Positions 1 through 64,000 of a DNA stretch of 64,000 nt are shown here, one piece after another. The stretch covers positions 8,299 through 72,298 of IMG/VR virus record IMGVR_UViG_3300031951_006582; one strand, given 5' to 3'. Below the pieces are notes generated by a model. That model was not told where the DNA came from, made no database searches, and saw nothing but the letters and a program-made list of their open reading frames with translations. Position 1 is the stretch's first letter. Each line of letters opens with the position of its first letter. Origin of the DNA: a virus. A program made the position numbers and the translations under genes.

Positions 1-1
1 A

Positions 2-520
2 GCAATCATCTTCAATTGGGACCGTGAACTTCTAGAAGGTTCAACTAAGGCCAGCCGTGAATGGCGTGAGCAAGTTGACGAATGGTGGGCAGAGCGTCTT
101 GGCATCCCTCATCTAACCCCTCGTTGGGTGCTACAGCAATGGGGAACTGATGTTGCTCGTAAGAACTTTCATAATGACATTTGGGTAGCAAGCGTAGAGA
201 ACAGACTACGCAATATCAAGGATGATATCGTAATCACTGATTGCCGCTTTGCTAATGAGGTAGATGCTATCAAGAACGCAGGTGGTATCACTCTTAGAAC
301 TCATCGCGGCGAAGATCCTGAATGGTATTTTGTTGCTGTTTCTCTTAATACGACTACCGACCCTGCACTTAAAGAAGTGTATAAGGACGGATTAGATAAC
401 AAGTTCAACGTTCATGCCAGCGAGTATAGCAGTGTTGGGCTAGCCTACGATTATCATGTTGACAATAACGGAACGATTGACCATCTACACAAGCAGATGG
501 AATCAATAATCAACCGTTAA
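2..520 (+). CDS. Deoxynucleoside monophosphate kinase (T4 gp1-like), 5' truncated by window edge
   Basis: Frame is open from base 2 (AIIFNWDRELLEGSTKASREWREQVDEWW...TPRWVLQQWGTD), with VITDCRFANE and HASE motifs typical of phage dNMP kinases. Confidence 0.9.
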   Translation, partial: AIIFNWDRELLEGSTKASREWREQVDEWWAERLGIPHLTPRWVLQQWGTDVARKNFHNDIWVASVENRLRNIKDDIVITDCRFANEVDAIKNAGGITLRTHRGEDPEWYFVAVSLNTTTDPALKEVYKDGLDNKFNVHASEYSSVGLAYDYHVDNNGTIDHLHKQMESIINR

Positions 521-853
521 GTCTCCCCTCTTCCATGTGACCTCTTTGCGCTTGACTACTTCAATACAATTGAGGCATATGGTTCGTAGATTGCTAAACG
601 CTACATTATTCAAATCGCCGTCGATGTGAAAGACGGTCATCTGACTAGGATACAGACTCTTAAAGCCGCACAAATCACAGTGCGGCTTTTTTTGATATCC
701 AGCTTTCTCCCAACCGGGTCTTAATGGCTTCTTCTTAGCCTTCTTCTTGCCACAACTATCACATATACTGCGATAGTAGGTTTTGCCATTGCGGATGTAG
801 TTTATCGCCCTATAATTCTTGTTGCAACTCTTGCATATGGGTCTTTTTAGCAT
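503..853 (-). CDS. Zn-finger/HNH endonuclease-like protein
   Basis: CxxC pairs, then CDLCG...HIDGDLNN...NLRTICLNC HNH-like motif; late promoter 5 nt upstream of the ATG. Confidence 0.75.
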   Translation of the reverse strand: MLKRPICKSCNKNYRAINYIRNGKTYYRSICDSCGKKKAKKKPLRPGWEKAGYQKKPHCDLCGFKSLYPSQMTVFHIDGDLNNVAFSNLRTICLNCIEVVKRKEVTWKRGDLTVDY

Positions 854-858
854 AATGA

Positions 859-865
859 TATTTAT
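859..865 (-). promoter_or_regulatory. T4-type late promoter (ATAAATA), leaderless
   Basis: Minus strand reads ATAAATA-tcatt-ATG(853). Confidence 0.6.
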
Positions 866-995
866 TCATTTATGCCTTTAAAGGTTCGGTTAAACCAAGT
901 TTTTTGATTTATAAACTAAATAATCATTAGAATCTTGATAATGTATATATCAAGGTAGGTGGTAAACCTCATAATCATACGAAGGAAAAAATATT

Positions 996-3900
996 ATGGC
1001 ACTAGTATCCCCAGGTGTAGAAGTTACGATTACAGATCAATCACAGTATCTTCCAGCACCCACAAACTCAATTCCTTTTATTCTGCTTGCTACTGCACAG
1101 AATAAAGCAAACCCGAACGGCACTGGAGTAGCATCTGGTACTACAGCCGCTAACGCAGGCAAGCTATTCCAAGTAACAAGTCAGCGTGATCTTGTAACTC
1201 TTTACGGCGACCCGTTCTTTTACTCTACTTCAAACGGTACTCCAATTCAGGGTTATGAATTGAACGAGTACGGTTTGCTTGCTGCATACTCAGCACTTGG
1301 TATCACCAATCGTGTATTCTGCGTAAGAGCAGACATTGACCTAGCAAGTCTCGTGGGTCAGACTGGTCGTCCAAGCGGTGAACCAGCAGCCGGTTCATAC
1401 TGGTTAGACACAACCTCTTCAACTTGGGGTATCAATGAGTTCAATGCTGTTACTGGACAGTTTGAATTGCAGCTACCTATCGTAATCACTGACCCAGAAC
1501 TATTAACAGGTGGTTACCCCGTTCAATCAATAGGAACTCCTGGTGATTATGCAGTAAATGCAATCCCCACTTATGATTTCCCTAGCGCACCAACAGCAGT
1601 TCAGTTCTTTTATAAGAATAGTGCAAACGTTTGGGTGTCTATTGGTTCTCCGGAATGGTTAGCTTCATGGCCAACCGTTACAGGTTCCAACACTGTTACT
1701 ACGTTTACTCCTGGTAATACTATCACTATCACAATTGATAACGGTGCAAGTGCAACTATTACTGTTCCAAGCTCACCCAATAACACTCTTGCAAATTTGG
1801 TATCACAAATCAATTCATTGGGATATGCATATTTGTCAGCCGGTTCAACTAATCAAAGACTGCAATTATTTTCTAAACAGCCTGCTTCTACACTTGGTGA
1901 TCTTGTTCCCTATAGTTTAGGAATTTCAGGAACTGGTACTATTCTTACTACTTTGGGTATTCAAGCCGGAACTTATTATCAGCCTGGAGTTGCATATGGA
2001 ACTTCTTCACAGCAACCTCTCTGGACTGCTGGACAGACATATCCTAGACCAAACGGTTCAGTCTGGTTTAAGGTTGGTACAGCCGGATCCGGTCTAAACA
2101 CTGCGATTTCTGAGTGGGATAGCATTACTAATAATTGGGTACCTAAAACAATAGCTTATGCTACTTCAGATGTTAATGCTATTACTGCACTTGACTCAAC
2201 TGGTGGTAAGAATATTCCAGCAGGAACTGTATACACGCAGTATAATTTCGATGCATCAACATCTGCGATTGACAATGATTCCCCACTATACTATTGGGAA
2301 AGAATTGCAACAGGTCCAACTGTAATCACCGGTAGTGTTACTAATCCACAATTCACTAATGGAGCATACACACTTAATGTGTGGGCATCAGTACCAGGAT
2401 CAAGTATTTTAGGTGAATACACCGTTTCGCTAAACGATAACAGCGATGCTCAAGACTTCGTAGATGCTTGGAATAGTGCAGCTATACCGTTCACTACTGC
2501 AAGTGTTACCTCTGCCGGTGCAATTCAACTTACGCACACTCAGGGCGGAACAATTAATATGAGCGACTTTAGTTCAGTTGATGGTTTTAGCTCTGGCTTA
2601 ATTGAGGACGCTGGATTTATTTCTGGTTCAACCCTAGGTGTTAAAACTGGATTTAGCTATGAAGTTAATTTCCAACCAGATCAAACATCAACTGATAGTG
2701 TTGATGGTGCAGGCTTGGTAGTCAACGTTCAGACTGCATATCAGAAGTATTATGTAAATCCGACCGCATTTCCAAATGCAGGTGGCGACTACTTAGTAGG
2801 TGATACTGTAACTTTTTCAGGAGCTGATTTAGGCGGTACAAGCCCAGCCAATGATTTGGTTGTTGTCGTAACCGCAGTGAACCCTGGAACAGGTGAAGTA
2901 TTAGCAGTTACTCCGGCTTCTGGCACACCTAACCAAGCAGCAGCCATGTACACAACTTTATTATCAAATTGGGTAGAGTTTGAAATGACTGCAAACGAAG
3001 GTGCACCCGTAGCTGCTCCTGCAAACAACACTAACTGGTTCTACTCAGTAGTAGATCAAGTTGATATTATGGTCAACACTACTGCAGGTTGGAGAGGATA
3101 TAGAAATGCCAACTATGACAGCAACGGTTTCCCTCTTCCTTCAGGATCAAACACAACTGATCCTAACGGACCAATCGTAAGTGCTACTGAGCCAACCGTA
3201 CAGAGTGACGGAACTGCACTTGCGTTTGGTGATCTTTGGATTGACACAAGTGATCTTGAAAACTATCCAATCATCAATCGTTGGCAGCTTGTAGAAGGTG
3301 CCGGATCATGGGTAAGAATTGATAATGCAGATCAGACAAGTTCAACTGGTGTTCTATTTGCAGATGCACGTTGGGCACAAAACGGCACAACTGACCCAGT
3401 TGACGATCCGATCCCATCAATCGTTACTTTGCTAACCAGCAATTATCTAGATGTTGATGCTCCAGCAGACGAACTTTATCCAGTAGGTATGCTATTGTTT
3501 AACACTCGTCGTTCAGGCTACAATGTTAAGCAATATCGTGTGAATTATTTCAATGCAGAAAGATTCCCTGATACTTCATTGCCTACTGAAAAGAATACTT
3601 GGGTATCTGTTTCTGGATTGCAATCGAACGGCGCACCGTTCATGGGTCGTAAGGCTCAGAGAGCAATGGTTGTTCAAGCATTGAGAGCAGCAATTGATAC
3701 CAATTCTGCCCTACGTGATGAAGACAACGCATTCAACTTGCTTGCTACTCCGAACTATCCTGAACTACAGCCTAACATGGTTGTACTCAACAATGATAGA
3801 GGACAGACTGGATTTATCATTGGTGATACTCCAATGAGACTCCCAGAGAATGCAACTGCAATTCAAGCGTGGGCAACTAACGCAGCAGGCGCAACTTCAA

Positions 3901-4586
3901 CAGGTGAAGAAGGTCTTGTAACTCGTGATACTTATATGGGTCTATTCTACCCATCAGGTATTGCCCCTGATCTATCAGGTAATCTCGTAGCAGTTCCCCC
4001 ATCACACATGATGATCAGAACTATTCTACGTAACGACAACATTGCGTTCCCTTGGTTCGCCCCAGCCGGTACTCGTCGCGGTATCATTGACAATGCTACA
4101 AGCATTGGATATCTCGATAGTGCAACAGGTGAGTTTGTCTCAATGAGAACTAACATCGGAATTCGTGACGTACTGTACACGAATCAGATTAACCCATTGG
4201 TATTCTTCACTGGTAACGGACTATTGAACTATGGTAATAAGTCAAGCTTCAACTCAAGTTCTGCTCTTGACAGAATCAACGTTGCAAGACTTGTTGCTTA
4301 CATTCGTCGTCAATTGACACTTGCAGCAAGACCGTTCGTATTCGAACCAAATGATGCATTGACAAGACAAGAGATTTCAGGTGTTGTTGAAACACTAATG
4401 GTTGATCTTGTTGCTAAGAGAGGTATCTATGACTATCTCGTAGTTTGCGATGAATCAAATAACACACCAGCACGTATTGACAGAAACGAGCTTTGGGTAG
4501 ACGTAGCAATTGAGCCTGTTAAGGCAATTGAATTCATCTACATTCCGGTTCGTGTGTTCAATACAGGTGAGATTTCAGGACAATAA
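996..4586 (+). CDS. Tail sheath protein (T4 gp18-like) with large insertion domains
   Basis: MALVSPGVEV N-terminus; WFAPAGTRRG, LYTNQINP, ALDRINVARL, FVFEPND, CDESNNTPARIDRNEL, IEFIYIP sheath motifs. Confidence 0.97.
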   Translation: MALVSPGVEVTITDQSQYLPAPTNSIPFILLATAQNKANPNGTGVASGTTAANAGKLFQVTSQRDLVTLYGDPFFYSTSNGTPIQGYELNEYGLLAAYSALGITNRVFCVRADIDLASLVGQTGRPSGEPAAGSYWLDTTSSTWGINEFNAVTGQFELQLPIVITDPELLTGGYPVQSIGTPGDYAVNAIPTYDFPSAPTAVQFFYKNSANVWVSIGSPEWLASWPTVTGSNTVTTFTPGNTITITIDNGASATITVPSSPNNTLANLVSQINSLGYAYLSAGSTNQRLQLFSKQPASTLGDLVPYSLGISGTGTILTTLGIQAGTYYQPGVAYGTSSQQPLWTAGQTYPRPNGSVWFKVGTAGSGLNTAISEWDSITNNWVPKTIAYATSDVNAITALDSTGGKNIPAGTVYTQYNFDASTSAIDNDSPLYYWERIATGPTVITGSVTNPQFTNGAYTLNVWASVPGSSILGEYTVSLNDNSDAQDFVDAWNSAAIPFTTASVTSAGAIQLTHTQGGTINMSDFSSVDGFSSGLIEDAGFISGSTLGVKTGFSYEVNFQPDQTSTDSVDGAGLVVNVQTAYQKYYVNPTAFPNAGGDYLVGDTVTFSGADLGGTSPANDLVVVVTAVNPGTGEVLAVTPASGTPNQAAAMYTTLLSNWVEFEMTANEGAPVAAPANNTNWFYSVVDQVDIMVNTTAGWRGYRNANYDSNGFPLPSGSNTTDPNGPIVSATEPTVQSDGTALAFGDLWIDTSDLENYPIINRWQLVEGAGSWVRIDNADQTSSTGVLFADARWAQNGTTDPVDDPIPSIVTLLTSNYLDVDAPADELYPVGMLLFNTRRSGYNVKQYRVNYFNAERFPDTSLPTEKNTWVSVSGLQSNGAPFMGRKAQRAMVVQALRAAIDTNSALRDEDNAFNLLATPNYPELQPNMVVLNNDRGQTGFIIGDTPMRLPENATAIQAWATNAAGATSTGEEGLVTRDTYMGLFYPSGIAPDLSGNLVAVPPSHMMIRTILRNDNIAFPWFAPAGTRRGIIDNATSIGYLDSATGEFVSMRTNIGIRDVLYTNQINPLVFFTGNGLLNYGNKSSFNSSSALDRINVARLVAYIRRQLTLAARPFVFEPNDALTRQEISGVVETLMVDLVAKRGIYDYLVVCDESNNTPARIDRNELWVDVAIEPVKAIEFIYIPVRVFNTGEISGQ

Positions 4587-4591
4587 TTAAG

Positions 4592-4619
4592 TTAATGGGT
4601 GCCCCCGGGCACCCATTAA
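4592..4619. terminator. Perfect hairpin between sheath and tube genes
   Basis: ttaatgggtgcc-cccg-ggcacccattaa inverted repeat; weak U-tract on +, so it may be a processing/stability stem. Confidence 0.6.
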
Positions 4620-4624
4620 TAAAA

Positions 4625-4632
4625 GATAAATA
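4625..4632 (+). promoter_or_regulatory. T4-type late promoter GATAAATA
   Basis: Upstream of AGGAG RBS and tail tube ATG. Confidence 0.7.
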
Positions 4633-4652
4633 CTTATAACAGGAGAATACAA

Positions 4653-5297
4653 ATGGCAACAGCCTCACAATCATTGTTCAACATGACCGTAGCATCTGAT
4701 AACGCAGGCGGCAACCAAGGTCTGTTGATGCCTAAACTACAGTTCCGCTTTAGAGTCAACTTCTTGAACTTTGGGGTTGATGTTAATGGCGGACTACAAT
4801 TAACTAAGCAAGTAGTAGATTGTTCAAGACCAAACCTCTCATTTGAAGAAGTTACATTGAACGTTTACAACTCAAGAATGTATCTTGCAGGTAAGCATAC
4901 TTGGTCAGAACTAACCGTCAACGTTCGTGATGACGCTGCTGGTACTGTTTCAAAAGCAGTCGGTCAGCAGATTCAAAAGCAATTTGACTTCGTTGAGCAG
5001 GCATCTGCTGCAACTGGTCAAGACTATAAGTTCCAAACAAACATTGAAATTCTAGACGGTGGTAACGGCGCTCTTGCTCCGACTGTTCTTGAAACTTGGG
5101 AATGCTACGGTTGCTTCATCAAGTCTGCTAACTATAACCAGTTAGCATATGGAACAAACGATCCAGCAACTATTGCTCTATCTATTCGTTACGACAACGC
5201 AATTCAAGCACCACTCACAAGCGGTGTTGGTCAGTTGGTTGGTCGTGCGTTCAACGGCGTAGACGGCATCGTAACTGGTATTGGCGCACAACTTTAA
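4653..5297 (+). CDS. Tail tube protein (T4 gp19-like)
   Basis: Follows sheath; PKLQFRFRV, YLAGKHTW, ETWECYGCF, LSIRYDNA motifs. Confidence 0.92.
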   Translation: MATASQSLFNMTVASDNAGGNQGLLMPKLQFRFRVNFLNFGVDVNGGLQLTKQVVDCSRPNLSFEEVTLNVYNSRMYLAGKHTWSELTVNVRDDAAGTVSKAVGQQIQKQFDFVEQASAATGQDYKFQTNIEILDGGNGALAPTVLETWECYGCFIKSANYNQLAYGTNDPATIALSIRYDNAIQAPLTSGVGQLVGRAFNGVDGIVTGIGAQL

Positions 5298-5312
5298 TAG
5301 TTAGGACAATAA

Positions 5313-6590
5313 ATGACTTTAGGTAATTGGGGTCAAAGTCTATTAGATGGGGCTGCCTCAGCATTATTTGGCAGCCCCTACCTAAGAGATTTCCAGCACG
5401 CTTCTAAAACGTTTAGACCTGATTCTTACACACATGCCCCTAAACTAAAATTCCTCTTCCATACATACTTTGAAATCAATCCTGAAGCATACTTCGGCAC
5501 TCCCCCAAATATCGGCATACTTGTAAAAGAAGTTAGGCTTCCTTCTTTTACGATGGATGTTGCACAATTGAATCAGTACAATAGAAAAAGACTTGTTCAG
5601 TCCAAAATCAAATACGATCCTATAGAAATAGTATTCCACGATGACAATGGCAACAACGTTAATGCTATGTGGGAACAATATTACCAATATTATTACAATG
5701 ACGGAAATAGACCCGGACAGGTATTGCGCGGAAACAGAGGAAATAATAGATTCTTTCAATTAGGAGATAATGACGCTATTACTAGTTATAACAGTAGTAA
5801 TATATATACCGAAACCGATGGTTCGGAAGATCACAGTTGGGGTCTAAAAGGGGGCGCAACTAATCCTGACGGAGTTAAAGTACCATTCTTTAAAAACATC
5901 ACAATATTTGGGTTAAATCAACATGATTTTACTGCATATACCTTAATTAATCCAATGATCACTAACTTCGCTCACGACACTTACAACTACGCTGAAGGGT
6001 CGGGCATAATGCAAAACAGAATGACTATTGATTATGAAACAGTAGTCTACAATTCAGGCTCTTTAGATGGAAGAAGCCCGGGAGACATTGTTACTGGTTT
6101 TGGTGATGAAGCTAATTATGACAGAACTCGTAGTCCTATTATGTCAGCCGGCGCCAACGGAACAATATTAGGTAGAGGTGGTTTGATTGATGCAGCAGGC
6201 GGCGCAATCAGAGCATTGGGCAGAGGTGATATATTTGGTGCAGCAAACACTGGATTAAACTTACTTGATAGAGCTACAAATCGAAATTTTGGTCAAAGTT
6301 TGGTAGAAGGCGCAGCTTTTGATTTGGGCAGTATGTTTGTTGATGCTATAACTAATACTCCAACTAACAGAAATAGAAATACACTTTTTTCTCTTCCGGG
6401 CGCAAGTCAAACACCGGGATTAAGCGGTCTCGCAGGCTCACCTACAATTGATGCAAGACGAACCCCGCAGCCTGTACTCAGCGAACCAACAGCTGGTGCA
6501 CAATTTAATGGGAATCAAGTTCCTCCCGGATTTCCGGTAGAGGCACCGTTTGGTGGAAACTTCAATACTGGACCCGGCGGAGCAGCATAA
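5313..6590 (+). CDS. Tail tube-like/baseplate tube-initiator protein
   Basis: LVKEVRLPSF, NQYNRKR, YDPIEIVFHDD, MTIDYETV tube-fold motifs; synteny. Confidence 0.65.
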   Translation: MTLGNWGQSLLDGAASALFGSPYLRDFQHASKTFRPDSYTHAPKLKFLFHTYFEINPEAYFGTPPNIGILVKEVRLPSFTMDVAQLNQYNRKRLVQSKIKYDPIEIVFHDDNGNNVNAMWEQYYQYYYNDGNRPGQVLRGNRGNNRFFQLGDNDAITSYNSSNIYTETDGSEDHSWGLKGGATNPDGVKVPFFKNITIFGLNQHDFTAYTLINPMITNFAHDTYNYAEGSGIMQNRMTIDYETVVYNSGSLDGRSPGDIVTGFGDEANYDRTRSPIMSAGANGTILGRGGLIDAAGGAIRALGRGDIFGAANTGLNLLDRATNRNFGQSLVEGAAFDLGSMFVDAITNTPTNRNRNTLFSLPGASQTPGLSGLAGSPTIDARRTPQPVLSEPTAGAQFNGNQVPPGFPVEAPFGGNFNTGPGGAA

Positions 6591-6598
6591 ATAGTATT

Positions 6599-6955
6599 AT
6601 GGCTATATTCAGTGTAACATCTTTGGGAAATACCGTAAGAGTTTTTGATAACTTTTATTCCAACGCACTTAAAGTAAACTCAACAGACTGGGATGTTGTG
6701 TACTCATTCTTTTTGGGCAATTCAAATAATAAGCTAGAGGCAAGCAATTTTGCATCATTGCTGTTCTTTATTGCACAAGAAGGTCAATTCAATGTATTAG
6801 ACTTACTTGCTACAATTAAAGGTAAGACTACTAAGTTACAGATGAATCAAGTAATTTGCTATTACCTAAACACGTTCAGACCCAAAACAACTTTATACGG
6901 TGTGGGAATTATACCTAAACCAAACGAAGCAGTACAACGCAACGTAGTATTGTAA
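6599..6955 (+). CDS. Conserved phage protein (structural module)
   Basis: Clean ORF with leaderless late promoter ATAAATA at 6587-6593. Confidence 0.7.
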   Translation: MAIFSVTSLGNTVRVFDNFYSNALKVNSTDWDVVYSFFLGNSNNKLEASNFASLLFFIAQEGQFNVLDLLATIKGKTTKLQMNQVICYYLNTFRPKTTLYGVGIIPKPNEAVQRNVVL

Positions 6956-6956
6956 C

Positions 6957-7391
6957 ATGGGTAAGTGGGCACAAGGCAAATACACGCCTAAAAATCCACA
7001 GAAGTATATAGGTAATAACCAGCCCAAATATCGTTCCGGTTGGGAACTCACTTTCATGACATTCTGTGATAGTAACGATAGCATCATATATTGGGCTAGC
7101 GAATCAATGAGAATTCCATATAAACATCCGTTAACCGGTAAGCCTACAATCTATGTTCCTGACTTCTTTGTAGTATATCAAAACAGATTTGGTAAGCAAG
7201 TTGCTGAAGTCGTTGAGATAAAACCAAAGAAACAGAGTATCATTGAAAGCAAAGTTGCAAGCGCCAAAGATAGAATGGTAGTAGCAATCAATCACGCTAA
7301 GTGGACAGCAGCAATGGCATACTGTAAGAGCCAAGGACTAACCTTTAGAGTCATCACCGAAGATGATATCTTTTACAACGGGCGCAAGTAA
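6957..7391 (+). CDS. Head completion nuclease (T4 gp4-like, TnsA/PD-(D/E)xK fold)
   Basis: PKNPQKYIG, YRSGWE, WASE, YVPDF, EIKP, NHAKWTAA, FRVITE. Confidence 0.9.
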   Translation: MGKWAQGKYTPKNPQKYIGNNQPKYRSGWELTFMTFCDSNDSIIYWASESMRIPYKHPLTGKPTIYVPDFFVVYQNRFGKQVAEVVEIKPKKQSIIESKVASAKDRMVVAINHAKWTAAMAYCKSQGLTFRVITEDDIFYNGRK

Positions 7392-7405
7392 AACTAAATA
7401 CTTGT

Positions 7406-7888
7406 ATGACCAAAAAGCTTGAAGAACTATTTGAATTAGCATCATCCGACGAGAATGATTTGACTATTCCTTTGCCTGAAGTTACTGAAGAAGTGACAGA
7501 AAACGCACTAAGCACATTAGATAAGATTGAAGCAGCACTTCCTCAAGTTAAGGGACTTGAAGCGGCTGACACTGAGATGGATGAGCTGGCAGAACTTGCT
7601 ACGTCAAGCTACAAAGACTTGATGGATCTTGGGATGCAAGTTGAATCTCGTTTTAGCTCGGAAATCTTCAATAGTGCAAGTAGTATGTTAGGTCACGCTA
7701 TTACAGCTAAAACAGCAAAGATTAACAAGAAATTAAAGATGCTTGACCTACAGATGAAGAAAGCCCAACTTGATCAGAAAATGCAGTCAAAGAGCGAAGA
7801 AGTAGAGAATACTCCATTGGGTGAGGGTAAGTCACTTGACCGCAACGAATTGCTCAAGATGTTCAACACCAAAAATAACGATCAATGA
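7406..7888 (+). CDS. Helical phage protein, possibly terminase small subunit
   Basis: Coiled-coil ORF next to gp4-like gene, C-terminal DRNELLK; function is a guess. Confidence 0.45.
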   Translation: MTKKLEELFELASSDENDLTIPLPEVTEEVTENALSTLDKIEAALPQVKGLEAADTEMDELAELATSSYKDLMDLGMQVESRFSSEIFNSASSMLGHAITAKTAKINKKLKMLDLQMKKAQLDQKMQSKSEEVENTPLGEGKSLDRNELLKMFNTKNNDQ

Positions 7889-7894
7889 TAAATA
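7887..7894 (+). promoter_or_regulatory. T4-type late promoter GATAAATA
   Basis: Upstream of AGGA RBS and ORF 7921. Confidence 0.65.
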
Positions 7895-7920
7895 CATAAT
7901 ATAATATTGCAGGAAACCAT

Positions 7921-8550
7921 ATGCGCAGTCTAAAACAATACATCATAGAAAGTGTTCACACTTACGATTATACTGTCAAAATTGCGGGCCAAGTTGATAA
8001 GAATTGGCTTGACATGTTCAAGTATAATCTTAAGAAGTTTGATCCAATTGAAATTTCAGAACCAAAGACCACACCTATTCAAAAGAGTCCATATGGATTC
8101 AATGAGGTAACGAACGAGCCAGTAACTCTAATCAAGTGCAAGTTCCGTTATCCTGCTACTGAGCCAATGGTTCAGCAAATTGCTCAGTTGTTGGGCTACA
8201 ATGTGAACATGGTTCGTCTTGTAAAGACCGGTTATGATGAGAGTGTCACTTCTGAAATGGAAGGCTATGTAAATCAAATGGAGCATAGCCCTGTTCTAAC
8301 TCACGAAGAACTTGAAGAACAACCTGGTGCTAAGGAAGCTGCTAAGGCATATGGTAACAGCTATCTTGACAGCATCAAAGAACAAACTAAGGATGACAAG
8401 ATTGACATTCCTTACGAAGGCACAAAGACACCGGCAGCATTTGATCCTTTCAAGCCAGAAACATTAATGTCAACAATGGGCAAAGATAGTCCAATGAGCA
8501 AGATTACTCGTCCAGCTAAGCCACAAACCGGCGCAATGGGAGGCAGATAA
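7921..8550 (+). CDS. Putative virion protein with capsid-targeting-like N-terminus
   Basis: Starts MRSLKQYIIE|S; late promoter upstream. Confidence 0.65.
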   Translation: MRSLKQYIIESVHTYDYTVKIAGQVDKNWLDMFKYNLKKFDPIEISEPKTTPIQKSPYGFNEVTNEPVTLIKCKFRYPATEPMVQQIAQLLGYNVNMVRLVKTGYDESVTSEMEGYVNQMEHSPVLTHEELEEQPGAKEAAKAYGNSYLDSIKEQTKDDKIDIPYEGTKTPAAFDPFKPETLMSTMGKDSPMSKITRPAKPQTGAMGGR

Positions 8551-11500
8551 TGAAAGATATTTTAGGTAAGCTCTCAGCTATTGAAGCATCTGCACCAAAG
8601 AAGGCTGCTAAGAAGATGTTGAATGAAGATTCGACTACTCCTCCTATGAATGTCTCCAATAAGCCTGCCTCACTCAAGGATGTATTTGAGAATATGGCGA
8701 TGCAGAGACCAATTCCTGTAGTAGGAAAACAAGGTGATACGCAGGAGACTGGAGCGGGATTCTTACACGTAACAGATAATAGTCCAGCAGCGCAAGCATT
8801 AAGCAATGCATTTGGCGATTTAGCAAGTCAGGGTAAAGCACAGATTGTGATGCCTACTTCAGGTCAAAAAACAGGCCAGCAGACTCAGCAAACTAAACCA
8901 ACCGGGCAGGCCGGTCAACAGCAACAAACAGGTCAGTCTGCTAAAGCCGGTGCTACTGGTCAGCAACTTGACGAACTATCACCTGACTTGTTAAAAAGAG
9001 CAGGTGCTGAGGCATCAAAAAGACAACAAGCAGCCAAAGGCCCACAATCTTTGGGTACAGAGTTTGAAGGTGGAATTGAACTGGGTTATGAAGTAAACGG
9101 TCAGAAAACTCATGTTGTCTCCCCTTCAGAAGCAGCAGAGCATATTGAAAAAGGAATACTCACCCCTGACACTAGGGTTATTGTATTTTCACCCTCCGGC
9201 CGCAAAACAGCAATGGTACTTGCTAGTAAAGTACCTGCACTAAAAGCGATGTTTAATCCACAAACCCCGGGCTCAAAGTTTTGGGGTATGAAAGCAGATA
9301 AATTTGGCCAAGCAGCAAAGGCAGCAACTTCTAGAGACCAAGCTAAAGACTATTCTGCACAACAAACTGCGGGAATGAGTCCTGCTCAAAAGCGTCAGTT
9401 TGATGCTATGTCAAAATCAGGTGCACTTGCAGAAGAACAGCTTGACGAACTATCACCGAAAACGCTTGCTTCCTACACTAAGAAGGCATCCGATGATTTG
9501 GTTGATAGAGCCGAAGATCATGCCTATATGAAGTCACCTGAGCGAGTGCCTGGAGGATATACCAAAGCAATAGCTCGCAATCAAGCCAAAGGCCTAAACA
9601 GGCAGCAAGGAATCAGCAGGGCAGTAGATAAACTTTCAGGCAATGCCAAAGTTCCTGCAAATGAGGGTGCAAAAGTTGATCGTATGGTCAAGCACATTGC
9701 TAAGTCAGAGCGTAAGCTAGGCAAGTCAAAGGACGAAGCAGAAGATATTGCATGGGCAACTGCTAACAAGCGCGGTATGCTTGACAACAAGAATAAGAAG
9801 AAGATGAAGGAAGCTGACATTCCATCAACAAACGGTATTGATACTATGGGTGCTGGTTTAGGTGCTGGTCGTAGCAGAACAACTTTAGAAGGTAAGAAGC
9901 CAGACTTCTTAGACCTAGACAAAGATGGTAACAAGAAAGAACCAATGAAAAAGGCAGCAGCCGACAAGAAAAAGAAAAAGGTAGATGAATCTATGAATCA
10001 CAGAATTAGTGCAGCCCGCTTAGAGGGCAAATCACACGGTCTAAGAGGTCATGCACACTCTGGCAAGAGATACGAAGACCTAGAAGAAATGAAAGCATAT
10101 CACGAAGGCTACAAAGAAGGCCTTGATGAATGTTATGGTCAGGGCGTGTATGAAACTGCAATGCCAGCAACAGTTCCTGGTATGGCAAGCGCAGCAATGC
10201 CTACTATGGAAGACGAAATGGAAGAAGGCATCAGAGATAATCTCAAGAAGGCAGGCATGGCCGCTGCATTGGGCGCAACTGCATTAGGTGCTGGGGGAAT
10301 GGCTAAGGGTGCTTATGACTATCATCATAAGGAAATCCCAGGCATGGGCATGTCGCAGTCAGATTTTGACAAATCAATCGGTCATGATCCAGCTGCTGGT
10401 CGCAAAAGTTACTTTGGTACAAACACTAATGAAGCTGAAATGGATGAAGGCAATGCCTTCACAGCAGCACTTGCAAAGACTCCAAAGGGAGGCAAGTTCA
10501 CAGTAGGCGGTAAGACATTCACTGATCGTACAAACTATGATACTAAAGTTGATGAGTATGCATTTGAAGCATGGGACCGCGAACTAAGTAATCTTCTTAA
10601 CGAAGGTACTGAAGTTAACGAAGGTCTTTCAGTTTCAATCTCAAAAGATCAACAGAATTCACCAGACTCAGTAACTATCACTGCACAAGATGAAGAAGCA
10701 GAACATCTTCTTGCATTCGTAAAGAACGCAGGTCTAGGCCTCTTCGGTGATGACCATGATCATTCACCTTCAAGCGCAATGTCAATTCAGCCGGCACACG
10801 GTGCGCCTGATGAAGTTGGCGCAGGTGGTGTTGACGTAGAAGTAGTTGACGGAAACGATGGCATCATGGGTCTCATGCAGAAGCTATCCGGAATTCAATC
10901 AGCAGGTGCTGATGACTACGAAGACGAAGAAGGTGACGAAGAACAGCTTTATGGCAATCATTCAGCAGCCGATAAAAAAGATTGCGGCGATTATGATCAA
11001 CCTTCTAACGAAGACACTTGCAACGAATGCGGTGGAATGATGGAAACTGGACATAGTTGCGGTTCAAAAGAAATGGTTGATGAAGTAGAATCAGAAGACC
11101 AAATGGAATTTGAAGTAGCAGAAGACAATGCTCCTGATTCAGGCGCAGCAGAAACTACTGCTGATGAAAACGCTGAAGCTGAAGAAGATAAAGCCCTTGC
11201 TCTTAAGAGCGTAAACGAATCATTCTTTGATATTTTGGCTCGCCTTGAACAATTGTCAGAAGGTTCAGGTGATGAACCAAAGCATCCTAAGCATCACGAA
11301 AAAGATGAAAAAGATTACGATGACGCTGAAGAAGAGGAAGAAGTTAAGGAATCAGCAGATGAAGACTCAGCCGAAGACCTAACTGAATGGGCCAACAATG
11401 CAGGCAAGAAGGGTACTGATGCATCTTTTGAGGCAGACATTGACTTCATGACTAAAGTTATCGCAGGCGGACTCAACAAGCCTAAGTCAACCGGTCAGAC

Positions 11501-11603
11501 AACTGTTCCTGTCATTGCAGGTCAAGAAAACAGAATGCACGATCATCAAGGTACTGTAAGTGATTCAGTTGATGACTGGGTAAAGCTTGCAGGAATCAAA
11601 TAA
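8550..11603 (+). CDS. Large modular internal head/cargo polyprotein
   Basis: Many short modules separated by LDE/VDE/xNE/LTE junctions; EF-hand-like DFLDLDKDGNKKE; ends KLAGIK. Confidence 0.7.
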   Translation: MKDILGKLSAIEASAPKKAAKKMLNEDSTTPPMNVSNKPASLKDVFENMAMQRPIPVVGKQGDTQETGAGFLHVTDNSPAAQALSNAFGDLASQGKAQIVMPTSGQKTGQQTQQTKPTGQAGQQQQTGQSAKAGATGQQLDELSPDLLKRAGAEASKRQQAAKGPQSLGTEFEGGIELGYEVNGQKTHVVSPSEAAEHIEKGILTPDTRVIVFSPSGRKTAMVLASKVPALKAMFNPQTPGSKFWGMKADKFGQAAKAATSRDQAKDYSAQQTAGMSPAQKRQFDAMSKSGALAEEQLDELSPKTLASYTKKASDDLVDRAEDHAYMKSPERVPGGYTKAIARNQAKGLNRQQGISRAVDKLSGNAKVPANEGAKVDRMVKHIAKSERKLGKSKDEAEDIAWATANKRGMLDNKNKKKMKEADIPSTNGIDTMGAGLGAGRSRTTLEGKKPDFLDLDKDGNKKEPMKKAAADKKKKKVDESMNHRISAARLEGKSHGLRGHAHSGKRYEDLEEMKAYHEGYKEGLDECYGQGVYETAMPATVPGMASAAMPTMEDEMEEGIRDNLKKAGMAAALGATALGAGGMAKGAYDYHHKEIPGMGMSQSDFDKSIGHDPAAGRKSYFGTNTNEAEMDEGNAFTAALAKTPKGGKFTVGGKTFTDRTNYDTKVDEYAFEAWDRELSNLLNEGTEVNEGLSVSISKDQQNSPDSVTITAQDEEAEHLLAFVKNAGLGLFGDDHDHSPSSAMSIQPAHGAPDEVGAGGVDVEVVDGNDGIMGLMQKLSGIQSAGADDYEDEEGDEEQLYGNHSAADKKDCGDYDQPSNEDTCNECGGMMETGHSCGSKEMVDEVESEDQMEFEVAEDNAPDSGAAETTADENAEAEEDKALALKSVNESFFDILARLEQLSEGSGDEPKHPKHHEKDEKDYDDAEEEEEVKESADEDSAEDLTEWANNAGKKGTDASFEADIDFMTKVIAGGLNKPKSTGQTTVPVIAGQENRMHDHQGTVSDSVDDWVKLAGIK

Positions 11604-11633
11604 GCATAAGAACTTATACATAAAATTATGCTG

Positions 11634-11665
11634 AAATAGCCGGGCTAGTTCCCGGCTATTTTATT
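11634..11665 (+). terminator. Rho-independent terminator
   Basis: aaatagccggg-ctagtt-cccggctattttatt. Confidence 0.85.
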
Positions 11666-11689
11666 GGGAATTGTAAATGTACATAAAAC

Positions 11690-11697
11690 GATAAATA
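11690..11697 (+). promoter_or_regulatory. T4-type late promoter GATAAATA
   Basis: Upstream of AGGA RBS and ATG 11727. Confidence 0.7.
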
Positions 11698-11726
11698 CTA
11701 TTAGACTATTAATAGGATTTCAATTC

Positions 11727-14700
11727 ATGGCTCAACGCAATATAGATTTTGGTAGTTTTCCTGACGATCCAAATGCAGATGCAATTAGAACCGCCTTCCA
11801 AAAGGTACAGGAAAATTTCACAGAATTATTTTCTGGTTTACAAGAACAAGCAGTTATCTCGGTTAACAGAACTGCCGGCGTCGGTACAACTGTTAACTCC
11901 CCTACCGGAAATGTTATTATCAGTGCTAATATTGCCCAAGTCAGAATTCAAAGTACAACCCTAGACCTATCAACCGGATCAAACGCTTCGCCGGCATCAC
12001 TTGCAGTAATCAATCAGGGCACTGTTCCGTTTTTCATTAATTTGCCGCAAAGCGTTACTGGAATTTCAAACATCAGCTTAGGTAACACGTTAACTGCTAA
12101 CACCGTCAATGTAAACTTACAAATCAATGGTAATACTGCCAGCTTTACTGGTAACATAGCTACTACTGCCAACGTCAATGCAAACAACGCTAATATCACA
12201 AATAACATATTAGTGGGTGCAAATGCTAACGTAACCGGCAATTTGAATGTCACTACAAACGCTAACGTTACGGCGAATGTTAATGCAGGCAACATAAACG
12301 CTACAGCGAGAATCACTGCTGCAAACGCAAACATTACTGCGAACTTGAATGCCAACATTATAAATGCTAACTTCCTATACGGTGACGGTAGCAATCTTAC
12401 TAATGTTAGCGCAGTTGCAAATACACGAATTCTAAATGGCACAAGCTATGCTAACATTAGCGATGTAAATGGTAACCTAAATATTGTCATAACTGGTAAC
12501 CCGACAATGACTGTGGCTGCAACCGGTGCAAATATTACAGGAACATTGGGTGTATCAGGTAACTTAACAGCAGGTAATTTGATTGGTGTTCTGGCCAACG
12601 GTGGAACCAGCAACATTACTATTGCAGGAGCAACAGGTAATGTTACTACTGCGGTTGCCGGAACTGCTAGAATTACCGCTACATCAACTGGAGCAAACGT
12701 AGCCGGTACATTAGGCGTAAGTGGTAATGCTAATGTTGGTAACTTAGGTACTGCACAGGTATTGGCGAGTGCTAACGTCACTGCACCTCAATTGATCAGT
12801 AACGTTGCAACTGGCACTGCTCCATTAGTCGTTACATCTACCACTCAGGTAGCAAACTTGAATGCAGCAACTGCCGGTACCGCAACAAGTGCCACTACAG
12901 CCGGTACAGTAACAACGGCAGCACAACCAAATATCACAAGCGTTGGTACACTAAGTTCATTAGCAGTAACAGCCAACGTAACTGCTGGCAATGTATATGC
13001 TAACTCAGGTACAGTAGGTGCAAGTCTATTAACCGGTACATTAACAACTGCTTCACAGCCTAATATCACTGGCGTTGGCACACTAACGGCTCTTGGAGTT
13101 AATGGAAATATTACTGCTGCCAACATTACTGCAAATACTGGCGTATTTACAGGTAACGGTAGTGGACTATCGGCACTTAATGCAAGCAATCTTTCAACGG
13201 GTACAGTTCCGAGTGCTAGACTAACCGGTAGCTATTCTATCTCAGTTACAAGCGCAGGGACAGCAGGCACTGTAACGACAGCAGCACAGCCTAATATTAC
13301 ATCAGTAGGTACATTGACAGTCCTAGATGTAAACGGAAACATTACTGCTGCAAATATCACTGCTAACACAGGCGTATTTACAGGTAACGGTAGTGGATTA
13401 AGTGCAATTGCTGGCGCAAACGTAACAGGTACTGTTGCTAATGCTACTACTGCAACTCTTGCAAATACAATCAATGTCACTACACAAACTTCTGGCAATG
13501 CATTCCTTGTATTAGGTAACGCATTGACTGGAAATGTTAGTGAAACTGCAAACGCAGCGTTTGTAGCTAATACAAGCAATGGCGCAATTCACGCAACTAC
13601 ATTTGTCGGTGCATTAAGTGGTGCTGCAACCACAGCAGGTACAGTAACAACCGCAGCACAACCAAATATCACAAGTGTCGGTACATTAGCTAATCTATCA
13701 GTGACAGCAAATGTTACTGCTGGTAATGTCTATGCTAACTCCGGTACTGTTGGTGCGTCACTACTAACAGGTACCTTAACTACTGCTGCACAACCAAACG
13801 TAACAAGCGTTGGTACATTAGGTAATTTATCAGTGACCGCAAATGTTACTGCTGGAAATGTCTATGCTAACTCAGGCACAATCGGCGCTTCATTACTCGC
13901 TGGCACACTAACTACTGCTGCTCAACCAAACGTAACAAGTGTTGGTACGTTAACTGGCCTCGGAGTGAATGGTAATATTACTGCTGCAAACATTACTGCT
14001 AACACAGGCGTGTTTACTGGTAATGCTGCTGGATTAACAAACATACCAGGTGGTAATGTTTCAGGAGCAGTGGCCAGTGCTACAACAGCAGGCACCGTAA
14101 CAACTGCTGCTCAACCAAACATCACTTCAGTCGGTACTCTATCATCGCTATCAGTTTCCGGAAATCTATCTTCGGGTAATGCTAACTTAGGAAATCTCGC
14201 AAGAGCTAATTTCTTCCAAGGTGATGGTAGCCTATTGACAAATATCTCAGTTGGCGCCGGAAGCTTCATTGCTAATGGAAATAGTAACGTAAGCGTTACC
14301 TCTGCTAACGGTAACGTAGCTATCTCAGCAGTAGGCAACGCTAATATAGTAGTCGTTACTGGTACCGGTGCAAACATCAATGGCACTGCGAATGTTTCTG
14401 GTAATCTATCAGCCGGTAATATTTCAGCTACGTCAATCGCGGGCAACTTAACTACTGCTGCTCAAACAAACATTACAAGTTTAGGTACGCTAACTGGACT
14501 AAACGTTAACGGTACTAGTAATTTAGGCCCTAACAGCAATGTCATTATTACGGGCGGTGTCGCTAACGCATTCTTGAGAACAGATGGTAGTGGTAACCTA
14601 TCTTGGGACACTGCAACTCTTGTTCCAGCTCAAGGTTCCAATACCCAAGTCATTTTCAATGATGGCGGCACAGTATATGCAGGTAGTAACGCCCTAACAT

Positions 14701-17192
14701 TTAACAAGACTTCAAACGTATTAACATTGGGTGGAAACTTATCAGTAGGAAACATCAGCGGTGCAAATAATGTTATTTCTAACTTCTTTACTGGTACGCT
14801 AAGAACTAATGCTCAACCTAACATCACGAGCGTAGGCACTCTTGCCTCATTAAACGTAAATAATACTATCACTGCTGTGGCATTTACTGCTAACACAGGC
14901 GTATTTACGGGTAATGGTAGTGGACTAAGTGCAATCGCTGGTGCTAATGTTACCGGAACAGTAGCAAATGCTACATTCGCAACATCTGCCGGTTCTGCAA
15001 CCACAGCAGGTACTGTAACAACTGCTGCACAGCCAAATATTACGAGTGTAGGTACATTAACTGGATTAACCGTTGACGGAAACATTACTGTAGGAAATAT
15101 CAGCGGTGCAAATAACGTTATTTCTAACTTCTTTACTGGCACGCTAAGAACTAATGCTCAACCAAATATCACTTCAGTTGGTACATTAACGGGTCTAGGA
15201 GTAAACGGAAACATTACTGCTGCAAATATCACTGCTAATACAGGTGTGTTTACGGGTAATGGTAGTGGACTAAGTGCAATCGCAGGTGCTAACGTAACTG
15301 GCACTGTATCAAGTGCAGCCACTGCAACAAATGCAACTGCGGTATTAACTAATACATCTACTGCAACTACGGTATACTTAACCGGTACGTCTACTGCTGC
15401 AAATGCACATGCCTCACTTGAAAAAGTAACCGGCATTTTTGCTAATATGAGCAATAATAGTATTACTGCAACAACATTTGTAGGTGCTCTATCTGGCGCT
15501 GCTACGAGTGCAACTACTGCCGGTACAGTAACAACTGCGGCTCAACCGAACATTACAAGCGTGGGCACTCTTACATCGCTCGGTGTTAACGGAACAATTA
15601 CCGCAGTCAACATTACAGCTAATACCGGCGTCTTTACTGGTAATGGTAGTGGTCTTAGTGCAATTGCTGGTGCGAACGTAACCGGTACAGTATCTTCAGC
15701 CACAACGGCAGGTACTGTAACAACTGCTGCACAGCCAAATATCACTTCAGTTGGCACACTAACTTCTTTGGGTGTTAACGGCACTGTAACAGCAGTAAAC
15801 TTCACTGCTAATACTGGTGTGTTTGCTGGTAGTGGTGCTAACTTAACTACACTTAATGCAAGCAACATCTCAAGTGGTACATTAGCACAAGCAAGATTGG
15901 CAAACGCAAGTGTAACATTGGGTAGTACAGCATTGACATTAGGCGGCACGGTAACAACAGTGGCCGGTCTAACAAGTGTTACATCTACAACGTTTGTCGG
16001 TTCATTGTCGGGGGCAGCAACTACGGCAGGTACTGTAACAACAGCAGCACAGCCGAATATCACAAGTGTTGGTACATTGACAGGCCTTGATGTAAACGGA
16101 AATATTACTGCTGCAAATATCACTGCCAATACAGGGGTGTTTACGGGCAATGGTAGCGGTCTATCTGCGTTGAATGCAAGCAATATTTCAACAGGAACCC
16201 TTGCTCAAGCAAGACTCGCTAATGCAAGCGTAACATTAGGTAGTACTGCGTTAACGTTAGGGTCAACGGTTACAACTGTTGCTGGTCTATCAAGTGTAAC
16301 TTCTACTACATTCGTTGGTTCATTGTCAGGTGCTGCTACAACTGCTGGTACTGTAACTACAGCAGCACAACCCAACATTACTTCAGTCGGTACACTAGCC
16401 AATCTGACCGCCGGAGCAATCACTATCAACGGAACAACTGGATTGCCGGCACAAATAAGTGGGCAACCAGTAATTACTGGATCGCTAGGATCTCCAAATA
16501 TCGGGGCATTGTATATAGGTGATGGTACTGGTTGGCAATTTAAGTTTAGATCAAGAATCGGTAGTGTTGATACAGATAGAGTAACCTTCTTTGATAACGG
16601 CAACGTAACTCTCAACACCGGTGTAATTACAGGTAACGGTAGCGGTCTAAGTGCAATCGCCGGCGCTAATGTCACTGGAGCAGTCGCATTTGCTACAACC
16701 GCAAATGCTGTAGCAGGAGCTAACGTAAGCGGCACTGTTTCAAGTGCAACTACTGCAACAACAGCAGGTACTGTAACAACAGCAGCCCAGCCAAATATCA
16801 CCTCAACCGGTACACTAACCAGCTTGACTGTATCGGGCAATGTTACTGCTCAGGCTAATGTCAATATGACAGGCTTTGTGATTCGTTCTGTCAGCACTGG
16901 TATTGCAGCAGCAGGTAGTAACCAAGGTACCGCAACAGCAATCACAAGAGAAATGAATGTTGTCTCTACTGTAGCATCAGGTGCGGGGGTTATTCTTCCA
17001 ACTGCGGTAGCAGGTATGGTGGTATCAATTACTAACACAAGTGCTAACTCATTACTAGTTTATCCGCACTCGGGCGGAGACATTAACGGTGCAGCAACAA
17101 ACGTTGCTTTCACTCACACCGCAGGAGCAACATTACAGTATATTGCTCCTACAACTTCTGACTGGTACACAGTCGGTGCAACTTATGCTTAA
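11727..17192 (+). CDS. Long repeat-rich tail fibre/baseplate-attached fibre protein
   Basis: Start MAQRNIDFG (RBS aatagga); N-terminal DAIRTAFQKVQENFTEL baseplate-attachment motif (gp9/10-like); many TTAAQPNITSVGTL and NITANTGVFTGNGSGLS repeats. Confidence 0.8.
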   Translation: MAQRNIDFGSFPDDPNADAIRTAFQKVQENFTELFSGLQEQAVISVNRTAGVGTTVNSPTGNVIISANIAQVRIQSTTLDLSTGSNASPASLAVINQGTVPFFINLPQSVTGISNISLGNTLTANTVNVNLQINGNTASFTGNIATTANVNANNANITNNILVGANANVTGNLNVTTNANVTANVNAGNINATARITAANANITANLNANIINANFLYGDGSNLTNVSAVANTRILNGTSYANISDVNGNLNIVITGNPTMTVAATGANITGTLGVSGNLTAGNLIGVLANGGTSNITIAGATGNVTTAVAGTARITATSTGANVAGTLGVSGNANVGNLGTAQVLASANVTAPQLISNVATGTAPLVVTSTTQVANLNAATAGTATSATTAGTVTTAAQPNITSVGTLSSLAVTANVTAGNVYANSGTVGASLLTGTLTTASQPNITGVGTLTALGVNGNITAANITANTGVFTGNGSGLSALNASNLSTGTVPSARLTGSYSISVTSAGTAGTVTTAAQPNITSVGTLTVLDVNGNITAANITANTGVFTGNGSGLSAIAGANVTGTVANATTATLANTINVTTQTSGNAFLVLGNALTGNVSETANAAFVANTSNGAIHATTFVGALSGAATTAGTVTTAAQPNITSVGTLANLSVTANVTAGNVYANSGTVGASLLTGTLTTAAQPNVTSVGTLGNLSVTANVTAGNVYANSGTIGASLLAGTLTTAAQPNVTSVGTLTGLGVNGNITAANITANTGVFTGNAAGLTNIPGGNVSGAVASATTAGTVTTAAQPNITSVGTLSSLSVSGNLSSGNANLGNLARANFFQGDGSLLTNISVGAGSFIANGNSNVSVTSANGNVAISAVGNANIVVVTGTGANINGTANVSGNLSAGNISATSIAGNLTTAAQTNITSLGTLTGLNVNGTSNLGPNSNVIITGGVANAFLRTDGSGNLSWDTATLVPAQGSNTQVIFNDGGTVYAGSNALTFNKTSNVLTLGGNLSVGNISGANNVISNFFTGTLRTNAQPNITSVGTLASLNVNNTITAVAFTANTGVFTGNGSGLSAIAGANVTGTVANATFATSAGSATTAGTVTTAAQPNITSVGTLTGLTVDGNITVGNISGANNVISNFFTGTLRTNAQPNITSVGTLTGLGVNGNITAANITANTGVFTGNGSGLSAIAGANVTGTVSSAATATNATAVLTNTSTATTVYLTGTSTAANAHASLEKVTGIFANMSNNSITATTFVGALSGAATSATTAGTVTTAAQPNITSVGTLTSLGVNGTITAVNITANTGVFTGNGSGLSAIAGANVTGTVSSATTAGTVTTAAQPNITSVGTLTSLGVNGTVTAVNFTANTGVFAGSGANLTTLNASNISSGTLAQARLANASVTLGSTALTLGGTVTTVAGLTSVTSTTFVGSLSGAATTAGTVTTAAQPNITSVGTLTGLDVNGNITAANITANTGVFTGNGSGLSALNASNISTGTLAQARLANASVTLGSTALTLGSTVTTVAGLSSVTSTTFVGSLSGAATTAGTVTTAAQPNITSVGTLANLTAGAITINGTTGLPAQISGQPVITGSLGSPNIGALYIGDGTGWQFKFRSRIGSVDTDRVTFFDNGNVTLNTGVITGNGSGLSAIAGANVTGAVAFATTANAVAGANVSGTVSSATTATTAGTVTTAAQPNITSTGTLTSLTVSGNVTAQANVNMTGFVIRSVSTGIAAAGSNQGTATAITREMNVVSTVASGAGVILPTAVAGMVVSITNTSANSLLVYPHSGGDINGAATNVAFTHTAGATLQYIAPTTSDWYTVGATYA
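12895..16830 (+). repeat. Degenerate coding repeats (AGTVTTAAQPNITSVGTL / TANTGVFTGNGSGLS) within the fibre gene
   Basis: More than a dozen recurrences in the translation; synonymous divergence at the DNA level. Confidence 0.9.
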
Positions 17193-17209
17193 CATAGAAA
17201 GGTAATATA

Positions 17210-17380
17210 ATGGCTAAAGCAAAAACAAGTGGTGGTTCAAATAAGGGACAAAAGATTTCATTTACTCAACAATCTAAGGGTAAAACAACGATTGGATTGT
17301 CACATAGTTCAATCAAGTTTTCTACTATGAATAAGCATAAGCGTAGAAATTATAAAGCATACCGAGGTCAAGGTAGATAA
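17210..17380 (+). CDS. Small basic protein (56 aa) ending MNKHKRRNYKAYRGQGR; not in ORF track
   Basis: Translated by hand; RBS gaaagg; C-terminus resembles a conserved small basic protein of T4-like phages. Confidence 0.75.
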   Translation: MAKAKTSGGSNKGQKISFTQQSKGKTTIGLSHSSIKFSTMNKHKRRNYKAYRGQGR

Positions 17381-17389
17381 AGGATTAAC

Positions 17390-19909
17390 ATGGCACAGCC
17401 CATTTGGAACACACCTGCAGGAAACATAGGAGCTTTCGCTTCAGGATCAGTAATAAGATTTCAGTTATCCGCGTTTCCTGTCCCGCCAGCAACAAGCCTA
17501 ACCTATCAATTGATAAGTGGGCAACTACCAGCGGGTGTTTCAATCAGTAACATCGGTTTAATTTCAGGAAACACGCAGCCTGAAATTATGAACACGACAT
17601 ATATATTTACTGTTAGGGTTACTGACAACAATCAAAACATAAGAGATAGAACGTTTTCTATTATTATGTCGGGGGTAGATGCTCCGGAATTCATTACTCC
17701 TCCAGGAACTCTATTAAATACGTTTGACAGTCTTTGGGTAGAATATCCTATTGAATATTCCGTTCCCATCCCTGATACTTCAGTGATTGTTAATTTAGTA
17801 CAGGGTAGACTTCCACCTGGGTTAGAAATCAATGAATTTGGATTGATCAGAGGATATCCCAATCCCCCGGTTGTTAATGTTAGCTTAGGCTCAGTAAATG
17901 CTTCAGTGCTTGCAACTATAGATAATACCATGGTTGCATCAAGCACACTTGGATTTCGTCCAGGTCGTCCTATTGTGTTCAGCGGTGATGTGTTCGGTGG
18001 CGTAACAGCAGATCAAACTTATTATGTTAGAGAGATAATAGATAGCACTACATTTACAATCTCTACTTCAGTCAATGGTCCAATATATGAGCTATCGAAC
18101 GATGCAGGATTTATGATTGCATTTTTACCTAATATCTCAGTAGGTCAGCCCACTATACAAACTTACGATTTTACACTAAAGTTGATAACGCCATTTGGTG
18201 AAGCACTTGAAACTTATTCAATTGTTGTTACCAATCAGAATGCCTCCCCGTCAATTGGTGGCCCGGGTAGACCATTCAATACTAGACCGCCGACCATCTT
18301 GAATACAAGACCGCTCACTTATGATATTTTAGTGAACGATATTGATTACAGATTTTATCTATTTCCGCCAAACAGTCGCGGAGAAACTTATGCTCCAACT
18401 CAGTTAGCCAATATCGGAAGATTCAACAGTGATGACAAGTTTGCTTTTCAAATCTTAGGAAAAGACTTTGACAATAGCGAACTTGAATATGTGTTTGCTA
18501 ACTTACCATTAGGATTAGTGGGGGATTCTACTACCGGATGGGTAACTGGAAATCCAATGATTTCTCCTGACAATATAAATCAGTTTACGTTCTCAGTAGC
18601 GGTACGTAAGCGTAACAATCCTAGCATCACGACTCCATCTTTCAACTTCTCATTCATAGTTAGAAACAGCGTTGATGGTGAAATAGTTTGGGTGACTCCT
18701 ACTGATTTAGGAACAGTGTTTAACGGAACAGATAGCACGTTAAGTATAGTTGCGACGAGTGATGTACCTTTGCAATATTCTCTTGTATCTGGTACTCTTC
18801 CTCCAAATCTATCACTACTCAGCACGGGTGAATTAGCAGGCACTTTTGCTTTTCAACCTAATGATTTCTTAGTAGGTGCAGATGCCATCAGTGAATTTAC
18901 ATTCACGGTAAGAGCGTCCTCTCCTAATTTCCCTATTGTCAATAGTGATAGAACGTTTACTGTATCTGTACAGCAACTATTCCCGTACCCACTAGATAAC
19001 ATTTACATTAAGTGTACACCTGGTATTGCTGATAGAGACTTGTTAGCAACACTGCTGGACAATGACTCATTGATTCCTAGCGAGATGATTTATAGACCAC
19101 AAGACAGTAATTTTGGTAAAGCTACCAGCGTAGTATATGAACACGCATTTGGTATAAATGCAAGTAGTTTCAATGAATATGTTGCGGCTGTTACTATAAA
19201 TCATTATTGGAGACAGTTGACCTTAGGGGAAATAAAGACTGCTGTTGCAAGAGACGAGGAAACAGGAGAAATCATTTACGAGGTTGTATATAGCTCAGTA
19301 ATTGACAATCTTGTGAATCCAAAAGGTCAAAGCGTAAGTAAAGAAATCCTTTGGCCTAGATTTATTCCACTGAATCAGGGTCCATGGTATGCCAGCGTAA
19401 CTGATATCTATACGAGCTATATTGGACAGAATAATCAAGTAGATTTCTATACAAGCTTAACTCCAGGATACGCAAGGTTGCTATATCCAAACAGTTTAGA
19501 TAACATGAGAGAGCAAGTAGCAGATGTGCTGGGCACAGTGAATAACACTAACATCTTGCCATTATGGATGACAAGTCAGCAACTAGACGGTAACACATTA
19601 GGATTTACTCCGGCTTGGGTAATATGCTATACTAAGCCCGGATTCTCAGAGACAATCAAAAACAACATCGAAACCAATTGGAAGAATCCAGTAGGACAGC
19701 TTCAAACACTTAACCTAATTGATTTCAAGATTGATAGATTTACTGTTGAAAAGAAAAATACTTACGACTTTGACAACAATTTGGTTCCCCCGGCTTGGAC
19801 TTCACTACCGAGTGGTTCTCCTGTCCCTGATCCAGCAGACAGTAAAGATTTTTATGTGTTGTTCCCTCGTCCGACAATTTTACCTAACCAGCTACAATAT
19901 CCACGATAA
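17390..19909 (+). CDS. Baseplate wedge-like protein with putative Ig (He_PIG) repeats
   Basis: Repeated SGQLPAGVSI/GRLPPGL/SGTLPPNLSL...G and FTFTVRA Ig-like units; IYEVVY. Confidence 0.7.
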   Translation: MAQPIWNTPAGNIGAFASGSVIRFQLSAFPVPPATSLTYQLISGQLPAGVSISNIGLISGNTQPEIMNTTYIFTVRVTDNNQNIRDRTFSIIMSGVDAPEFITPPGTLLNTFDSLWVEYPIEYSVPIPDTSVIVNLVQGRLPPGLEINEFGLIRGYPNPPVVNVSLGSVNASVLATIDNTMVASSTLGFRPGRPIVFSGDVFGGVTADQTYYVREIIDSTTFTISTSVNGPIYELSNDAGFMIAFLPNISVGQPTIQTYDFTLKLITPFGEALETYSIVVTNQNASPSIGGPGRPFNTRPPTILNTRPLTYDILVNDIDYRFYLFPPNSRGETYAPTQLANIGRFNSDDKFAFQILGKDFDNSELEYVFANLPLGLVGDSTTGWVTGNPMISPDNINQFTFSVAVRKRNNPSITTPSFNFSFIVRNSVDGEIVWVTPTDLGTVFNGTDSTLSIVATSDVPLQYSLVSGTLPPNLSLLSTGELAGTFAFQPNDFLVGADAISEFTFTVRASSPNFPIVNSDRTFTVSVQQLFPYPLDNIYIKCTPGIADRDLLATLLDNDSLIPSEMIYRPQDSNFGKATSVVYEHAFGINASSFNEYVAAVTINHYWRQLTLGEIKTAVARDEETGEIIYEVVYSSVIDNLVNPKGQSVSKEILWPRFIPLNQGPWYASVTDIYTSYIGQNNQVDFYTSLTPGYARLLYPNSLDNMREQVADVLGTVNNTNILPLWMTSQQLDGNTLGFTPAWVICYTKPGFSETIKNNIETNWKNPVGQLQTLNLIDFKIDRFTVEKKNTYDFDNNLVPPAWTSLPSGSPVPDPADSKDFYVLFPRPTILPNQLQYPR

Positions 19910-19938
19910 ATAGATTATATTAATAGGAATTTAACACA

Positions 19939-20979
19939 GTGTCACAAATCAACACTAACGGAATCAATGTAAACTATCCTGTCCCGGGGCAGAACAATAG
20001 CTCTCAGGGCTTCAGAGATAATTTTGGGCAAATTAGAACCAATCTAAACACTGCGGCAACAGAAATCACCGACTTGCAAACTAAAGTTGTGTTGAAGGCT
20101 GCATTGGATAACTCAGTTCTTAATAACGACATGGCTAATGTACAGATTAGTAACTGTTCTACTAGAGGCTTTAGAGGTACAACTTTCAATTTAGGAAATG
20201 CTCTCGCCGGTACAGTTCTCGTTGACGTTAACAAAGCAGATGTTCATTACGGTACAGTTACTGGAAACGTAACATTGCAGTTTGGGAGCTGGGCTCCAAC
20301 TAATACTGAAAGTAAGGTTTCTCTAAGACTAGCAGTTGCTAATGTTGATGCTGTTATTTCATTGCCGAGTCAGGTAGTTTCATCTAATAACAACTTCGGT
20401 ACTACGCTAATTGAAAATTACACAAGAATCGGCAACACAGCTACTATCACTGCTCCTGCAAACACGGAAGTTCTAGAATTTACGTTTACGTCATTAGATT
20501 GCGGTAACACAATCAATATGACCCCCACCAACAGACCATATCAAGCTACTCAGATAGTAACACGTACTCCTCCCCCAACTGGCGTACCGGGCGATGTTGC
20601 AGGAACGGTATCCGTAGATGCTAACTATGTGTATGTCTGCACAGGTGATTTTGACTCAGACATATACGCTAAGGGAGTTGCAAACACAAATGCAACAGGC
20701 AACATCATTCGACTTAACAATACTACTAACTTAGTAGCAGACGCACCAATCATCTTTACTGGTAACGTAGATACAGCAAATACAAATCTCGTAGCTAATA
20801 CGGTATACTACATCAAAACAGTAGCATCACCTGATATTACTATTAGTGCTACAAGAGTAGCCGGAACGGCAGGCGCAGAGTTTGCTGTGGGGACCAAAGC
20901 TAATATTGCTAATACTATTACAGCTACAGCTATCGTAGGTACTGATATTTGGAAACGTATTGAACTAGATACCTGGTAA
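19939..20979 (+). CDS. Virion structural protein (baseplate/tail)
   Basis: YPVPGQNNSSQGFRDNF N-terminus; C-terminal IWKRIEL; late promoter at 19905-19912. Confidence 0.7.
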   Translation: MSQINTNGINVNYPVPGQNNSSQGFRDNFGQIRTNLNTAATEITDLQTKVVLKAALDNSVLNNDMANVQISNCSTRGFRGTTFNLGNALAGTVLVDVNKADVHYGTVTGNVTLQFGSWAPTNTESKVSLRLAVANVDAVISLPSQVVSSNNNFGTTLIENYTRIGNTATITAPANTEVLEFTFTSLDCGNTINMTPTNRPYQATQIVTRTPPPTGVPGDVAGTVSVDANYVYVCTGDFDSDIYAKGVANTNATGNIIRLNNTTNLVADAPIIFTGNVDTANTNLVANTVYYIKTVASPDITISATRVAGTAGAEFAVGTKANIANTITATAIVGTDIWKRIELDTW

Positions 20980-20983
20980 TATC

Positions 20984-21229
20984 GTGGAACATCCGTTTTT
21001 AAGCAGCAACGATTTAAAAGACAAGACTATTGAAGAAATTCAAGATGCTATGTCTAACTTGATGAATAAGCTTACCTTTGCTTATAGAACGCAGAACGGC
21101 CCTTTAATTCATCAACTTCAAATGGTCTTAGAAAGTCACAGAACACAATACTATAAAAAAATGGATGATATATTTGCTAAGCAAAAGCTAAACAACCAAA
21201 TCAACATTCAAAGTGATAGACCAGCATGA
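20984..21229 (+). CDS. Hypothetical protein
   Basis: Clean ORF in operon. Confidence 0.65.
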   Translation: MEHPFLSSNDLKDKTIEEIQDAMSNLMNKLTFAYRTQNGPLIHQLQMVLESHRTQYYKKMDDIFAKQKLNNQINIQSDRPA

Positions 21230-21783
21230 ATAACACTAGGATTGAACGTGATTTCTGTTTTCAAACAGGGTTGTACTTTGAAGACAAATTCCATATAGGC
21301 GTCTATGATATAACTCTATCCATGTTAGTAGAAACTGACTCAATTAAAGAACAAAATATTGCGATGGATCGCATAATCTATTTTTTGCATGAAGTAATGC
21401 AAAACTCTGTACTAATAAGTTCACGTAATCAAGACGTAATTAGACAGTATCAAGGCATAGATTTAAGAGTATGTGAGCTACCCGAAGAACCCTACGATCA
21501 AATATTAGCAATGGTTTTGCTACTCAAGCTAAACAGCATAGCCGAAAATAGACTCAAGATTACAGATTTAGTTATCGGTTCATCACTAAGCGATGGTGTA
21601 AGGTTCAATGTAGTATCAGAAGTAGCAGAAGGTGCATTCAGCGGAAAATACTGGTGGAATAGCTCTTGTGTAGCAATGAATAGCCGCGACTTTGAGATAG
21701 GAGATCATAGCAAAGTTATCAAGCTATTCACTGATGATTGGATCAATTTGGGTCTATCCTGGCGAGATATGGCTAAAAATTAA
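21226..21783 (+). CDS. Hypothetical protein
   Basis: Clean ORF, ATGA overlap with upstream gene. Confidence 0.7.
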   Translation: MNNTRIERDFCFQTGLYFEDKFHIGVYDITLSMLVETDSIKEQNIAMDRIIYFLHEVMQNSVLISSRNQDVIRQYQGIDLRVCELPEEPYDQILAMVLLLKLNSIAENRLKITDLVIGSSLSDGVRFNVVSEVAEGAFSGKYWWNSSCVAMNSRDFEIGDHSKVIKLFTDDWINLGLSWRDMAKN

Positions 21784-21819
21784 CTTGCTTTTTTACAGCA
21801 TCTATGTAATAATGACATT

Positions 21820-22329
21820 ATGCTAAAAGACAAATACGGTCAAATTATATATTCTGAAAAAGATTTAGTAGAACTATATCTTGCAAATCCTGATTTGGTT
21901 TTTTCTAGACCGATACTGTCAGACAGCAACATACCCTTTGATCAAGACTTGAATATTGACACTATTCCAAAGATAGTGAAATACATTTCATCTGATATCT
22001 CAGTTGAAGCCTTCGATATGATGAAGCAAAACAACTGGCATATGCCGGATGAATACAAAAATCTTGATATTGCAAAGTATGTATTAGATCAGTGTCAACA
22101 CGAAGAAGAAATACAGAGAGCAGGACAAGAACTCCTTCTATATCAAGAAAGAGATATGTTCATTCTGTTGAAGTACTTGAAGTATCTCGTTGACACGATG
22201 AGAAATAACAACATTGTTTGGGGAGTAGGCAGAGGTTCTAGTGTTTCTAGCTTTGTTTTATTCTTGATAGGAGTCCATAAAATCAATTCGTTGTATTATG
22301 GACTAGAGATTGATGAATTTTTAAAATAG
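21820..22329 (+). CDS. DNA polymerase III alpha (DnaE)-like fragment
   Basis: YLVDTMRNNNIVWGVGRGSSVSSFVLFLIGVHKIN matches the DnaE GRGS motif region; only 169 aa. Confidence 0.8.
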   Translation: MLKDKYGQIIYSEKDLVELYLANPDLVFSRPILSDSNIPFDQDLNIDTIPKIVKYISSDISVEAFDMMKQNNWHMPDEYKNLDIAKYVLDQCQHEEEIQRAGQELLLYQERDMFILLKYLKYLVDTMRNNNIVWGVGRGSSVSSFVLFLIGVHKINSLYYGLEIDEFLK

Positions 22330-22344
22330 TCAGCTATTTAGATA

Positions 22345-22352
22345 TATAAATA
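22345..22352 (+). promoter_or_regulatory. T4 late promoter, exact consensus TATAAATA
   Basis: Upstream of AAGGAG RBS of ORF 22370. Confidence 0.75.
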
Positions 22353-22369
22353 GTAGAAAGGAGTCAGTT

Positions 22370-22822
22370 ATGGCAAAGTATAGAACAGCACAGGGAAAAG
22401 TCGTTGATATGGCACAACTTGCTGCAAAGAATGAGCGTACTCGTGCAGTAGGAAACATGAGCGTAAACGCTCGTGGTGATACTATTGATGGTCAAGGAAG
22501 AATTATTCTTCCAGTCACTAAGAAGGTTGGCGAGAAGTATCAAAGAACAGTAAGCAATCGTGCAGCTAATATCGTTAAGAGAAAGCAGGTAGATAGCTTT
22601 ACTCCAATTGAAAACGCGCCTGCCCCTGAGACTAAGGTTGAACTAACAGAGGAAGAACTTGAATTTTTAGATACTGCCGAGGAAGATAATGAAATTGAAG
22701 CTATCAAGGCAGTTGAGGCAGCTAAGGCATTAGAAGCAGCGAGAGCCGAAGAAATGAAGAAAAAGATTAAAGTTAAACCAGCAAGTGAAGCACCGGACTT
22801 TTTTGATCCTAGTAAAGACTAA
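22370..22822 (+). CDS. Conserved phage protein
   Basis: YRTAQGKVVDM...AVGNMSVNARGD; strong RBS. Confidence 0.75.
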   Translation: MAKYRTAQGKVVDMAQLAAKNERTRAVGNMSVNARGDTIDGQGRIILPVTKKVGEKYQRTVSNRAANIVKRKQVDSFTPIENAPAPETKVELTEEELEFLDTAEEDNEIEAIKAVEAAKALEAARAEEMKKKIKVKPASEAPDFFDPSKD

Positions 22823-22824
22823 AA

Positions 22825-23193
22825 ATGGCAAATCAAGCACATAAAACAAGACATAAATTTAAAAAGCTTATTCCACTCAAGGACACAATTCTTGTTCATG
22901 GGATGGAATTTAAAGAGCGTCTTAGTCGCGGAGGTCTTATTCTCCTAGACGATGACATGAAAAGTCAAGGCATTCGGCCCAGATGGGCACAGGTCTATGC
23001 AGTTGGGCCGGATGTTACTGATGTTAAAGTAGGCGATTATATTATGATAGCACACGGTCGCTGGTCACGTGGTCAAGCAATTGAAGACGAAACTGGCGAG
23101 AAAGTAATCCGTAAAGTAGACCCTAATGATATTTTATTAATAAGTGATGAACCAGTACAAGATTATACAATGAGTGATAAAATTATTGCGTAA
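22825..23193 (+). CDS. groES: Co-chaperonin GroES-like (T4 gp31 analogue)
   Basis: LIPLKDTILV, SRGGLIL, VYAVGP...DVKVGDYI. Confidence 0.85.
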   Translation: MANQAHKTRHKFKKLIPLKDTILVHGMEFKERLSRGGLILLDDDMKSQGIRPRWAQVYAVGPDVTDVKVGDYIMIAHGRWSRGQAIEDETGEKVIRKVDPNDILLISDEPVQDYTMSDKIIA

Positions 23194-23196
23194 GTG

Positions 23197-23254
23197 GATT
23201 GGGAAGTGAGAAACATTTCTAAGAGGCTCGTGTGGCGAGAATCACTTCCCAATC
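23197..23254. other. Structured intergenic element: 13-bp perfect stem enclosing two small hairpins
   Basis: gattgggaagtga (23197-23209) pairs with tcacttcccaatc (23242-23254). Confidence 0.6.
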
Positions 23255-23278
23255 TGATTAACATTTAAGTGTGAGAAT

Positions 23279-23461
23279 ATGACAAACAAAACCATCAAAG
23301 ACTATGCACCCTATATCGCTGCATTTGCTGCCTTAGGCGCAGCCGCTGCTGCTGCTACTTTTGCATATGTAAAAACTTCAAAATCCCTTAAGGAATTGGA
23401 AGATATTGATCTTGACTTTGGCAATGATTCCGTGTTATCTTCTGTTTTTAAGAAGGACTAA
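23279..23461 (+). CDS. Small single-pass membrane protein
   Basis: Ala-rich hydrophobic segment. Confidence 0.6.
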   Translation: MTNKTIKDYAPYIAAFAALGAAAAAATFAYVKTSKSLKELEDIDLDFGNDSVLSSVFKKD

Positions 23462-23464
23462 TCT

Positions 23465-24388
23465 GTGAAGAATCAATTGTGGGTTGAGAAGTACCGCCCT
23501 AATACGGTGAGTGATTATGTATTCGTTGACGAAAATCAGAAACAAATTGTACAACGCTGGATTTCTGATGAGTCCATTCCTCATCTACTGCTTTCAGGCG
23601 ATCCAGGCACAGGCAAAACGACTCTTGCAAAAGTTCTCATCAACGAACTAGGCATTGAAGAATTTGACGTTCTTGAAATCAATGCGTCTCGTGAGAACGG
23701 CATTGATGCATTGCGTGAACGTATCAATGGCTTTGTTCAAACGATGCCTTTTGGTAAGTTCAAGATCGTTCTACTAGACGAAGCTGACTATCTTACTCAG
23801 CCTGCACAGGCAGCACTTCGTAACGATATGGAAGCGTATCATCAAACAGTGCGCTACATTCTGACTTGTAATTATCAGCACAAGATTATACCTGCGTTGA
23901 AGTCACGTTGTCAAGAATTTCATATCGCAAAGCCCGATATCACTGAATACACAACTCGTGCAGCTACAGTGCTGATTACAGAGGGCATTGACTTTGACCT
24001 TGATGACCTTGATACTTATGTTCGTGGTTGCTATCCCGATCTTCGCAAGTGTCTTAATCAGCTACAGCAGAACAGCGTTGATGGCAAGCTTAATAAGCCA
24101 CAGTCAACTGGCAGCGGCGAAGATGAACTATTGATTGCTGCAACTGATTTGTTCAAGAGCGGTAAGATTCTTGAAGGTCGTCAACAGTTGATGCAGTATA
24201 TCAGTCTGTATCCAACTCGTATTGAAGATTGCTATCGTTGGATGTATGACAATCTTGATTTGTGGGGCAATACTAATGAGCGTAAGGATGCAGCAATCAT
24301 TACGATTCGCAATGGTCTTGCTAATCTGCCGCTTGTTGGCATCCCTGAGATTAGTCTTGCGGCAACACTCGTAGAATTAACAGCCTAA
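23465..24388 (+). CDS. Clamp loader AAA+ subunit (T4 gp44/RFC-like)
   Basis: WVEKYRP, GDPGTGKTT, EINAS, LLDEADYL, LKSRC. Confidence 0.95.
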   Translation: MKNQLWVEKYRPNTVSDYVFVDENQKQIVQRWISDESIPHLLLSGDPGTGKTTLAKVLINELGIEEFDVLEINASRENGIDALRERINGFVQTMPFGKFKIVLLDEADYLTQPAQAALRNDMEAYHQTVRYILTCNYQHKIIPALKSRCQEFHIAKPDITEYTTRAATVLITEGIDFDLDDLDTYVRGCYPDLRKCLNQLQQNSVDGKLNKPQSTGSGEDELLIAATDLFKSGKILEGRQQLMQYISLYPTRIEDCYRWMYDNLDLWGNTNERKDAAIITIRNGLANLPLVGIPEISLAATLVELTA

Positions 24389-24399
24389 GGAGAATATAA

Positions 24400-24819
24400 A
24401 TGGCTAAATGGAACCTAATGCCGAAATACAAGAAAAGTATTCAAGAAATTGAATTTTGGACAAAAGACGGTAAAGTAATTCAGTATAGTGTTTGGTGGCG
24501 CGGCGGTAACGTCATTCTCAATACCGCTACTGACGAAGCACCTGAAATTGATTTAGAGAATGCCGATGATGACGGGTTGGATGTGTATTCCCTTGCTGAC
24601 GGTGAAAATATTCTAGACGTAGAAATGGATAGCTTCTGGGACGGCGACAGTACTGAATGGTTAGCTGTCTCTCCCGATGTAACAGAAGAAGAACTACAGG
24701 AAGTTATTGATGCTTGGGAAGAAGAATGGAGCGAAGGCGTAGAAAATCTTGGCTGGGAACTTGATGACAGCGAAGTATATTTCCACGGCGAGTTAGAGAT
24801 TGAAAAGGTAGAAGAATGA
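24400..24819 (+). CDS. Highly acidic hypothetical protein
   Basis: AAGGAG RBS; D/E/W-rich. Confidence 0.75.
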   Translation: MAKWNLMPKYKKSIQEIEFWTKDGKVIQYSVWWRGGNVILNTATDEAPEIDLENADDDGLDVYSLADGENILDVEMDSFWDGDSTEWLAVSPDVTEEELQEVIDAWEEEWSEGVENLGWELDDSEVYFHGELEIEKVEE

Positions 24820-25118
24820 GATACCTATTAATTTCGTATCTTAGAAAAGTTAACGGACAGATTGATGAAATGGTCAATGTGTCTAAGCGTGTTCGTACCA
24901 GTGATATGAATAATGCCAATGTTATTCTTGATTTTGCTGAAGGAAAAATAGTAAAGTGCGTGATTGAAGGCAGAAATCACGACACTACATTTGAACAAAT
25001 GCGTGACTATTACTTTAAGGTATATCCTCAACTTGTACAACAGCTAGAAAAGGAAGCACCTATTACTGCTGATCAAGAAAAGAAGGCAAGTAAGATTAAA
25101 GTAAAAACGGGGCGCTAA
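24816..25118 (+). CDS. Hypothetical protein
   Basis: ATGA overlap; ends inside terminator. Confidence 0.7.
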   Translation: MRYLLISYLRKVNGQIDEMVNVSKRVRTSDMNNANVILDFAEGKIVKCVIEGRNHDTTFEQMRDYYFKVYPQLVQQLEKEAPITADQEKKASKIKVKTGR

Positions 25119-25129
25119 GGCCCCGTTTT
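25104..25129. terminator. Bidirectional terminator between convergent genes
   Basis: aaaacggggc-gctaag-gccccgtttt. Confidence 0.85.
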
Positions 25130-25131
25130 CA

Positions 25132-25902
25132 TTATGAGTACATATTTAAAATATGTTCAATAATCTTGTGTCTTCTAATGTCTCTTGTGTCAAACTCACA
25201 AGCAGCCATTCCAGGAACACGATGTTCTAGAATCTTAGATTTCAAATCTAACAATCCATTGTCTAAAGTTTTTCTGTCGGTTTGCTCAACGTCGCCAGTA
25301 ATAACAATCTTACTGCCCTCACCAATTCTTGTCATTAGCATTTTCATCTGACTAGGCGTTGCATTCTGGGCTTCGTCCAGAATGATCCAACTATGTTTGA
25401 AATTGCGGCCTCTACAGAAGGCCAGGGGCGCAATTTCAATAATCTGCTCACTGATCATATACTCTAGTTCTTTGGTTGAATAATATTCTCTCAACACATC
25501 AAAAAGAGGTCTGACCCACGGTTCCATTTTTTGATTTAAGTCTCCAGGCAAAAACCCGTGCTTTTCATCATCAACTGCCACTGCTGGTCTTGTAAGTAAT
25601 ATTTTATCACAATCACCTCTCCTCATTGCTTGGATTGCCGCTAGCATTGCTAGGTATGTTTTACCGGTTCCCGCAGGACCACTCACTACGACTATATCTA
25701 TGTTAGGATCTGTCAAATTGACTATGTATTTTTCCTGATTTACCGATTGAGGTATTAGTTCGATAGGTCTTGTGGCCCTTTTGGGTTGGGTTTGGTTGAA
25801 ATCAATTGTTTTTGATTCATTAGCGTAAGTATGCTCATATTGAGGTTTCTTACTATAACGTGTGTCTTTCTGTCTTAGTGCGCTTGTTTTTCTTTTGCTC
25901 AC
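25132..25902 (-). CDS. phoH: PhoH family ATPase
   Basis: GPAGTGKT, LTRPAV, GFLPGDL, PLAFCRGRNF, ILDEAQN, TRIGEGSK, GDVEQTD. Confidence 0.95.
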   Translation of the reverse strand: MSKRKTSALRQKDTRYSKKPQYEHTYANESKTIDFNQTQPKRATRPIELIPQSVNQEKYIVNLTDPNIDIVVVSGPAGTGKTYLAMLAAIQAMRRGDCDKILLTRPAVAVDDEKHGFLPGDLNQKMEPWVRPLFDVLREYYSTKELEYMISEQIIEIAPLAFCRGRNFKHSWIILDEAQNATPSQMKMLMTRIGEGSKIVITGDVEQTDRKTLDNGLLDLKSKILEHRVPGMAACEFDTRDIRRHKIIEHILNMYS

Positions 25903-26080
25903 ATATTTCTCCTAATCTGTGCTTTTGACACTTGAGAACTTTTGCTCTCAAAAGTACTTAGAATAAGGATATGAGTAAACTATCAGCAAGTAAAAAAATC
26001 TTTCCTGTGATAAATACTTACTCAGTTCGCTGTGAAACAGACGATTCTTGTATTCTGCTTCCGGAAAGATAAATAGTTCT

Positions 26081-26674
26081 ATGAAAACTTCACCAGCAGA
26101 TAAGTTCTTTAATGATATTGATTTCGTTAGCATTGTTGACACCATCAAGGGCGTCTACATGAGCGATGGCGCTATGTCTACCCTATTAGATTTTGAGCGT
26201 GTAATGGATGAGGCAGATGTATATGCTTTCAAGAATTGGATAGTCGGCGAACTCGTTGATGGTCCAGTTGTAGGTAGATACAACTGCAAGTGCATCTTTA
26301 TGTGGCCGTATAAGTTGATGCCTAATCCGAAAGGTGCGCTGAGACTAACTAATATCGGATGCAAAGTCACATATGGTAAAGGCGAAATCAAAGTTCCCGT
26401 TGAAGTCAAAGACTATGAAGATTTTGTTCCCGGAACCAGATATCCTAAGATGGCAAAAAGAAAAGTTTGGTTCGTTGAAGTAGTTATTCCGTTTGAGTTA
26501 ATGGACGATATCAAAGAAGGTTCTATTGACCTTGCTGACCAAACTATTGACCTCTCAGAGATTGAAGATGCTTATGATGAAGATTTGGATACTGCAATGT
26601 CAGAAGAAGATACTGTAGAAACCCAAGCTGATGAAGCGCAGGCAGCAGCGCCACTGGGACAGGGAATGATGTAA
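26081..26674 (+). CDS. Conserved phage protein
   Basis: Likely start MKTSPADK, 5 nt after late promoter ATAAATA (26069-26075). Confidence 0.75.
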   Translation: MKTSPADKFFNDIDFVSIVDTIKGVYMSDGAMSTLLDFERVMDEADVYAFKNWIVGELVDGPVVGRYNCKCIFMWPYKLMPNPKGALRLTNIGCKVTYGKGEIKVPVEVKDYEDFVPGTRYPKMAKRKVWFVEVVIPFELMDDIKEGSIDLADQTIDLSEIEDAYDEDLDTAMSEEDTVETQADEAQAAAPLGQGMM

Positions 26675-26675
26675 T

Positions 26676-27230
26676 ATGGCACTAGATTACATGGACCTTG
26701 AAGGGCAAATCAAAGACAAAATTACAATTGATGAATATGCTGCTAAGATGGGCAAGGACAGTGATATCGTAACTGTCACATTCACTACAAATAGTAAACT
26801 CGCTGCAAAGGATTTAGTTACTTGGTTTGAGCGCGGATATGATTTCGTGTTAGATGCAAGCGTTAGCGATGGGGAAATTGAACCGGGTAAGTGGTTGGTA
26901 TTCATTGAAATGGACCGTAGATCAAAGGTTCCTAATCGTATCGTCACTCTACTACAAGACTTAGAAACACTCACTGGTATTGAGCTGGATGATTGGACAG
27001 TTGAAATAGACGGTGAAGAGTATGAAGCCAGTGAAGAAACAATGAAGGAAAAAATGATTCTAAATCCTAATGAATACGAGTCTGCAAAGGGTTCTGAGGA
27101 TGAAGATGAAGAAACCGAAGAAACCGAAGGCGAACTAAATGAAATGCGTCTTCGTGCCGGACTAGACGTAAAAACAACTTATGTCGAAGATGAGTATATC
27201 AAAAACCTAAAAGCAATAGCAGGAATGTAA
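26676..27230 (+). CDS. Conserved phage protein (acidic; C-terminal RLRAGL/KAIAGM motifs)
   Basis: Clean ORF in operon. Confidence 0.75.
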   Translation: MALDYMDLEGQIKDKITIDEYAAKMGKDSDIVTVTFTTNSKLAAKDLVTWFERGYDFVLDASVSDGEIEPGKWLVFIEMDRRSKVPNRIVTLLQDLETLTGIELDDWTVEIDGEEYEASEETMKEKMILNPNEYESAKGSEDEDEETEETEGELNEMRLRAGLDVKTTYVEDEYIKNLKAIAGM

Positions 27231-27231
27231 A

Positions 27232-27528
27232 ATGACTGAGGTGTTGGTTAGAAACACTAATGAACACTGGATCAACAGCAAATGGCGCCCGTCAATGGGT
27301 TGGATGTATTTGGCTGTATGTATTTTTGACTTCATTCTATTCCCTATATTATGGTCTGTCTTGCAAGCTGCAACTAACGGTAGCGTAACGACTCCCTGGC
27401 AACCAATTACATTACAAGGCGCAGGCTTATTCCACGTTGCTATGGGTACTGTGTTGGGTATTGCTGCATACGGTAGAACCAAAGAAAAGGTTGAGGGTGT
27501 AGCTAATTCTTCAACCGAAGTTCAGTAA
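27232..27528 (+). CDS. Holin-like membrane protein (3TM holin family-like)
   Basis: KWRPSMGWMY...FDFILFP and LGIAAYGRTKEK with two hydrophobic helices. Confidence 0.7.
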   Translation: MTEVLVRNTNEHWINSKWRPSMGWMYLAVCIFDFILFPILWSVLQAATNGSVTTPWQPITLQGAGLFHVAMGTVLGIAAYGRTKEKVEGVANSSTEVQ

Positions 27529-27536
27529 AATAAAAC

Positions 27537-27567
27537 TTGACATTTGATGCAGAGAATGCTATATATT
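27537..27567 (+). promoter_or_regulatory. Sigma70-type promoter for dnaJ-clpA
   Basis: TTGACA-17 nt-TATATA(TT), ATG a few nt downstream, no RBS. Confidence 0.65.
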
Positions 27568-27571
27568 AAGA

Positions 27572-28378
27572 ATGGATCATTATAGCACGTTAGGCGTATC
27601 CCGTGACGCCAGCCAAGAAGAAATCAAAAAAGCTTATCGCAAACTTGCGATGACTCATCATCCTGATAAGGGCGGCAACCCAGTAGAATTTCAAAAGCTT
27701 AATGACGCATACGAAGTCCTGAGCAACCCCGATAAGAAACTTCAATACGACAATCCTTCCGTACGCTCTAATAACCCGTTCGGCGGCGGATTCCAGTTTG
27801 ACCAGAATCATTTTGATCTAGGCGATATATTCAATCAGATATTCGGTGGTGCCCGCGGACCTGGTGCCGGGTTTAATCAGAAACAAATATTTAGAACCCA
27901 AGTATCAATCTCACTATTAGACGCTTACGTTGGAAAAGAACATGCCTTTCAGCTTTCTACTCCTACCGGAGTAAAGGTAATCAATGTTAAAGTTCCATTA
28001 GGAATTAATAACGGCGACCAAGTTAGATACGAAAATGTCATTGACAACGGCACACTTATAATCGGATTTCACATCCTACCTGACTTGAGATTTGATAGAA
28101 ACGGGGATGATTTATATTGCAATTTGCCTATATCTGTGCTAGATTTAATAGTCGGTACTAAAGTAAAATTCAACACTATCTCAGGAAAAACTATTGAAGT
28201 TACTATTCCCCCAAACACGCAACCGTCACAACACATTAGATTGCCTGGCATGGGAATGCCTGTAAAGAATGCAGCCAATGTATATGGTGACCAAATACTA
28301 TTGCTAAAACCTTTCTTACCTGATAATATCCATAGTGATGTTATTGAAAGCATACAGCGTACCCAAGTAAATAATTAA
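27572..28378 (+). CDS. dnaJ: DnaJ/CbpA-class co-chaperone (J domain, G/F region, C-terminal domain, no Zn finger)
   Basis: EIKKAYRKLAMTHHPDK HPD motif; RNGDDLY; LPGMGMP...GD. Confidence 0.92.
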   Translation: MDHYSTLGVSRDASQEEIKKAYRKLAMTHHPDKGGNPVEFQKLNDAYEVLSNPDKKLQYDNPSVRSNNPFGGGFQFDQNHFDLGDIFNQIFGGARGPGAGFNQKQIFRTQVSISLLDAYVGKEHAFQLSTPTGVKVINVKVPLGINNGDQVRYENVIDNGTLIIGFHILPDLRFDRNGDDLYCNLPISVLDLIVGTKVKFNTISGKTIEVTIPPNTQPSQHIRLPGMGMPVKNAANVYGDQILLLKPFLPDNIHSDVIESIQRTQVNN

Positions 28379-28391
28379 AAAGGAAAACACA

Positions 28392-30659
28392 TTGCAGTCT
28401 TCACCTGAAATTGAAAATATTGTAGCACGTTCAATTGAATCTGCTAAGAAGTATCAACACGAATATGTTACTATTGAACATCTTCTTTTGGCTTTGGTTA
28501 CCCATGCGCCTTTCAAGAAGTGTCTCAACGGGTTCAACGTAGATACTGAAATGATGACTCAAGAGATTGAACAGTATCTTACTAGTCTGCAATCAATCGT
28601 ATCCACTGATCCTAATATGCAGCCCAAGCGAACCAATGCGCTTGAGCGTGTGATGAATCGTTCTGTGACGCAGGTGTTGTTCACTGGTCGTAGGCAAGTA
28701 TCTACTATTGATCTTTACATGAGCATCGTTAGTGAGAACAACAGCCACGCACATTATTTTCTTCTAAAGTATGGTGTATCTAAGGCTGAGTTTCTAAATC
28801 ATTGGCAGCGTCACTATAAGGGTGAAGACGGTATTTCTGCCATCACTGATACGCAAGCAGAAGAAATTCTTGAAGAATACACGATTAATCTTACTGCACT
28901 TGCTCGTCAGGAAAAGCTTGAGCCTGTGATTGGCCGCAGCAAGGAAATTGATGATATCGTTAATGTCCTCGCAAAGCGTTTCAAGAGCAACGTATTGATG
29001 GTCGGTGACCCCGGCGTTGGTAAAACTGCAATCGCAGAAGGTATTGCTAACGCTATTGTCAATAAGGAAGTCCCTGACTTCTTGCTTGACCATGAACTTT
29101 ATAGCCTTGAAGTTGGTTCGCTACTTGCTGGTTCACGCTATCGCGGCGACTTTGAAGAAAAGGTCAAGCAGGTTCTTGAAGCACTTAACGTAAAGAAGAA
29201 GTCTATTCTCTTTATTGACGAAGCCCACACTATGCAGGGCGCAGGTGGCTCTACGAGCGGTAGCGTTGACTTCTCTAACATGATTAAGCCCGCTATCACT
29301 AAGGGTACGCTGAAGGTCATCGCAAGCACGACTTGGGAAGAGTTCTACGAAAGCTTTGAGAAGGACCGTGCGTTGATGCGCCGCTTCTATCGTATCAGCA
29401 TTGATGAGCCTAGCAAGGATTCTACTGTTCGCATTCTTAGCGGTCTTGCTTCTCGTTTGAATGACTTCCACGAAGTTAACATTAGTCAGGAAGCTGTTGA
29501 TACTGCTGTTGAATTGGCAGAACGCTATATCCATGATCGTAAGAATCCTGACAAGAGCATTGACTTGCTTGATGCAGCCTGTGCTAAGCAGCGTGTTCTT
29601 ATGAACAAGGATGCAATCATCACTAAGGAACTTATCTATGAACAGGTAGAAAAGTTCACAGGTGTCCCCGCTGATAAGTTGAGTGGTGATAATATGGATC
29701 GTATTCAGAATCTTGAAATGAACGTAAAGAACAAGCTTTATGGTCAAGACGAAGTTGTTGATAAGGTTCTTGAGCGTGTCTATGTCAGCTTCGCAGGTAT
29801 CGGAAACGATACGAAGCCGACAGCAAGCTTCTTGTTCTTGGGCCCAACTGGTACGGGTAAAACAGAATTGGCTAAGCTGCTGTCCAAGAATTTGGATATG
29901 CCGCTTCTCAAGTACGACATGTCGGAGTACGGTGAGAAGCACAGCGTAAGCAGCTTGATCGGTCCGCCCCCGGGCTACGTAGGTTTTGGTGACTCGCAGG
30001 TGCAGGGCGGTCGTCTAATTTCAGACTTGAGCAAGAACCCTCATTCAATCCTGCTGTTTGACGAAGTTGAAAAGGCTCACCCCGATATTTTCAACATCTT
30101 CTTGCAGATGTTGGATGAGGGAACTGTCACTGGTAGTAACGGTAAGCAGGTGTCTATGAAGAACACTCTTATCATTTTGACAAGTAACCTCGGCAGTGCT
30201 GATAACGAACGCAACAACATTGGCTTCGGTGATCTTGAAAAGAGTGGCGAAGACGATAAGGCATTGAAGCAGTTCTTCAAGCCAGAGTTCCGCAATCGTC
30301 TTGATATGGTTTGCAAGTTCAACAAGCTTGACACGCTTTCAATCAAGAAGATTGTTGTCAAGTTCATTGAAGACTTGAAGAAGCCGCTTCTTGAAAAGCA
30401 CAACATTAATCTTAACCTAAGCGAATCGGTAGTTGAATATCTTGCTGAACAGGGCTACGATAGTAAGATGGGCGCTCGTCCTCTTGCACGTAAGATTGAT
30501 GAGTTGGTTCGTGTTCCTCTTTCAAAGAAGATTTTGTTTGAGAGCATCAAGAATGCTAATGTAATGGCAGTGATGAAAGATGATGCGATAGAGTTTGAAA
30601 TCACTGCCAAGCAGAACGCAAGGATTGGTAGTGATGGCATCATTGAAATTGAAGGTTGA
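28392..30659 (+). CDS. clpA: ATP-dependent Clp protease ATP-binding subunit ClpA-like
   Basis: HEYVTIEHLLLAL N-domain; GDPGVGKT and GPTGTGKT Walker A; NIGF ClpP-docking loop; MGARPL. Confidence 0.95.
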   Translation: MQSSPEIENIVARSIESAKKYQHEYVTIEHLLLALVTHAPFKKCLNGFNVDTEMMTQEIEQYLTSLQSIVSTDPNMQPKRTNALERVMNRSVTQVLFTGRRQVSTIDLYMSIVSENNSHAHYFLLKYGVSKAEFLNHWQRHYKGEDGISAITDTQAEEILEEYTINLTALARQEKLEPVIGRSKEIDDIVNVLAKRFKSNVLMVGDPGVGKTAIAEGIANAIVNKEVPDFLLDHELYSLEVGSLLAGSRYRGDFEEKVKQVLEALNVKKKSILFIDEAHTMQGAGGSTSGSVDFSNMIKPAITKGTLKVIASTTWEEFYESFEKDRALMRRFYRISIDEPSKDSTVRILSGLASRLNDFHEVNISQEAVDTAVELAERYIHDRKNPDKSIDLLDAACAKQRVLMNKDAIITKELIYEQVEKFTGVPADKLSGDNMDRIQNLEMNVKNKLYGQDEVVDKVLERVYVSFAGIGNDTKPTASFLFLGPTGTGKTELAKLLSKNLDMPLLKYDMSEYGEKHSVSSLIGPPPGYVGFGDSQVQGGRLISDLSKNPHSILLFDEVEKAHPDIFNIFLQMLDEGTVTGSNGKQVSMKNTLIILTSNLGSADNERNNIGFGDLEKSGEDDKALKQFFKPEFRNRLDMVCKFNKLDTLSIKKIVVKFIEDLKKPLLEKHNINLNLSESVVEYLAEQGYDSKMGARPLARKIDELVRVPLSKKILFESIKNANVMAVMKDDAIEFEITAKQNARIGSDGIIEIEG

Positions 30660-31302
30660 GCAGCGAGAAAAATTATATTACAATAGTTACATGTATAGAG
30701 CAGTATGCCACGTTCCGGGTGCATACCACACCGATAAGGCAAAAACTATAGACAAGTATAGGGATTATCTTGAGAAATTTCACACTGAAATGCTTAGATA
30801 TCCCTTATACACGCCTCTAGTTATGACGGATGCCGATTACGATAATATTGAAATATTAATTAACTACATTAACAACTTTAAAAAGAACGACAAGGGAACT
30901 ATTCGTAGAGAAGGCAATAACATAACTTTCTTTAGTAATGATTTGCCCTTACTAAAAAAAGCCCTTAGCATTGATGTACCGGTGAAAATATATCAAGCAG
31001 AATTGCTACCTGCTGGAGTAAAGTATTTCAAGCGCAAAGTTCCCGCGCCTTTTAGAGTACATTTAAAAGAAGCTAAGATTAATAGTGAAATAAAGGACGA
31101 TATCCTGTCCTATATTGAAAGAACCGACGGTGTAGAAGGTTCATCTGCGTTAATGATTTGGCTAACCAGACCGCATAGATGGGCGCATTCTTGGTGCAGT
31201 AAAACATTTTTCATCAATTATACTGATAGCAGTCAGCTAACGATGATGCATTTATTTTTTCCAGAAGTTATTGGGAAGAACTATAAACTAGAACAGAAGT
31301 GA
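30595..31302 (+). CDS. Hypothetical protein (true start probably near 30634)
   Basis: Clean ORF overlapping clpA end. Confidence 0.65.
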   Translation: MKSLPSRTQGLVVMASLKLKVEQREKLYYNSYMYRAVCHVPGAYHTDKAKTIDKYRDYLEKFHTEMLRYPLYTPLVMTDADYDNIEILINYINNFKKNDKGTIRREGNNITFFSNDLPLLKKALSIDVPVKIYQAELLPAGVKYFKRKVPAPFRVHLKEAKINSEIKDDILSYIERTDGVEGSSALMIWLTRPHRWAHSWCSKTFFINYTDSSQLTMMHLFFPEVIGKNYKLEQK

Positions 31303-31308
31303 TAAATA
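31301..31308 (+). promoter_or_regulatory. T4-type late promoter GATAAATA
   Basis: Upstream of GGAG RBS and ATG 31333. Confidence 0.7.
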
Positions 31309-31332
31309 CTCTATATATTTTGGAGTTTTATC

Positions 31333-31497
31333 ATGGCAAAAATGATTGAAGAGGTCATCGTTATCAAGCTCGCCAAGCTTGTAAAAGACAGTGACCCAAC
31401 TAATGCAATTATTGCAGAAGATGCACAGATTGCATTAGAACAAGTAGCTCAAGAACTAGCAGGTGACGGGGTCTTAGTAGAGGTTGAGAAAGCTTAA
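31333..31497 (+). CDS. Small protein (54 aa, MAKMIEEVIVIKLAKLVKD...VLVEVEKA); not in ORF track
   Basis: Translated by hand; RBS tggag; TAATG coupling to the next gene. Confidence 0.75.
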   Translation: MAKMIEEVIVIKLAKLVKDSDPTNAIIAEDAQIALEQVAQELAGDGVLVEVEKA

Positions 31498-31850
31498 TGT
31501 CTCAAGTTACTACTCTGATCCTTTTGCCACAAACAGCATACGTCAATCCAGGTAATGGTGCACCATACACTGTGACAGGCAACGCACAGCCCGCTGCTGC
31601 ATATTACTTGGGTAATCAGGATTTACAAACAGTAAACTTTAGCACAGTAAATGTGACAGGTAACATTGTTATTGAAGCTACACTAGCAGCCAACAGTGAT
31701 AACGCTGATTGGTTTAAAGTGTATGAGTTTGAGGCGACTGCAAGCAACACCAGCATGTACACAAATATTGATGGCAACTTTGTTTACGTTAGAGCAAAGA
31801 TAGAAGATTTTAGTCAAGGTACAGTTAATTTTGTTAAGGTAAGTTACTAA
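31497..31850 (+). CDS. Beta-rich putative virion protein
   Basis: GNIVIEATL...DWF...GNFVYVRA; late operon. Confidence 0.65.
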   Translation: MSQVTTLILLPQTAYVNPGNGAPYTVTGNAQPAAAYYLGNQDLQTVNFSTVNVTGNIVIEATLAANSDNADWFKVYEFEATASNTSMYTNIDGNFVYVRAKIEDFSQGTVNFVKVSY

Positions 31851-31851
31851 T

Positions 31852-32745
31852 ATGAGTATGGTTGTCATTATGCCCGGTGGCTTTCACCCATTTCACGCAG
31901 GACACGCTTCATTGTATCAAAGTGCATTGAAGGCATTTCCTAACGCAGATGTTTATGTCGCTGCAACTAATGACACCAAGACTCGTCCCTTTCCCTTTGA
32001 GATTAAAGAGAAGCTAGCCAAAGTTGCTGGCGTACAAGACGGTCGCTTTGTACAAGTTACAAGTCCTTTCCAAGCTAAAGAAATACTACAGAACTACAAT
32101 CCAGAAGAAGACGTAGTAGTATTTGTACGTAGTGAAAAGGATCGTGATCAGCAACCTAAGCCAGGTGGCACAAAGAAAGATGGTAGCCCTGCATACTTCC
32201 AACCATACACCGGTGAAGATATGGAACCATTTGGTAAGCACGGGTATATGGCATACTTGCCTACAGTAGAGTTCGGCCCTGGAATCAAATCTGCAACTGA
32301 GATTCGTAACATTTGGCCTCAACTAAATGATCGTCGCAAACTTGCTATGGTCATGAGCTTGTATCCTAAGGCCCAAGAGAACGAGAGATTAGCACAGAAT
32401 ATTGTTAAGATGCTTGATTTAGGTATGGGTACTGAGGAAGTTACTGAGACAATTATAAATGAGCGTCCGGGTGATGTTTACTCAGCAAGACAGGCTGAAA
32501 TCATTGAAGACTTAGGAAATGGTTATTTCTTGGGCGATGATACTTATCAAGACGATGAAGGCTTCTACAAAGAAGGTTACACTGTCTATAAGAAAGAAGG
32601 CGTTGACCAATATAGAATGGTTGACACTGTAGATATGAGCCCCTATAAAAATCCTCCTGGACATATTGAAAGCGAAATCAAAAAGATTATTGCTTCCGAT
32701 AAAAATAATCTATCCGAAAACGCAGATTATCTAGACGAAAAATAA
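31852..32745 (+). CDS. HIGH-superfamily nucleotidyltransferase (cytidyltransferase-like) with extra C-terminal module
   Basis: PGGFHPFHAGH and SATEIR motifs. Confidence 0.8.
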   Translation: MSMVVIMPGGFHPFHAGHASLYQSALKAFPNADVYVAATNDTKTRPFPFEIKEKLAKVAGVQDGRFVQVTSPFQAKEILQNYNPEEDVVVFVRSEKDRDQQPKPGGTKKDGSPAYFQPYTGEDMEPFGKHGYMAYLPTVEFGPGIKSATEIRNIWPQLNDRRKLAMVMSLYPKAQENERLAQNIVKMLDLGMGTEEVTETIINERPGDVYSARQAEIIEDLGNGYFLGDDTYQDDEGFYKEGYTVYKKEGVDQYRMVDTVDMSPYKNPPGHIESEIKKIIASDKNNLSENADYLDEK

Positions 32746-32802
32746 TTCCACTACTAGTTCCTCTTGTAAATATCTATACAAGTTTACAAGAAAGAGGACT
32801 TT

Positions 32803-33714
32803 ATGGCACGTAAACCAAAGAATACTACTACTAAGAATGTTGCACCAAACGGCGAGGAACGCACAGTTCCCGTAGAAAAGGTGCAAGAAATCGCTGAACA
32901 GGCTGCACAGGAGCAAGCTCCGCAGGCTGGACAAGTTCAAGTTAACGTTGACTATCTCCGCACAACTAAGGTTCACATTGCGATGCCTTGCTACGGCGGT
33001 ATGTTGACAGAATCAACGTTCATGTCATTCATCAAGTGGGCTAACACTGCCCGTCAGCTTGGTATTGACTGGACACTAGAAACAATGGTTAATGAATCAT
33101 TGATTAGCCGCGCAAGAAACACACTAACTGCTAAGTTTCTTGACATGCCCGACGCAACACACTTATTCTTCGTTGATGCTGATATCGGTTGGGAACCCTG
33201 GCATTTGCTAGTCCTCTTGAATAGGGACGTAGACGTTATCGGTGGTTTGTACCCAATGAAGACTATGCCCATCAAGTGGGTTGTTAACGGGTTTGAGGGT
33301 GCAGAAGAAGGCCCCGATGGACTTCAAGAAGTTTCAAAGGCAGGCACTGGATTCCTTCTTATGAAGAAGCATGTATTTGAGAAGATGAATAGTCACCCCG
33401 CGGTTAAGCAGTACAAGAACGATATCGGTCTTGATCCAAAGTATGACCAGCACTTGAAGACTTACTTCGACACTGCTGTTCGTCAGAATCGCTACTACAG
33501 TGAAGACTGGACATTCTGTGAAAACTGGAGAGATATCGGTGGTCGCATTTGGGTTGACAAGCGAGTTCTTCTCCGTCACTCAGGCTCATATGTATTCTGT
33601 CAGGAAAATCAACAGTACTTGATGGACAACATTGGACCTATGTATGTTCAGGAGCAAGCAGCAAAGGCAGCAGCCGAAGCCGCAGCACAGGAAGCTTCCC
33701 CGCCTAGTCAGTAA
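32803..33714 (+). CDS. GT-A fold glycosyltransferase
   Basis: IAMPCYGG, ESLISRARN, FFVDADI (DxD), GTGFLL, YYSEDWTFC. Confidence 0.8.
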   Translation: MARKPKNTTTKNVAPNGEERTVPVEKVQEIAEQAAQEQAPQAGQVQVNVDYLRTTKVHIAMPCYGGMLTESTFMSFIKWANTARQLGIDWTLETMVNESLISRARNTLTAKFLDMPDATHLFFVDADIGWEPWHLLVLLNRDVDVIGGLYPMKTMPIKWVVNGFEGAEEGPDGLQEVSKAGTGFLLMKKHVFEKMNSHPAVKQYKNDIGLDPKYDQHLKTYFDTAVRQNRYYSEDWTFCENWRDIGGRIWVDKRVLLRHSGSYVFCQENQQYLMDNIGPMYVQEQAAKAAAEAAAQEASPPSQ

Positions 33715-33739
33715 TAGTTACTGACTAGTAGCGCAAACT

Positions 33740-33769
33740 AGGGGCCTCAGCAATGGGGCCCCCTTTTTG
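33740..33769 (+). terminator. Rho-independent terminator
   Basis: ggggcctca-gcaa-tggggcccc followed by cttttt. Confidence 0.85.
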
Positions 33770-33776
33770 TTTAAGT

Positions 33777-33784
33777 GATAAATA
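33777..33784 (+). promoter_or_regulatory. T4-type late promoter GATAAATA
   Basis: Starts the cargo-gene block; AGGA RBS downstream. Confidence 0.7.
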
Positions 33785-33808
33785 CTATATTACTATATAG
33801 GATTACTC

Positions 33809-34435
33809 ATGAAAATTACAGATATCGTCACTGAAAGCACTACATCAGGCTCTATTGCTACAGTAGCAGCCCCTATGGCCACACAATCTCGCAACGCCAG
33901 CATTTATGGCGGCAAGAAAGGCGGCGACTTATTGACTGGTAAGAAGACCAATAAGAAGTACGCTAACTCAGTAAACGAAAGCAAGATGAAAGAACTTGCT
34001 ATGGATATCAGAAACATGGATAATGGTAACTTCAAAAAGAAGTACGGAAAAGATAAAGAACACATGAAGTTGGCTTTGGGTGATCCTGATGCAAAGAAAA
34101 CTGTTCAAGAAGCAGACTTACAAGAAGATGACTTAATCATTGTTCCTGGACAAGGTCGTAGCCGCAAGACTGGATTCATCAAGCACGGTGAGAGTCGCTT
34201 AGACCACGAAGTTGAAATGGCTCGTAGTGACCTATTCAGTGCTGCTAAGAACGCAAAGCAAGTCTATGAACTAATTGCTGACCTATCAGAAGAAGAAGGT
34301 CTTGAAGGCTGGGTACAAGAAAAGATTATCAAAGCCAATGACTATCTAAACACTATTCGTGAGTATCTAGAAGGTAAGCAACTACAACAACATGAAATGA
34401 CCGGCGGCGTCATTGCAGGTGGTGGCGTAGGTTAA
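33809..34435 (+). CDS. Putative internal head/cargo polyprotein
   Basis: MKITDIVTE|S N-terminus; VNE, VQE, LQE junctions; HEVEMARSDL...LEGWVQEKIIKANDYL module. Confidence 0.7.
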   Translation: MKITDIVTESTTSGSIATVAAPMATQSRNASIYGGKKGGDLLTGKKTNKKYANSVNESKMKELAMDIRNMDNGNFKKKYGKDKEHMKLALGDPDAKKTVQEADLQEDDLIIVPGQGRSRKTGFIKHGESRLDHEVEMARSDLFSAAKNAKQVYELIADLSEEEGLEGWVQEKIIKANDYLNTIREYLEGKQLQQHEMTGGVIAGGGVG

Positions 34436-34863
34436 TGCGTGATATCATCAACCTATTAGAAGCGGTTGAGAAGGGTTGCCCCCGTGCTACCCACGATATT
34501 GACTTGAATCTTAAGAATCGTCAAACTGCAATTGATGAATATCTGTATGGCCCAGCTAATCCAAATAAGCCCGGTTCATACTGGAAAGATTTGAGCAAAG
34601 TATTTAAAGTAGACGAAGCAACAGCAAAGTCTATGATGTGCGGAAACTGTGCTGCATTTGATGTAAGCGATAGTATGCGTGATTGTATTGCGAGTGGCAT
34701 CAAGGGTGATGAAGATAATATTGACCCTAATGCTACTATTAATTTAAGTGATTTGGGTTATTGCAACTTCTTACACTTCAAATGTGCAGGAGGTCGTAGT
34801 TGCAAAGCTTGGGTAACCGGCGGACCAATCACTGAAAAAGATAAGAATAAGAAGGCTGACTAA
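34435..34863 (+). CDS. Cys-rich protein, HiPIP-like Cys spacing, capsid-targeting-like N-terminus
   Basis: MRDIINLLE|A; CGNCAAF...GYC...FKCAGGRSCKAW. Confidence 0.6.
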   Translation: MRDIINLLEAVEKGCPRATHDIDLNLKNRQTAIDEYLYGPANPNKPGSYWKDLSKVFKVDEATAKSMMCGNCAAFDVSDSMRDCIASGIKGDEDNIDPNATINLSDLGYCNFLHFKCAGGRSCKAWVTGGPITEKDKNKKAD

Positions 34864-36138
34864 ATGAGTTCTATATTTGATGGCATTGGCGACGAAGGCG
34901 TAGAACAATTAGATGAAAATCTACGCAAGTGGTTCAAAGAGAAGTGGGTTCGTTTTGGTCCCGACGGCAAGATTCGTGGCGCTTGTGCAAGAGGTGATGA
35001 CAGTGAAGGTAAGCCTAAGTGTCTCCCACAAAAGAAAGCACACAGTTTAGGTAAAAAAGGTCGTAAGTATGCTGCAAGTAAGAAGCGCAGAGAAGATCCA
35101 AACCCAGAACGCAGAGGTAAGGCTAAGAACGTAGCTACTAAAAAGAAGTCAAACGAAGACATTCAAGTAAATGAAAAGTGGAGTCAGAAATACAAAGATA
35201 GTATCAACTGCTCCAATCCAAAAGGCTTTAGCCAAAAAGCACATTGCGCTGGAAAGAAGAAGAACGAAGATATGTACGAAGAAACTAAGAAATGTCCAGA
35301 ATGCGGTGGTCCAATGTATCACGAATCAATGATGACTGAGAAGAAGGATGCTTGCTATCACAAAGTCAAGAGCCGCTATAAAGTCTGGCCTTCTGCATAT
35401 GCTAGTGGTGCATTAGTTCAATGCCGTAAGAAAGGTGCAAGCAATTGGGGCACCGGTGGCAAGAAGAATGAGAGCAATATCATGAAGGGTATTGTTGATG
35501 AAGCCGGAAGCGTAATCATCGGTCATGACAAAGATGATCCTCAAGTTGCAGTTCTTGGTGGCGCTGGATCATATAGTCTTAGTAATCTCAAAAAGAAAGC
35601 ACAGATGGAAGCTAATGAATTAGCAAAAGATGTTAGTGAAGGTAAGTTTAAAAACTCATCATATAATGTTAAGCAACTTGCTAACACACTTGACACAATC
35701 GTTGCAGCCGAAGACGAAATGGAAAAACTTTATTTCGGTGAAGATTATACTGGTGAGTTCGCAGCAGAAGTAACTCCAGCAATCAATCCATATGGTGGTC
35801 TAAAAGATCGTAAACACAGAGGTGCCATCAGCGAAACTCCAACTGATAATCCTACTGGTGCTAGTGGTGAAGGTGGCTGGCGTAGAACAGACATTGAAGA
35901 AGAAGAACAGCTTGACGAAAAGTGCTGGAAGGGCTATAAAAAGCAAGGCATGAAAACGATGTTTGGTAAGAAATATCCAAACTGTGTCAAGAATACTAAC
36001 GAAGAAGAACAGCTTGACGAAAAATGCTGGGACACTCATAAGCAAGTCGGTATGAAAAAGAAGGGCGATAGAATGGTCCCTAACTGCGTACCAAAAGAAT
36101 CGGCTATCATGAGAGGCCTAAAGCGTGAGAGCAAGTGA
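34864..36138 (+). CDS. Polyprotein of short basic Cys-paired modules
   Basis: Modules LRKWFKEKW, KWSQKYKDSINC, DACYHKVKSRY, KCWKGY, KCWDTH separated by LDE/VNE/MTE. Confidence 0.75.
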   Translation: MSSIFDGIGDEGVEQLDENLRKWFKEKWVRFGPDGKIRGACARGDDSEGKPKCLPQKKAHSLGKKGRKYAASKKRREDPNPERRGKAKNVATKKKSNEDIQVNEKWSQKYKDSINCSNPKGFSQKAHCAGKKKNEDMYEETKKCPECGGPMYHESMMTEKKDACYHKVKSRYKVWPSAYASGALVQCRKKGASNWGTGGKKNESNIMKGIVDEAGSVIIGHDKDDPQVAVLGGAGSYSLSNLKKKAQMEANELAKDVSEGKFKNSSYNVKQLANTLDTIVAAEDEMEKLYFGEDYTGEFAAEVTPAINPYGGLKDRKHRGAISETPTDNPTGASGEGGWRRTDIEEEEQLDEKCWKGYKKQGMKTMFGKKYPNCVKNTNEEEQLDEKCWDTHKQVGMKKKGDRMVPNCVPKESAIMRGLKRESK

Positions 36139-37123
36139 GTTTCTACCCGAATCAGTAAGCACTGGTCAAGGTGGCGGTAGTGCAGGCGGTAATGGCGGTC
36201 AGATGGTCGGTGGCCCTACTACCTACGAGCAAGAATATAATATGTTCAAGCGTAAGGGACAGCGTAGAATCACTGCGATGACTAACGAAGCACTTGATAG
36301 TTCATACGAGTATCGTAACAGTAAACAGAATCCCGGTACAGTATTTTACTTTGACGCAGACGACGGTACTGAGTATAAGGTTCAGTTCGGTAAATCAGGT
36401 AAAGCAGTAGAAGTTGCATTCTTTGCTAGAGGCGAAGGTGATGAGCATAAAATCGGCTTAACTGGTTCAGGTGATAGTAGAAAGATATTCGGAACTGTAA
36501 TCAATATTGTTAAGGATTACATGGAAAAGAATAATCCAATGACATTATTATTTACGGCGAATAATAGTGAGCAAAGCAGAGTTAAATTATACAACATGTT
36601 GGCGAGTAAAGTTGATCAAGCATTACCTGATTATACATTCCAAGGTGCTTTTAACAACGGAAACTTCACACAGTTTAATATTATTCATAAAGATTCAGGC
36701 CGATCAGTCGCATTAGACAAAGCAAAAGCCAAAGCAGGCAAAGCACTAGATAAAGTATTTGAAGATAAGATAACATTAAGCGATATCTATAAGAACAACT
36801 ATCCAGATCACGATGAAGTAATTTGGAACTATGTTGGTGATAGTGACTTTGACATACCGTTCACTATCCAAACTATTAACCCAAACAAGCTTAATATATA
36901 TTTGACAAGCCAATACAGTATAGAACACATTGAAGAATTGTTTGATATGATGGATGAAGATCAAAAAGAAACAGTTGAACATTATGAAAATGATCCAACA
37001 TTAAGTGATCAGATTATTGTAATGAGTGATGGTAGAATAATTGACGGCAATCATAGAGCATTGGCAGCAGTGTTATCCAACAGACCAATTAAATATATTG
37101 ATGTTAGTGAGGAAGAAGTATGA
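36125..37123 (+). CDS. Cargo polyprotein with C-terminal ParB/Srx-like domain
   Basis: MRASEFLPE|S; RVKLY module; IIVMSDGRIIDGNHRALAA. Confidence 0.7.
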   Translation: MRASEFLPESVSTGQGGGSAGGNGGQMVGGPTTYEQEYNMFKRKGQRRITAMTNEALDSSYEYRNSKQNPGTVFYFDADDGTEYKVQFGKSGKAVEVAFFARGEGDEHKIGLTGSGDSRKIFGTVINIVKDYMEKNNPMTLLFTANNSEQSRVKLYNMLASKVDQALPDYTFQGAFNNGNFTQFNIIHKDSGRSVALDKAKAKAGKALDKVFEDKITLSDIYKNNYPDHDEVIWNYVGDSDFDIPFTIQTINPNKLNIYLTSQYSIEHIEELFDMMDEDQKETVEHYENDPTLSDQIIVMSDGRIIDGNHRALAAVLSNRPIKYIDVSEEEV

Positions 37124-37275
37124 GTCATCTCAGAGATGTGAATAGAAGTTACTTTAAACATTTATATCACGCTTGGAAAGTTGCCTTTATACTAATAGTG
37201 CATGGATTGTTCCCAAACATATGGGAAACTAAAGCCAGCGATAATCTTTGTCAGCATTCACATCCAAAACGATAA
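37120..37275 (+). CDS. Small His-containing membrane protein (DUF6356-like, 51 aa); not in ORF track
   Basis: MSHLRDVNRSYFKHLYHAW...IVHGLFPNIWETKAS, translated by hand. Confidence 0.6.
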   Translation: MSHLRDVNRSYFKHLYHAWKVAFILIVHGLFPNIWETKASDNLCQHSHPKR

Positions 37276-37296
37276 ATAGTTTATAGGACTATTAAT

Positions 37297-37740
37297 ATGC
37301 TCACTGATACACTTAAAACACTTTTAGCCACAACTTATGCTTTGTCAATCAAGGCTCAGAACTTCCACTGGAATGTAGAAGGCCCTGACTTCCCTCAGTA
37401 TCACGATTTCTTCGGTAACTATTACGAAGAAGTATACGGCAACACGATTGACAAGTTGGCAGAAATCATTCGCCAGCTTGATTCATACACACCAGGAAGC
37501 ATCCTTCGCTATGCTGAGTTGAGTCAAATTGAAGATCAAACAAAGATTCCTCGTGCAATGCTTATGATGGAAGAACTTTATCACGATAATGCTATTGTGC
37601 TAGATATGTATAAGCAAGCGTTTCACGTAGCAAATGAGGCAGATGAGCAAGGAATCTGTGACTTCATTGCAGGTCGTATTGACGCACACGCTAAACATCA
37701 ATGGATGCTAAGAAGTATTCTTAAAACTGCGAGGGCGTAA
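37297..37740 (+). CDS. dps: Dps/ferritin-like DNA protection protein
   Basis: KAQNFHWNVEGPDFPQYHDFF, IDKLAE, KHQWML; late promoter at 37271-37278. Confidence 0.92.
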   Translation: MLTDTLKTLLATTYALSIKAQNFHWNVEGPDFPQYHDFFGNYYEEVYGNTIDKLAEIIRQLDSYTPGSILRYAELSQIEDQTKIPRAMLMMEELYHDNAIVLDMYKQAFHVANEADEQGICDFIAGRIDAHAKHQWMLRSILKTARA

Positions 37741-39629
37741 TGTCCCCGAATGATATGCAGATGTTGATCAAATCATTACACCTGTTAGAACAAGAACCTG
37801 AAGTTCAGGAAAACTCGCCAGTGGTTGAAGACACTGCACAATCTGATAATAGAGATTATCTTCCAGCAATAGAAGAATTTTTATTCAATCTAGGTCCCGA
37901 TGACGTTGGTGTAGAGAAGTTTGGCCCATACACTGTACACTTTGAGGGATTCAGTGACTATTGCCAGCAAGACGCAAATGATCGTTGTTATTTGCCTAAA
38001 GAAGATCCTAGACACTTAGACAAATATGAAGACATATATGACGAGGTTCTACGAGACTTCATTAATCGTGAAGATGGCAAAATGCCAATTGATTCAGGAT
38101 TGACTGGCGACGAAGAATACCCTATCTATTACGCTATCTTTAAAGAAGAAGGCATTGTTGAAGCCAAAGAAAGTATTAAAGACCAAGTTGAAAAAGCCTA
38201 TATCCAAGATGGCGGAAACATTGATGACTATTTTGTAAGACACAGCAGAGTTGATAAGTTAGGATTTAGTCCAAAACAAATCTTTGCTCGTAGCCCTGAT
38301 TTAGATCATCCTGCATATGATATTGATTATATTGGCAATAGTGTAGGTACTCCTGCACTTTGGTTCTATCCATTAAAATATTATTTACAATCTAAGGAAT
38401 TATTTGCTGAGAAATTGCCATATATATGGTTAGTAAAACTAAGACCAAATGCATGGCTACAACCTGTAGACAGGTTTACTAAAACAAAGAAAGAAGCCCC
38501 ACAAGGAAAAGAAAGAGTAGGCATACTTAAGAATACACTTACTCCAGCAGCAATCTTTTTCAAGCCTGCGTTTGATGTTGTAGATAAGTTCTATGACTAT
38601 GGTGGTCAGCATAAGCGTCACGGCGAAGTCAAGGGTGCTCCAGTAGAAGAAGAAATCGCTTATCACGGTACAACAGATGATATAGCTGAGTTCTATCCAC
38701 TCACTCACTTTGGCACTGAGAAGGCTGCTAAAGATAGAATGACATTCAAGAAAATCAAAGATGGTAAAATCTATAAAGTAGATTTAGATATTAAGAATCC
38801 ATTAACTATTAAAGACTTTCCTGGCGTTCACTATGACAGATTATATGCTTTTGAATTGCGTGATAAGAAACTAATTAGTCAAAAAGAAATGGAAGCTATT
38901 ACTACTATTGAAGATAAGGCAGAATTACGAAAAGCATTATTAGCTAAATTAAAAGAATTAGGCTTTGATGGCTTTGTCTATAAGAATAGATACGAAGACA
39001 GAGGCAATCTTAGTTATGTAATAGTTGACCCTAGTCAAGTAAAAGTTCTCGGTGTTGAACCTGCTGCTGAAGAAGTCACTGAAGCAAGCCCAAATACACT
39101 TAAGGGTAGCTTTACTCCAGACTTAGTTGAGAGTAAGAAATGGTTAGCTAATATGTTGGCTAAGGGTCTTAAAGGCAAGAATGCTGGCACTATCTATGTA
39201 TTAGGTAGCTGGTACGGCAATATGGGAATCTTCTTACACGAAGCAGATATCAAGTTTGACAAGTTAGTTTTGGTTGAGCCTAACGAAGAATGGTTGCGTC
39301 AAAGTAAAAAACTATTAGATACGTTTAATACTGAGGGCAAAATCGTATTTCTCAATCAAAAAGCAGAAGATGTTGTTTATGAAAAGCCAGGCGTAGTAAT
39401 CAACACAAGCTGCAACGAAACAGGCCCTATATTCTTGAATAAAGTTCCCGATAATATGCTATGTTTATTACAAGCAAGAAACAACAACGAGAATACATTA
39501 TTCCCAACAGAAGATGAGGAAGACTTTGTAGACTATTTCCCACTTTCAAAGGTTTATTACACTGGCGATAAATATCTAGAAGACCCTGAAATTAATTATG
39601 TTCGTTATATGAAGATTGGTAGAAAATGA
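37740..39629 (+). CDS. Polyvalent cargo protein: ADP-ribosyltransferase-like (ART-PolyVal) plus SAM methyltransferase-like domain
   Basis: AYHGT...THFGT...IYKVDLDIKNP...GFDGFVYKN.YE...SYVIVDPSQVK; then SKKWL...VLGSWYG...INTSC...RYMKIG. Confidence 0.7.
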   Translation: MSPNDMQMLIKSLHLLEQEPEVQENSPVVEDTAQSDNRDYLPAIEEFLFNLGPDDVGVEKFGPYTVHFEGFSDYCQQDANDRCYLPKEDPRHLDKYEDIYDEVLRDFINREDGKMPIDSGLTGDEEYPIYYAIFKEEGIVEAKESIKDQVEKAYIQDGGNIDDYFVRHSRVDKLGFSPKQIFARSPDLDHPAYDIDYIGNSVGTPALWFYPLKYYLQSKELFAEKLPYIWLVKLRPNAWLQPVDRFTKTKKEAPQGKERVGILKNTLTPAAIFFKPAFDVVDKFYDYGGQHKRHGEVKGAPVEEEIAYHGTTDDIAEFYPLTHFGTEKAAKDRMTFKKIKDGKIYKVDLDIKNPLTIKDFPGVHYDRLYAFELRDKKLISQKEMEAITTIEDKAELRKALLAKLKELGFDGFVYKNRYEDRGNLSYVIVDPSQVKVLGVEPAAEEVTEASPNTLKGSFTPDLVESKKWLANMLAKGLKGKNAGTIYVLGSWYGNMGIFLHEADIKFDKLVLVEPNEEWLRQSKKLLDTFNTEGKIVFLNQKAEDVVYEKPGVVINTSCNETGPIFLNKVPDNMLCLLQARNNNENTLFPTEDEEDFVDYFPLSKVYYTGDKYLEDPEINYVRYMKIGRK

Positions 39630-42235
39630 GAGCAAAACAATTCGTACCTATTGTAGAAGCTCAGCAAGAGCTTTTTGAAGTAAATATGAGTCCCGGCAAC
39701 TTGAAGAAGCTTGCTAGCGGGATTGATGCCTTAGTAGGTATTGAATTTGAAATGATGGTTCCCGACGTTGGTTCTGTAGATGACGAGGATAGAGAACCAG
39801 AAGAGGATATGGATTACGATGAAGAAGCATATGATATTGAAGATATCGCTCGCTTCTTTAATGACGGTGGCTATAATGATCGCAGTACAATCAGAGACTT
39901 AGAAGAAGAACTAAGAGAAAAATTCTATGAATGGATAAGTGAACAAATAGACGAAGAATGGAATAATGAAGGTAGACAATACTTTGCACAGTGGGTCAAG
40001 GACAATATAGATCCTGATACTATTGCCGATCACGTAGACAAAGAAGAAGATTTATTTGGTAATAGAAATCCTGACGGATCAGACTGGGATCAGTTCATTG
40101 AAGATGAATGGGAAAAGAGCTTTGATAGCGGTAGTTACGAAAAGGCATACGATGAGTTCCGCGAAGAAAGACAAGATAGCGGCGACTTTGATGAAAGAGA
40201 CTTTCTAAGAGGAATCGGCATTCGTTATATGTCCGATGTTAATGATCATGTGAGAGAGTATGTTGCCTGGCCGCACTATACCTATTCTGACGGTGACAGT
40301 GAAATGAACCTTGAGAGTTTAGCAGATGAATTCTCAGATGCAATTGGTCGCAAAGTTCACTACAGTACAGGTTATCACGGCGGACCAAGAACAAATGACG
40401 CATATACTATTGAACCTGATAGCAGCTTGAGCGGATCAGGTGACGATGCTGGACTTGAGTTCATTAGTCCTCCATTGCCTATTGATGAAGCACTTGAAGA
40501 TGTTAAAAAGATCAAAGAATGGGCTGATGATAAGGGCGCATATACTAACAGAACAACTGGTCTGCATATGAACGTTAGCGTTCCTGGATTTAATCAAGAA
40601 AATCTAGACTTCGTTAAGCTGACATTGTTGCTTGGTGACAAGTATCTATTAGATAGATTTGGTCGTAGTGCAAATACTTACTGCAAGAGTGCTTTAGATA
40701 TTATTGAAGAAGCACCCAATGTACAGGATAAAGAACTTTTATTCAAGAGATTAAAAGACAATCTTGAAACTATAGCAAGTAAAGTCATTCACTCGGGTAG
40801 AGTAGGTAAGTTCACAAGTATCAACCCTAAAGACAATCGTGTTGAATTCAGAGGCCCGGGCGGTGATTGGCTTGGGCAAAACTTTGACAAGATTGAAGAT
40901 ACACTTTATCGTTGCGTAGTAGCACTTGATGCTGCGGTTGATCCTGACAAGTATCGTAAGGAATACTTGAAGAAGCTTACTAAGATGTTTGATCCTGCTA
41001 AGGGTTCATTAGAAGATGTGTTCGTGCAGTATGCAGCGGGTACTATCACTCGTCAAGAATTGAAGGAAAAGCTCAAGGCTACACAATCGCAAAGAAAGAA
41101 AGAAAAGCTTTCTAAAGAAGGCGTGGTTGAATTAGAATTCTATGAAGCACAGGACGGAGATTACATCATTGAATATGATAATCCAACTGGTGATAATCGC
41201 AGAATGTTCCTAAAGAAAACTGAACAAGTAAGTAATGATGATCAAGCATTAAAAGCTGCAATGAATATTGAGCCAAGCTGGTTCAAGCCAGATGACATTG
41301 AAAACATCGTTGTTACTGAGTATACAGGTAGAAAAGTATATAATGTGTTTGATAAGGAAGGTAATGTTGTTGGTACCTACAATGCAGTGACACCTTTACA
41401 AGCAATTGACATTACACTTAGCTACGATAATAGGCTACCTAAACAAGGATTGACTGCTAAGTTAGAAAGTGAGTCGCAGCCAGAACCACTTAGAATGGCT
41501 CCGGGTGAAACAGAGTTTGTTGTAGTGAATAATACGTTGGGTCAAAGAGTAAGCCTAGGTGCAAGAGATAGCGCAACTGCATTAAGCCGTGCATTGCGTA
41601 ACAACCCAAGCTGGGATTCATATGAGCATCTGATTAGAGTTCTCTCAGCAGAACCTCAAACCCAAGAGGAACCACAATATACCGGTTACCGTGTAGCTGG
41701 TTCAAATTCTGAAGAAATTATTGCTGCTAGATCACCTGGCGAAGCACAGCGTATTGCTATGCTACTATATCCTAACTTAGGTGATAACTTAAGTGTCTCT
41801 GCAACGACGATGAGTTCTGGCCTTGCCGCATCACGATACCAACGACATATGGAAGAGATAGCAAGAATGAATGACCGCTCAGCGGGAAGTTCAGAACCGA
41901 GAGAATTTTATGTTAGCAACAACAGATTTGGCGGTACAATTAGGGTTGAAGCCCCTGATGAGGCAGAAGCACTACACGCTGCTACTAGAGCCCGTCCTGA
42001 ATGGTCAATACGAGATTTGACAGCAACCGAAGTAGGCGGAAGATCAAATCAATCTAATAATGGATTGACAGCGGGACAGCCCGGCGAAGGTGAGCTTTAT
42101 CAAGTTACAGATGTAGGCGACACCGGGGGCGTAGTCATTCGTGCAACTAGTCCAGAACATGCTATTGAACGAGCTAGACAAGCACATCGCATAGACCCCT
42201 CAAGAGAATTAGAAGCAAGGCTATATAACGGTTGA
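39626..42235 (+). CDS. Putative amidoligase (COOH-NH2 ligase type 2) with acidic insert and C-terminal repeats
   Basis: VGIEFE, IEPDSSL, GLEFISPP, TGLHMNVS, RVEFRGPGG. Confidence 0.85.
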   Translation: MRAKQFVPIVEAQQELFEVNMSPGNLKKLASGIDALVGIEFEMMVPDVGSVDDEDREPEEDMDYDEEAYDIEDIARFFNDGGYNDRSTIRDLEEELREKFYEWISEQIDEEWNNEGRQYFAQWVKDNIDPDTIADHVDKEEDLFGNRNPDGSDWDQFIEDEWEKSFDSGSYEKAYDEFREERQDSGDFDERDFLRGIGIRYMSDVNDHVREYVAWPHYTYSDGDSEMNLESLADEFSDAIGRKVHYSTGYHGGPRTNDAYTIEPDSSLSGSGDDAGLEFISPPLPIDEALEDVKKIKEWADDKGAYTNRTTGLHMNVSVPGFNQENLDFVKLTLLLGDKYLLDRFGRSANTYCKSALDIIEEAPNVQDKELLFKRLKDNLETIASKVIHSGRVGKFTSINPKDNRVEFRGPGGDWLGQNFDKIEDTLYRCVVALDAAVDPDKYRKEYLKKLTKMFDPAKGSLEDVFVQYAAGTITRQELKEKLKATQSQRKKEKLSKEGVVELEFYEAQDGDYIIEYDNPTGDNRRMFLKKTEQVSNDDQALKAAMNIEPSWFKPDDIENIVVTEYTGRKVYNVFDKEGNVVGTYNAVTPLQAIDITLSYDNRLPKQGLTAKLESESQPEPLRMAPGETEFVVVNNTLGQRVSLGARDSATALSRALRNNPSWDSYEHLIRVLSAEPQTQEEPQYTGYRVAGSNSEEIIAARSPGEAQRIAMLLYPNLGDNLSVSATTMSSGLAASRYQRHMEEIARMNDRSAGSSEPREFYVSNNRFGGTIRVEAPDEAEALHAATRARPEWSIRDLTATEVGGRSNQSNNGLTAGQPGEGELYQVTDVGDTGGVVIRATSPEHAIERARQAHRIDPSRELEARLYNG

Positions 42236-42297
42236 CTTTGATTAGCCGATATGATAAAACAGTGATTCACTGATAAATACTACAAAGGTGATAGAAT

Positions 42298-42606
42298 ATG
42301 AAAATTAATGAACTGCTTAACGAATCGTTTGACAACGTTGAAGATCCAGATACTGACAAGGTTCCTAACATTGTCATGCAGATTCGCAAGAGCATGGACA
42401 CTGGCGGCAATCGCCCTATCGTCTTTCGTGATGGATCAAAGGCAGAAGTGCCAGTGAATGCAATGATTGCATTCTTGAATCGCTATGAAACTCTACGCCC
42501 AATGGATCGTGAAGAAATGCAGAATCTTGCTATTCAGAGCAAAGAAGCATTTGTAGACGTACTAAAGAGCTATAACAAACCTAGAGCACCTAAGAGTATC
42601 TACTAA
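42298..42606 (+). CDS. Small putative cargo protein
   Basis: MKINELLNE|S; late promoter at 42272-42279. Confidence 0.7.
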   Translation: MKINELLNESFDNVEDPDTDKVPNIVMQIRKSMDTGGNRPIVFRDGSKAEVPVNAMIAFLNRYETLRPMDREEMQNLAIQSKEAFVDVLKSYNKPRAPKSIY

Positions 42607-42613
42607 ATAATAG

Positions 42614-43318
42614 ATGATTTTACTTACAAACGGGTGTAGTTGGACTTGGGGCGGTGGCTTAGGACTTGACCACCCCAACCATAATCAACTACGATTTAAT
42701 TCAGTGTGGCCTTATCATTTAGGCAATCTAATCAACGCAGAAAAAACACACAACTTATCTATTGGCTGTGGGAGCAATCAGCGTATAGTGAGAACTACGA
42801 TTGATTGGGTACTATCTCAGACTAAAGAAGATTTAGCCAAAACAGTTGCAATCATCCAATGGACAGAACTATCCAGGTATGAGTTTTATTATCCTGCTGA
42901 TTATACTAATCATTATGAAAATAAGCATGATAGGTGGGTTAGATGTAAAATTGACTGCATACTAAATCAATATGATGATGATGAATCTGCTAAAAAGAAG
43001 TACAATGATCTAAGACTATCTACCTATACTGAAATTGAAGGCATGTATAGATTCGTTAGTGATCTTTTAGCAGTGGAAAATATACTTACTCAACATAACA
43101 TTCCTTACTATTTTTGGACTTATGATACTAGACTATTAGAAAGATTCCCTAAAGAAATCTATGAGTTTTGCAAGACTAAGTTCAATTGGCTAAACAGTAT
43201 TGACACCGAAGCATGGCAGTATGACTGTGTTTCCAATGAAGACCCTCATCCTAGCTTCTTAGGTCATAAGCAAATAGCACAGTTTTTAGCTGAACCCACA
43301 ACTAATACTTGTAGTTAA
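42614..43318 (+). CDS. SGNH/GDSL hydrolase-like protein
   Basis: NGCSWTWG, NLSIGCGSNQRI, QWT, DPHPSFLGH. Confidence 0.75.
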   Translation: MILLTNGCSWTWGGGLGLDHPNHNQLRFNSVWPYHLGNLINAEKTHNLSIGCGSNQRIVRTTIDWVLSQTKEDLAKTVAIIQWTELSRYEFYYPADYTNHYENKHDRWVRCKIDCILNQYDDDESAKKKYNDLRLSTYTEIEGMYRFVSDLLAVENILTQHNIPYYFWTYDTRLLERFPKEIYEFCKTKFNWLNSIDTEAWQYDCVSNEDPHPSFLGHKQIAQFLAEPTTNTCS

Positions 43319-43333
43319 TTTTTCCCCATAAGA

Positions 43334-43341
43334 GCTAAATA
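43334..43341 (+). promoter_or_regulatory. Late-promoter variant GCTAAATA heading the csg/FecR/cyclase operon
   Basis: Upstream of AAGGAG RBS and GTG 43372. Confidence 0.5.
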
Positions 43342-43371
43342 TTATTATAAAAATAATAATAAGGAGCTTTT

Positions 43372-43653
43372 GTGGGGGAATTTTTTAAACTCGTAGCCGA
43401 TGTGGGCTTTCCTATAGCTGCTGCATTAGCTGCAGGCTATTTCGTTTTCCTAACATTGAAATTTATTCTTGCAGGTGTTACTGGTAGTATCAGTGGCATG
43501 AAGGGTATTATCACGGCACTAGACAATCGTGTTAAGACAATGAATCACGATGTTATACGTATTGATACTGTTGTTAGTAACGCTTTAGGTCTTAGACCAG
43601 ACATTGATCGTATCTCAAGAGCAGACGGCAAAGATGATGCGAGAAAAGACTAA
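43372..43653 (+). CDS. Small membrane protein (TM + coiled coil), paralogue 1
   Basis: VADVGFPIAAA...LDNRVKTMNHDVIRID. Confidence 0.75.
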   Translation: MGEFFKLVADVGFPIAAALAAGYFVFLTLKFILAGVTGSISGMKGIITALDNRVKTMNHDVIRIDTVVSNALGLRPDIDRISRADGKDDARKD

Positions 43654-43955
43654 TGGAAGATATTGCTACCTTAATCAGTGAATACGGTTTCCCTATCATC
43701 GCCGCAGGCGGCATGGGATACTTTGTATACTATGTTTGGCAGTGGGCAACTGAAGAAGTTGATCCGGTATTAGGTGAAGCTAACGTGACATTGATTGGGT
43801 TGATTGATCGTATACGTATGCTTGATAATGACTTAATCCGCTTGAAGCAAAAGGTAGATACTGTTTTGCACTTGCGCGGTAAAACGATTGAATATGAAAG
43901 AGTGCAAGCAGAAGAAGAAATTAACAAAATCACAAAAGAAAAAGATGTAAACTAA
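43653..43955 (+). CDS. Small membrane protein (TM + coiled coil), paralogue 2
   Basis: ISEYGFPIIAA...LIDRIRMLDNDLIRL; TAATG coupling. Confidence 0.75.
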   Translation: MEDIATLISEYGFPIIAAGGMGYFVYYVWQWATEEVDPVLGEANVTLIGLIDRIRMLDNDLIRLKQKVDTVLHLRGKTIEYERVQAEEEINKITKEKDVN

Positions 43956-43966
43956 GGGGAAAACAA

Positions 43967-44410
43967 ATGTTGAAAAGAACAATCATACTGTCACTACTCT
44001 TAGCAAGCACACCTGCACATGCTACTGAAATTGTATTTCAATTTAAAAATCCATCGTTCTCTGGAAACAATGCCGGAGCGCAATGGTTAACGATTGAAAA
44101 TCAAGAGTTCAACCGCAAAAAAGACATTCAAGATAAAATTGAAGCGGACTTAAAAGCAAAGGCCCTTGAAGAAAAGAATTCTATCCTCAATCGCTTTATG
44201 AACAATTTACAATCTCGTATATATTCTCAGTTAGCACAGCAGTTGACTAACAATCTGTTTGGTGCAATGGGAGGACAATCCGGCGCATTCACGCTTGAAG
44301 GTAATCAAATCAAGTATGAGAAGACAGACACCGAAATTCGTCTTGTAATCACTGATGATGCTGGTAATGTTACAGAAATCATCATTCCAACTAGTGGATT
44401 TAAATGGTAA
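43967..44410 (+). CDS. csgF: Curli assembly protein CsgF
   Basis: Signal peptide AHA|TEIVFQFKNPSFSG matches the CsgF mature N-terminus; FMNNLQSRIYSQL. Confidence 0.9.
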   Translation: MLKRTIILSLLLASTPAHATEIVFQFKNPSFSGNNAGAQWLTIENQEFNRKKDIQDKIEADLKAKALEEKNSILNRFMNNLQSRIYSQLAQQLTNNLFGAMGGQSGAFTLEGNQIKYEKTDTEIRLVITDDAGNVTEIIIPTSGFKW

Positions 44411-45198
44411 TGAATTGGAAAATTTTAATATTACCCTTCTTATTGGGCGGATGCATGTCAAGTGGAGTTGGCGTCCTAAGTATGCAGGATACTCCGGCTG
44501 TTGTAAACACGCAGGTTAAAGAGTTGCAAAGCTTACCGCCGCCCGAGAGACAAGCTGTTGTTGCAGTATATGATTTTCCAGACTTGACCGGTCAGAGAAG
44601 GGATAGAGACGGCCTTGCAAGTATATCAACTGCTGTTACACAAGGTGGTACTCCATTGCTGATTTCTGCATTGAAAGAGGCAGGTGGAGGTACTTGGTTT
44701 AGGGTAGTTGAGCGCAACAGAGTTGATGACCTTGCAAAAGAGCGTCAAATTGTTAGACAGACTCGTGAAGAATATTTGGGTGAGGGCGCAAACAAGCTTG
44801 AACCAATGCTATTTGCAGGACTTATAATTCAAGGTGGCATCATTGGGTATGACACTAATATACAAACAGGTGGCGCAGGCGCAAGATATTTAGGCATCGG
44901 CGGCACAACTATGTACAGAAAAGATCAAGTTGTGGTAGCGTTAAGAGCAGTCAACACTAACACAGGAGAAGTGATTCTCAACGTACAAGTTTCAAAAACT
45001 GTATTGTCTGTAGGTAGAGACTTGTCACTCTTTAAGTTTGTAGATGTTGGCACAAAGTTAGTCGAAGCCGAAGCTGGTATGACTGAGAATGAAGCAAACA
45101 CAATGGCAGTCAAGATGGCTATCGAAGAAGCAGTTTTACAATTAATTAAACAAGGAATAGAGAAGGGATACTTTAGATACGGGGGAACGGGAGAATGA
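44404..45198 (+). CDS. csgG: Curli secretion channel lipoprotein CsgG
   Basis: Lipobox LLGGC; VAVYDFPDLTGQR, STAVTQG, WFRVVER, KERQIVR, GGIIGYDTN, GARYLGIG. Confidence 0.95.
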   Translation: MVMNWKILILPFLLGGCMSSGVGVLSMQDTPAVVNTQVKELQSLPPPERQAVVAVYDFPDLTGQRRDRDGLASISTAVTQGGTPLLISALKEAGGGTWFRVVERNRVDDLAKERQIVRQTREEYLGEGANKLEPMLFAGLIIQGGIIGYDTNIQTGGAGARYLGIGGTTMYRKDQVVVALRAVNTNTGEVILNVQVSKTVLSVGRDLSLFKFVDVGTKLVEAEAGMTENEANTMAVKMAIEEAVLQLIKQGIEKGYFRYGGTGE

Positions 45199-45890
45199 AG
45201 AATAAATTAATGCTTGCAGCAATGGCGATGCTTGCAAGTTCGGTAGCAATGGCTCAGTCAACTACCAACTCAATTTTTATTGAGCAAGTCGGTGATAGTA
45301 GTAATATTAGTATTACTCAGAAAGGTCAGAGTAACAAAGTTGGAACTGAACAGAATCGTGTAGTTCTTGAGGGAAATAGTCAAACAATAGCAGTAACCCA
45401 AGAAGGCAACAATAACTCTATTCAAGGTTCTATTGTTCAGGCTGATAACGTTGATATGGATGTTACGGTGACTGGAGACAATAATACCTTGACATATGAT
45501 CAAGGTGATGCAGCCAGCGTAGCCGGTTCTACTCAAACTTTAGCAGTTACTGGTGATTCAAACACCTTAACGTTCAATCAAGGTACTGCTGCGTCGGCTA
45601 CGAACGCAACACAAACTGTTACAATCACTGGTGATACTAACACACTTACATCTACTATAAACGCAGATGATGTTGTTAACACTAAGACAATCGCAGGTGA
45701 CGGTAATACTATTACTACAGTACAGGATGGTACTGCTGGAAAGAATATTGAAATGCTTCTTACCGGTAACACTAATACTGTTACAGTAAATCAAAAGAGT
45801 ACAACTAATGTTGACACGCTTAAGATCAATAGCACGAGCAACGGCAGCACTATTACTATTAATCAGTGTAACGCCGGCGGCCCATGCTAA
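45195..45890 (+). CDS. Curlin-like (CsgA/CsgB-like) repeat protein
   Basis: Signal peptide; NSIFIEQVGDS, ITQKGQSN, VTQEGNNN, TVTGDNN, TGDSN, TGDTN, AGDGN, TGNTN repeats. Confidence 0.8.
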   Translation: MKNKLMLAAMAMLASSVAMAQSTTNSIFIEQVGDSSNISITQKGQSNKVGTEQNRVVLEGNSQTIAVTQEGNNNSIQGSIVQADNVDMDVTVTGDNNTLTYDQGDAASVAGSTQTLAVTGDSNTLTFNQGTAASATNATQTVTITGDTNTLTSTINADDVVNTKTIAGDGNTITTVQDGTAGKNIEMLLTGNTNTVTVNQKSTTNVDTLKINSTSNGSTITINQCNAGGPC

Positions 45891-46896
45891 TATAGGTAAA
45901 GTTACGCAAAACAGAGGCGTAAGTGAGGTCGTGAAGAATTCGGCAAGAGTTCCTACACGACCTCAGTTACCTATTGCCAAAATGGATAGGGTGCAGACTG
46001 GCAACGGCAGAGTTGAAATTACATTCGTAGATGATTCTACTGTGCGAGTCACCGAACATTCCAGACTTGTGATTGATGATTTCGTTTATAGCGGTAGACC
46101 ATCTACTTCAAGAATGGCTCTTAGATTTGCATCTGGAACTGCAAGATTTGCAACCGGCAAGTCTGGCAAGATGAATAAAAACAATATCAACCTTAGAACA
46201 CCAACTGCGACTATCGCAGTGAGAGGTACAGACTTTGCAGCAACAGTAGATGACTTTGGCAAAAGCTTGATTGTCTTACTTCCAGAAGAAGATGGGTCAG
46301 TAGGCGAAATCACGGTAGCCAATGCTGCTGGATTTGTCGTTCTTAATAAAGCATTTCAGGCTACTATAGTATCGACGATGGATAGCAGACCTTCTCGCCC
46401 AGTTATATTGAATCTCACGCTTGATATGATTGATAATATGCTAATCATATCTCCAGCAGAAGAAGTTCGCACAGCCGAAGAGATTGCTGATGCCAGAACT
46501 AATCTATTAGATTTGACCGAACTTGATGTTGATTTTCTTGCAAGAGACGATTTAAAAGAAGACCAGTTAGCAAGTTCTGAACTTGATATTAATGCAATCA
46601 ATTCAGATTTCTTAGGAGAAGATTTTCTTGATGATCTGAGTACAGAAGAATGTATGACTAGAGACGGTGTCAAACTTTGCGGAACTACATTTGGTCTTAA
46701 TAACACTACTCAGATTACAACTATTATGTCAGGCGATTATCTACGCCTCGTCAGAACACTAAGTACTACAGTTGATATTGTTGTGAAGAAGGATTCAAAC
46801 AAAACCCTATTCATAGACAGTAATGGAAAATCATTCCTAATTGAAGTCAACGAACCAGCCGGAGGAACTATCATCAATGTTAAGCAAAGCGAGTAA
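45808..46896 (+). CDS. Secreted FecR-domain protein
   Basis: Signal peptide AHA|NIG; DRVQTGNGRVEITFVDDSTVRVTEHSRLVID, TPTATIAVRGTDF; acidic linker. Confidence 0.88.
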   Translation: MLTRLRSIARATAALLLLISVTPAAHANIGKVTQNRGVSEVVKNSARVPTRPQLPIAKMDRVQTGNGRVEITFVDDSTVRVTEHSRLVIDDFVYSGRPSTSRMALRFASGTARFATGKSGKMNKNNINLRTPTATIAVRGTDFAATVDDFGKSLIVLLPEEDGSVGEITVANAAGFVVLNKAFQATIVSTMDSRPSRPVILNLTLDMIDNMLIISPAEEVRTAEEIADARTNLLDLTELDVDFLARDDLKEDQLASSELDINAINSDFLGEDFLDDLSTEECMTRDGVKLCGTTFGLNNTTQITTIMSGDYLRLVRTLSTTVDIVVKKDSNKTLFIDSNGKSFLIEVNEPAGGTIINVKQSE

Positions 46897-48928
46897 AATT
46901 TTATTGTCACCCTGGTTAGCAGTAGCTACACTATTGTTATTGCTATCAGTGAAGTTGATGAATCCGTTCCTAGTTGATAGTATGAAACTAAAGTACTATG
47001 ACTATCTGATGCTTGGGGAACCAATCAAATCAGAACAGATTGTAGTTGCAAATATAGGGGAGAAAGCAATTGAAAAATATGGTCAATATCCGTTTCCAAG
47101 AGAGGTCCATGCTAAAATTATTAGCGACCTTTATAGCGGAGGGGCTGGCATTGTTGGTAGCACTATACTTATGCCTGAGCCTGATCGTTTGGGGACTGAC
47201 GGAGTTCTTGCGAATACACTAAAAGAATATCCGGTTGTATTAAGTCAAACACTTACTGATGATTGCGTTAAGGATAATCGTCTCCCTCGCCGCACAGGCG
47301 TTGCTGTAATTGGTGACGGACAACCCACTGATTTTCTTCCGAACTATCCATGTGTGCTTGATAACATTCCAGCACTTCAAGAGTCTGCCGCAGGCGTCGG
47401 GATAACGACTTCTCTTCCAGAGACGGACGGGGTAACCCGTCGAGTGCCTTTATTAGGGATTTCAAATGGCGAATACTATCCTGCGTTTTCTTTAGAACTT
47501 TTGAGAGTTGCTGCGGGAGATCCTTCATATCAAGCGAAGATAAATCAGACGGGTGTTGAAGCATTGCGTGTTCCTCAGTTTGGTACGATTAATACAGATG
47601 AATATGGGCGTGTCTTTATCAATCCGAACTACCAGTTTTCTTCTGTAGAAATCGGCGAGACAATTCCTGATCTGACTGGTAAGATAGTGATATTAGGCGT
47701 AACTGCTGACGGAGTTGCGAATCCTGTAGCGACTCCATCAGGTGCGCAATATCCCCACACCCTTCAGGCGAGTATGCTTGAGACTCTAATAGCTGGGGAG
47801 ACTGTATCAATTCCGAATTGGGTAGGTCTTGTTGATCTTCTTGCATTCGTCGTCCTTTCACTATTGATAATTTTGTTATCACGGGTACGATATTCAATCG
47901 TTTGGATCGGAATATTAATAGCCGGTTATATTTATGCTCCGATGTATCTATTTACCCATAACAAGATACTATTTGATATTTCTTTCAACGTTTTGGCTGC
48001 ATTAGTAATCTATCTGCACATCTACACTGTTAAGTTTATCAGTGAGTATCTACAGAAGCAACAGATTAAGAAGCAGTTTGGTACATATCTAAGTCCAGAC
48101 TTAGTTGCACAACTACAGCGTCAACCAGAACTATTGAAGCTTGGTGGTACAGAACAAGAATTGTCAATCATGTTTACTGATGTTCGCGGATTCACAACTA
48201 TCTCTGAACACTATGGTAAAGATGTTCAAGGCTTGACAAGCATCATGAATCGTTATATGACTGCTATGACCAAAGCAATTCTTGAGAACAAAGGTACGCT
48301 TGATAAGTATATAGGTGATGCTCAAATGGCGTTTTGGAATGCTCCGGTAAACAACGAACAGCACGCCAAAGACGCAGTTAGAACAGCATTCACAATGCTC
48401 AATTCATTAGAGGAATTCAATAATGAGATTAAAAAAGAAGGCATCCCAGCTTTTGGAATGGGCCTCGGTATTAATACTGATACTGTGGTTGTCGGTAATA
48501 TGGGTAGCACTCAGCGTTTCGACTATACTTGTCTTGGTGACGGGGTCAATCTTGCAGCTAGGCTCGAAGGTCAATCAAAGCCTTACGGCGTTAAGATTGT
48601 CATTGGACCAAAGACTGCCTATTATGTTAAGGATGAATACCAAATCGTAGAACTTGATTTGATTGCAGTTAAGGGTAAGACTGAGCCTGCTAGAATATTT
48701 ACTGTGTTCCCCTTCCACGACATATTGGCCGAGACACAGCATATGAAATTCCTAGAACTATATCGTCAAGGTCATTGGGAAGCTGCTGAAAAGTATGCAA
48801 GTGATCTAAAGAAGTGCTGGAGAGGTGAAATGGACCAGTATTACGATATGATGATTGAAAGAATTCAAGAATTCAGAAACAATCCTCCCGCTAAGTGGGA
48901 TGGGGTGTACAGGGCAACTTCAAAGTAA
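46877..48928 (+). CDS. CHASE2-domain class III adenylate cyclase
   Basis: N-terminal TM, GQYPFPR and DGVTRRVPL CHASE2 motifs, 3 TM, then FTDVRGFT, DKYIGDA, DYTCLGDGVNLAARLE, VKGK. Confidence 0.95.
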   Translation: MLSKASKILLSPWLAVATLLLLLSVKLMNPFLVDSMKLKYYDYLMLGEPIKSEQIVVANIGEKAIEKYGQYPFPREVHAKIISDLYSGGAGIVGSTILMPEPDRLGTDGVLANTLKEYPVVLSQTLTDDCVKDNRLPRRTGVAVIGDGQPTDFLPNYPCVLDNIPALQESAAGVGITTSLPETDGVTRRVPLLGISNGEYYPAFSLELLRVAAGDPSYQAKINQTGVEALRVPQFGTINTDEYGRVFINPNYQFSSVEIGETIPDLTGKIVILGVTADGVANPVATPSGAQYPHTLQASMLETLIAGETVSIPNWVGLVDLLAFVVLSLLIILLSRVRYSIVWIGILIAGYIYAPMYLFTHNKILFDISFNVLAALVIYLHIYTVKFISEYLQKQQIKKQFGTYLSPDLVAQLQRQPELLKLGGTEQELSIMFTDVRGFTTISEHYGKDVQGLTSIMNRYMTAMTKAILENKGTLDKYIGDAQMAFWNAPVNNEQHAKDAVRTAFTMLNSLEEFNNEIKKEGIPAFGMGLGINTDTVVVGNMGSTQRFDYTCLGDGVNLAARLEGQSKPYGVKIVIGPKTAYYVKDEYQIVELDLIAVKGKTEPARIFTVFPFHDILAETQHMKFLELYRQGHWEAAEKYASDLKKCWRGEMDQYYDMMIERIQEFRNNPPAKWDGVYRATSK

Positions 48929-49023
48929 GTTACCCAATATTTTTGACACAGACACATATATGTTGTAAATATAAGACTGACAGTAAAATGTCAGACTTTC
49001 AAACTTAAAGGAAAAAATAAAGT

Positions 49024-49542
49024 ATGAAGAAGTTAATCGCACTCGCAGCACTCGCAACCGCTGCTTTTACTACCCCTGCAATGGCATCTGATTTTGCCGG
49101 TCCTCGTGTTGAGGTAACCGCTGGAGCTGATGACGTTACTGGTGGTGTTGACACGACTGACATTGCTTATGGCGCAGCCCTTGGTTATGACCTTCAGTTC
49201 GGTAAGGTAGTTGTCGGTGCAGAAGCAACCGCTGCTAACGTCTTTGAGAAGGCTGATCTTGGCGCAGCCGCTCGTCTTGGTTATACCTTGAACAAGAATG
49301 TTCTTGCTTATACCCGCGTCGGTTACGCCAATCTTGAGCGTCCTCAGACTTGCACACCTCGCATTGGGAATACTCCAGCAGTTTGCCGTAATACTGCAAA
49401 CTTGGAAGGTCTCACCGTTGGTGGTGGTCTTGAAGTGAAGCTTGTTGGCTCAACATTCGTTAAGGCTGAGTATCGCTACTCTGACTTTGACGGCGCTGTT
49501 GGTCGTCACGGCGGACTCGTAGGCTTCGGTCTTCGTTTCTAA
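49024..49542 (+). CDS. Outer-membrane 8-stranded beta-barrel protein (Omp25/OmpA-like)
   Basis: Signal peptide AMA|; GYDLQFG, ARLGY, GGGLEV, KAEYRYSD, terminal Phe. Confidence 0.88.
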   Translation: MKKLIALAALATAAFTTPAMASDFAGPRVEVTAGADDVTGGVDTTDIAYGAALGYDLQFGKVVVGAEATAANVFEKADLGAAARLGYTLNKNVLAYTRVGYANLERPQTCTPRIGNTPAVCRNTANLEGLTVGGGLEVKLVGSTFVKAEYRYSDFDGAVGRHGGLVGFGLRF

Positions 49543-49557
49543 TAATTGACTGAATGG

Positions 49558-49585
49558 AATGGCGGCGAAGAAATTCGTCGCCATT
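49558..49585 (+). terminator. Hairpin/terminator with GAAA tetraloop
   Basis: aatggcggcgaa-gaaa-ttcgtcgccatt. Confidence 0.7.
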
Positions 49586-49611
49586 ACCATATCCAAATGA
49601 TAAATACATAT

Positions 49612-50328
49612 ATGAGAGCTACCGAATTCATTACAGAGCGCAAGAAAAAGCGCAGAAAAACCAAATCTCGCCGCGCCTATGGTGGGTATTTCTTCCCTGG
49701 ATATGCCTTCTTTGGTGCCGGCGATTCTAGTGGTGACTTCGGCGGAGACGGTGGCGGCGGCGAGAGTGTTAATGAGTCTCCTGAAATTGAATTAGCTAAG
49801 CGATTGCCCTCGCTTGCAAAACACGACTACAATACTATTGACACTCTAATGAAAAAGATTGCTAAAAAGCACAAAATCACCGACAAAGCACTACACGACT
49901 TGTTTAAGAAGAAATTTAAGGATACGCCTGATCGTTGGGTAAAGAATAAGCTGGACGAAGCCGACAATGTAGACTGTGATTTAGAAAACGAAGTTCAAAA
50001 GTTCGTTGAGTGGACTGCTAAAAAGCTTAATCTTAAAGAGGTTCCCACTGTAGAACTATCAATGGATACCGAAGAGGCCCAAACAAATCATCATACCGGT
50101 GGTCACGTTCCTGGCGAAGGCAGTGTTTGGGTGTATGCAAAGAATCGCAACCTGGTAGATATCCTTAGAACAGTATTTCACGAGTTGGTCCATGTTCGCC
50201 AACACGAATTAGGCATGATTAAACCTGGTGATAGTTATCCAGGAAGTCCCATCGAAGCAATGGCTGACATGCTCGCCGGTAAGTACATCAAGATTTACGG
50301 CGAAAAAAATAACCACGTATTTCAATAA
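49612..50328 (+). CDS. Cargo polyprotein with C-terminal zincin metallopeptidase
   Basis: MRATEFITE|R start 5 nt after ATAAATA; DILRTVFHELVHVRQ...IEAMA (HExxH...E). Confidence 0.78.
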   Translation: MRATEFITERKKKRRKTKSRRAYGGYFFPGYAFFGAGDSSGDFGGDGGGGESVNESPEIELAKRLPSLAKHDYNTIDTLMKKIAKKHKITDKALHDLFKKKFKDTPDRWVKNKLDEADNVDCDLENEVQKFVEWTAKKLNLKEVPTVELSMDTEEAQTNHHTGGHVPGEGSVWVYAKNRNLVDILRTVFHELVHVRQHELGMIKPGDSYPGSPIEAMADMLAGKYIKIYGEKNNHVFQ

Positions 50329-50392
50329 CGGTTACCATTATAGTTGAATTCTCTACGTAGTCTGTTATACTAATTAGACTAAAGGAGAAAAC

Positions 50393-50647
50393 ATGTCACG
50401 TACATTTAATGCGGAAGCAAAAGTAAAACTTACTCAACTTATCAACGAAGGTATCAGCGTTCTACAGGAAGTTGATACGCTTAACGAAGGTCTCAATGAC
50501 ACTGTTAAGGCGATTGCAGAAGAACTTGAAGTTAAGCCAAGTGTTCTCAAGAAGGCAATCAAGATTGCACACAAGCAGCGTCTTAACGAAGAAAACGAAG
50601 CAAACGAAGAACTTAACACGATTCTACAAACTGTGGGTAAAGCCTAA
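50393..50647 (+). CDS. Small dsDNA-binding protein (T4 DsbA/GapR-like)
   Basis: Helical; AIAEELEVKPSVLKKAIKIAHK; precedes polymerase; sigma70-like promoter at 50344-50371. Confidence 0.65.
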   Translation: MSRTFNAEAKVKLTQLINEGISVLQEVDTLNEGLNDTVKAIAEELEVKPSVLKKAIKIAHKQRLNEENEANEELNTILQTVGKA

Positions 50648-50650
50648 TTA

Positions 50651-53368
50651 ATGTCATACATTGACGCTATATTAGATAATAAATCTGATCGTATTCATGT
50701 GGTGGAACGAACCCCTGAGGGTAAGCGCCTCTACAAGGAATATCAAACAAACTATACATTTTACTATAGCGACCCTAAGGGCAAGTATCGTAGCATCTTC
50801 GGAGATCCTGTAAGTCGTTTCTCTACTCGCAAGAAGGCTGAGTTTGAGAAGGAGCGCAGGATTCATCGTGGCAAAGAACTATTTGAGAGCGATATTCCTG
50901 TAGTTTTCAGATGCTTAAGTGACAACTATTTGGGAGCAGAACCTCCTAAGCTTCACACAGCATTCTTCGATATTGAAGTTGACTTTGACCGAGAACGTGG
51001 ATACAGCCCAACGGATGATCCATTCAATGCGGTCACTGCTATTTCAGTATATCTAGATTGGTTAGAACAACTGGTGACACTCGTTATGCCTCCCAGACAT
51101 ATGAGTGACGAAACTGCACAGGAACTAACAGCAGAGTTTGAAAACTGCTTGTTGTTCCGCAGTGAAATTGAAATGTTTGAAACATTCTTTGCATTGATTG
51201 AAGATGCAGACGTAATTACTGGTTGGAACTCTGAAGGCTACGATATTCCCTATTGTGTGAATCGTGTTACTCGTATTATGAGTAAGGACGATACACGCAA
51301 GTTCTGTCTGCTTGGACAGCTTCCAAAGCCTCGTACTTATGAACGCTTTGGTAAGGAAGAACAGACATATGACCTAATTGGTCGTATTCATATGGACTAT
51401 CTACAGTTGTATAAGAAGTACAACTATGAATCACGCCACAGCTATTCACTTGACTCAATTGGTGAATATGAATTGGGTGAACGTAAGACTCCATATGAGG
51501 GTAGTCTTGATCAGTTGTACAACAAAGACTTCAAGAAGTTCGTAGAATATAACCGTCAAGATACTTTGCTTGTGTATAAGATTCACAACAAGCTTAAGTT
51601 CCTTGATCTTGCAAATGCTCTGGCACATGAAAACACAGTGTTGCTTCCGACAGTTATGGGTTCGGTGGCAATGATTGAAATGGCAATCTATAACGAAGCA
51701 CATAGTCGTGATATGATTGTCCCCGACAAGAAGCGCAAAGATAGTTATGGTGATGAGCAGCAGGCAGCTGGTGCTTATGTTGCTGTTCCAAAGAAGGGCA
51801 TTCACGAATGGGTCGGCGCGGTTGACATTAACTCACTGTATCCGTCTGCTATTCGGGCATTGAACATGGCCCCTGAAACTATCGTGGGTCAAGTTCGTCA
51901 ATCATTGACTGAACAATATATGTATGACAAGGGCATTGCACTTGCTAAAGATAAGCGTAAGAAAAAGAACGGTGACGATGCTGATGCGGTTACTGGTGCT
52001 ATTCTTTGGGAAAACTTGTTTGGTTCAATAGAATATACTGCTATTATGAACCAAGAGCGTGGCACTATGCTCACTATTGACTATGAAGATGGTCGTAGTG
52101 TTGAAATGAGTGCCGCAGAGATTTGGAAACTAATCTTTGACAGTCATCGCCCTTGGATGATTAGTGCTAATGGTACAATCTTTACGTATGAGAAAGAAGG
52201 TGTCATTCCAGGATTGCTCTCACGCTGGTATTCAGAGCGTAAGAGTATTCAGAAAGAAGCAAAGGCTGCATATGGCACAGACAAGTTTGAGTATTACGAT
52301 AAGCGTCAGTTAGTTCGTAAGATTTTGCTTAACTCTGCGTATGGCGCACTTTTGAATGAGCATTGTCGTTTCTACGATAAAAGAATCGGGCAGTCAGTTA
52401 CGTTGTCTGGTCGTCAAATCACTAAGCATATGATGAGCCAGATAAACGAAATCATCACGGAAAAGTATGAACACGACGGCGACGCTATTGTGTATGGTGA
52501 TACTGACTCCTGTTACTTCTCGGCATATCACATTCTTAAAGAACAGATTGATGCTGGTCAAGTATCTTGGGATAAGGACTCGTGCATTGAACTTTACGAC
52601 CAAATTGCTGAAATGACTAACGTTAGCTTCCCAGCGTTTATGGAGAAGGCATTTCATTGCCCTCGCAAGAACGGTGAAGTCATTAAAGCTGGTCGTGAAC
52701 TTATCGGTGATAGAACGTTGTTCATCACTAAGAAGCGATATGCTATCAACATCTTTGACCTTGAGGGTAAGCGTCAGGACATAGATGGTAAGATGGGTAA
52801 GGTCAAGGCTATGGGTCTTGATCTTAAGAGAGCAGATACTCCTAAGTATGTTCAAGAGTTCCTAATGGAAGTTCTTATGATGGTACTAGGCGGTAGTCCT
52901 CGTGATGAAGTTATCACTAAGATTAGAGAATTCAAGATTTGGTTGGGTGAACAAGATAGTTGGACTAAGGGTTCTCCTAGGTCAGTTAACAAGCTCACAT
53001 ACTATGGTGAACTTGAGGCTCGTAGCAAGACAGGTAAGGCAAACATGCCGGGTCACGTTAGAGCAGCACTGAACTATAACTATCTACGTAAGATGAACAA
53101 TGACCAATATAGTCAGAAGATTGTTGATGGTATGAAGGTTATTGTTTGCAGCTTGAAGGACAATCCGCTTGGCTTTACAAGTGTTGCTTATCCCACAGAT
53201 GAACTAAGACTTCCACAATGGTTTACTGACTTGCCGTTTGACGCACTTGATATGGAACGTAAACTTGTTGATGAAAAGATTGACAACTTACTTGGAGTAT
53301 TGAATTGGAAGATTCGTCAAGACACAAATACTAATAGCACAGTCGGTGACTTGTTTGATTTCGGATAA
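50651..53368 (+). CDS. Family B DNA polymerase (T4 gp43-like)
   Basis: FDIEV exo I, GWNSEGYD, DINSLYPS, KILLNSAYG, YGDTDS, KKRY. Confidence 0.97.
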   Translation: MSYIDAILDNKSDRIHVVERTPEGKRLYKEYQTNYTFYYSDPKGKYRSIFGDPVSRFSTRKKAEFEKERRIHRGKELFESDIPVVFRCLSDNYLGAEPPKLHTAFFDIEVDFDRERGYSPTDDPFNAVTAISVYLDWLEQLVTLVMPPRHMSDETAQELTAEFENCLLFRSEIEMFETFFALIEDADVITGWNSEGYDIPYCVNRVTRIMSKDDTRKFCLLGQLPKPRTYERFGKEEQTYDLIGRIHMDYLQLYKKYNYESRHSYSLDSIGEYELGERKTPYEGSLDQLYNKDFKKFVEYNRQDTLLVYKIHNKLKFLDLANALAHENTVLLPTVMGSVAMIEMAIYNEAHSRDMIVPDKKRKDSYGDEQQAAGAYVAVPKKGIHEWVGAVDINSLYPSAIRALNMAPETIVGQVRQSLTEQYMYDKGIALAKDKRKKKNGDDADAVTGAILWENLFGSIEYTAIMNQERGTMLTIDYEDGRSVEMSAAEIWKLIFDSHRPWMISANGTIFTYEKEGVIPGLLSRWYSERKSIQKEAKAAYGTDKFEYYDKRQLVRKILLNSAYGALLNEHCRFYDKRIGQSVTLSGRQITKHMMSQINEIITEKYEHDGDAIVYGDTDSCYFSAYHILKEQIDAGQVSWDKDSCIELYDQIAEMTNVSFPAFMEKAFHCPRKNGEVIKAGRELIGDRTLFITKKRYAINIFDLEGKRQDIDGKMGKVKAMGLDLKRADTPKYVQEFLMEVLMMVLGGSPRDEVITKIREFKIWLGEQDSWTKGSPRSVNKLTYYGELEARSKTGKANMPGHVRAALNYNYLRKMNNDQYSQKIVDGMKVIVCSLKDNPLGFTSVAYPTDELRLPQWFTDLPFDALDMERKLVDEKIDNLLGVLNWKIRQDTNTNSTVGDLFDFG

Positions 53369-53376
53369 CAACTACA

Positions 53377-53405
53377 TTGACTTTCGCATTAACTTCCGCT
53401 ATTAT
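53377..53405 (+). promoter_or_regulatory. Sigma70-type promoter
   Basis: TTGACT-17 nt-TATTAT. Confidence 0.7.
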
Positions 53406-53443
53406 ACACTATAGCATTGCCTAAATATCTAAAAGGAAAACAC

Positions 53444-54175
53444 ATGAAAGATTATTTACTTGATTTGATTCAGCACACTTATGGACTTGGTGTCGTTGAA
53501 CTTGTTAAAATTGAAGGTTCAGACACAGAAACTAAGGTTGCTGCGTATGCCGAAGACAAGTCAGTTATCGTAACTGGTACGTTTAAGACTCCTATTGACG
53601 GCTTTCAGGGCACGTTCGGTATGCCCAACTTGAGCAAGCTTAAGACTATTCTTGGCTTTGATGACTATGATGATAAGGCTATCATCAACGTTGCTCGTGA
53701 TACGAGAGACGGTGAGAGCGTCCCTACAGCAATTCATTTTGAGACTTCAACTGGTGACTTCGTTAACGACTATCGTTTGATGAGCAAGGTTGTTGTTGAA
53801 GATAAGGTAAAGTCTGTGACGTTCAAGGGCGCTGCTTGGGACGTTGAGTTTGAGCCTACTGTTGCCGGCGTTATGCGTCTTAAGAAGCAGGCTTCTGCTA
53901 ACAACGAAGAACTTAACTTCAAGACTAAGACTGACAACGGCGACTTGAAGATTTACTTCGGTGACCCTTCAACTCACTCAGGCAACTTCGTGTTTCAGCC
54001 TGACGTAGCTGGCAACTTGACTAAGGCTTGGAACTGGCCTGTTAAGGTATTCCTTGCAATCATGGATCTTCCTGGTGACAAGGTTGTTCGTTTCAGTGAT
54101 GCAGGCGCTGCTGAAATCACAGTTGACAGCGGTATCGCTAACTATCGTTATTTGTTGCCCGCACAGGCTAAGTAA
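53444..54175 (+). CDS. Sliding clamp (gp45/PCNA-like)
   Basis: About 243 aa, follows polymerase, clamp loader present in window; ends YRYLLPA; RBS aaagga. Confidence 0.7.
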   Translation: MKDYLLDLIQHTYGLGVVELVKIEGSDTETKVAAYAEDKSVIVTGTFKTPIDGFQGTFGMPNLSKLKTILGFDDYDDKAIINVARDTRDGESVPTAIHFETSTGDFVNDYRLMSKVVVEDKVKSVTFKGAAWDVEFEPTVAGVMRLKKQASANNEELNFKTKTDNGDLKIYFGDPSTHSGNFVFQPDVAGNLTKAWNWPVKVFLAIMDLPGDKVVRFSDAGAAEITVDSGIANYRYLLPAQAK

Positions 54176-54552
54176 TGATTAAGACGGTCAACGGACAGGG
54201 TAGATATATTATGGTCAATGGGGGTTACCCGGCGACCACATATATCAATACTAGTTCAGGATACATGAATGTCGGAGATGTTAGATACAACACTCAAATG
54301 CAGCGACTTGAAGTATATGATGGTCAAATGTGGTTAGAAATCAATACAAGTCATGCAAGTGTTGGTCTAACTCCTGATGCTGAAATGGCACTTGATTGGG
54401 CTATCAAGAAGAAGAATGAAGAATTGATTCTTGAAGCAAAGGCTAAAGATAGCCCAGCAATTGCTGATTTGCTTGACCAACGTAAGAAGATTGATGAGCA
54501 AATCAAAGTTATTGAAATCTTAACGAAAGATAATAAAGTTGGAACAAATTAA
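54175..54552 (+). CDS. Hypothetical protein
   Basis: GDVRYN...LEVYDGQMW motif; TAATG coupling. Confidence 0.7.
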   Translation: MIKTVNGQGRYIMVNGGYPATTYINTSSGYMNVGDVRYNTQMQRLEVYDGQMWLEINTSHASVGLTPDAEMALDWAIKKKNEELILEAKAKDSPAIADLLDQRKKIDEQIKVIEILTKDNKVGTN

Positions 54553-56095
54553 CCTTTCAAACAGTCACGATCCCGAATGGGCATTGTTTCTGCCCGCAAT
54601 CTCGTCTTTCTTCATTGCTGGCTTAGGCAAGCAACGTGAAGGTGAACAATATTTTGACCCGGCGAGAATCCCTGCGGCATTCAACGGAGACGTTGAGTGT
54701 TTGAATTTCTTCAACAGCAAGCAAGGCTTATACACGTATAAGTGGGGCTTGTATTCTGCTGGTCACGCAAATCTTGATATTACTAAGGATGACAATAATG
54801 AATCTATCATTCGCAAGAGGGAAGAAGGCACTTTTCTTCTAGGAGACTCAGGTGGATTCCAGATTCTTAAATGTCAGTGGCCAGCAGATTGGAAGGACCC
54901 TAACTGTCCTCGTGCAATGAAGAAGCGTCAACAAGTTCTTACTTGGATGGACGAATACATGGACTATGGAATGTGTCTTGATATTCCGTCACAGTCTCTT
55001 ACGACTTATCACGTTAAGGACAAGAAGACCGGTACATCTGCACATGGTATCAGCACGATTGAAGAAGCAATCACTGCTACGCACATTAACAATGAATATT
55101 TCATTGCTAATCGTGATGGTCGTTGTAAGTTTCTAAACGTGCTACAGGGTCGTAATCATGGTCAATCAGACGCATGGTACGAAGAAATGAAGAAGTATTG
55201 CGACACTAATATCTATGGTGATCGTGCATTCAACGGCTGGGCATTCGGTGGTCAAAACAAGATTGACATTCACTTGATGCTTAAGCGTCTTGTTCACATT
55301 ATTCATGATGGCTTCCTTGAAGAAGGTAAGCAGGATTTGATTCACTGTCTCGGCACTTCTATCATGGAGTATGCAGTATTGTTTACTGACATTCAGAAAG
55401 CAATACGCAAGCATCATAATCCGAAGTTACAAATCACGTTTGACTGTGCTAGTCCGTTCTTTGCAGCAGCAAAAGGTCTTGCTTATAATAACAATACGTT
55501 TGAGCATGATACTAAATGGACTTATGCAATGGATAAGACTGCTGAAAACAAGAAGTATGCTACTGATACTCGCAAGTTCAGTGATGGTGTGTTGGCTGAC
55601 AAGATTCATAAAGTCTTTACAGATAGTCCCGTGACTGATAAACTTTTGATGAAAGATATTTGCTATCGTGGTCAAGGCTTCTTGGGTCAGCATGGTAAGG
55701 AAACAAAGACTTCATGGGACACACTTTCATATACATTGATTCAGGCACACAATGTCTATCAGCATATGATTGCAGTTCAAGAAGCAAATCGTCGCTACGA
55801 GCAGGGTATCAAGCCTAAGATGGTTATGGATCCTCTTGGCAATCTTAATTTCTCTGAAATCGTTGATGAGATTTTCTCGCTCAAGGATCGTGAAAAGAGC
55901 CTTGCTATGATTGATCAGTATGACAAGTTTTGGCAGCAGTTCAAAGCTGGTCAAGGATTCAGCGGTAAAAAGACTATCAATGCTCACACAATGTTTGATC
56001 AGTTGTTTGCGGTTGAAGATACCGACCCTGAAATTGATGAAGAAATGGAAGACACTGATGACTTAATGGCAGAAGTTCTTGACCAAAACAATTGA
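54539..56095 (+). CDS. dpdA: DpdA-like DNA 7-deazaguanine transglycosylase (TGT fold)
   Basis: LGDSGGFQ, MCLDIP, NVLQG, GWAFGG, IHCLG, TFDCAS TGT-family motifs; clustered with folE/queD. Confidence 0.85.
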   Translation: MEQINLSNSHDPEWALFLPAISSFFIAGLGKQREGEQYFDPARIPAAFNGDVECLNFFNSKQGLYTYKWGLYSAGHANLDITKDDNNESIIRKREEGTFLLGDSGGFQILKCQWPADWKDPNCPRAMKKRQQVLTWMDEYMDYGMCLDIPSQSLTTYHVKDKKTGTSAHGISTIEEAITATHINNEYFIANRDGRCKFLNVLQGRNHGQSDAWYEEMKKYCDTNIYGDRAFNGWAFGGQNKIDIHLMLKRLVHIIHDGFLEEGKQDLIHCLGTSIMEYAVLFTDIQKAIRKHHNPKLQITFDCASPFFAAAKGLAYNNNTFEHDTKWTYAMDKTAENKKYATDTRKFSDGVLADKIHKVFTDSPVTDKLLMKDICYRGQGFLGQHGKETKTSWDTLSYTLIQAHNVYQHMIAVQEANRRYEQGIKPKMVMDPLGNLNFSEIVDEIFSLKDREKSLAMIDQYDKFWQQFKAGQGFSGKKTINAHTMFDQLFAVEDTDPEIDEEMEDTDDLMAEVLDQNN

Positions 56096-56119
56096 TAAAT
56101 TTAACACAGGTGATATAAC
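56092..56119 (+). promoter_or_regulatory. Sigma70-type promoter, probably leaderless
   Basis: TTGATA-16 nt-TATAAC with extended TG; ATG 6 nt downstream. Confidence 0.5.
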
Positions 56120-56125
56120 AAGAAT

Positions 56126-56578
56126 ATGAATAACGTAGAACAAGCCCTTGCAGAAAAGTTTGATCGTATTAGTAATCATGCTAAACGTATGATTTGGGTT
56201 ACTTTTCAAAGAGAAGGCATTCACAAATATCCCGGTGCAGACACCGATCCGAACTTGGCAACTGGCGACGAATATGACGTTAGTTTTCTAGGCTACCCGC
56301 ATCGTCACATCTTTCACTTTAAGGTGGCGATTCAGGTATTTCACAACGACCGTGACATTGAGTTCATTCAGTTCAAGCGTTGGCTAGAGAATAGCTTTCG
56401 TGACGGAGTGATGCAACTTGACCATAAGTCTTGTGAAATGATTAGTGATGAGTTATATATGTATATAGCGAATCGCTACCCCGGTCGTGACATTGAAATC
56501 ACTGTATCAGAAGACGGTGAGAACGGTGCCACTATCTATTACAACACAACTAAACCCTATCAATCACTAACCATTTAA
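56126..56578 (+). CDS. QueD-paralogue T-fold protein (DpdL-like)
   Basis: FLGYPHRHIFHF (LxxxHRHxF), HNDRDIEF, SCEM, EDGENGA. Confidence 0.75.
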   Translation: MNNVEQALAEKFDRISNHAKRMIWVTFQREGIHKYPGADTDPNLATGDEYDVSFLGYPHRHIFHFKVAIQVFHNDRDIEFIQFKRWLENSFRDGVMQLDHKSCEMISDELYMYIANRYPGRDIEITVSEDGENGATIYYNTTKPYQSLTI

Positions 56579-56588
56579 GGAAAATAAA

Positions 56589-56816
56589 ATGGCTATTATT
56601 AAGACTAATATCAAGCAAGTTTTTGAAGACCTAGACAGTTATCGTAACTTTTGCAGAGAGTTCGGTTATCGCTTTAATGAAGCTGACCTCTATAATACTC
56701 GTAGCGGAAACTACAAGCAGTTTCAGCGATTTCTAGCAGGGCAGCGCCCTCGTAATCAGTGGGAAATTGATTACGCAAAGTACAAGGAACGTCAGGCTAA
56801 GGGCTTTCGTGGATAA
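56589..56816 (+). CDS. Hypothetical protein
   Basis: FEDLDSYRNFCREFGYRFNEADLY; RBS aagga. Confidence 0.7.
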   Translation: MAIIKTNIKQVFEDLDSYRNFCREFGYRFNEADLYNTRSGNYKQFQRFLAGQRPRNQWEIDYAKYKERQAKGFRG

Positions 56817-57570
56817 GGTTGTTGTAATAACTGGTGGGTTTGATCCTATTCATCGCGGTCATATTGATTATATCAAGGCTGCTAAAGAACTAGGAAACAT
56901 TCTCATTGTCGGGGTAAACAGTGATGAATGGCTGGTCCGTAAAAAGGGCCGGTCATTCATGCCATTTGAGGATCGGGTCGCAATCATCGGTGCTCTACAG
57001 CAAGTAGATTATGCTATTCCCTTTAATGACCGGGATGGTACAGCTAAAGATGCAATTGCATGGGCCCGCAAAGTGTTCCCCGATCATACTATCGTGTTTG
57101 CTAATGGTGGAGACAGGACTCAGGACAATATTCCTGAACTAGACTTCGCAGATGATAATATTGAATTTGCGTTTGGTGTAGGAGGAGACAAGACTAATTC
57201 AAGTAGTCATTTGCTACAAGAATGGAAGGCTCCTAAGACAGAGCGGCAATGGGGATATTACCGAGTGCTTCACGAGAACGGATTAGAGGTCAAAGTTAAA
57301 GAACTTACTGTTGAACCAAGAAAATCGTTAAGTATGCAACGGCATAATGATCGTTTGGAACTATGGTTTGTTGCACAAGGCACTGCAACAGTGTATACTA
57401 TCAATAGTAGTTCAGACGAAGAACTAAGCGGAGTGTATAAGAAGTTTCACAATATACACATTGCTGCTAATCAGTGGCACCGTTTAGCTAACGAAACAGA
57501 CAAGCCATTGAAGATTATCGAAATCCAATATGGTACAAATTGCAGTGAAGAAGATATAGAGAGAAAATAA
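56809..57570 (+). CDS. Cytidylyltransferase (RfaE/TagD-like) fused to cupin (mannose-6-phosphate isomerase type II-like)
   Basis: TGGFDPIHRGH, GVNSD, FANGGDR, SSS; then RQWGYY, LSMQRH...ELW, WHRL, IIEIQYG...EEDIER. Confidence 0.88.
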   Translation: MDKVVVITGGFDPIHRGHIDYIKAAKELGNILIVGVNSDEWLVRKKGRSFMPFEDRVAIIGALQQVDYAIPFNDRDGTAKDAIAWARKVFPDHTIVFANGGDRTQDNIPELDFADDNIEFAFGVGGDKTNSSSHLLQEWKAPKTERQWGYYRVLHENGLEVKVKELTVEPRKSLSMQRHNDRLELWFVAQGTATVYTINSSSDEELSGVYKKFHNIHIAANQWHRLANETDKPLKIIEIQYGTNCSEEDIERK

Positions 57571-58748
57571 TGCGTAAACTATTTTATATGGGACTTGAAG
57601 CGTATAACGCTCGTTACACACTACAGCTTACAGAATGGAACCGTCGTGTATTTGAACGCAGGGGATATGATGTTGTTTATGTCCCGGGCTTGACACTTGA
57701 TAACAGTCAGAAGATCGTGACTGGTCAGGTTCTTGATGCACATGGTCGCTCATACTTTGGTATGAGTCAGATGATGAATCTTGTTCGCTTGATGCAGCAG
57801 GGTGAAGTCACAAGCGAAGACGTAATCTACTTTGAAGATATGTTCCAGCCGGGTATTGAATCATTGCCTTATATCATTGACCAGTGTTCCGAAGAGAACA
57901 TGCCTCGTATCTTTGTTCGTTGTCTTGCACAGTCTATTGACCCTGATGACTTTGTTCATGTCTGGGGCATGGATCGTTGGATGAGAGCATATGAACAGAT
58001 GGTATGTTCAAGTGTTGATGGTGTTCTTGCAACTAACGAAGAAATGGTTGCACATATGAAGGTTGCTGGTTGGGACGTTCCTATCTACAATATCTCAGGT
58101 CTTGCGTTTGGTAAGGATGAAGTTATTGAGCGTGTTGGTGGCAAGATTAAGCCCTTCAATGATCGTCGTTTGCGTGTTGTATTCTCTGCACGTTGGGACC
58201 AAGAGAAGCAGCCTGACTTCTATATGGACTTGATTGAAGCTTGGCGTGAACGATTCCCGGGCAAGGATGTTGAGTTCGTTGTTTGCAGTGGCGGAGAGTT
58301 GAAGTCTAACAACGATAGCTACATGGCTCGTACTCGTCAAATGGTTGAAGATGGTAAGCTAATCATCTATGACAATCTTGACAAGAACAAGTATTATGAA
58401 ATCGTCAACGATAGCCGTGTTGTGTTCAATTGTGCATTGCAGGATTGGGTGAGCAATACTGTTTCAGAAGCAGATGCACTTGGATGCAATGTCTTGTATC
58501 CTGCGTATCGTAGCTTCCCTGAGACTTTCGCAAACGACCATGAGCGTATGTATATTCCTTGGTCTATTGATGATGCTATTGCTAAGCTTGATATCTTGCT
58601 CAAGAAGGCACATCCGAACATGGGCAAGATCAGTGACTACACTGATGGTACTATTGATCGTATCTGTGACATTCTTGAAGGCAAGGGCAGCAAGTATCTT
58701 CGCATTAGCAGCGACTATCGCAAGCATACTCGTGAGGCAAAGTACTAA
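57570..58748 (+). CDS. GT-B glycosyltransferase
   Basis: [34 protein letters not shown]. Confidence 0.82.
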
Positions 58749-59770
58749 TGAAGATTGAAGATGGCATCAAGTTAGACTTTAGTGACGTACTGTTTCGTCC
58801 TAAGCGTAGTACCTTGTCAAGCCGCAGAGAAGTTTCGCTGACCAGAACCTATAAGTTCAAGCATAGTCAGCAAGAATACACTGGCGTGCCAATCATGGCT
58901 GCTAATATGGATGGTGTTGGTACACTTGCGATGGCAGAAGCATTAAGCAAGTATGACTTGTTTACTTGCCTCGGTAAGAACTATGACAGCGGTGGTTTAG
59001 AATGGTATGATGGCACAGTAGATTGGAATAACGTAGCTATCAGCACGGGTACGAGTGATAAGGACTTTACTAAACTGGTAAATATGATTGAACACTATCC
59101 GTTTAAGTATATCTGTATTGATGTTGCTAATGGATATAGTGAACACTTCGGTGCTTTTGTAGCTAAGGTTCGTGAGAAGTATCCAACTCACACAATTATT
59201 GCGGGCAATGTAGTTACCGCAGATATGACGCAGGAGCTAATTTTAAATGGAGCAGACATTGTTAAGGTGGGCATCGGTCCTGGGAGCGTTTGCACAACTC
59301 GTATTCAAACTGGCGTTGGCTATCCTCAGCTTAGTGCTATTATGGAGTGCAGTGATGCTGCTCATGGTCTTGGGGGCCATATCATCGCAGACGGAGGATG
59401 TACCTGCCCAGGAGATGTGGCTAAGGCATTCGGAGCCGGTGCAGATTTCGTAATGCTCGGCGGAATGCTTGCCGGACATGATGAGGGCGGCGGCGAAGTT
59501 AAAGACGGTACGGTGACTTTTTATGGTATGAGTAGTGACACTGCAATGAACAAACATCATGGTGGCGTTGCTGACTATCGTAGCAGTGAAGGTCGTACTG
59601 TCAAGGTACCATATCGTGGACCAGTTGAGAATACTGTTAAGGACATTCTCGGTGGTATTCGCAGCACTTGCACTTATATTGGTGCAAGTGAACTAAAGCA
59701 TTTGAGCAAATGCACAACGTTTGTTCGGGTAAATAATCAATTTAATAACGTATTCTCAGGTGCTAAATAA
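58748..59770 (+). CDS. guaC: GMP reductase
   Basis: [60 protein letters not shown]. Confidence 0.95.
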
Positions 59771-59829
59771 TAACGTAACACAACGGTTACAAACAACATT
59801 AACATATCCGTGTAAGGAAGGAAACAAAT

Positions 59830-60507
59830 ATGTCTTATAACAAAACTAAAACCGATCCAGAGTTGGGTCAAAAGATTCACGAACACCTCGTCAAGATGGG
59901 TGTTGAAACTCCAACAGTAGAAAATGATCTTGACCGTAAGGACAAGATTGAAATCATTGAAAAGCACTTCACTGAAATTATGAAGACGTTGGGTCTTGAT
60001 ATTCGTGATGATAGCCTCGTTGAAACTCCAAAGCGTGTTGCTAAGATGTACGTCAACGAAATCTTTTGGGGTCTTGACTATGATGCATTCCCAAAATGTA
60101 CAACTGTTGACAACAAGATGGCTTATGACGAAATGGTCGTAGAGCGTAACGTTATCGTTATGTCAAATTGCGAACATCACTTTGTCACGATTGACGGTCT
60201 TGCAACTGTTGCTTATGTTCCCAGCAAGAAGGTTCTTGGTCTCTCTAAGATTAATCGTATCGTTGAATACTTTGCAAAGCGTCCGCAGATTCAGGAACGT
60301 CTTACTGAACAAGTATTCCACGCTCTTTGCTACATCCTTGAAACTGACAACGTTGCAGTTATGATTGATGCACAGCACTATTGCGTTAAGAGTCGCGGTG
60401 TTGAAGACACTGGTTCTTCAACTGTAACTTGTAAGCTGGGTGGTGGATTCAAGACTGATGCGGCTGCAAGAGCAGAGTTTCTTAGCATTGCAAGAATGGG
60501 CAAGTAA
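59830..60507 (+). CDS. folE: GTP cyclohydrolase I
   Basis: [39 protein letters not shown]. Confidence 0.97.
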
Positions 60508-60740
60508 TGGGATTCAAATTACCTGATACGGACGGCGCCATAGGCATTTTAGCTAAAGCACTAAATGAAGTTAACAGCCCGTATAATGATGGCATTACTG
60601 CATTTGAAATCAAGAAAGACTTGTATAAGATAAAGTTCTTTTTAGATGAGCAGCTAAGCAAGGCTTCAAAGTTTCACGGCGAGGAAGAATTCCTTAAGGA
60701 ATGCGAACAGAAAAGAATGTGGGATATACTTAACCAATGA
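60507..60740 (+). CDS. Hypothetical protein
   Basis: SPYNDG...KKDLY; coupled ORF. Confidence 0.7.
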   Translation: MGFKLPDTDGAIGILAKALNEVNSPYNDGITAFEIKKDLYKIKFFLDEQLSKASKFHGEEEFLKECEQKRMWDILNQ

Positions 60741-61216
60741 TATTCAACAAGATCAAAGACCTAAAAGAAGAAGGCAAGAGTATTGGAATCACATTCAGTA
60801 CTTTTGATATGCTTCATGCGGGTCACATTGCAATGCTTTCAGAAGCTAAGAATCACTGTGACTATTTGATTTGCGGGTTACAAACTGACCCGACAATTGA
60901 CAGATCAGATACTAAGAACAAGCCAGTTCAAAGCATCGTGGAGAGACAGATTCAACTTAGTGCTTGTCGCTTTGTTGATGAAGTAGTTATTTACCAAACA
61001 GAACAAGATTTGGTAGATTTGCTCTTGACATTGCCCCTAGATTGTCGTATACTGGGTGTAGAGTATGAAGACAGAGACTTCACTGGTCGCAAAGAATGCA
61101 TAGACCGAGGTATTGAAATCATATTTAATGGTAGAGACCACAGCTTTAGTAGCAGTAATCTACGAAAGCGTGTAGCAGAAGCAGAAAGAAACAAAGATGG
61201 AACCCAAGGATCCTAA
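60737..61216 (+). CDS. Glycerol-3-phosphate cytidylyltransferase-like (TagD family)
   Basis: FSTFDMLHAGH, GLQTDP, RDHSFSSSNLR. Confidence 0.88.
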   Translation: MIFNKIKDLKEEGKSIGITFSTFDMLHAGHIAMLSEAKNHCDYLICGLQTDPTIDRSDTKNKPVQSIVERQIQLSACRFVDEVVIYQTEQDLVDLLLTLPLDCRILGVEYEDRDFTGRKECIDRGIEIIFNGRDHSFSSSNLRKRVAEAERNKDGTQGS

Positions 61217-61415
61217 CAAGAAGTTTGAAGATATTTTGAAGAATATCAACTTTTCGTTCACCGTACCTGTTGGCGTATACAAGTTTAATCTACCTGTTGA
61301 AACAGTAGAAGAAACCATTGCTCGTTTGGATGAAGTTGATGAAACAGTTGATGCAATGACTTCTTATCCTCAGGCAAAGAAAATGCTTGACAACTTATTC
61401 AAGAAGGAGATTTAA
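61197..61415 (+). CDS. Hypothetical protein
   Basis: Short ORF filling the operon gap. Confidence 0.55.
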   Translation: MEPKDPNKKFEDILKNINFSFTVPVGVYKFNLPVETVEETIARLDEVDETVDAMTSYPQAKKMLDNLFKKEI

Positions 61416-61416
61416 T

Positions 61417-61746
61417 ATGGAAAAATATTTTAAGTTTGAAGGAAGTGCGACTCGCAGTGAATATTGGGCAGTTACCCTTATCGGCGGTTTTTGTGCATTC
61501 ATACTTGCATTCTTTAGTGCAATCATCGCCTTTGGCGAATTAGGCGCACTTGCAACTATAATCGGTGGTATATTTCTTGCTGCAACTATTATTGGAGCGT
61601 TTTGGCTTTCTATCGCTACTACAATGCGTAGGTGTCGTAATGCCGGTCTTAATACCTGGTGGACTCTTGCTATTATCATCCCATATGTTGGGTGGATTGT
61701 TACTATCGTGCTTGGTTGTTTGAAGACAGATGAGGGAACAAAGTAA
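61417..61746 (+). CDS. DUF805 membrane protein
   Basis: FEGSATRSEYW, RRCRNAG, IIPYVGWI; RBS aaggag. Confidence 0.85.
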   Translation: MEKYFKFEGSATRSEYWAVTLIGGFCAFILAFFSAIIAFGELGALATIIGGIFLAATIIGAFWLSIATTMRRCRNAGLNTWWTLAIIIPYVGWIVTIVLGCLKTDEGTK

Positions 61747-61951
61747 ATTAGATTTGCACGGTGTAAGGCATCAAGATGTAGATGCCTTAGTGGAGAACTT
61801 TGTTCTGATGAATCAGGACAGTTTTCCACTCACCGTCATTTGTGGTAACAGTGTAAAAATGGTGCAACTAACTGAACAGGTACTAAATAGGATTGGGTGT
61901 GAATACACCATGTATCGGTTCGGTGTATTAACGATTGGAAAGTTTAAGTAA
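61730..61951 (+). CDS. Smr domain protein
   Basis: LDLHGV...TVICGNS. Confidence 0.7.
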   Translation: MREQSKLDLHGVRHQDVDALVENFVLMNQDSFPLTVICGNSVKMVQLTEQVLNRIGCEYTMYRFGVLTIGKFK

Positions 61952-62406
61952 TGTTATATCTCGCTTATGGAATGAATACTAATATTGATCAGATGGCATC
62001 ACGCTGTCCTGGTTCCGTTAGTATCGGTCGTGTAGATATTCCAGATCATCGTCTCGTGTTTCGCGGTGTAGCAGACATTGAAGAAAGTGTCGGTGATGTT
62101 CTACAGACTGTTATGTGGGACATTACTGATGAATGTGAATTGGCTCTTGATATGCTTGAGGGCTTTCCAACTTTCTATGGAAAAAAGTTTATTGATGTTC
62201 AAATCAATAACAAAACATATAAAGCAATGATTTATCAAATGGTCGGCAACAGACTTGACTATTCTCATCCTAGCAATTATTATCAATACTTGCTTGAAGA
62301 AGGATATCAGGAACACGGTCTTGACGTAAATCAGATTTATAATGCAGAAGGCTTTTGTGAAGTTGAGGATACTCTTGACTATATCAATCGTAGGTATGCA
62401 TACTAA
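61951..62406 (+). CDS. Gamma-glutamylcyclotransferase (AIG2-like)
   Basis: YLAYGMN...QMASRCP, LDMLEGFP, PSNYY. Confidence 0.85.
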   Translation: MLYLAYGMNTNIDQMASRCPGSVSIGRVDIPDHRLVFRGVADIEESVGDVLQTVMWDITDECELALDMLEGFPTFYGKKFIDVQINNKTYKAMIYQMVGNRLDYSHPSNYYQYLLEEGYQEHGLDVNQIYNAEGFCEVEDTLDYINRRYAY

Positions 62407-62407
62407 C

Positions 62408-62462
62408 AGTGGTCTTTGACGCTCATCCCACTATAAACATTCTGCGTGTCATCTTAAAGGAG
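62408..62462 (+). ncRNA. Candidate preQ1-I-like riboswitch upstream of queD
   Basis: P1 AGUGG/CCACU, 15-nt loop from U to C, AUAAA tail, loop UGAC/ACGC complementary to GCGUGUCA just before the AGGAG RBS. Confidence 0.55.
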
Positions 62463-62469
62463 AACAAAG

Positions 62470-62973
62470 ATGGCAAATGAAACAAGAGTTTACAAGTACA
62501 CTTCAACTAAGGAGTGGCACGATGCATTTCCCTGTGCGTATAGACAGTGGAGAGCAGATACACACTGCAATCAGATTCATGGTTACAGTTTTAGTATCCG
62601 CGTATTCTTTGGTGCTGATACCCTAGATGCTCGTAACTGGTGTGCGGACTACGGTGGTCTAAAGGACCTCAAAGCAATTCTTGAGGATCAGTTTGATCAT
62701 ACGTTGCTTGTAGCAGAAGACGATCCTGATATGGATGTGTTCAAGCTGTTGCAAGAGCGCGGTATGGCAAAGTTGACTATCATTCCCGCAACTGGGTGTG
62801 AAGCACTTGCTGATATGATTTACAAGTTCATTAACGGTGTCTATATCCCAGATCATTGGGGTTCGGGCGAAGCTGAACGACTTTGGTGCTATCGTGTTGA
62901 AGTTCGTGAGACACAGAGCAACATGGCTTTCCGTGAAGGTCATCGTGAATGGAATGAAAACCTACTAGGATAA
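62470..62973 (+). CDS. queD: 6-carboxy-5,6,7,8-tetrahydropterin synthase QueD
   Basis: HCNQIHGY, DYGGLK, FDHT, GCEALA, VEVRET. Confidence 0.88.
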   Translation: MANETRVYKYTSTKEWHDAFPCAYRQWRADTHCNQIHGYSFSIRVFFGADTLDARNWCADYGGLKDLKAILEDQFDHTLLVAEDDPDMDVFKLLQERGMAKLTIIPATGCEALADMIYKFINGVYIPDHWGSGEAERLWCYRVEVRETQSNMAFREGHREWNENLLG

Positions 62974-62976
62974 AGG

Positions 62977-63480
62977 ATGCAAGAGATAATGACTAAGAAA
63001 GTATATTACACTGATAAACAGATTGATGGTATGGTCCATGATATCATTCGTCAAATGAACAATGATAACTGGATGCCTGATTATGTTGTAGGTCTTACAA
63101 GGGGCGGACTTAACCCTGCCCTAAAGATTAGTCATTATCTCAACATTCCGATGGAGACGCTTAAGGTCAGTCTTCGTGATGGTGGTGATACTGAAAGTAA
63201 CTGCTGGATGGCAGAGGACGCTTACGAAGGCAAACATATCCTTATCGTTGATGATATTAATGATACTGGTGCTACGCTCAATTGGATTAAGGATGATTGG
63301 GCGTGTAGTGCATTTAAACAAGACCCTAAGTGGGATGGAATTTGGAATGACACTGTTAAGTTTGCAGTGTTGATTGATAATGATGCAAGTCCGTTTGAAG
63401 TCAATTATATCGGAGAAAGCATCAACAAGGCAGAAGAAGATGTTTGGATTGTCTTCCCCTGGGAAAATTGGTGGAAATGA
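62977..63480 (+). CDS. Purine phosphoribosyltransferase (Gpt/Hpt-like)
   Basis: VGLTRGGL, ILIVDDINDTGAT, WIVFPWE. Confidence 0.88.
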   Translation: MQEIMTKKVYYTDKQIDGMVHDIIRQMNNDNWMPDYVVGLTRGGLNPALKISHYLNIPMETLKVSLRDGGDTESNCWMAEDAYEGKHILIVDDINDTGATLNWIKDDWACSAFKQDPKWDGIWNDTVKFAVLIDNDASPFEVNYIGESINKAEEDVWIVFPWENWWK

Positions 63481-63884
63481 CCGTTATTCCAATGCGTGAT
63501 GAACTAATGGTTCAGCAGCAAATAAATGGTCCCTGGCAGCATATGGTAGGAGTGATTATGCTGAATCAAACCTCAAGGAAACAGGTAAAGAAAGTTTTGC
63601 CTGAGTTTCTTAATCGCTGGGACACTGCTGAAAAACTTTTAAAAGCAGATGAGGATTCTATCAGAACAGTGATTTCTCCTCTGGGAATGACAAACGTTAG
63701 ATTAAAAAGATTGCTACGAATGAGTAGCGACTACCTGTATTGGGACCGTATAAATGCCAAAGACCTTTACGGAATAGGTAAATACGGTAGTGATAGTTAT
63801 GAGATTTTCTTTAAACATAATTATTCAGTTCAACCCTCTGATAAGGAGCTGATTCGTTATTTGGAAGATCGGGAGAAAGGATAG
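63477..63884 (+). CDS. MBD4-like HhH-GPD DNA glycosylase
   Basis: PWQHMVGVIMLNQT, PLG, LYGIGKYGSDSYEIF, PSDKEL. Confidence 0.85.
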   Translation: MTVIPMRDELMVQQQINGPWQHMVGVIMLNQTSRKQVKKVLPEFLNRWDTAEKLLKADEDSIRTVISPLGMTNVRLKRLLRMSSDYLYWDRINAKDLYGIGKYGSDSYEIFFKHNYSVQPSDKELIRYLEDREKG

Positions 63885-63913
63885 TTGACAATGGACGTAA
63901 TTACTGTTATAGT
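63885..63913 (+). promoter_or_regulatory. Sigma70-type promoter
   Basis: TTGACA-17 nt-TATAGT with extended TG. Confidence 0.6.
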
Positions 63914-64000
63914 TATTATTGCATTTTGCGCAGTAGCATCTGCATTCTTGTATGGAATGTGGGTATTAGAAGATGACAGATATCAATTTAGAAAGAAGCA
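63891..64000 (+). CDS. Possible small membrane protein, 3' truncated
   Basis: MDVITVIVIIAFCAVASAFLYGMWVLEDDRYQFRKK, open to window end; overlaps a promoter-like motif. Confidence 0.4.
   Translation, partial: MDVITVIVIIAFCAVASAFLYGMWVLEDDRYQFRKK

Follow-up and report, generated by a model that had tools for sequence, protein, structure and literature searches.

A phage-borne module that joins a curli-type type VIII secretion system (T8SS) to putative regulators has already been published, and hence is not newly discovered here. As set out by Wittmers et al. 2022 (PMC9599517) for pelagiphages, it comprises two genes labelled 'HK', CsgF, CsgG, CsgA/B, FecR, an optional second CsgA/B and an adenylate cyclase (AC), with FecR and AC treated as putative regulators. 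The same source describes FecR and the cyclase as not constant in phage curli regions, the cyclase being rarer in podoviruses, and thus the secretion part can occur where a cyclase is lacking. Among CHASE2 cyclases, signalling from the outer-membrane protein NsrA to CyaK, CyaD1 and CyaD2 is experimentally known in S. meliloti (PMC7529298, PMC13001267), and in Campylobacterota a FecR-domain protein is reported to cluster with a CHASE2 cyclase (PMC9239204). A further point of comparison is the RIN retention domain of giant RTX adhesins, described as a plug by which a polypeptide is kept threaded in an outer-membrane pore (PMC5550230).

The window, i.e. the whole 64,000-nt stretch analysed here (positions 8,299 to 72,298 of the IMG/VR record IMGVR_UViG_3300031951_006582), carries the gene set of the module of Pelagibacter phage HTVC008M and Methylophilales phage Melnitz (PMC9599517) in the same order, in a short, single-curlin form without the second curlin, and its proteins share 27-59% identity with those of these two phages. 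At 43372-48928, seven plus-strand genes abut or overlap: the first two share 1 nt, 11 nt separate the second from the third, and the later junctions overlap by 7, 4, 83 and 56 (or 20) nt in turn. The features are as follows.

43335-43341, plus strand: CTAAATA late-promoter-like motif, 31 nt 5' of the GTG of the first gene (sequence)
43372-43653, plus strand: TM1, small membrane protein, 93 aa (phrog_18771, 1.7e-35)
43653-43955, plus strand: TM2, small membrane protein and TM1 paralogue, 100 aa (phrog_18771, 2.6e-30)
43967-44410, plus strand: CsgF with Sec signal peptide, 147 aa (Pfam CsgF, 3.9e-25)
44404-45198, plus strand: CsgG lipoprotein with LLGGC lipobox, outer-membrane T8SS channel by homology, 264 aa (Pfam CsgG, 8.6e-50; PDB 3x2r, 2.2e-45)
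45195-45890, plus strand: curlin-like secreted repeat protein (beta-solenoid), one copy, 231 aa (Curlin_rpt, 0.0086; NCBIfam CsgA, 1e-4; both sub-cut-off)
45808-46896, plus strand: FecR-fold secreted protein, 362 aa (Pfam FecR, 8.8e-13)
46841-48928 (likelier start 46877), plus strand: CHASE2 receptor-class III adenylate cyclase fusion, 695 aa (Pfam CHASE2, 6.3e-36; Guanylate_cyc, 9.5e-20)
49024-49542, plus strand: small outer-membrane beta-barrel protein with signal peptide (Pfam OMP_b-brl, 6.3e-14)

An earlier note on this DNA had described seven tandem genes, opening with two small paralogues and lacking csgC, csgD and csgE, and this description stands: all seven ORFs were found on the plus strand, the shared match to phrog_18771 identifies TM1 and TM2 as paralogues, and none of the domains CsgE (PF10627), CsgC (PF10610) and GerE-type/CsgD-like (PF00196) is matched anywhere in the 72,298-nt viral record, itself about 20% complete (CheckV).

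By homology, the CsgG lipoprotein pore and its CsgF cap are predicted to assemble in the outer membrane of the host as a type VIII secretion channel of the curli kind. Similarities to E. coli curli include CsgG itself, a repeat-rich secreted beta-solenoid and the pore-inserting N-terminal peptide of CsgF, whose conservation is evident from the alignment of FQFKNPSFSGN with FQFRNPNFGGN of PDB 6l7a CsgF (4.5e-4). However, E. coli curli has a CsgA/CsgB pair instead of one curlin, and has no counterpart of the FecR protein, the cyclase or the TM pair, while the window's incomplete record is without CsgE, CsgC and CsgD-type domains. The CsgG constriction loop also differs, with R/S/I aligned to E. 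coli Y/N/F of 3x2r, which we take to be the constriction residues using E. coli CsgG numbering, and therefore the channel cargo may differ. The curlin contains about eight repeats with the core h-x-h-x-Q-x-G, and its AF2 model (pLDDT 79.9, pTM 0.78) has 17 regular strands; a Foldseek comparison with solved structures returned nothing at E<=1e-3, the weak matches being mostly beta-helix proteins. Judged from its sequence, this adjacent beta-solenoid is likely the cargo of the channel or a fibre subunit.

The FecR-fold protein consists of a signal peptide, a beta-domain at residues 30-190, an acidic linker and a small C-terminal beta-domain (282-360) finishing in a curlin-repeat-like strand; the curlin core motif occurs at the C-terminus in 68/84 and 18/18 sequences against an 11.6% background. 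The family numbers 189 representatives at E<=1e-30. Foldseek matches of its AF2 model (pLDDT 87.1) were 4m0h/4m0n (1.6e-4), PupR 6ovk_R (5.3e-4) and 5ix9 (4.4e-3), and the fold of the N-domain matches that of the PupR cell-surface signalling domain (6ovk), which the anti-sigma regulators of Fec/Pup signalling (FecA-FecR-FecI; PupB-PupR) use as their periplasmic signalling domain. Unlike those regulators, the window's protein has a cleavable signal peptide in place of the cytoplasmic anti-sigma domain and TM anchor, and neither a sigma factor nor a TonB-dependent transducer was found within the module or among its direct neighbours; hence it does not belong to the Fec-type iron regulators, and its name implies no iron function. 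The likeness to the RIN domain (MpIBP 5ix9; LapA-type) is a weaker and partial one, limited to the first approximately 70 residues of the FecR domain, which resemble that periplasmic beta-sandwich (TM 0.74 by target length, 31% identity over 62 columns; profile E 0.0011). RIN functions in type I secretion through TolC, whereas here the likeness is one of fold only and not of threading through CsgG. In a comparison of 39 distinct loci, rho between pairwise identities is 0.77-0.87 among CsgG, curlin, FecR_N and FecR_C, and 0.49-0.64 between FecR and CHASE2. FecR thus follows the secretion genes more closely than the CHASE2 domain, and such co-variation cannot prove FecR contacts, since neighbouring genes co-vary by linkage alone.

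Read from its sequence, the cyclase has a TM helix, a periplasmic CHASE2 domain, three TM helices, a cytoplasmic cyclase domain and a conserved C-terminal WDGVYRATSK tail; because relatives align from about residue 10-19, translation more likely begins at the ATG at 46877. The catalytic motifs previously claimed to be intact (FTDVRGFT, DKYIGDA, DYT and NLAAR) are indeed all present, and a 12-row alignment shows no substitution of either metal Asp, the Lys, the Asn/Arg or the KGK Lys, with the specificity Thr being Ser in one bacterial row. Lys/Thr at the specificity positions of class III cyclases mark adenylate cyclases. No cNMP-binding domain above the Pfam cut-off was found in the window's record or in the records of four related phages, of which two are complete.

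Linkage of the seven genes was followed from both directions. Anchored on the cyclase, the best 80 of 588 viral relatives provided 48 loci whose upstream flank is 5.8 kb or longer, and all six other genes were present in 47/48, the exception being a contig that ends early. Anchored on CsgG of HTVC008M, the best 80 of 194 relatives, counted where the flank allows, contained FecR in 41/41, CHASE2/cyclase in 18/18 and CsgF with the TM pair in 74/74 cases; both samples, as the best-scoring 80 of larger sets, lean to close relatives. Co-occurrence of FecR and the cyclase with csgFG, on which the earlier note had staked its proposal beforehand, was therefore found throughout these samples. Among 50,697 phage records, TM1 and FecR share the same 6 records, to which CsgG adds a 1.5-kb Salmonella fragment. 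The module sits in different phage backbones, with cyclase identity of about 70% in related loci against about 30% for the DNA polymerase, and appears to be horizontally mobile. A chromosomal five-gene csgF-csgG-curlin-fecR-cyclase cluster was found in four Caulobacterales MAGs (Henriciella/Caulobacteraceae, one of them partial), in an ordinary chromosomal context. At distant bacterial FecR loci, a CHASE2 or cyclase gene is adjacent in 7/67, including four Campylobacterota loci, and the other 60 homologues have heterogeneous neighbours and no nearby cyclase; the FecR-CHASE2 linkage thus recurs in unrelated bacteria independently of T8SS. Beyond PMC9599517, in whose main text the word CHASE2 has 0 occurrences, these results identify the sensor domain as CHASE2 and add the Caulobacterales cluster, the FecR/CHASE2-cyclase pairs without T8SS in other bacteria, the co-variation of FecR with secretion genes and the curlin-repeat-like strand at the FecR C-terminus.

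The reading favoured here, with a probability of about 45%, is that the module constitutes a self-contained mobile envelope unit for secretion-coupled cAMP signalling via FecR to the CHASE2 cyclase. The module would be expressed late in infection, and the secreted FecR-fold protein would stay periplasmic and serve as the coupler; its conserved N-terminal beta-domain has the fold with which anti-sigma regulators read outer-membrane transducers, and its variable C-terminal domain is presumably matched to the particular CsgG/curlin set. FecR would then relay to periplasmic CHASE2 what state the secretion apparatus or the fibre is in, or the action of an outside agent on either, the inner-membrane cyclase would synthesize cAMP inside the infected cell and a host protein would read it. 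This predicted signalling is akin to that of NsrA-CyaK/CyaD1/CyaD2, where an outer-membrane component and an inner-membrane CHASE2 class III cyclase convert an outside cue into cAMP (PMC7529298, PMC13001267), although the outer-membrane part in the NsrA and Campylobacterota systems is presumably a large beta-barrel protein and not a CsgG/CsgF pore with a curlin. Support comes from the signal peptides, lipobox, TM layout, intact catalytic residues and conserved CsgF pore-binding peptide, from linkage in both surveys, from occurrence in different phage backbones and Caulobacterales chromosomes, from FecR adjoining CHASE2/cyclase without T8SS, in agreement with PMC9239204 and NsrA signalling, from the ties of FecR to the secretion part by co-variation and its C-terminal curlin motif, and from the N-domain, PupR-like and more weakly RIN-like in fold, and the late-type motif in 30/41 lineages. 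The reading is weakened by the lower FecR-CHASE2 rho, by the reported inconstancy of the cyclase (PMC9599517), by the 60/67 distant FecR homologues without a cyclase, by the lack of a cNMP-binding domain in the records searched, by a curlin that is sub-cut-off and without a significant solved-structure match, by the altered CsgG constriction and by the bias of the viral samples to close relatives. Thus, of the single trans-envelope signalling machine proposed earlier, the conserved seven-gene unit holds, whereas FecR tracks the secretion genes and not CHASE2, no phage cNMP reader was found, and the proposed direction of signal flow, the curlin acting as a sensor in the pore and the tie to lysis timing or exclusion are conjectural.

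Rather unlikely, and the strongest of the alternatives, is fibre production as the purpose, essentially the published explanation (PMC9599517, PMC7029224), with the T8SS making curli-like fibres for aggregation ('sibling capture') or as a superinfection barrier, FecR replacing CsgE/CsgC/CsgH as a chaperone, adaptor or plug, and the cyclase having an input other than the secretion system. CsgG, CsgF and a confidently modelled beta-solenoid curlin are consistent with it, as are the second curlin in 9/9 tested long variants, reminiscent of CsgA/CsgB pairs, the co-variation of FecR with CsgG and curlin, the absence of CsgE and CsgC from the record (about 20% complete), and the inconstant cyclase of PMC9599517. 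However, Melnitz-infected cultures are reported to have shown no clumping (Buchholz et al., PMC9004378), the cyclase in 18/18 and 47/48 sampled loci and in the bacterial cluster is hard to explain if unrelated, and FecR/CHASE2 adjacency recurs without any T8SS.

Control of late envelope permeabilization, proposed as lysis timing for Melnitz (PMC9004378), is improbable; in it, the CsgG/CsgGF pore would act with the TM pair as holin/antiholin-like factors and the cyclase would feed timing. TM1 has an N-terminal TM helix with a GFPI motif, a coiled coil and a conserved RADGKxDAR+D tail, and matched no Pfam, NCBIfam or PADLOC family; its nearest named atlas cluster, YvrJ (0.89), is a lead only. 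The 'histidine kinase' label given to the small proteins in PMC9599517 is unsupported; the MNHD His of TM1 is replaced by Asn in five aligned loci. TM2 is always paired with TM1 in related loci; the pair has moved 3' of the cyclase on the opposite strand in five, and in one more TM2 alone is seen in that position, at the end of the contig. Presence of the pair in phage versions and its absence from bacterial chromosomal clusters, together with the altered CsgG constriction, suit a lytic role, as does a match of TM2 to the PHROG holin family phrog_4898, but this match is marginal (8.9e-4), covering residues 1-21 only. The upstream motif also suits it: of 41 distinct sequences lying 5' of the first small gene in related loci, 30 carry TATAAATA (22) or CTAAATA (8), compared with 1.5% of random 109-nt windows; we take these motifs to be late-promoter cores of the T4 and cyanophage types. 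The late-promoter variant claimed earlier corresponds to the CTAAATA before the GTG, which recurs in relatives but shows no window-wide enrichment (11 found versus 12.3 expected). Against lysis timing, an outer-membrane pore cannot depolarize the inner membrane, CsgF, curlin and FecR are left without a role, and the bacterial chromosomal cluster retains five genes without a lysis context.

Action of the cyclase on nucleotide pools or host defence, as a signal decoy or ATP drain merely sharing an operon with an unrelated secretion cassette, is highly improbable. The PADLOC models of Pycsar cyclases match its domain (best 4.6e-24), this domain is 71-89% identical to the window's in most loci while other parts vary, and no phage cNMP reader was found; but the PADLOC match reflects generic class III homology, the specificity Lys/Thr and the large CHASE2 sensor in the periplasm argue for a receptor adenylate cyclase under regulation, and linkage with FecR and csgFG is strict in phages and bacteria. 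An equally slight chance is given to import of larger nutrients or cofactors through an ungated CsgG pore, with FecR taken literally as an iron-related regulator, which is suggested in PMC7029224 and PMC9599517 and agrees with the absence of the CsgE gate from the incomplete record, but faces a FecR protein built as a secreted one, no sigma factor or transducer in or beside the module, and CsgF, curlin and cyclase left unexplained.

The OMP_b-brl gene lies directly 3' of the cyclase in nine close relatives as well, and is elsewhere or missing in the remaining loci; its product is possibly an accessory, non-constant member of the module. Contigs related to the 72-kb record reach 172-361 kb, and the source of the window is a jumbo-type myovirus lineage, larger than and distinct from the pelagiphages described in PMC9599517. 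A freshwater RNA library contained short contigs identical to parts of the window's record, which is a weak observation.

The seven-gene operon put forward in the earlier note was confirmed by ORF reading and Pfam family matches, and its order of two small membrane proteins (TM1 and TM2), CsgF, CsgG, a curlin-like protein, a FecR-fold protein and a CHASE2 cyclase is that of the viral module of Wittmers et al. 2022 (PMC9599517), in which the small proteins, CsgF, CsgG, curlin and FecR precede an optional second curlin, absent from the window module, and the cyclase. The absence of csgC, csgD and csgE also held, with zero matches to PF10610, PF00196 and PF10627 in the entire 72-kb fragment record (about 20% of the genome), whereas enterobacterial csgBAC-csgDEFG includes the CsgE gate, the CsgC chaperone and the CsgD regulator. 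The module and its neighbours are arranged as follows.

Features of the window in and around the module
39626-42235, plus strand: acidic protein of 869 aa, just upstream of the module; weak match to an amidoligase-family PHROG (5.8e-9)
42614-43318, plus strand: DUF6071 protein (1.5e-12), just upstream of the module
43372-48928, plus strand: seven-ORF module, its ORFs abutting or overlapping
49024-49542, plus strand: outer-membrane protein of 172 aa with a signal peptide and an OMP_b-brl/OmpA-like 8-strand barrel signature (6.3e-14)

The 869-aa ORF, a 102-aa ORF (42298-42606) and the DUF6071 ORF upstream fall outside the conserved module. Relatives of the first two precede the module in part of the related loci only, and no relative of the third was found in any of 82 related loci. 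The barrel protein may give the phage a means, besides the curli pore, of altering the outer membrane; the gene for this protein lies directly 3' of the cyclase in the window and close relatives, and elsewhere or missing in other lineages. Some long-form modules, i.e. those with a second curlin, contain an extra ORF of 167-185 aa between this curlin and the cyclase (locus L037, 7492-7995; locus L052, 7486-8043), which was matched by none of the module profiles.

Co-occurrence of csgFG with FecR and the cyclase, on which the earlier note had staked its proposal, was borne out starting from the cyclase and from CsgG alike. With the cyclase as anchor (best 80 of 588 viral contigs), all six other genes are carried by 47 of the 48 loci having at least 5.8 kb upstream, and the exception belongs to a subgroup with the small genes downstream, its contig ending before that point. 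With the CsgG of Pelagibacter phage HTVC008M as anchor (best 80 of 194), FecR was present in 41/41, CHASE2/cyclase in 18/18 and CsgF with the small pair in 74/74 of the loci whose flank permitted the observation. Both samples are top-scoring subsets, in which the modules without cyclase reported in PMC9599517 would be under-sampled. Among 50,697 curated phage records, TM1 and FecR share an identical set of six, and CsgG is in those six and a 1.5-kb Salmonella fragment. The available text of PMC9599517 describes the entire module, in podo- and myoviruses, as 'histidine kinases' (one or two) together with CsgF, CsgG, CsgA/B and FecR, commonly a further CsgA/B, and adenylate cyclase, and the same gene order is found in HTVC008M and Methylophilales phage Melnitz; the window's module is therefore not a new kind, and represents a further member of this already published viral T8SS-FecR-cyclase module. 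The same text reports the module in metatranscriptomes as well, infers an alphaproteobacterial origin and suggests FecR and the cyclase as regulators. Curli genes are also discussed by Zaragoza-Solas et al. 2020 (PMC7029224) and Buchholz et al. 2022 (PMC9004378), in whose main texts, in the parts available, the words cyclase and FecR do not occur. Within the literature searched, PMC9599517 is the only paper combining curli, FecR and adenylate cyclase, no paper with both CsgG and CHASE2 was found, and the trans-envelope mechanism of the earlier note was not found stated in the accessible portions of prior work.

In the window there are also genes for a tail sheath, ATP-dependent protease and DNA polymerase. 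Complete genomes of 172 and 361 kb are among the related contigs bearing the module, and the window's phage is therefore a large myovirus distinct from the ~140-kb pelagimyophages. In some relatives the cyclase is ~70% identical while the DNA polymerase is only ~30% identical, and the module therefore moves between phage backbones. Two cassette types, ~85% and ~40% identical to the window's, are found between similar flanks.

The reading favoured here, with a probability of about 0.45, is that of a secretion-coupled cAMP signalling unit, in which CsgG and CsgF would export the curlin, a FecR-fold protein in the periplasm, adapted to the pore and curlin of its own module, would signal to CHASE2, and cAMP made by the cyclase would be read by a host protein. 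The earlier note's interpretation, an envelope-spanning machine converting an outside event into cAMP, is partly supported. The parts, their linkage and a bacterial counterpart are shown; every contact, which way the signal runs and what the phage gains we infer. The main rival is the published view, by which fibres are the purpose and FecR and the cyclase are accessories. It is regarded as less likely. The modules without cyclase in the available text of PMC9599517 are counted against the signalling unit, as are an altered CsgG constriction and a sub-threshold curlin assignment in the secretion part.

CsgG (Pfam CsgG 8.6e-50; PDB 3x2r 2.2e-45 across residues 7-257) contains the lipobox LLGGC by sequence reading and conforms to a CsgG-family outer-membrane lipoprotein channel. 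CsgF (Pfam CsgF 3.9e-25) has a Sec signal peptide by the same kind of reading, and its N-terminal FQFKNPSFSGN aligned with FQFRNPNFGGN of the 6l7a CsgF, as for a barrel-inserting peptide. The conserved constriction is not retained: in the CsgG loop (window 44404-45198, near residues 60-75), which reads RRDRDGLASI vs FKPYPASNF in E. coli, the positions of the E. coli constriction residues Y/N/F, numbered Y51/N55/F56, are occupied by R/S/I, so that the Tyr/Asn/Phe ring is missing and the charge of the loop is higher. This alteration fits the 'reconfigured pore' remarked on in the available text of PMC9004378. The fifth ORF is a putative secreted curlin-repeat amyloid subunit, with matches to Curlin_rpt (0.0086) and NCBIfam CsgA (1e-4) that are each below cut-off. 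A run of h-x-h-x-Q-x-G repeats with a Sec signal peptide was read from its sequence, and the AlphaFold model is a confident, regular all-beta repeat (pLDDT 79.9, pTM 0.78) that had no Foldseek match to solved structures at E<=1e-3.

The FecR ORF (362 aa; Pfam FecR 8.8e-13; Sec signal peptide by sequence reading) gave a confident AlphaFold model (pLDDT 87.1) of two small beta-domains. It has no barrel and so differs from NsrA, which has a large outer-membrane beta-barrel according to the accessible parts of PMC7529298 and is needed for signalling to S. meliloti CHASE2 cyclases according to those of PMC7529298 and PMC13001267. The N-terminal beta-domain matches periplasmic anti-sigma signalling domains in Foldseek, PupR's among them, and the first ~70 residues match, more weakly, RIN (5ix9), a periplasmic plug retaining a giant adhesin within the TolC pore, as far as stated in the available part of PMC5550230. 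FecR/PupR anti-sigma regulators possess a cytoplasmic anti-sigma domain and a TM anchor, whereas the window protein has only the periplasmic fold and a signal-peptide N-terminus, and no ECF sigma factor or TonB-dependent transducer/receptor was found in the module or in the scanned flanking ORFs. An acidic, low-confidence linker leads to a small C-terminal beta-domain, whose ending strand (last ~14 residues) carries [ILVM]x[ILVM]xQ, the same motif as the curlin repeat core, in 68/84 full-length family representatives and 18/18 viral ones vs 11.6% of background ORFs. In two representatives, P0029 (622 aa) and P0050 (565 aa), an Asn/Thr/Ser-rich insert stands ahead of the same ending. The C-terminal domain as a curlin homologue was rejected (hhalign probability 6.9%), and the terminal-strand motif is kept as an observation alone. 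Fusions of FecR with other module parts were absent among the 150 best family representatives.

A portable trans-envelope receptor, a more elaborate proposal built on the same parts, is unlikely. CsgG/CsgF would hold the curlin fibre as an antenna or tether, a RIN-like FecR would dock at the periplasmic mouth of the pore in the manner of the RIN plug, its curlin-like C-terminal strand would bind the fibre subunit, and the state of the fibre would be relayed through the CHASE2 cyclase to cAMP, by which the infected cell would sense contact, a second phage or envelope damage. Pairwise identities of CsgG, curlin and the two FecR halves, compared over 39 distinct loci, correlate with one another (rho 0.77-0.87). 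In phages FecR thus goes with the secretion genes, and it co-varies less with CHASE2, which counts against the secretion-coupled signalling unit. Linkage and shared ancestry inflate such correlations, which therefore indicate inheritance blocks and not contact. A complex prediction for the CHASE2 periplasmic domain with mature FecR, run without controls (score 0.00, mark 0.32), is no evidence on binding in either direction. Association of FecR with CHASE2 is also seen where there is no T8SS: in 7/67 distant bacterial FecR loci an adjoining gene encodes CHASE2 or a cyclase, and the four of these from Campylobacterota agree with the FecR-domain/CHASE2-cyclase cluster described for this group in the available text of PMC9239204. 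Neighbours at the remaining 60/67 varied. Chosen by a simple longest-ORF rule, under which some rows may not be real genes, upstream ORFs of distant FecR homologues were TPR/2OG-oxygenase in 10/62, and downstream ORFs were Pirin in 7/61 and CHASE2 in 4/61.

TM1 and TM2 (93 and 100 aa) are paralogous single-pass membrane proteins with a coiled coil, from one PHROG family of unknown function. The label 'histidine kinase' attached to them in PMC9599517 was rejected for proteins of less than 101 aa that have no kinase or phospho-acceptor domain and no invariant His: neither HisKA nor HATPase_c was matched at E<=10 across ten orthologues, and at the position of the sole candidate His, five TM1 orthologues have Asn and every TM2 sequence has Asn or Gln. 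Searches of Pfam, NCBIfam and PADLOC returned nothing, and the nearest named family, YvrJ (E 0.04-0.08 over ~12 residues, Atlas score 0.89), is a weak lead. A possible resemblance of the pair to BhlA/UviB holin-like proteins gained no match in the searches. The two correlate with each other and with CHASE2 across the 39 loci (0.67-0.86), and are present in phage versions and absent from bacterial clusters. In five related loci (L060, L062, L063, L066 and L067) the pair has been relocated downstream of the cyclase, to the opposite strand, and is still linked, and in locus L069 TM2 alone is visible beyond the cyclase before the contig ends.

CTAAATA is located 31 nt ahead of the first module gene, and TATAAATA or CTAAATA is present in 30/41 distinct upstream regions of this gene in related loci vs 1.5% of random windows; across the window, CTAAATA is not enriched and TATAAATA occurs once. 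Both are late-promoter cores, of T4 and of T4-like cyanophages, and late expression of the module is therefore likely. Counts from terminator and sigma-70 scans were within shuffle expectation. Lysis timing as the role of the module is improbable.

Returning to the secretion-coupled signalling unit, its output would depend on the cyclase, whose ORF matched Pfam CHASE2 (6.3e-36, residues 32-343) and the class III cyclase domain (9.5e-20). Hydrophobic segments outline the layout of a CHASE2 receptor, with one TM, a ~300-residue periplasmic CHASE2, three TM and a cytoplasmic catalytic domain. In class III cyclases, metal is bound by Asp, the substrate by Lys and Thr/Asp, and the transition state is served by Asn/Arg. 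The two metal Asp, Lys plus Thr/Asp, Asn and Arg, and Lys are all present, and the catalytic residues quoted in the earlier note were recovered and are invariant in 12 phage and bacterial rows apart from one Thr to Ser change, by which the protein is a predicted class III adenylate cyclase with intact catalytic residues. The cyclase domain is uniformly conserved across the 39 loci and decoupled from other module parts. Between the window gene (46841-48928) and those of loci L072, L074 and relatives, CHASE2 is ~41-42% identical and the cyclase domain ~80% within one gene, a contrast that indicates either intragenic recombination or a much higher rate of change in the periplasmic half. As a phage-encoded cAMP reader, no cNMP_binding match over cut-off was found in five records (the window's and four related ones), which is likewise counted against the signalling unit. 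Very little weight can be given to a nucleotide or defence role for the cyclase, and equally little to import as the task of the module.

A chromosomal counterpart was revealed by a bacterial scan with the FecR profile using one genome per species (best 80 of 202 relatives). The order csgF-csgG-curlin-fecR-cyclase, without the small pair, is found in two Caulobacteraceae MAGs with two curlin genes each and one Henriciella MAG with one long curlin, and in a second Henriciella contig the cluster is cut by the contig end. The flanks are ordinary chromosomal genes for a TonB receptor, acyl-CoA dehydrogenase, an alanine-racemase-type enzyme and amidohydrolase, and one cluster sits on a 397-kb contig. 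These clusters qualify the statement, in the available text of PMC9599517, that FecR and cyclase are not within bacterial T8SS operons, and the bacterial layouts of its Fig. 4A may already include FecR/cyclase clusters. One Caulobacteraceae cluster, L085, has a further gene.

L085 3779-4639, plus strand: calcineurin-like phosphoesterase (Metallophos 8.3e-17), just upstream of csgF

By analogy, this enzyme could be a candidate cyclic-nucleotide phosphodiesterase partner, for which the Campylobacterota clusters, as presented in the accessible part of PMC9239204, offer a comparison. The bacterial cluster is rare: in the order of the starting genome G001, the FecR profile at E<=1e-25 matched 3/401 sampled genomes, strongly only in G001, and the cluster was not found in the other genomes searched among these 401. 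In the cyclase tree, four chromosomal bacterial copies nest inside viral sequences; long branches are involved and the grouping of all bacterial rows together was not rejected by the AU test (p 0.333), and therefore no donor or direction of transfer is claimed.

To specialists, the existence of the module is unsurprising; the idea of CHASE2/FecR coupling, the bacterial cluster and the corrected annotation bring its purpose within reach of testing. Removal of the 'histidine kinase' label and identification of CHASE2 also matter for annotation of these phages. The module is abundant, with close cyclase relatives on 588 viral contigs and viral curli proteins at 65/65 ocean stations in the available text of PMC9599517. 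It supplies infected cells with a secretion system and a second-messenger enzyme, which SAR11 and OM43 hosts lack according to the parts of the papers available. If FecR couples the T8SS pore to the CHASE2 cyclase, CHASE2 ligands or partners and the purpose of phage curli become testable with one small operon, for which Melnitz with H5P1, HTVC008M with HTCC1062 and the bacterial chromosomal version could serve as test beds. Were the receptor proposal true, the working of the same device from Caulobacterales chromosomes would imply a secretion-coupled second-messenger system that is general and so far undescribed.

The RNA library X1, a freshwater metatranscriptome, contained 8% of the sampled words and yielded five short contigs, two identical to it (43520-43670 and 43964-44200). 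DNA can occur in such a library, and these contigs therefore do not establish transcription; uncovered parts carry no meaning. The freshwater matches hint, weakly, that the window's lineage is non-marine, and freshwater SAR11 myophages without a curli operon are described in the accessible portion of PMC7029224. Eight further module contigs (L088 and L090-L096) were binned in MAGs of very different phyla, namely Pelagibacter, Flavobacteriaceae, Polynucleobacter, Pirellulales, Legionellales, Rhodobacteraceae, Bacteroidetes and an unclassified bacterium; 7/8 have the small pair, L092 shows the csgF-to-FecR part only, and mis-binning of phage contigs, together with their hosts or through coverage, is the probable explanation.
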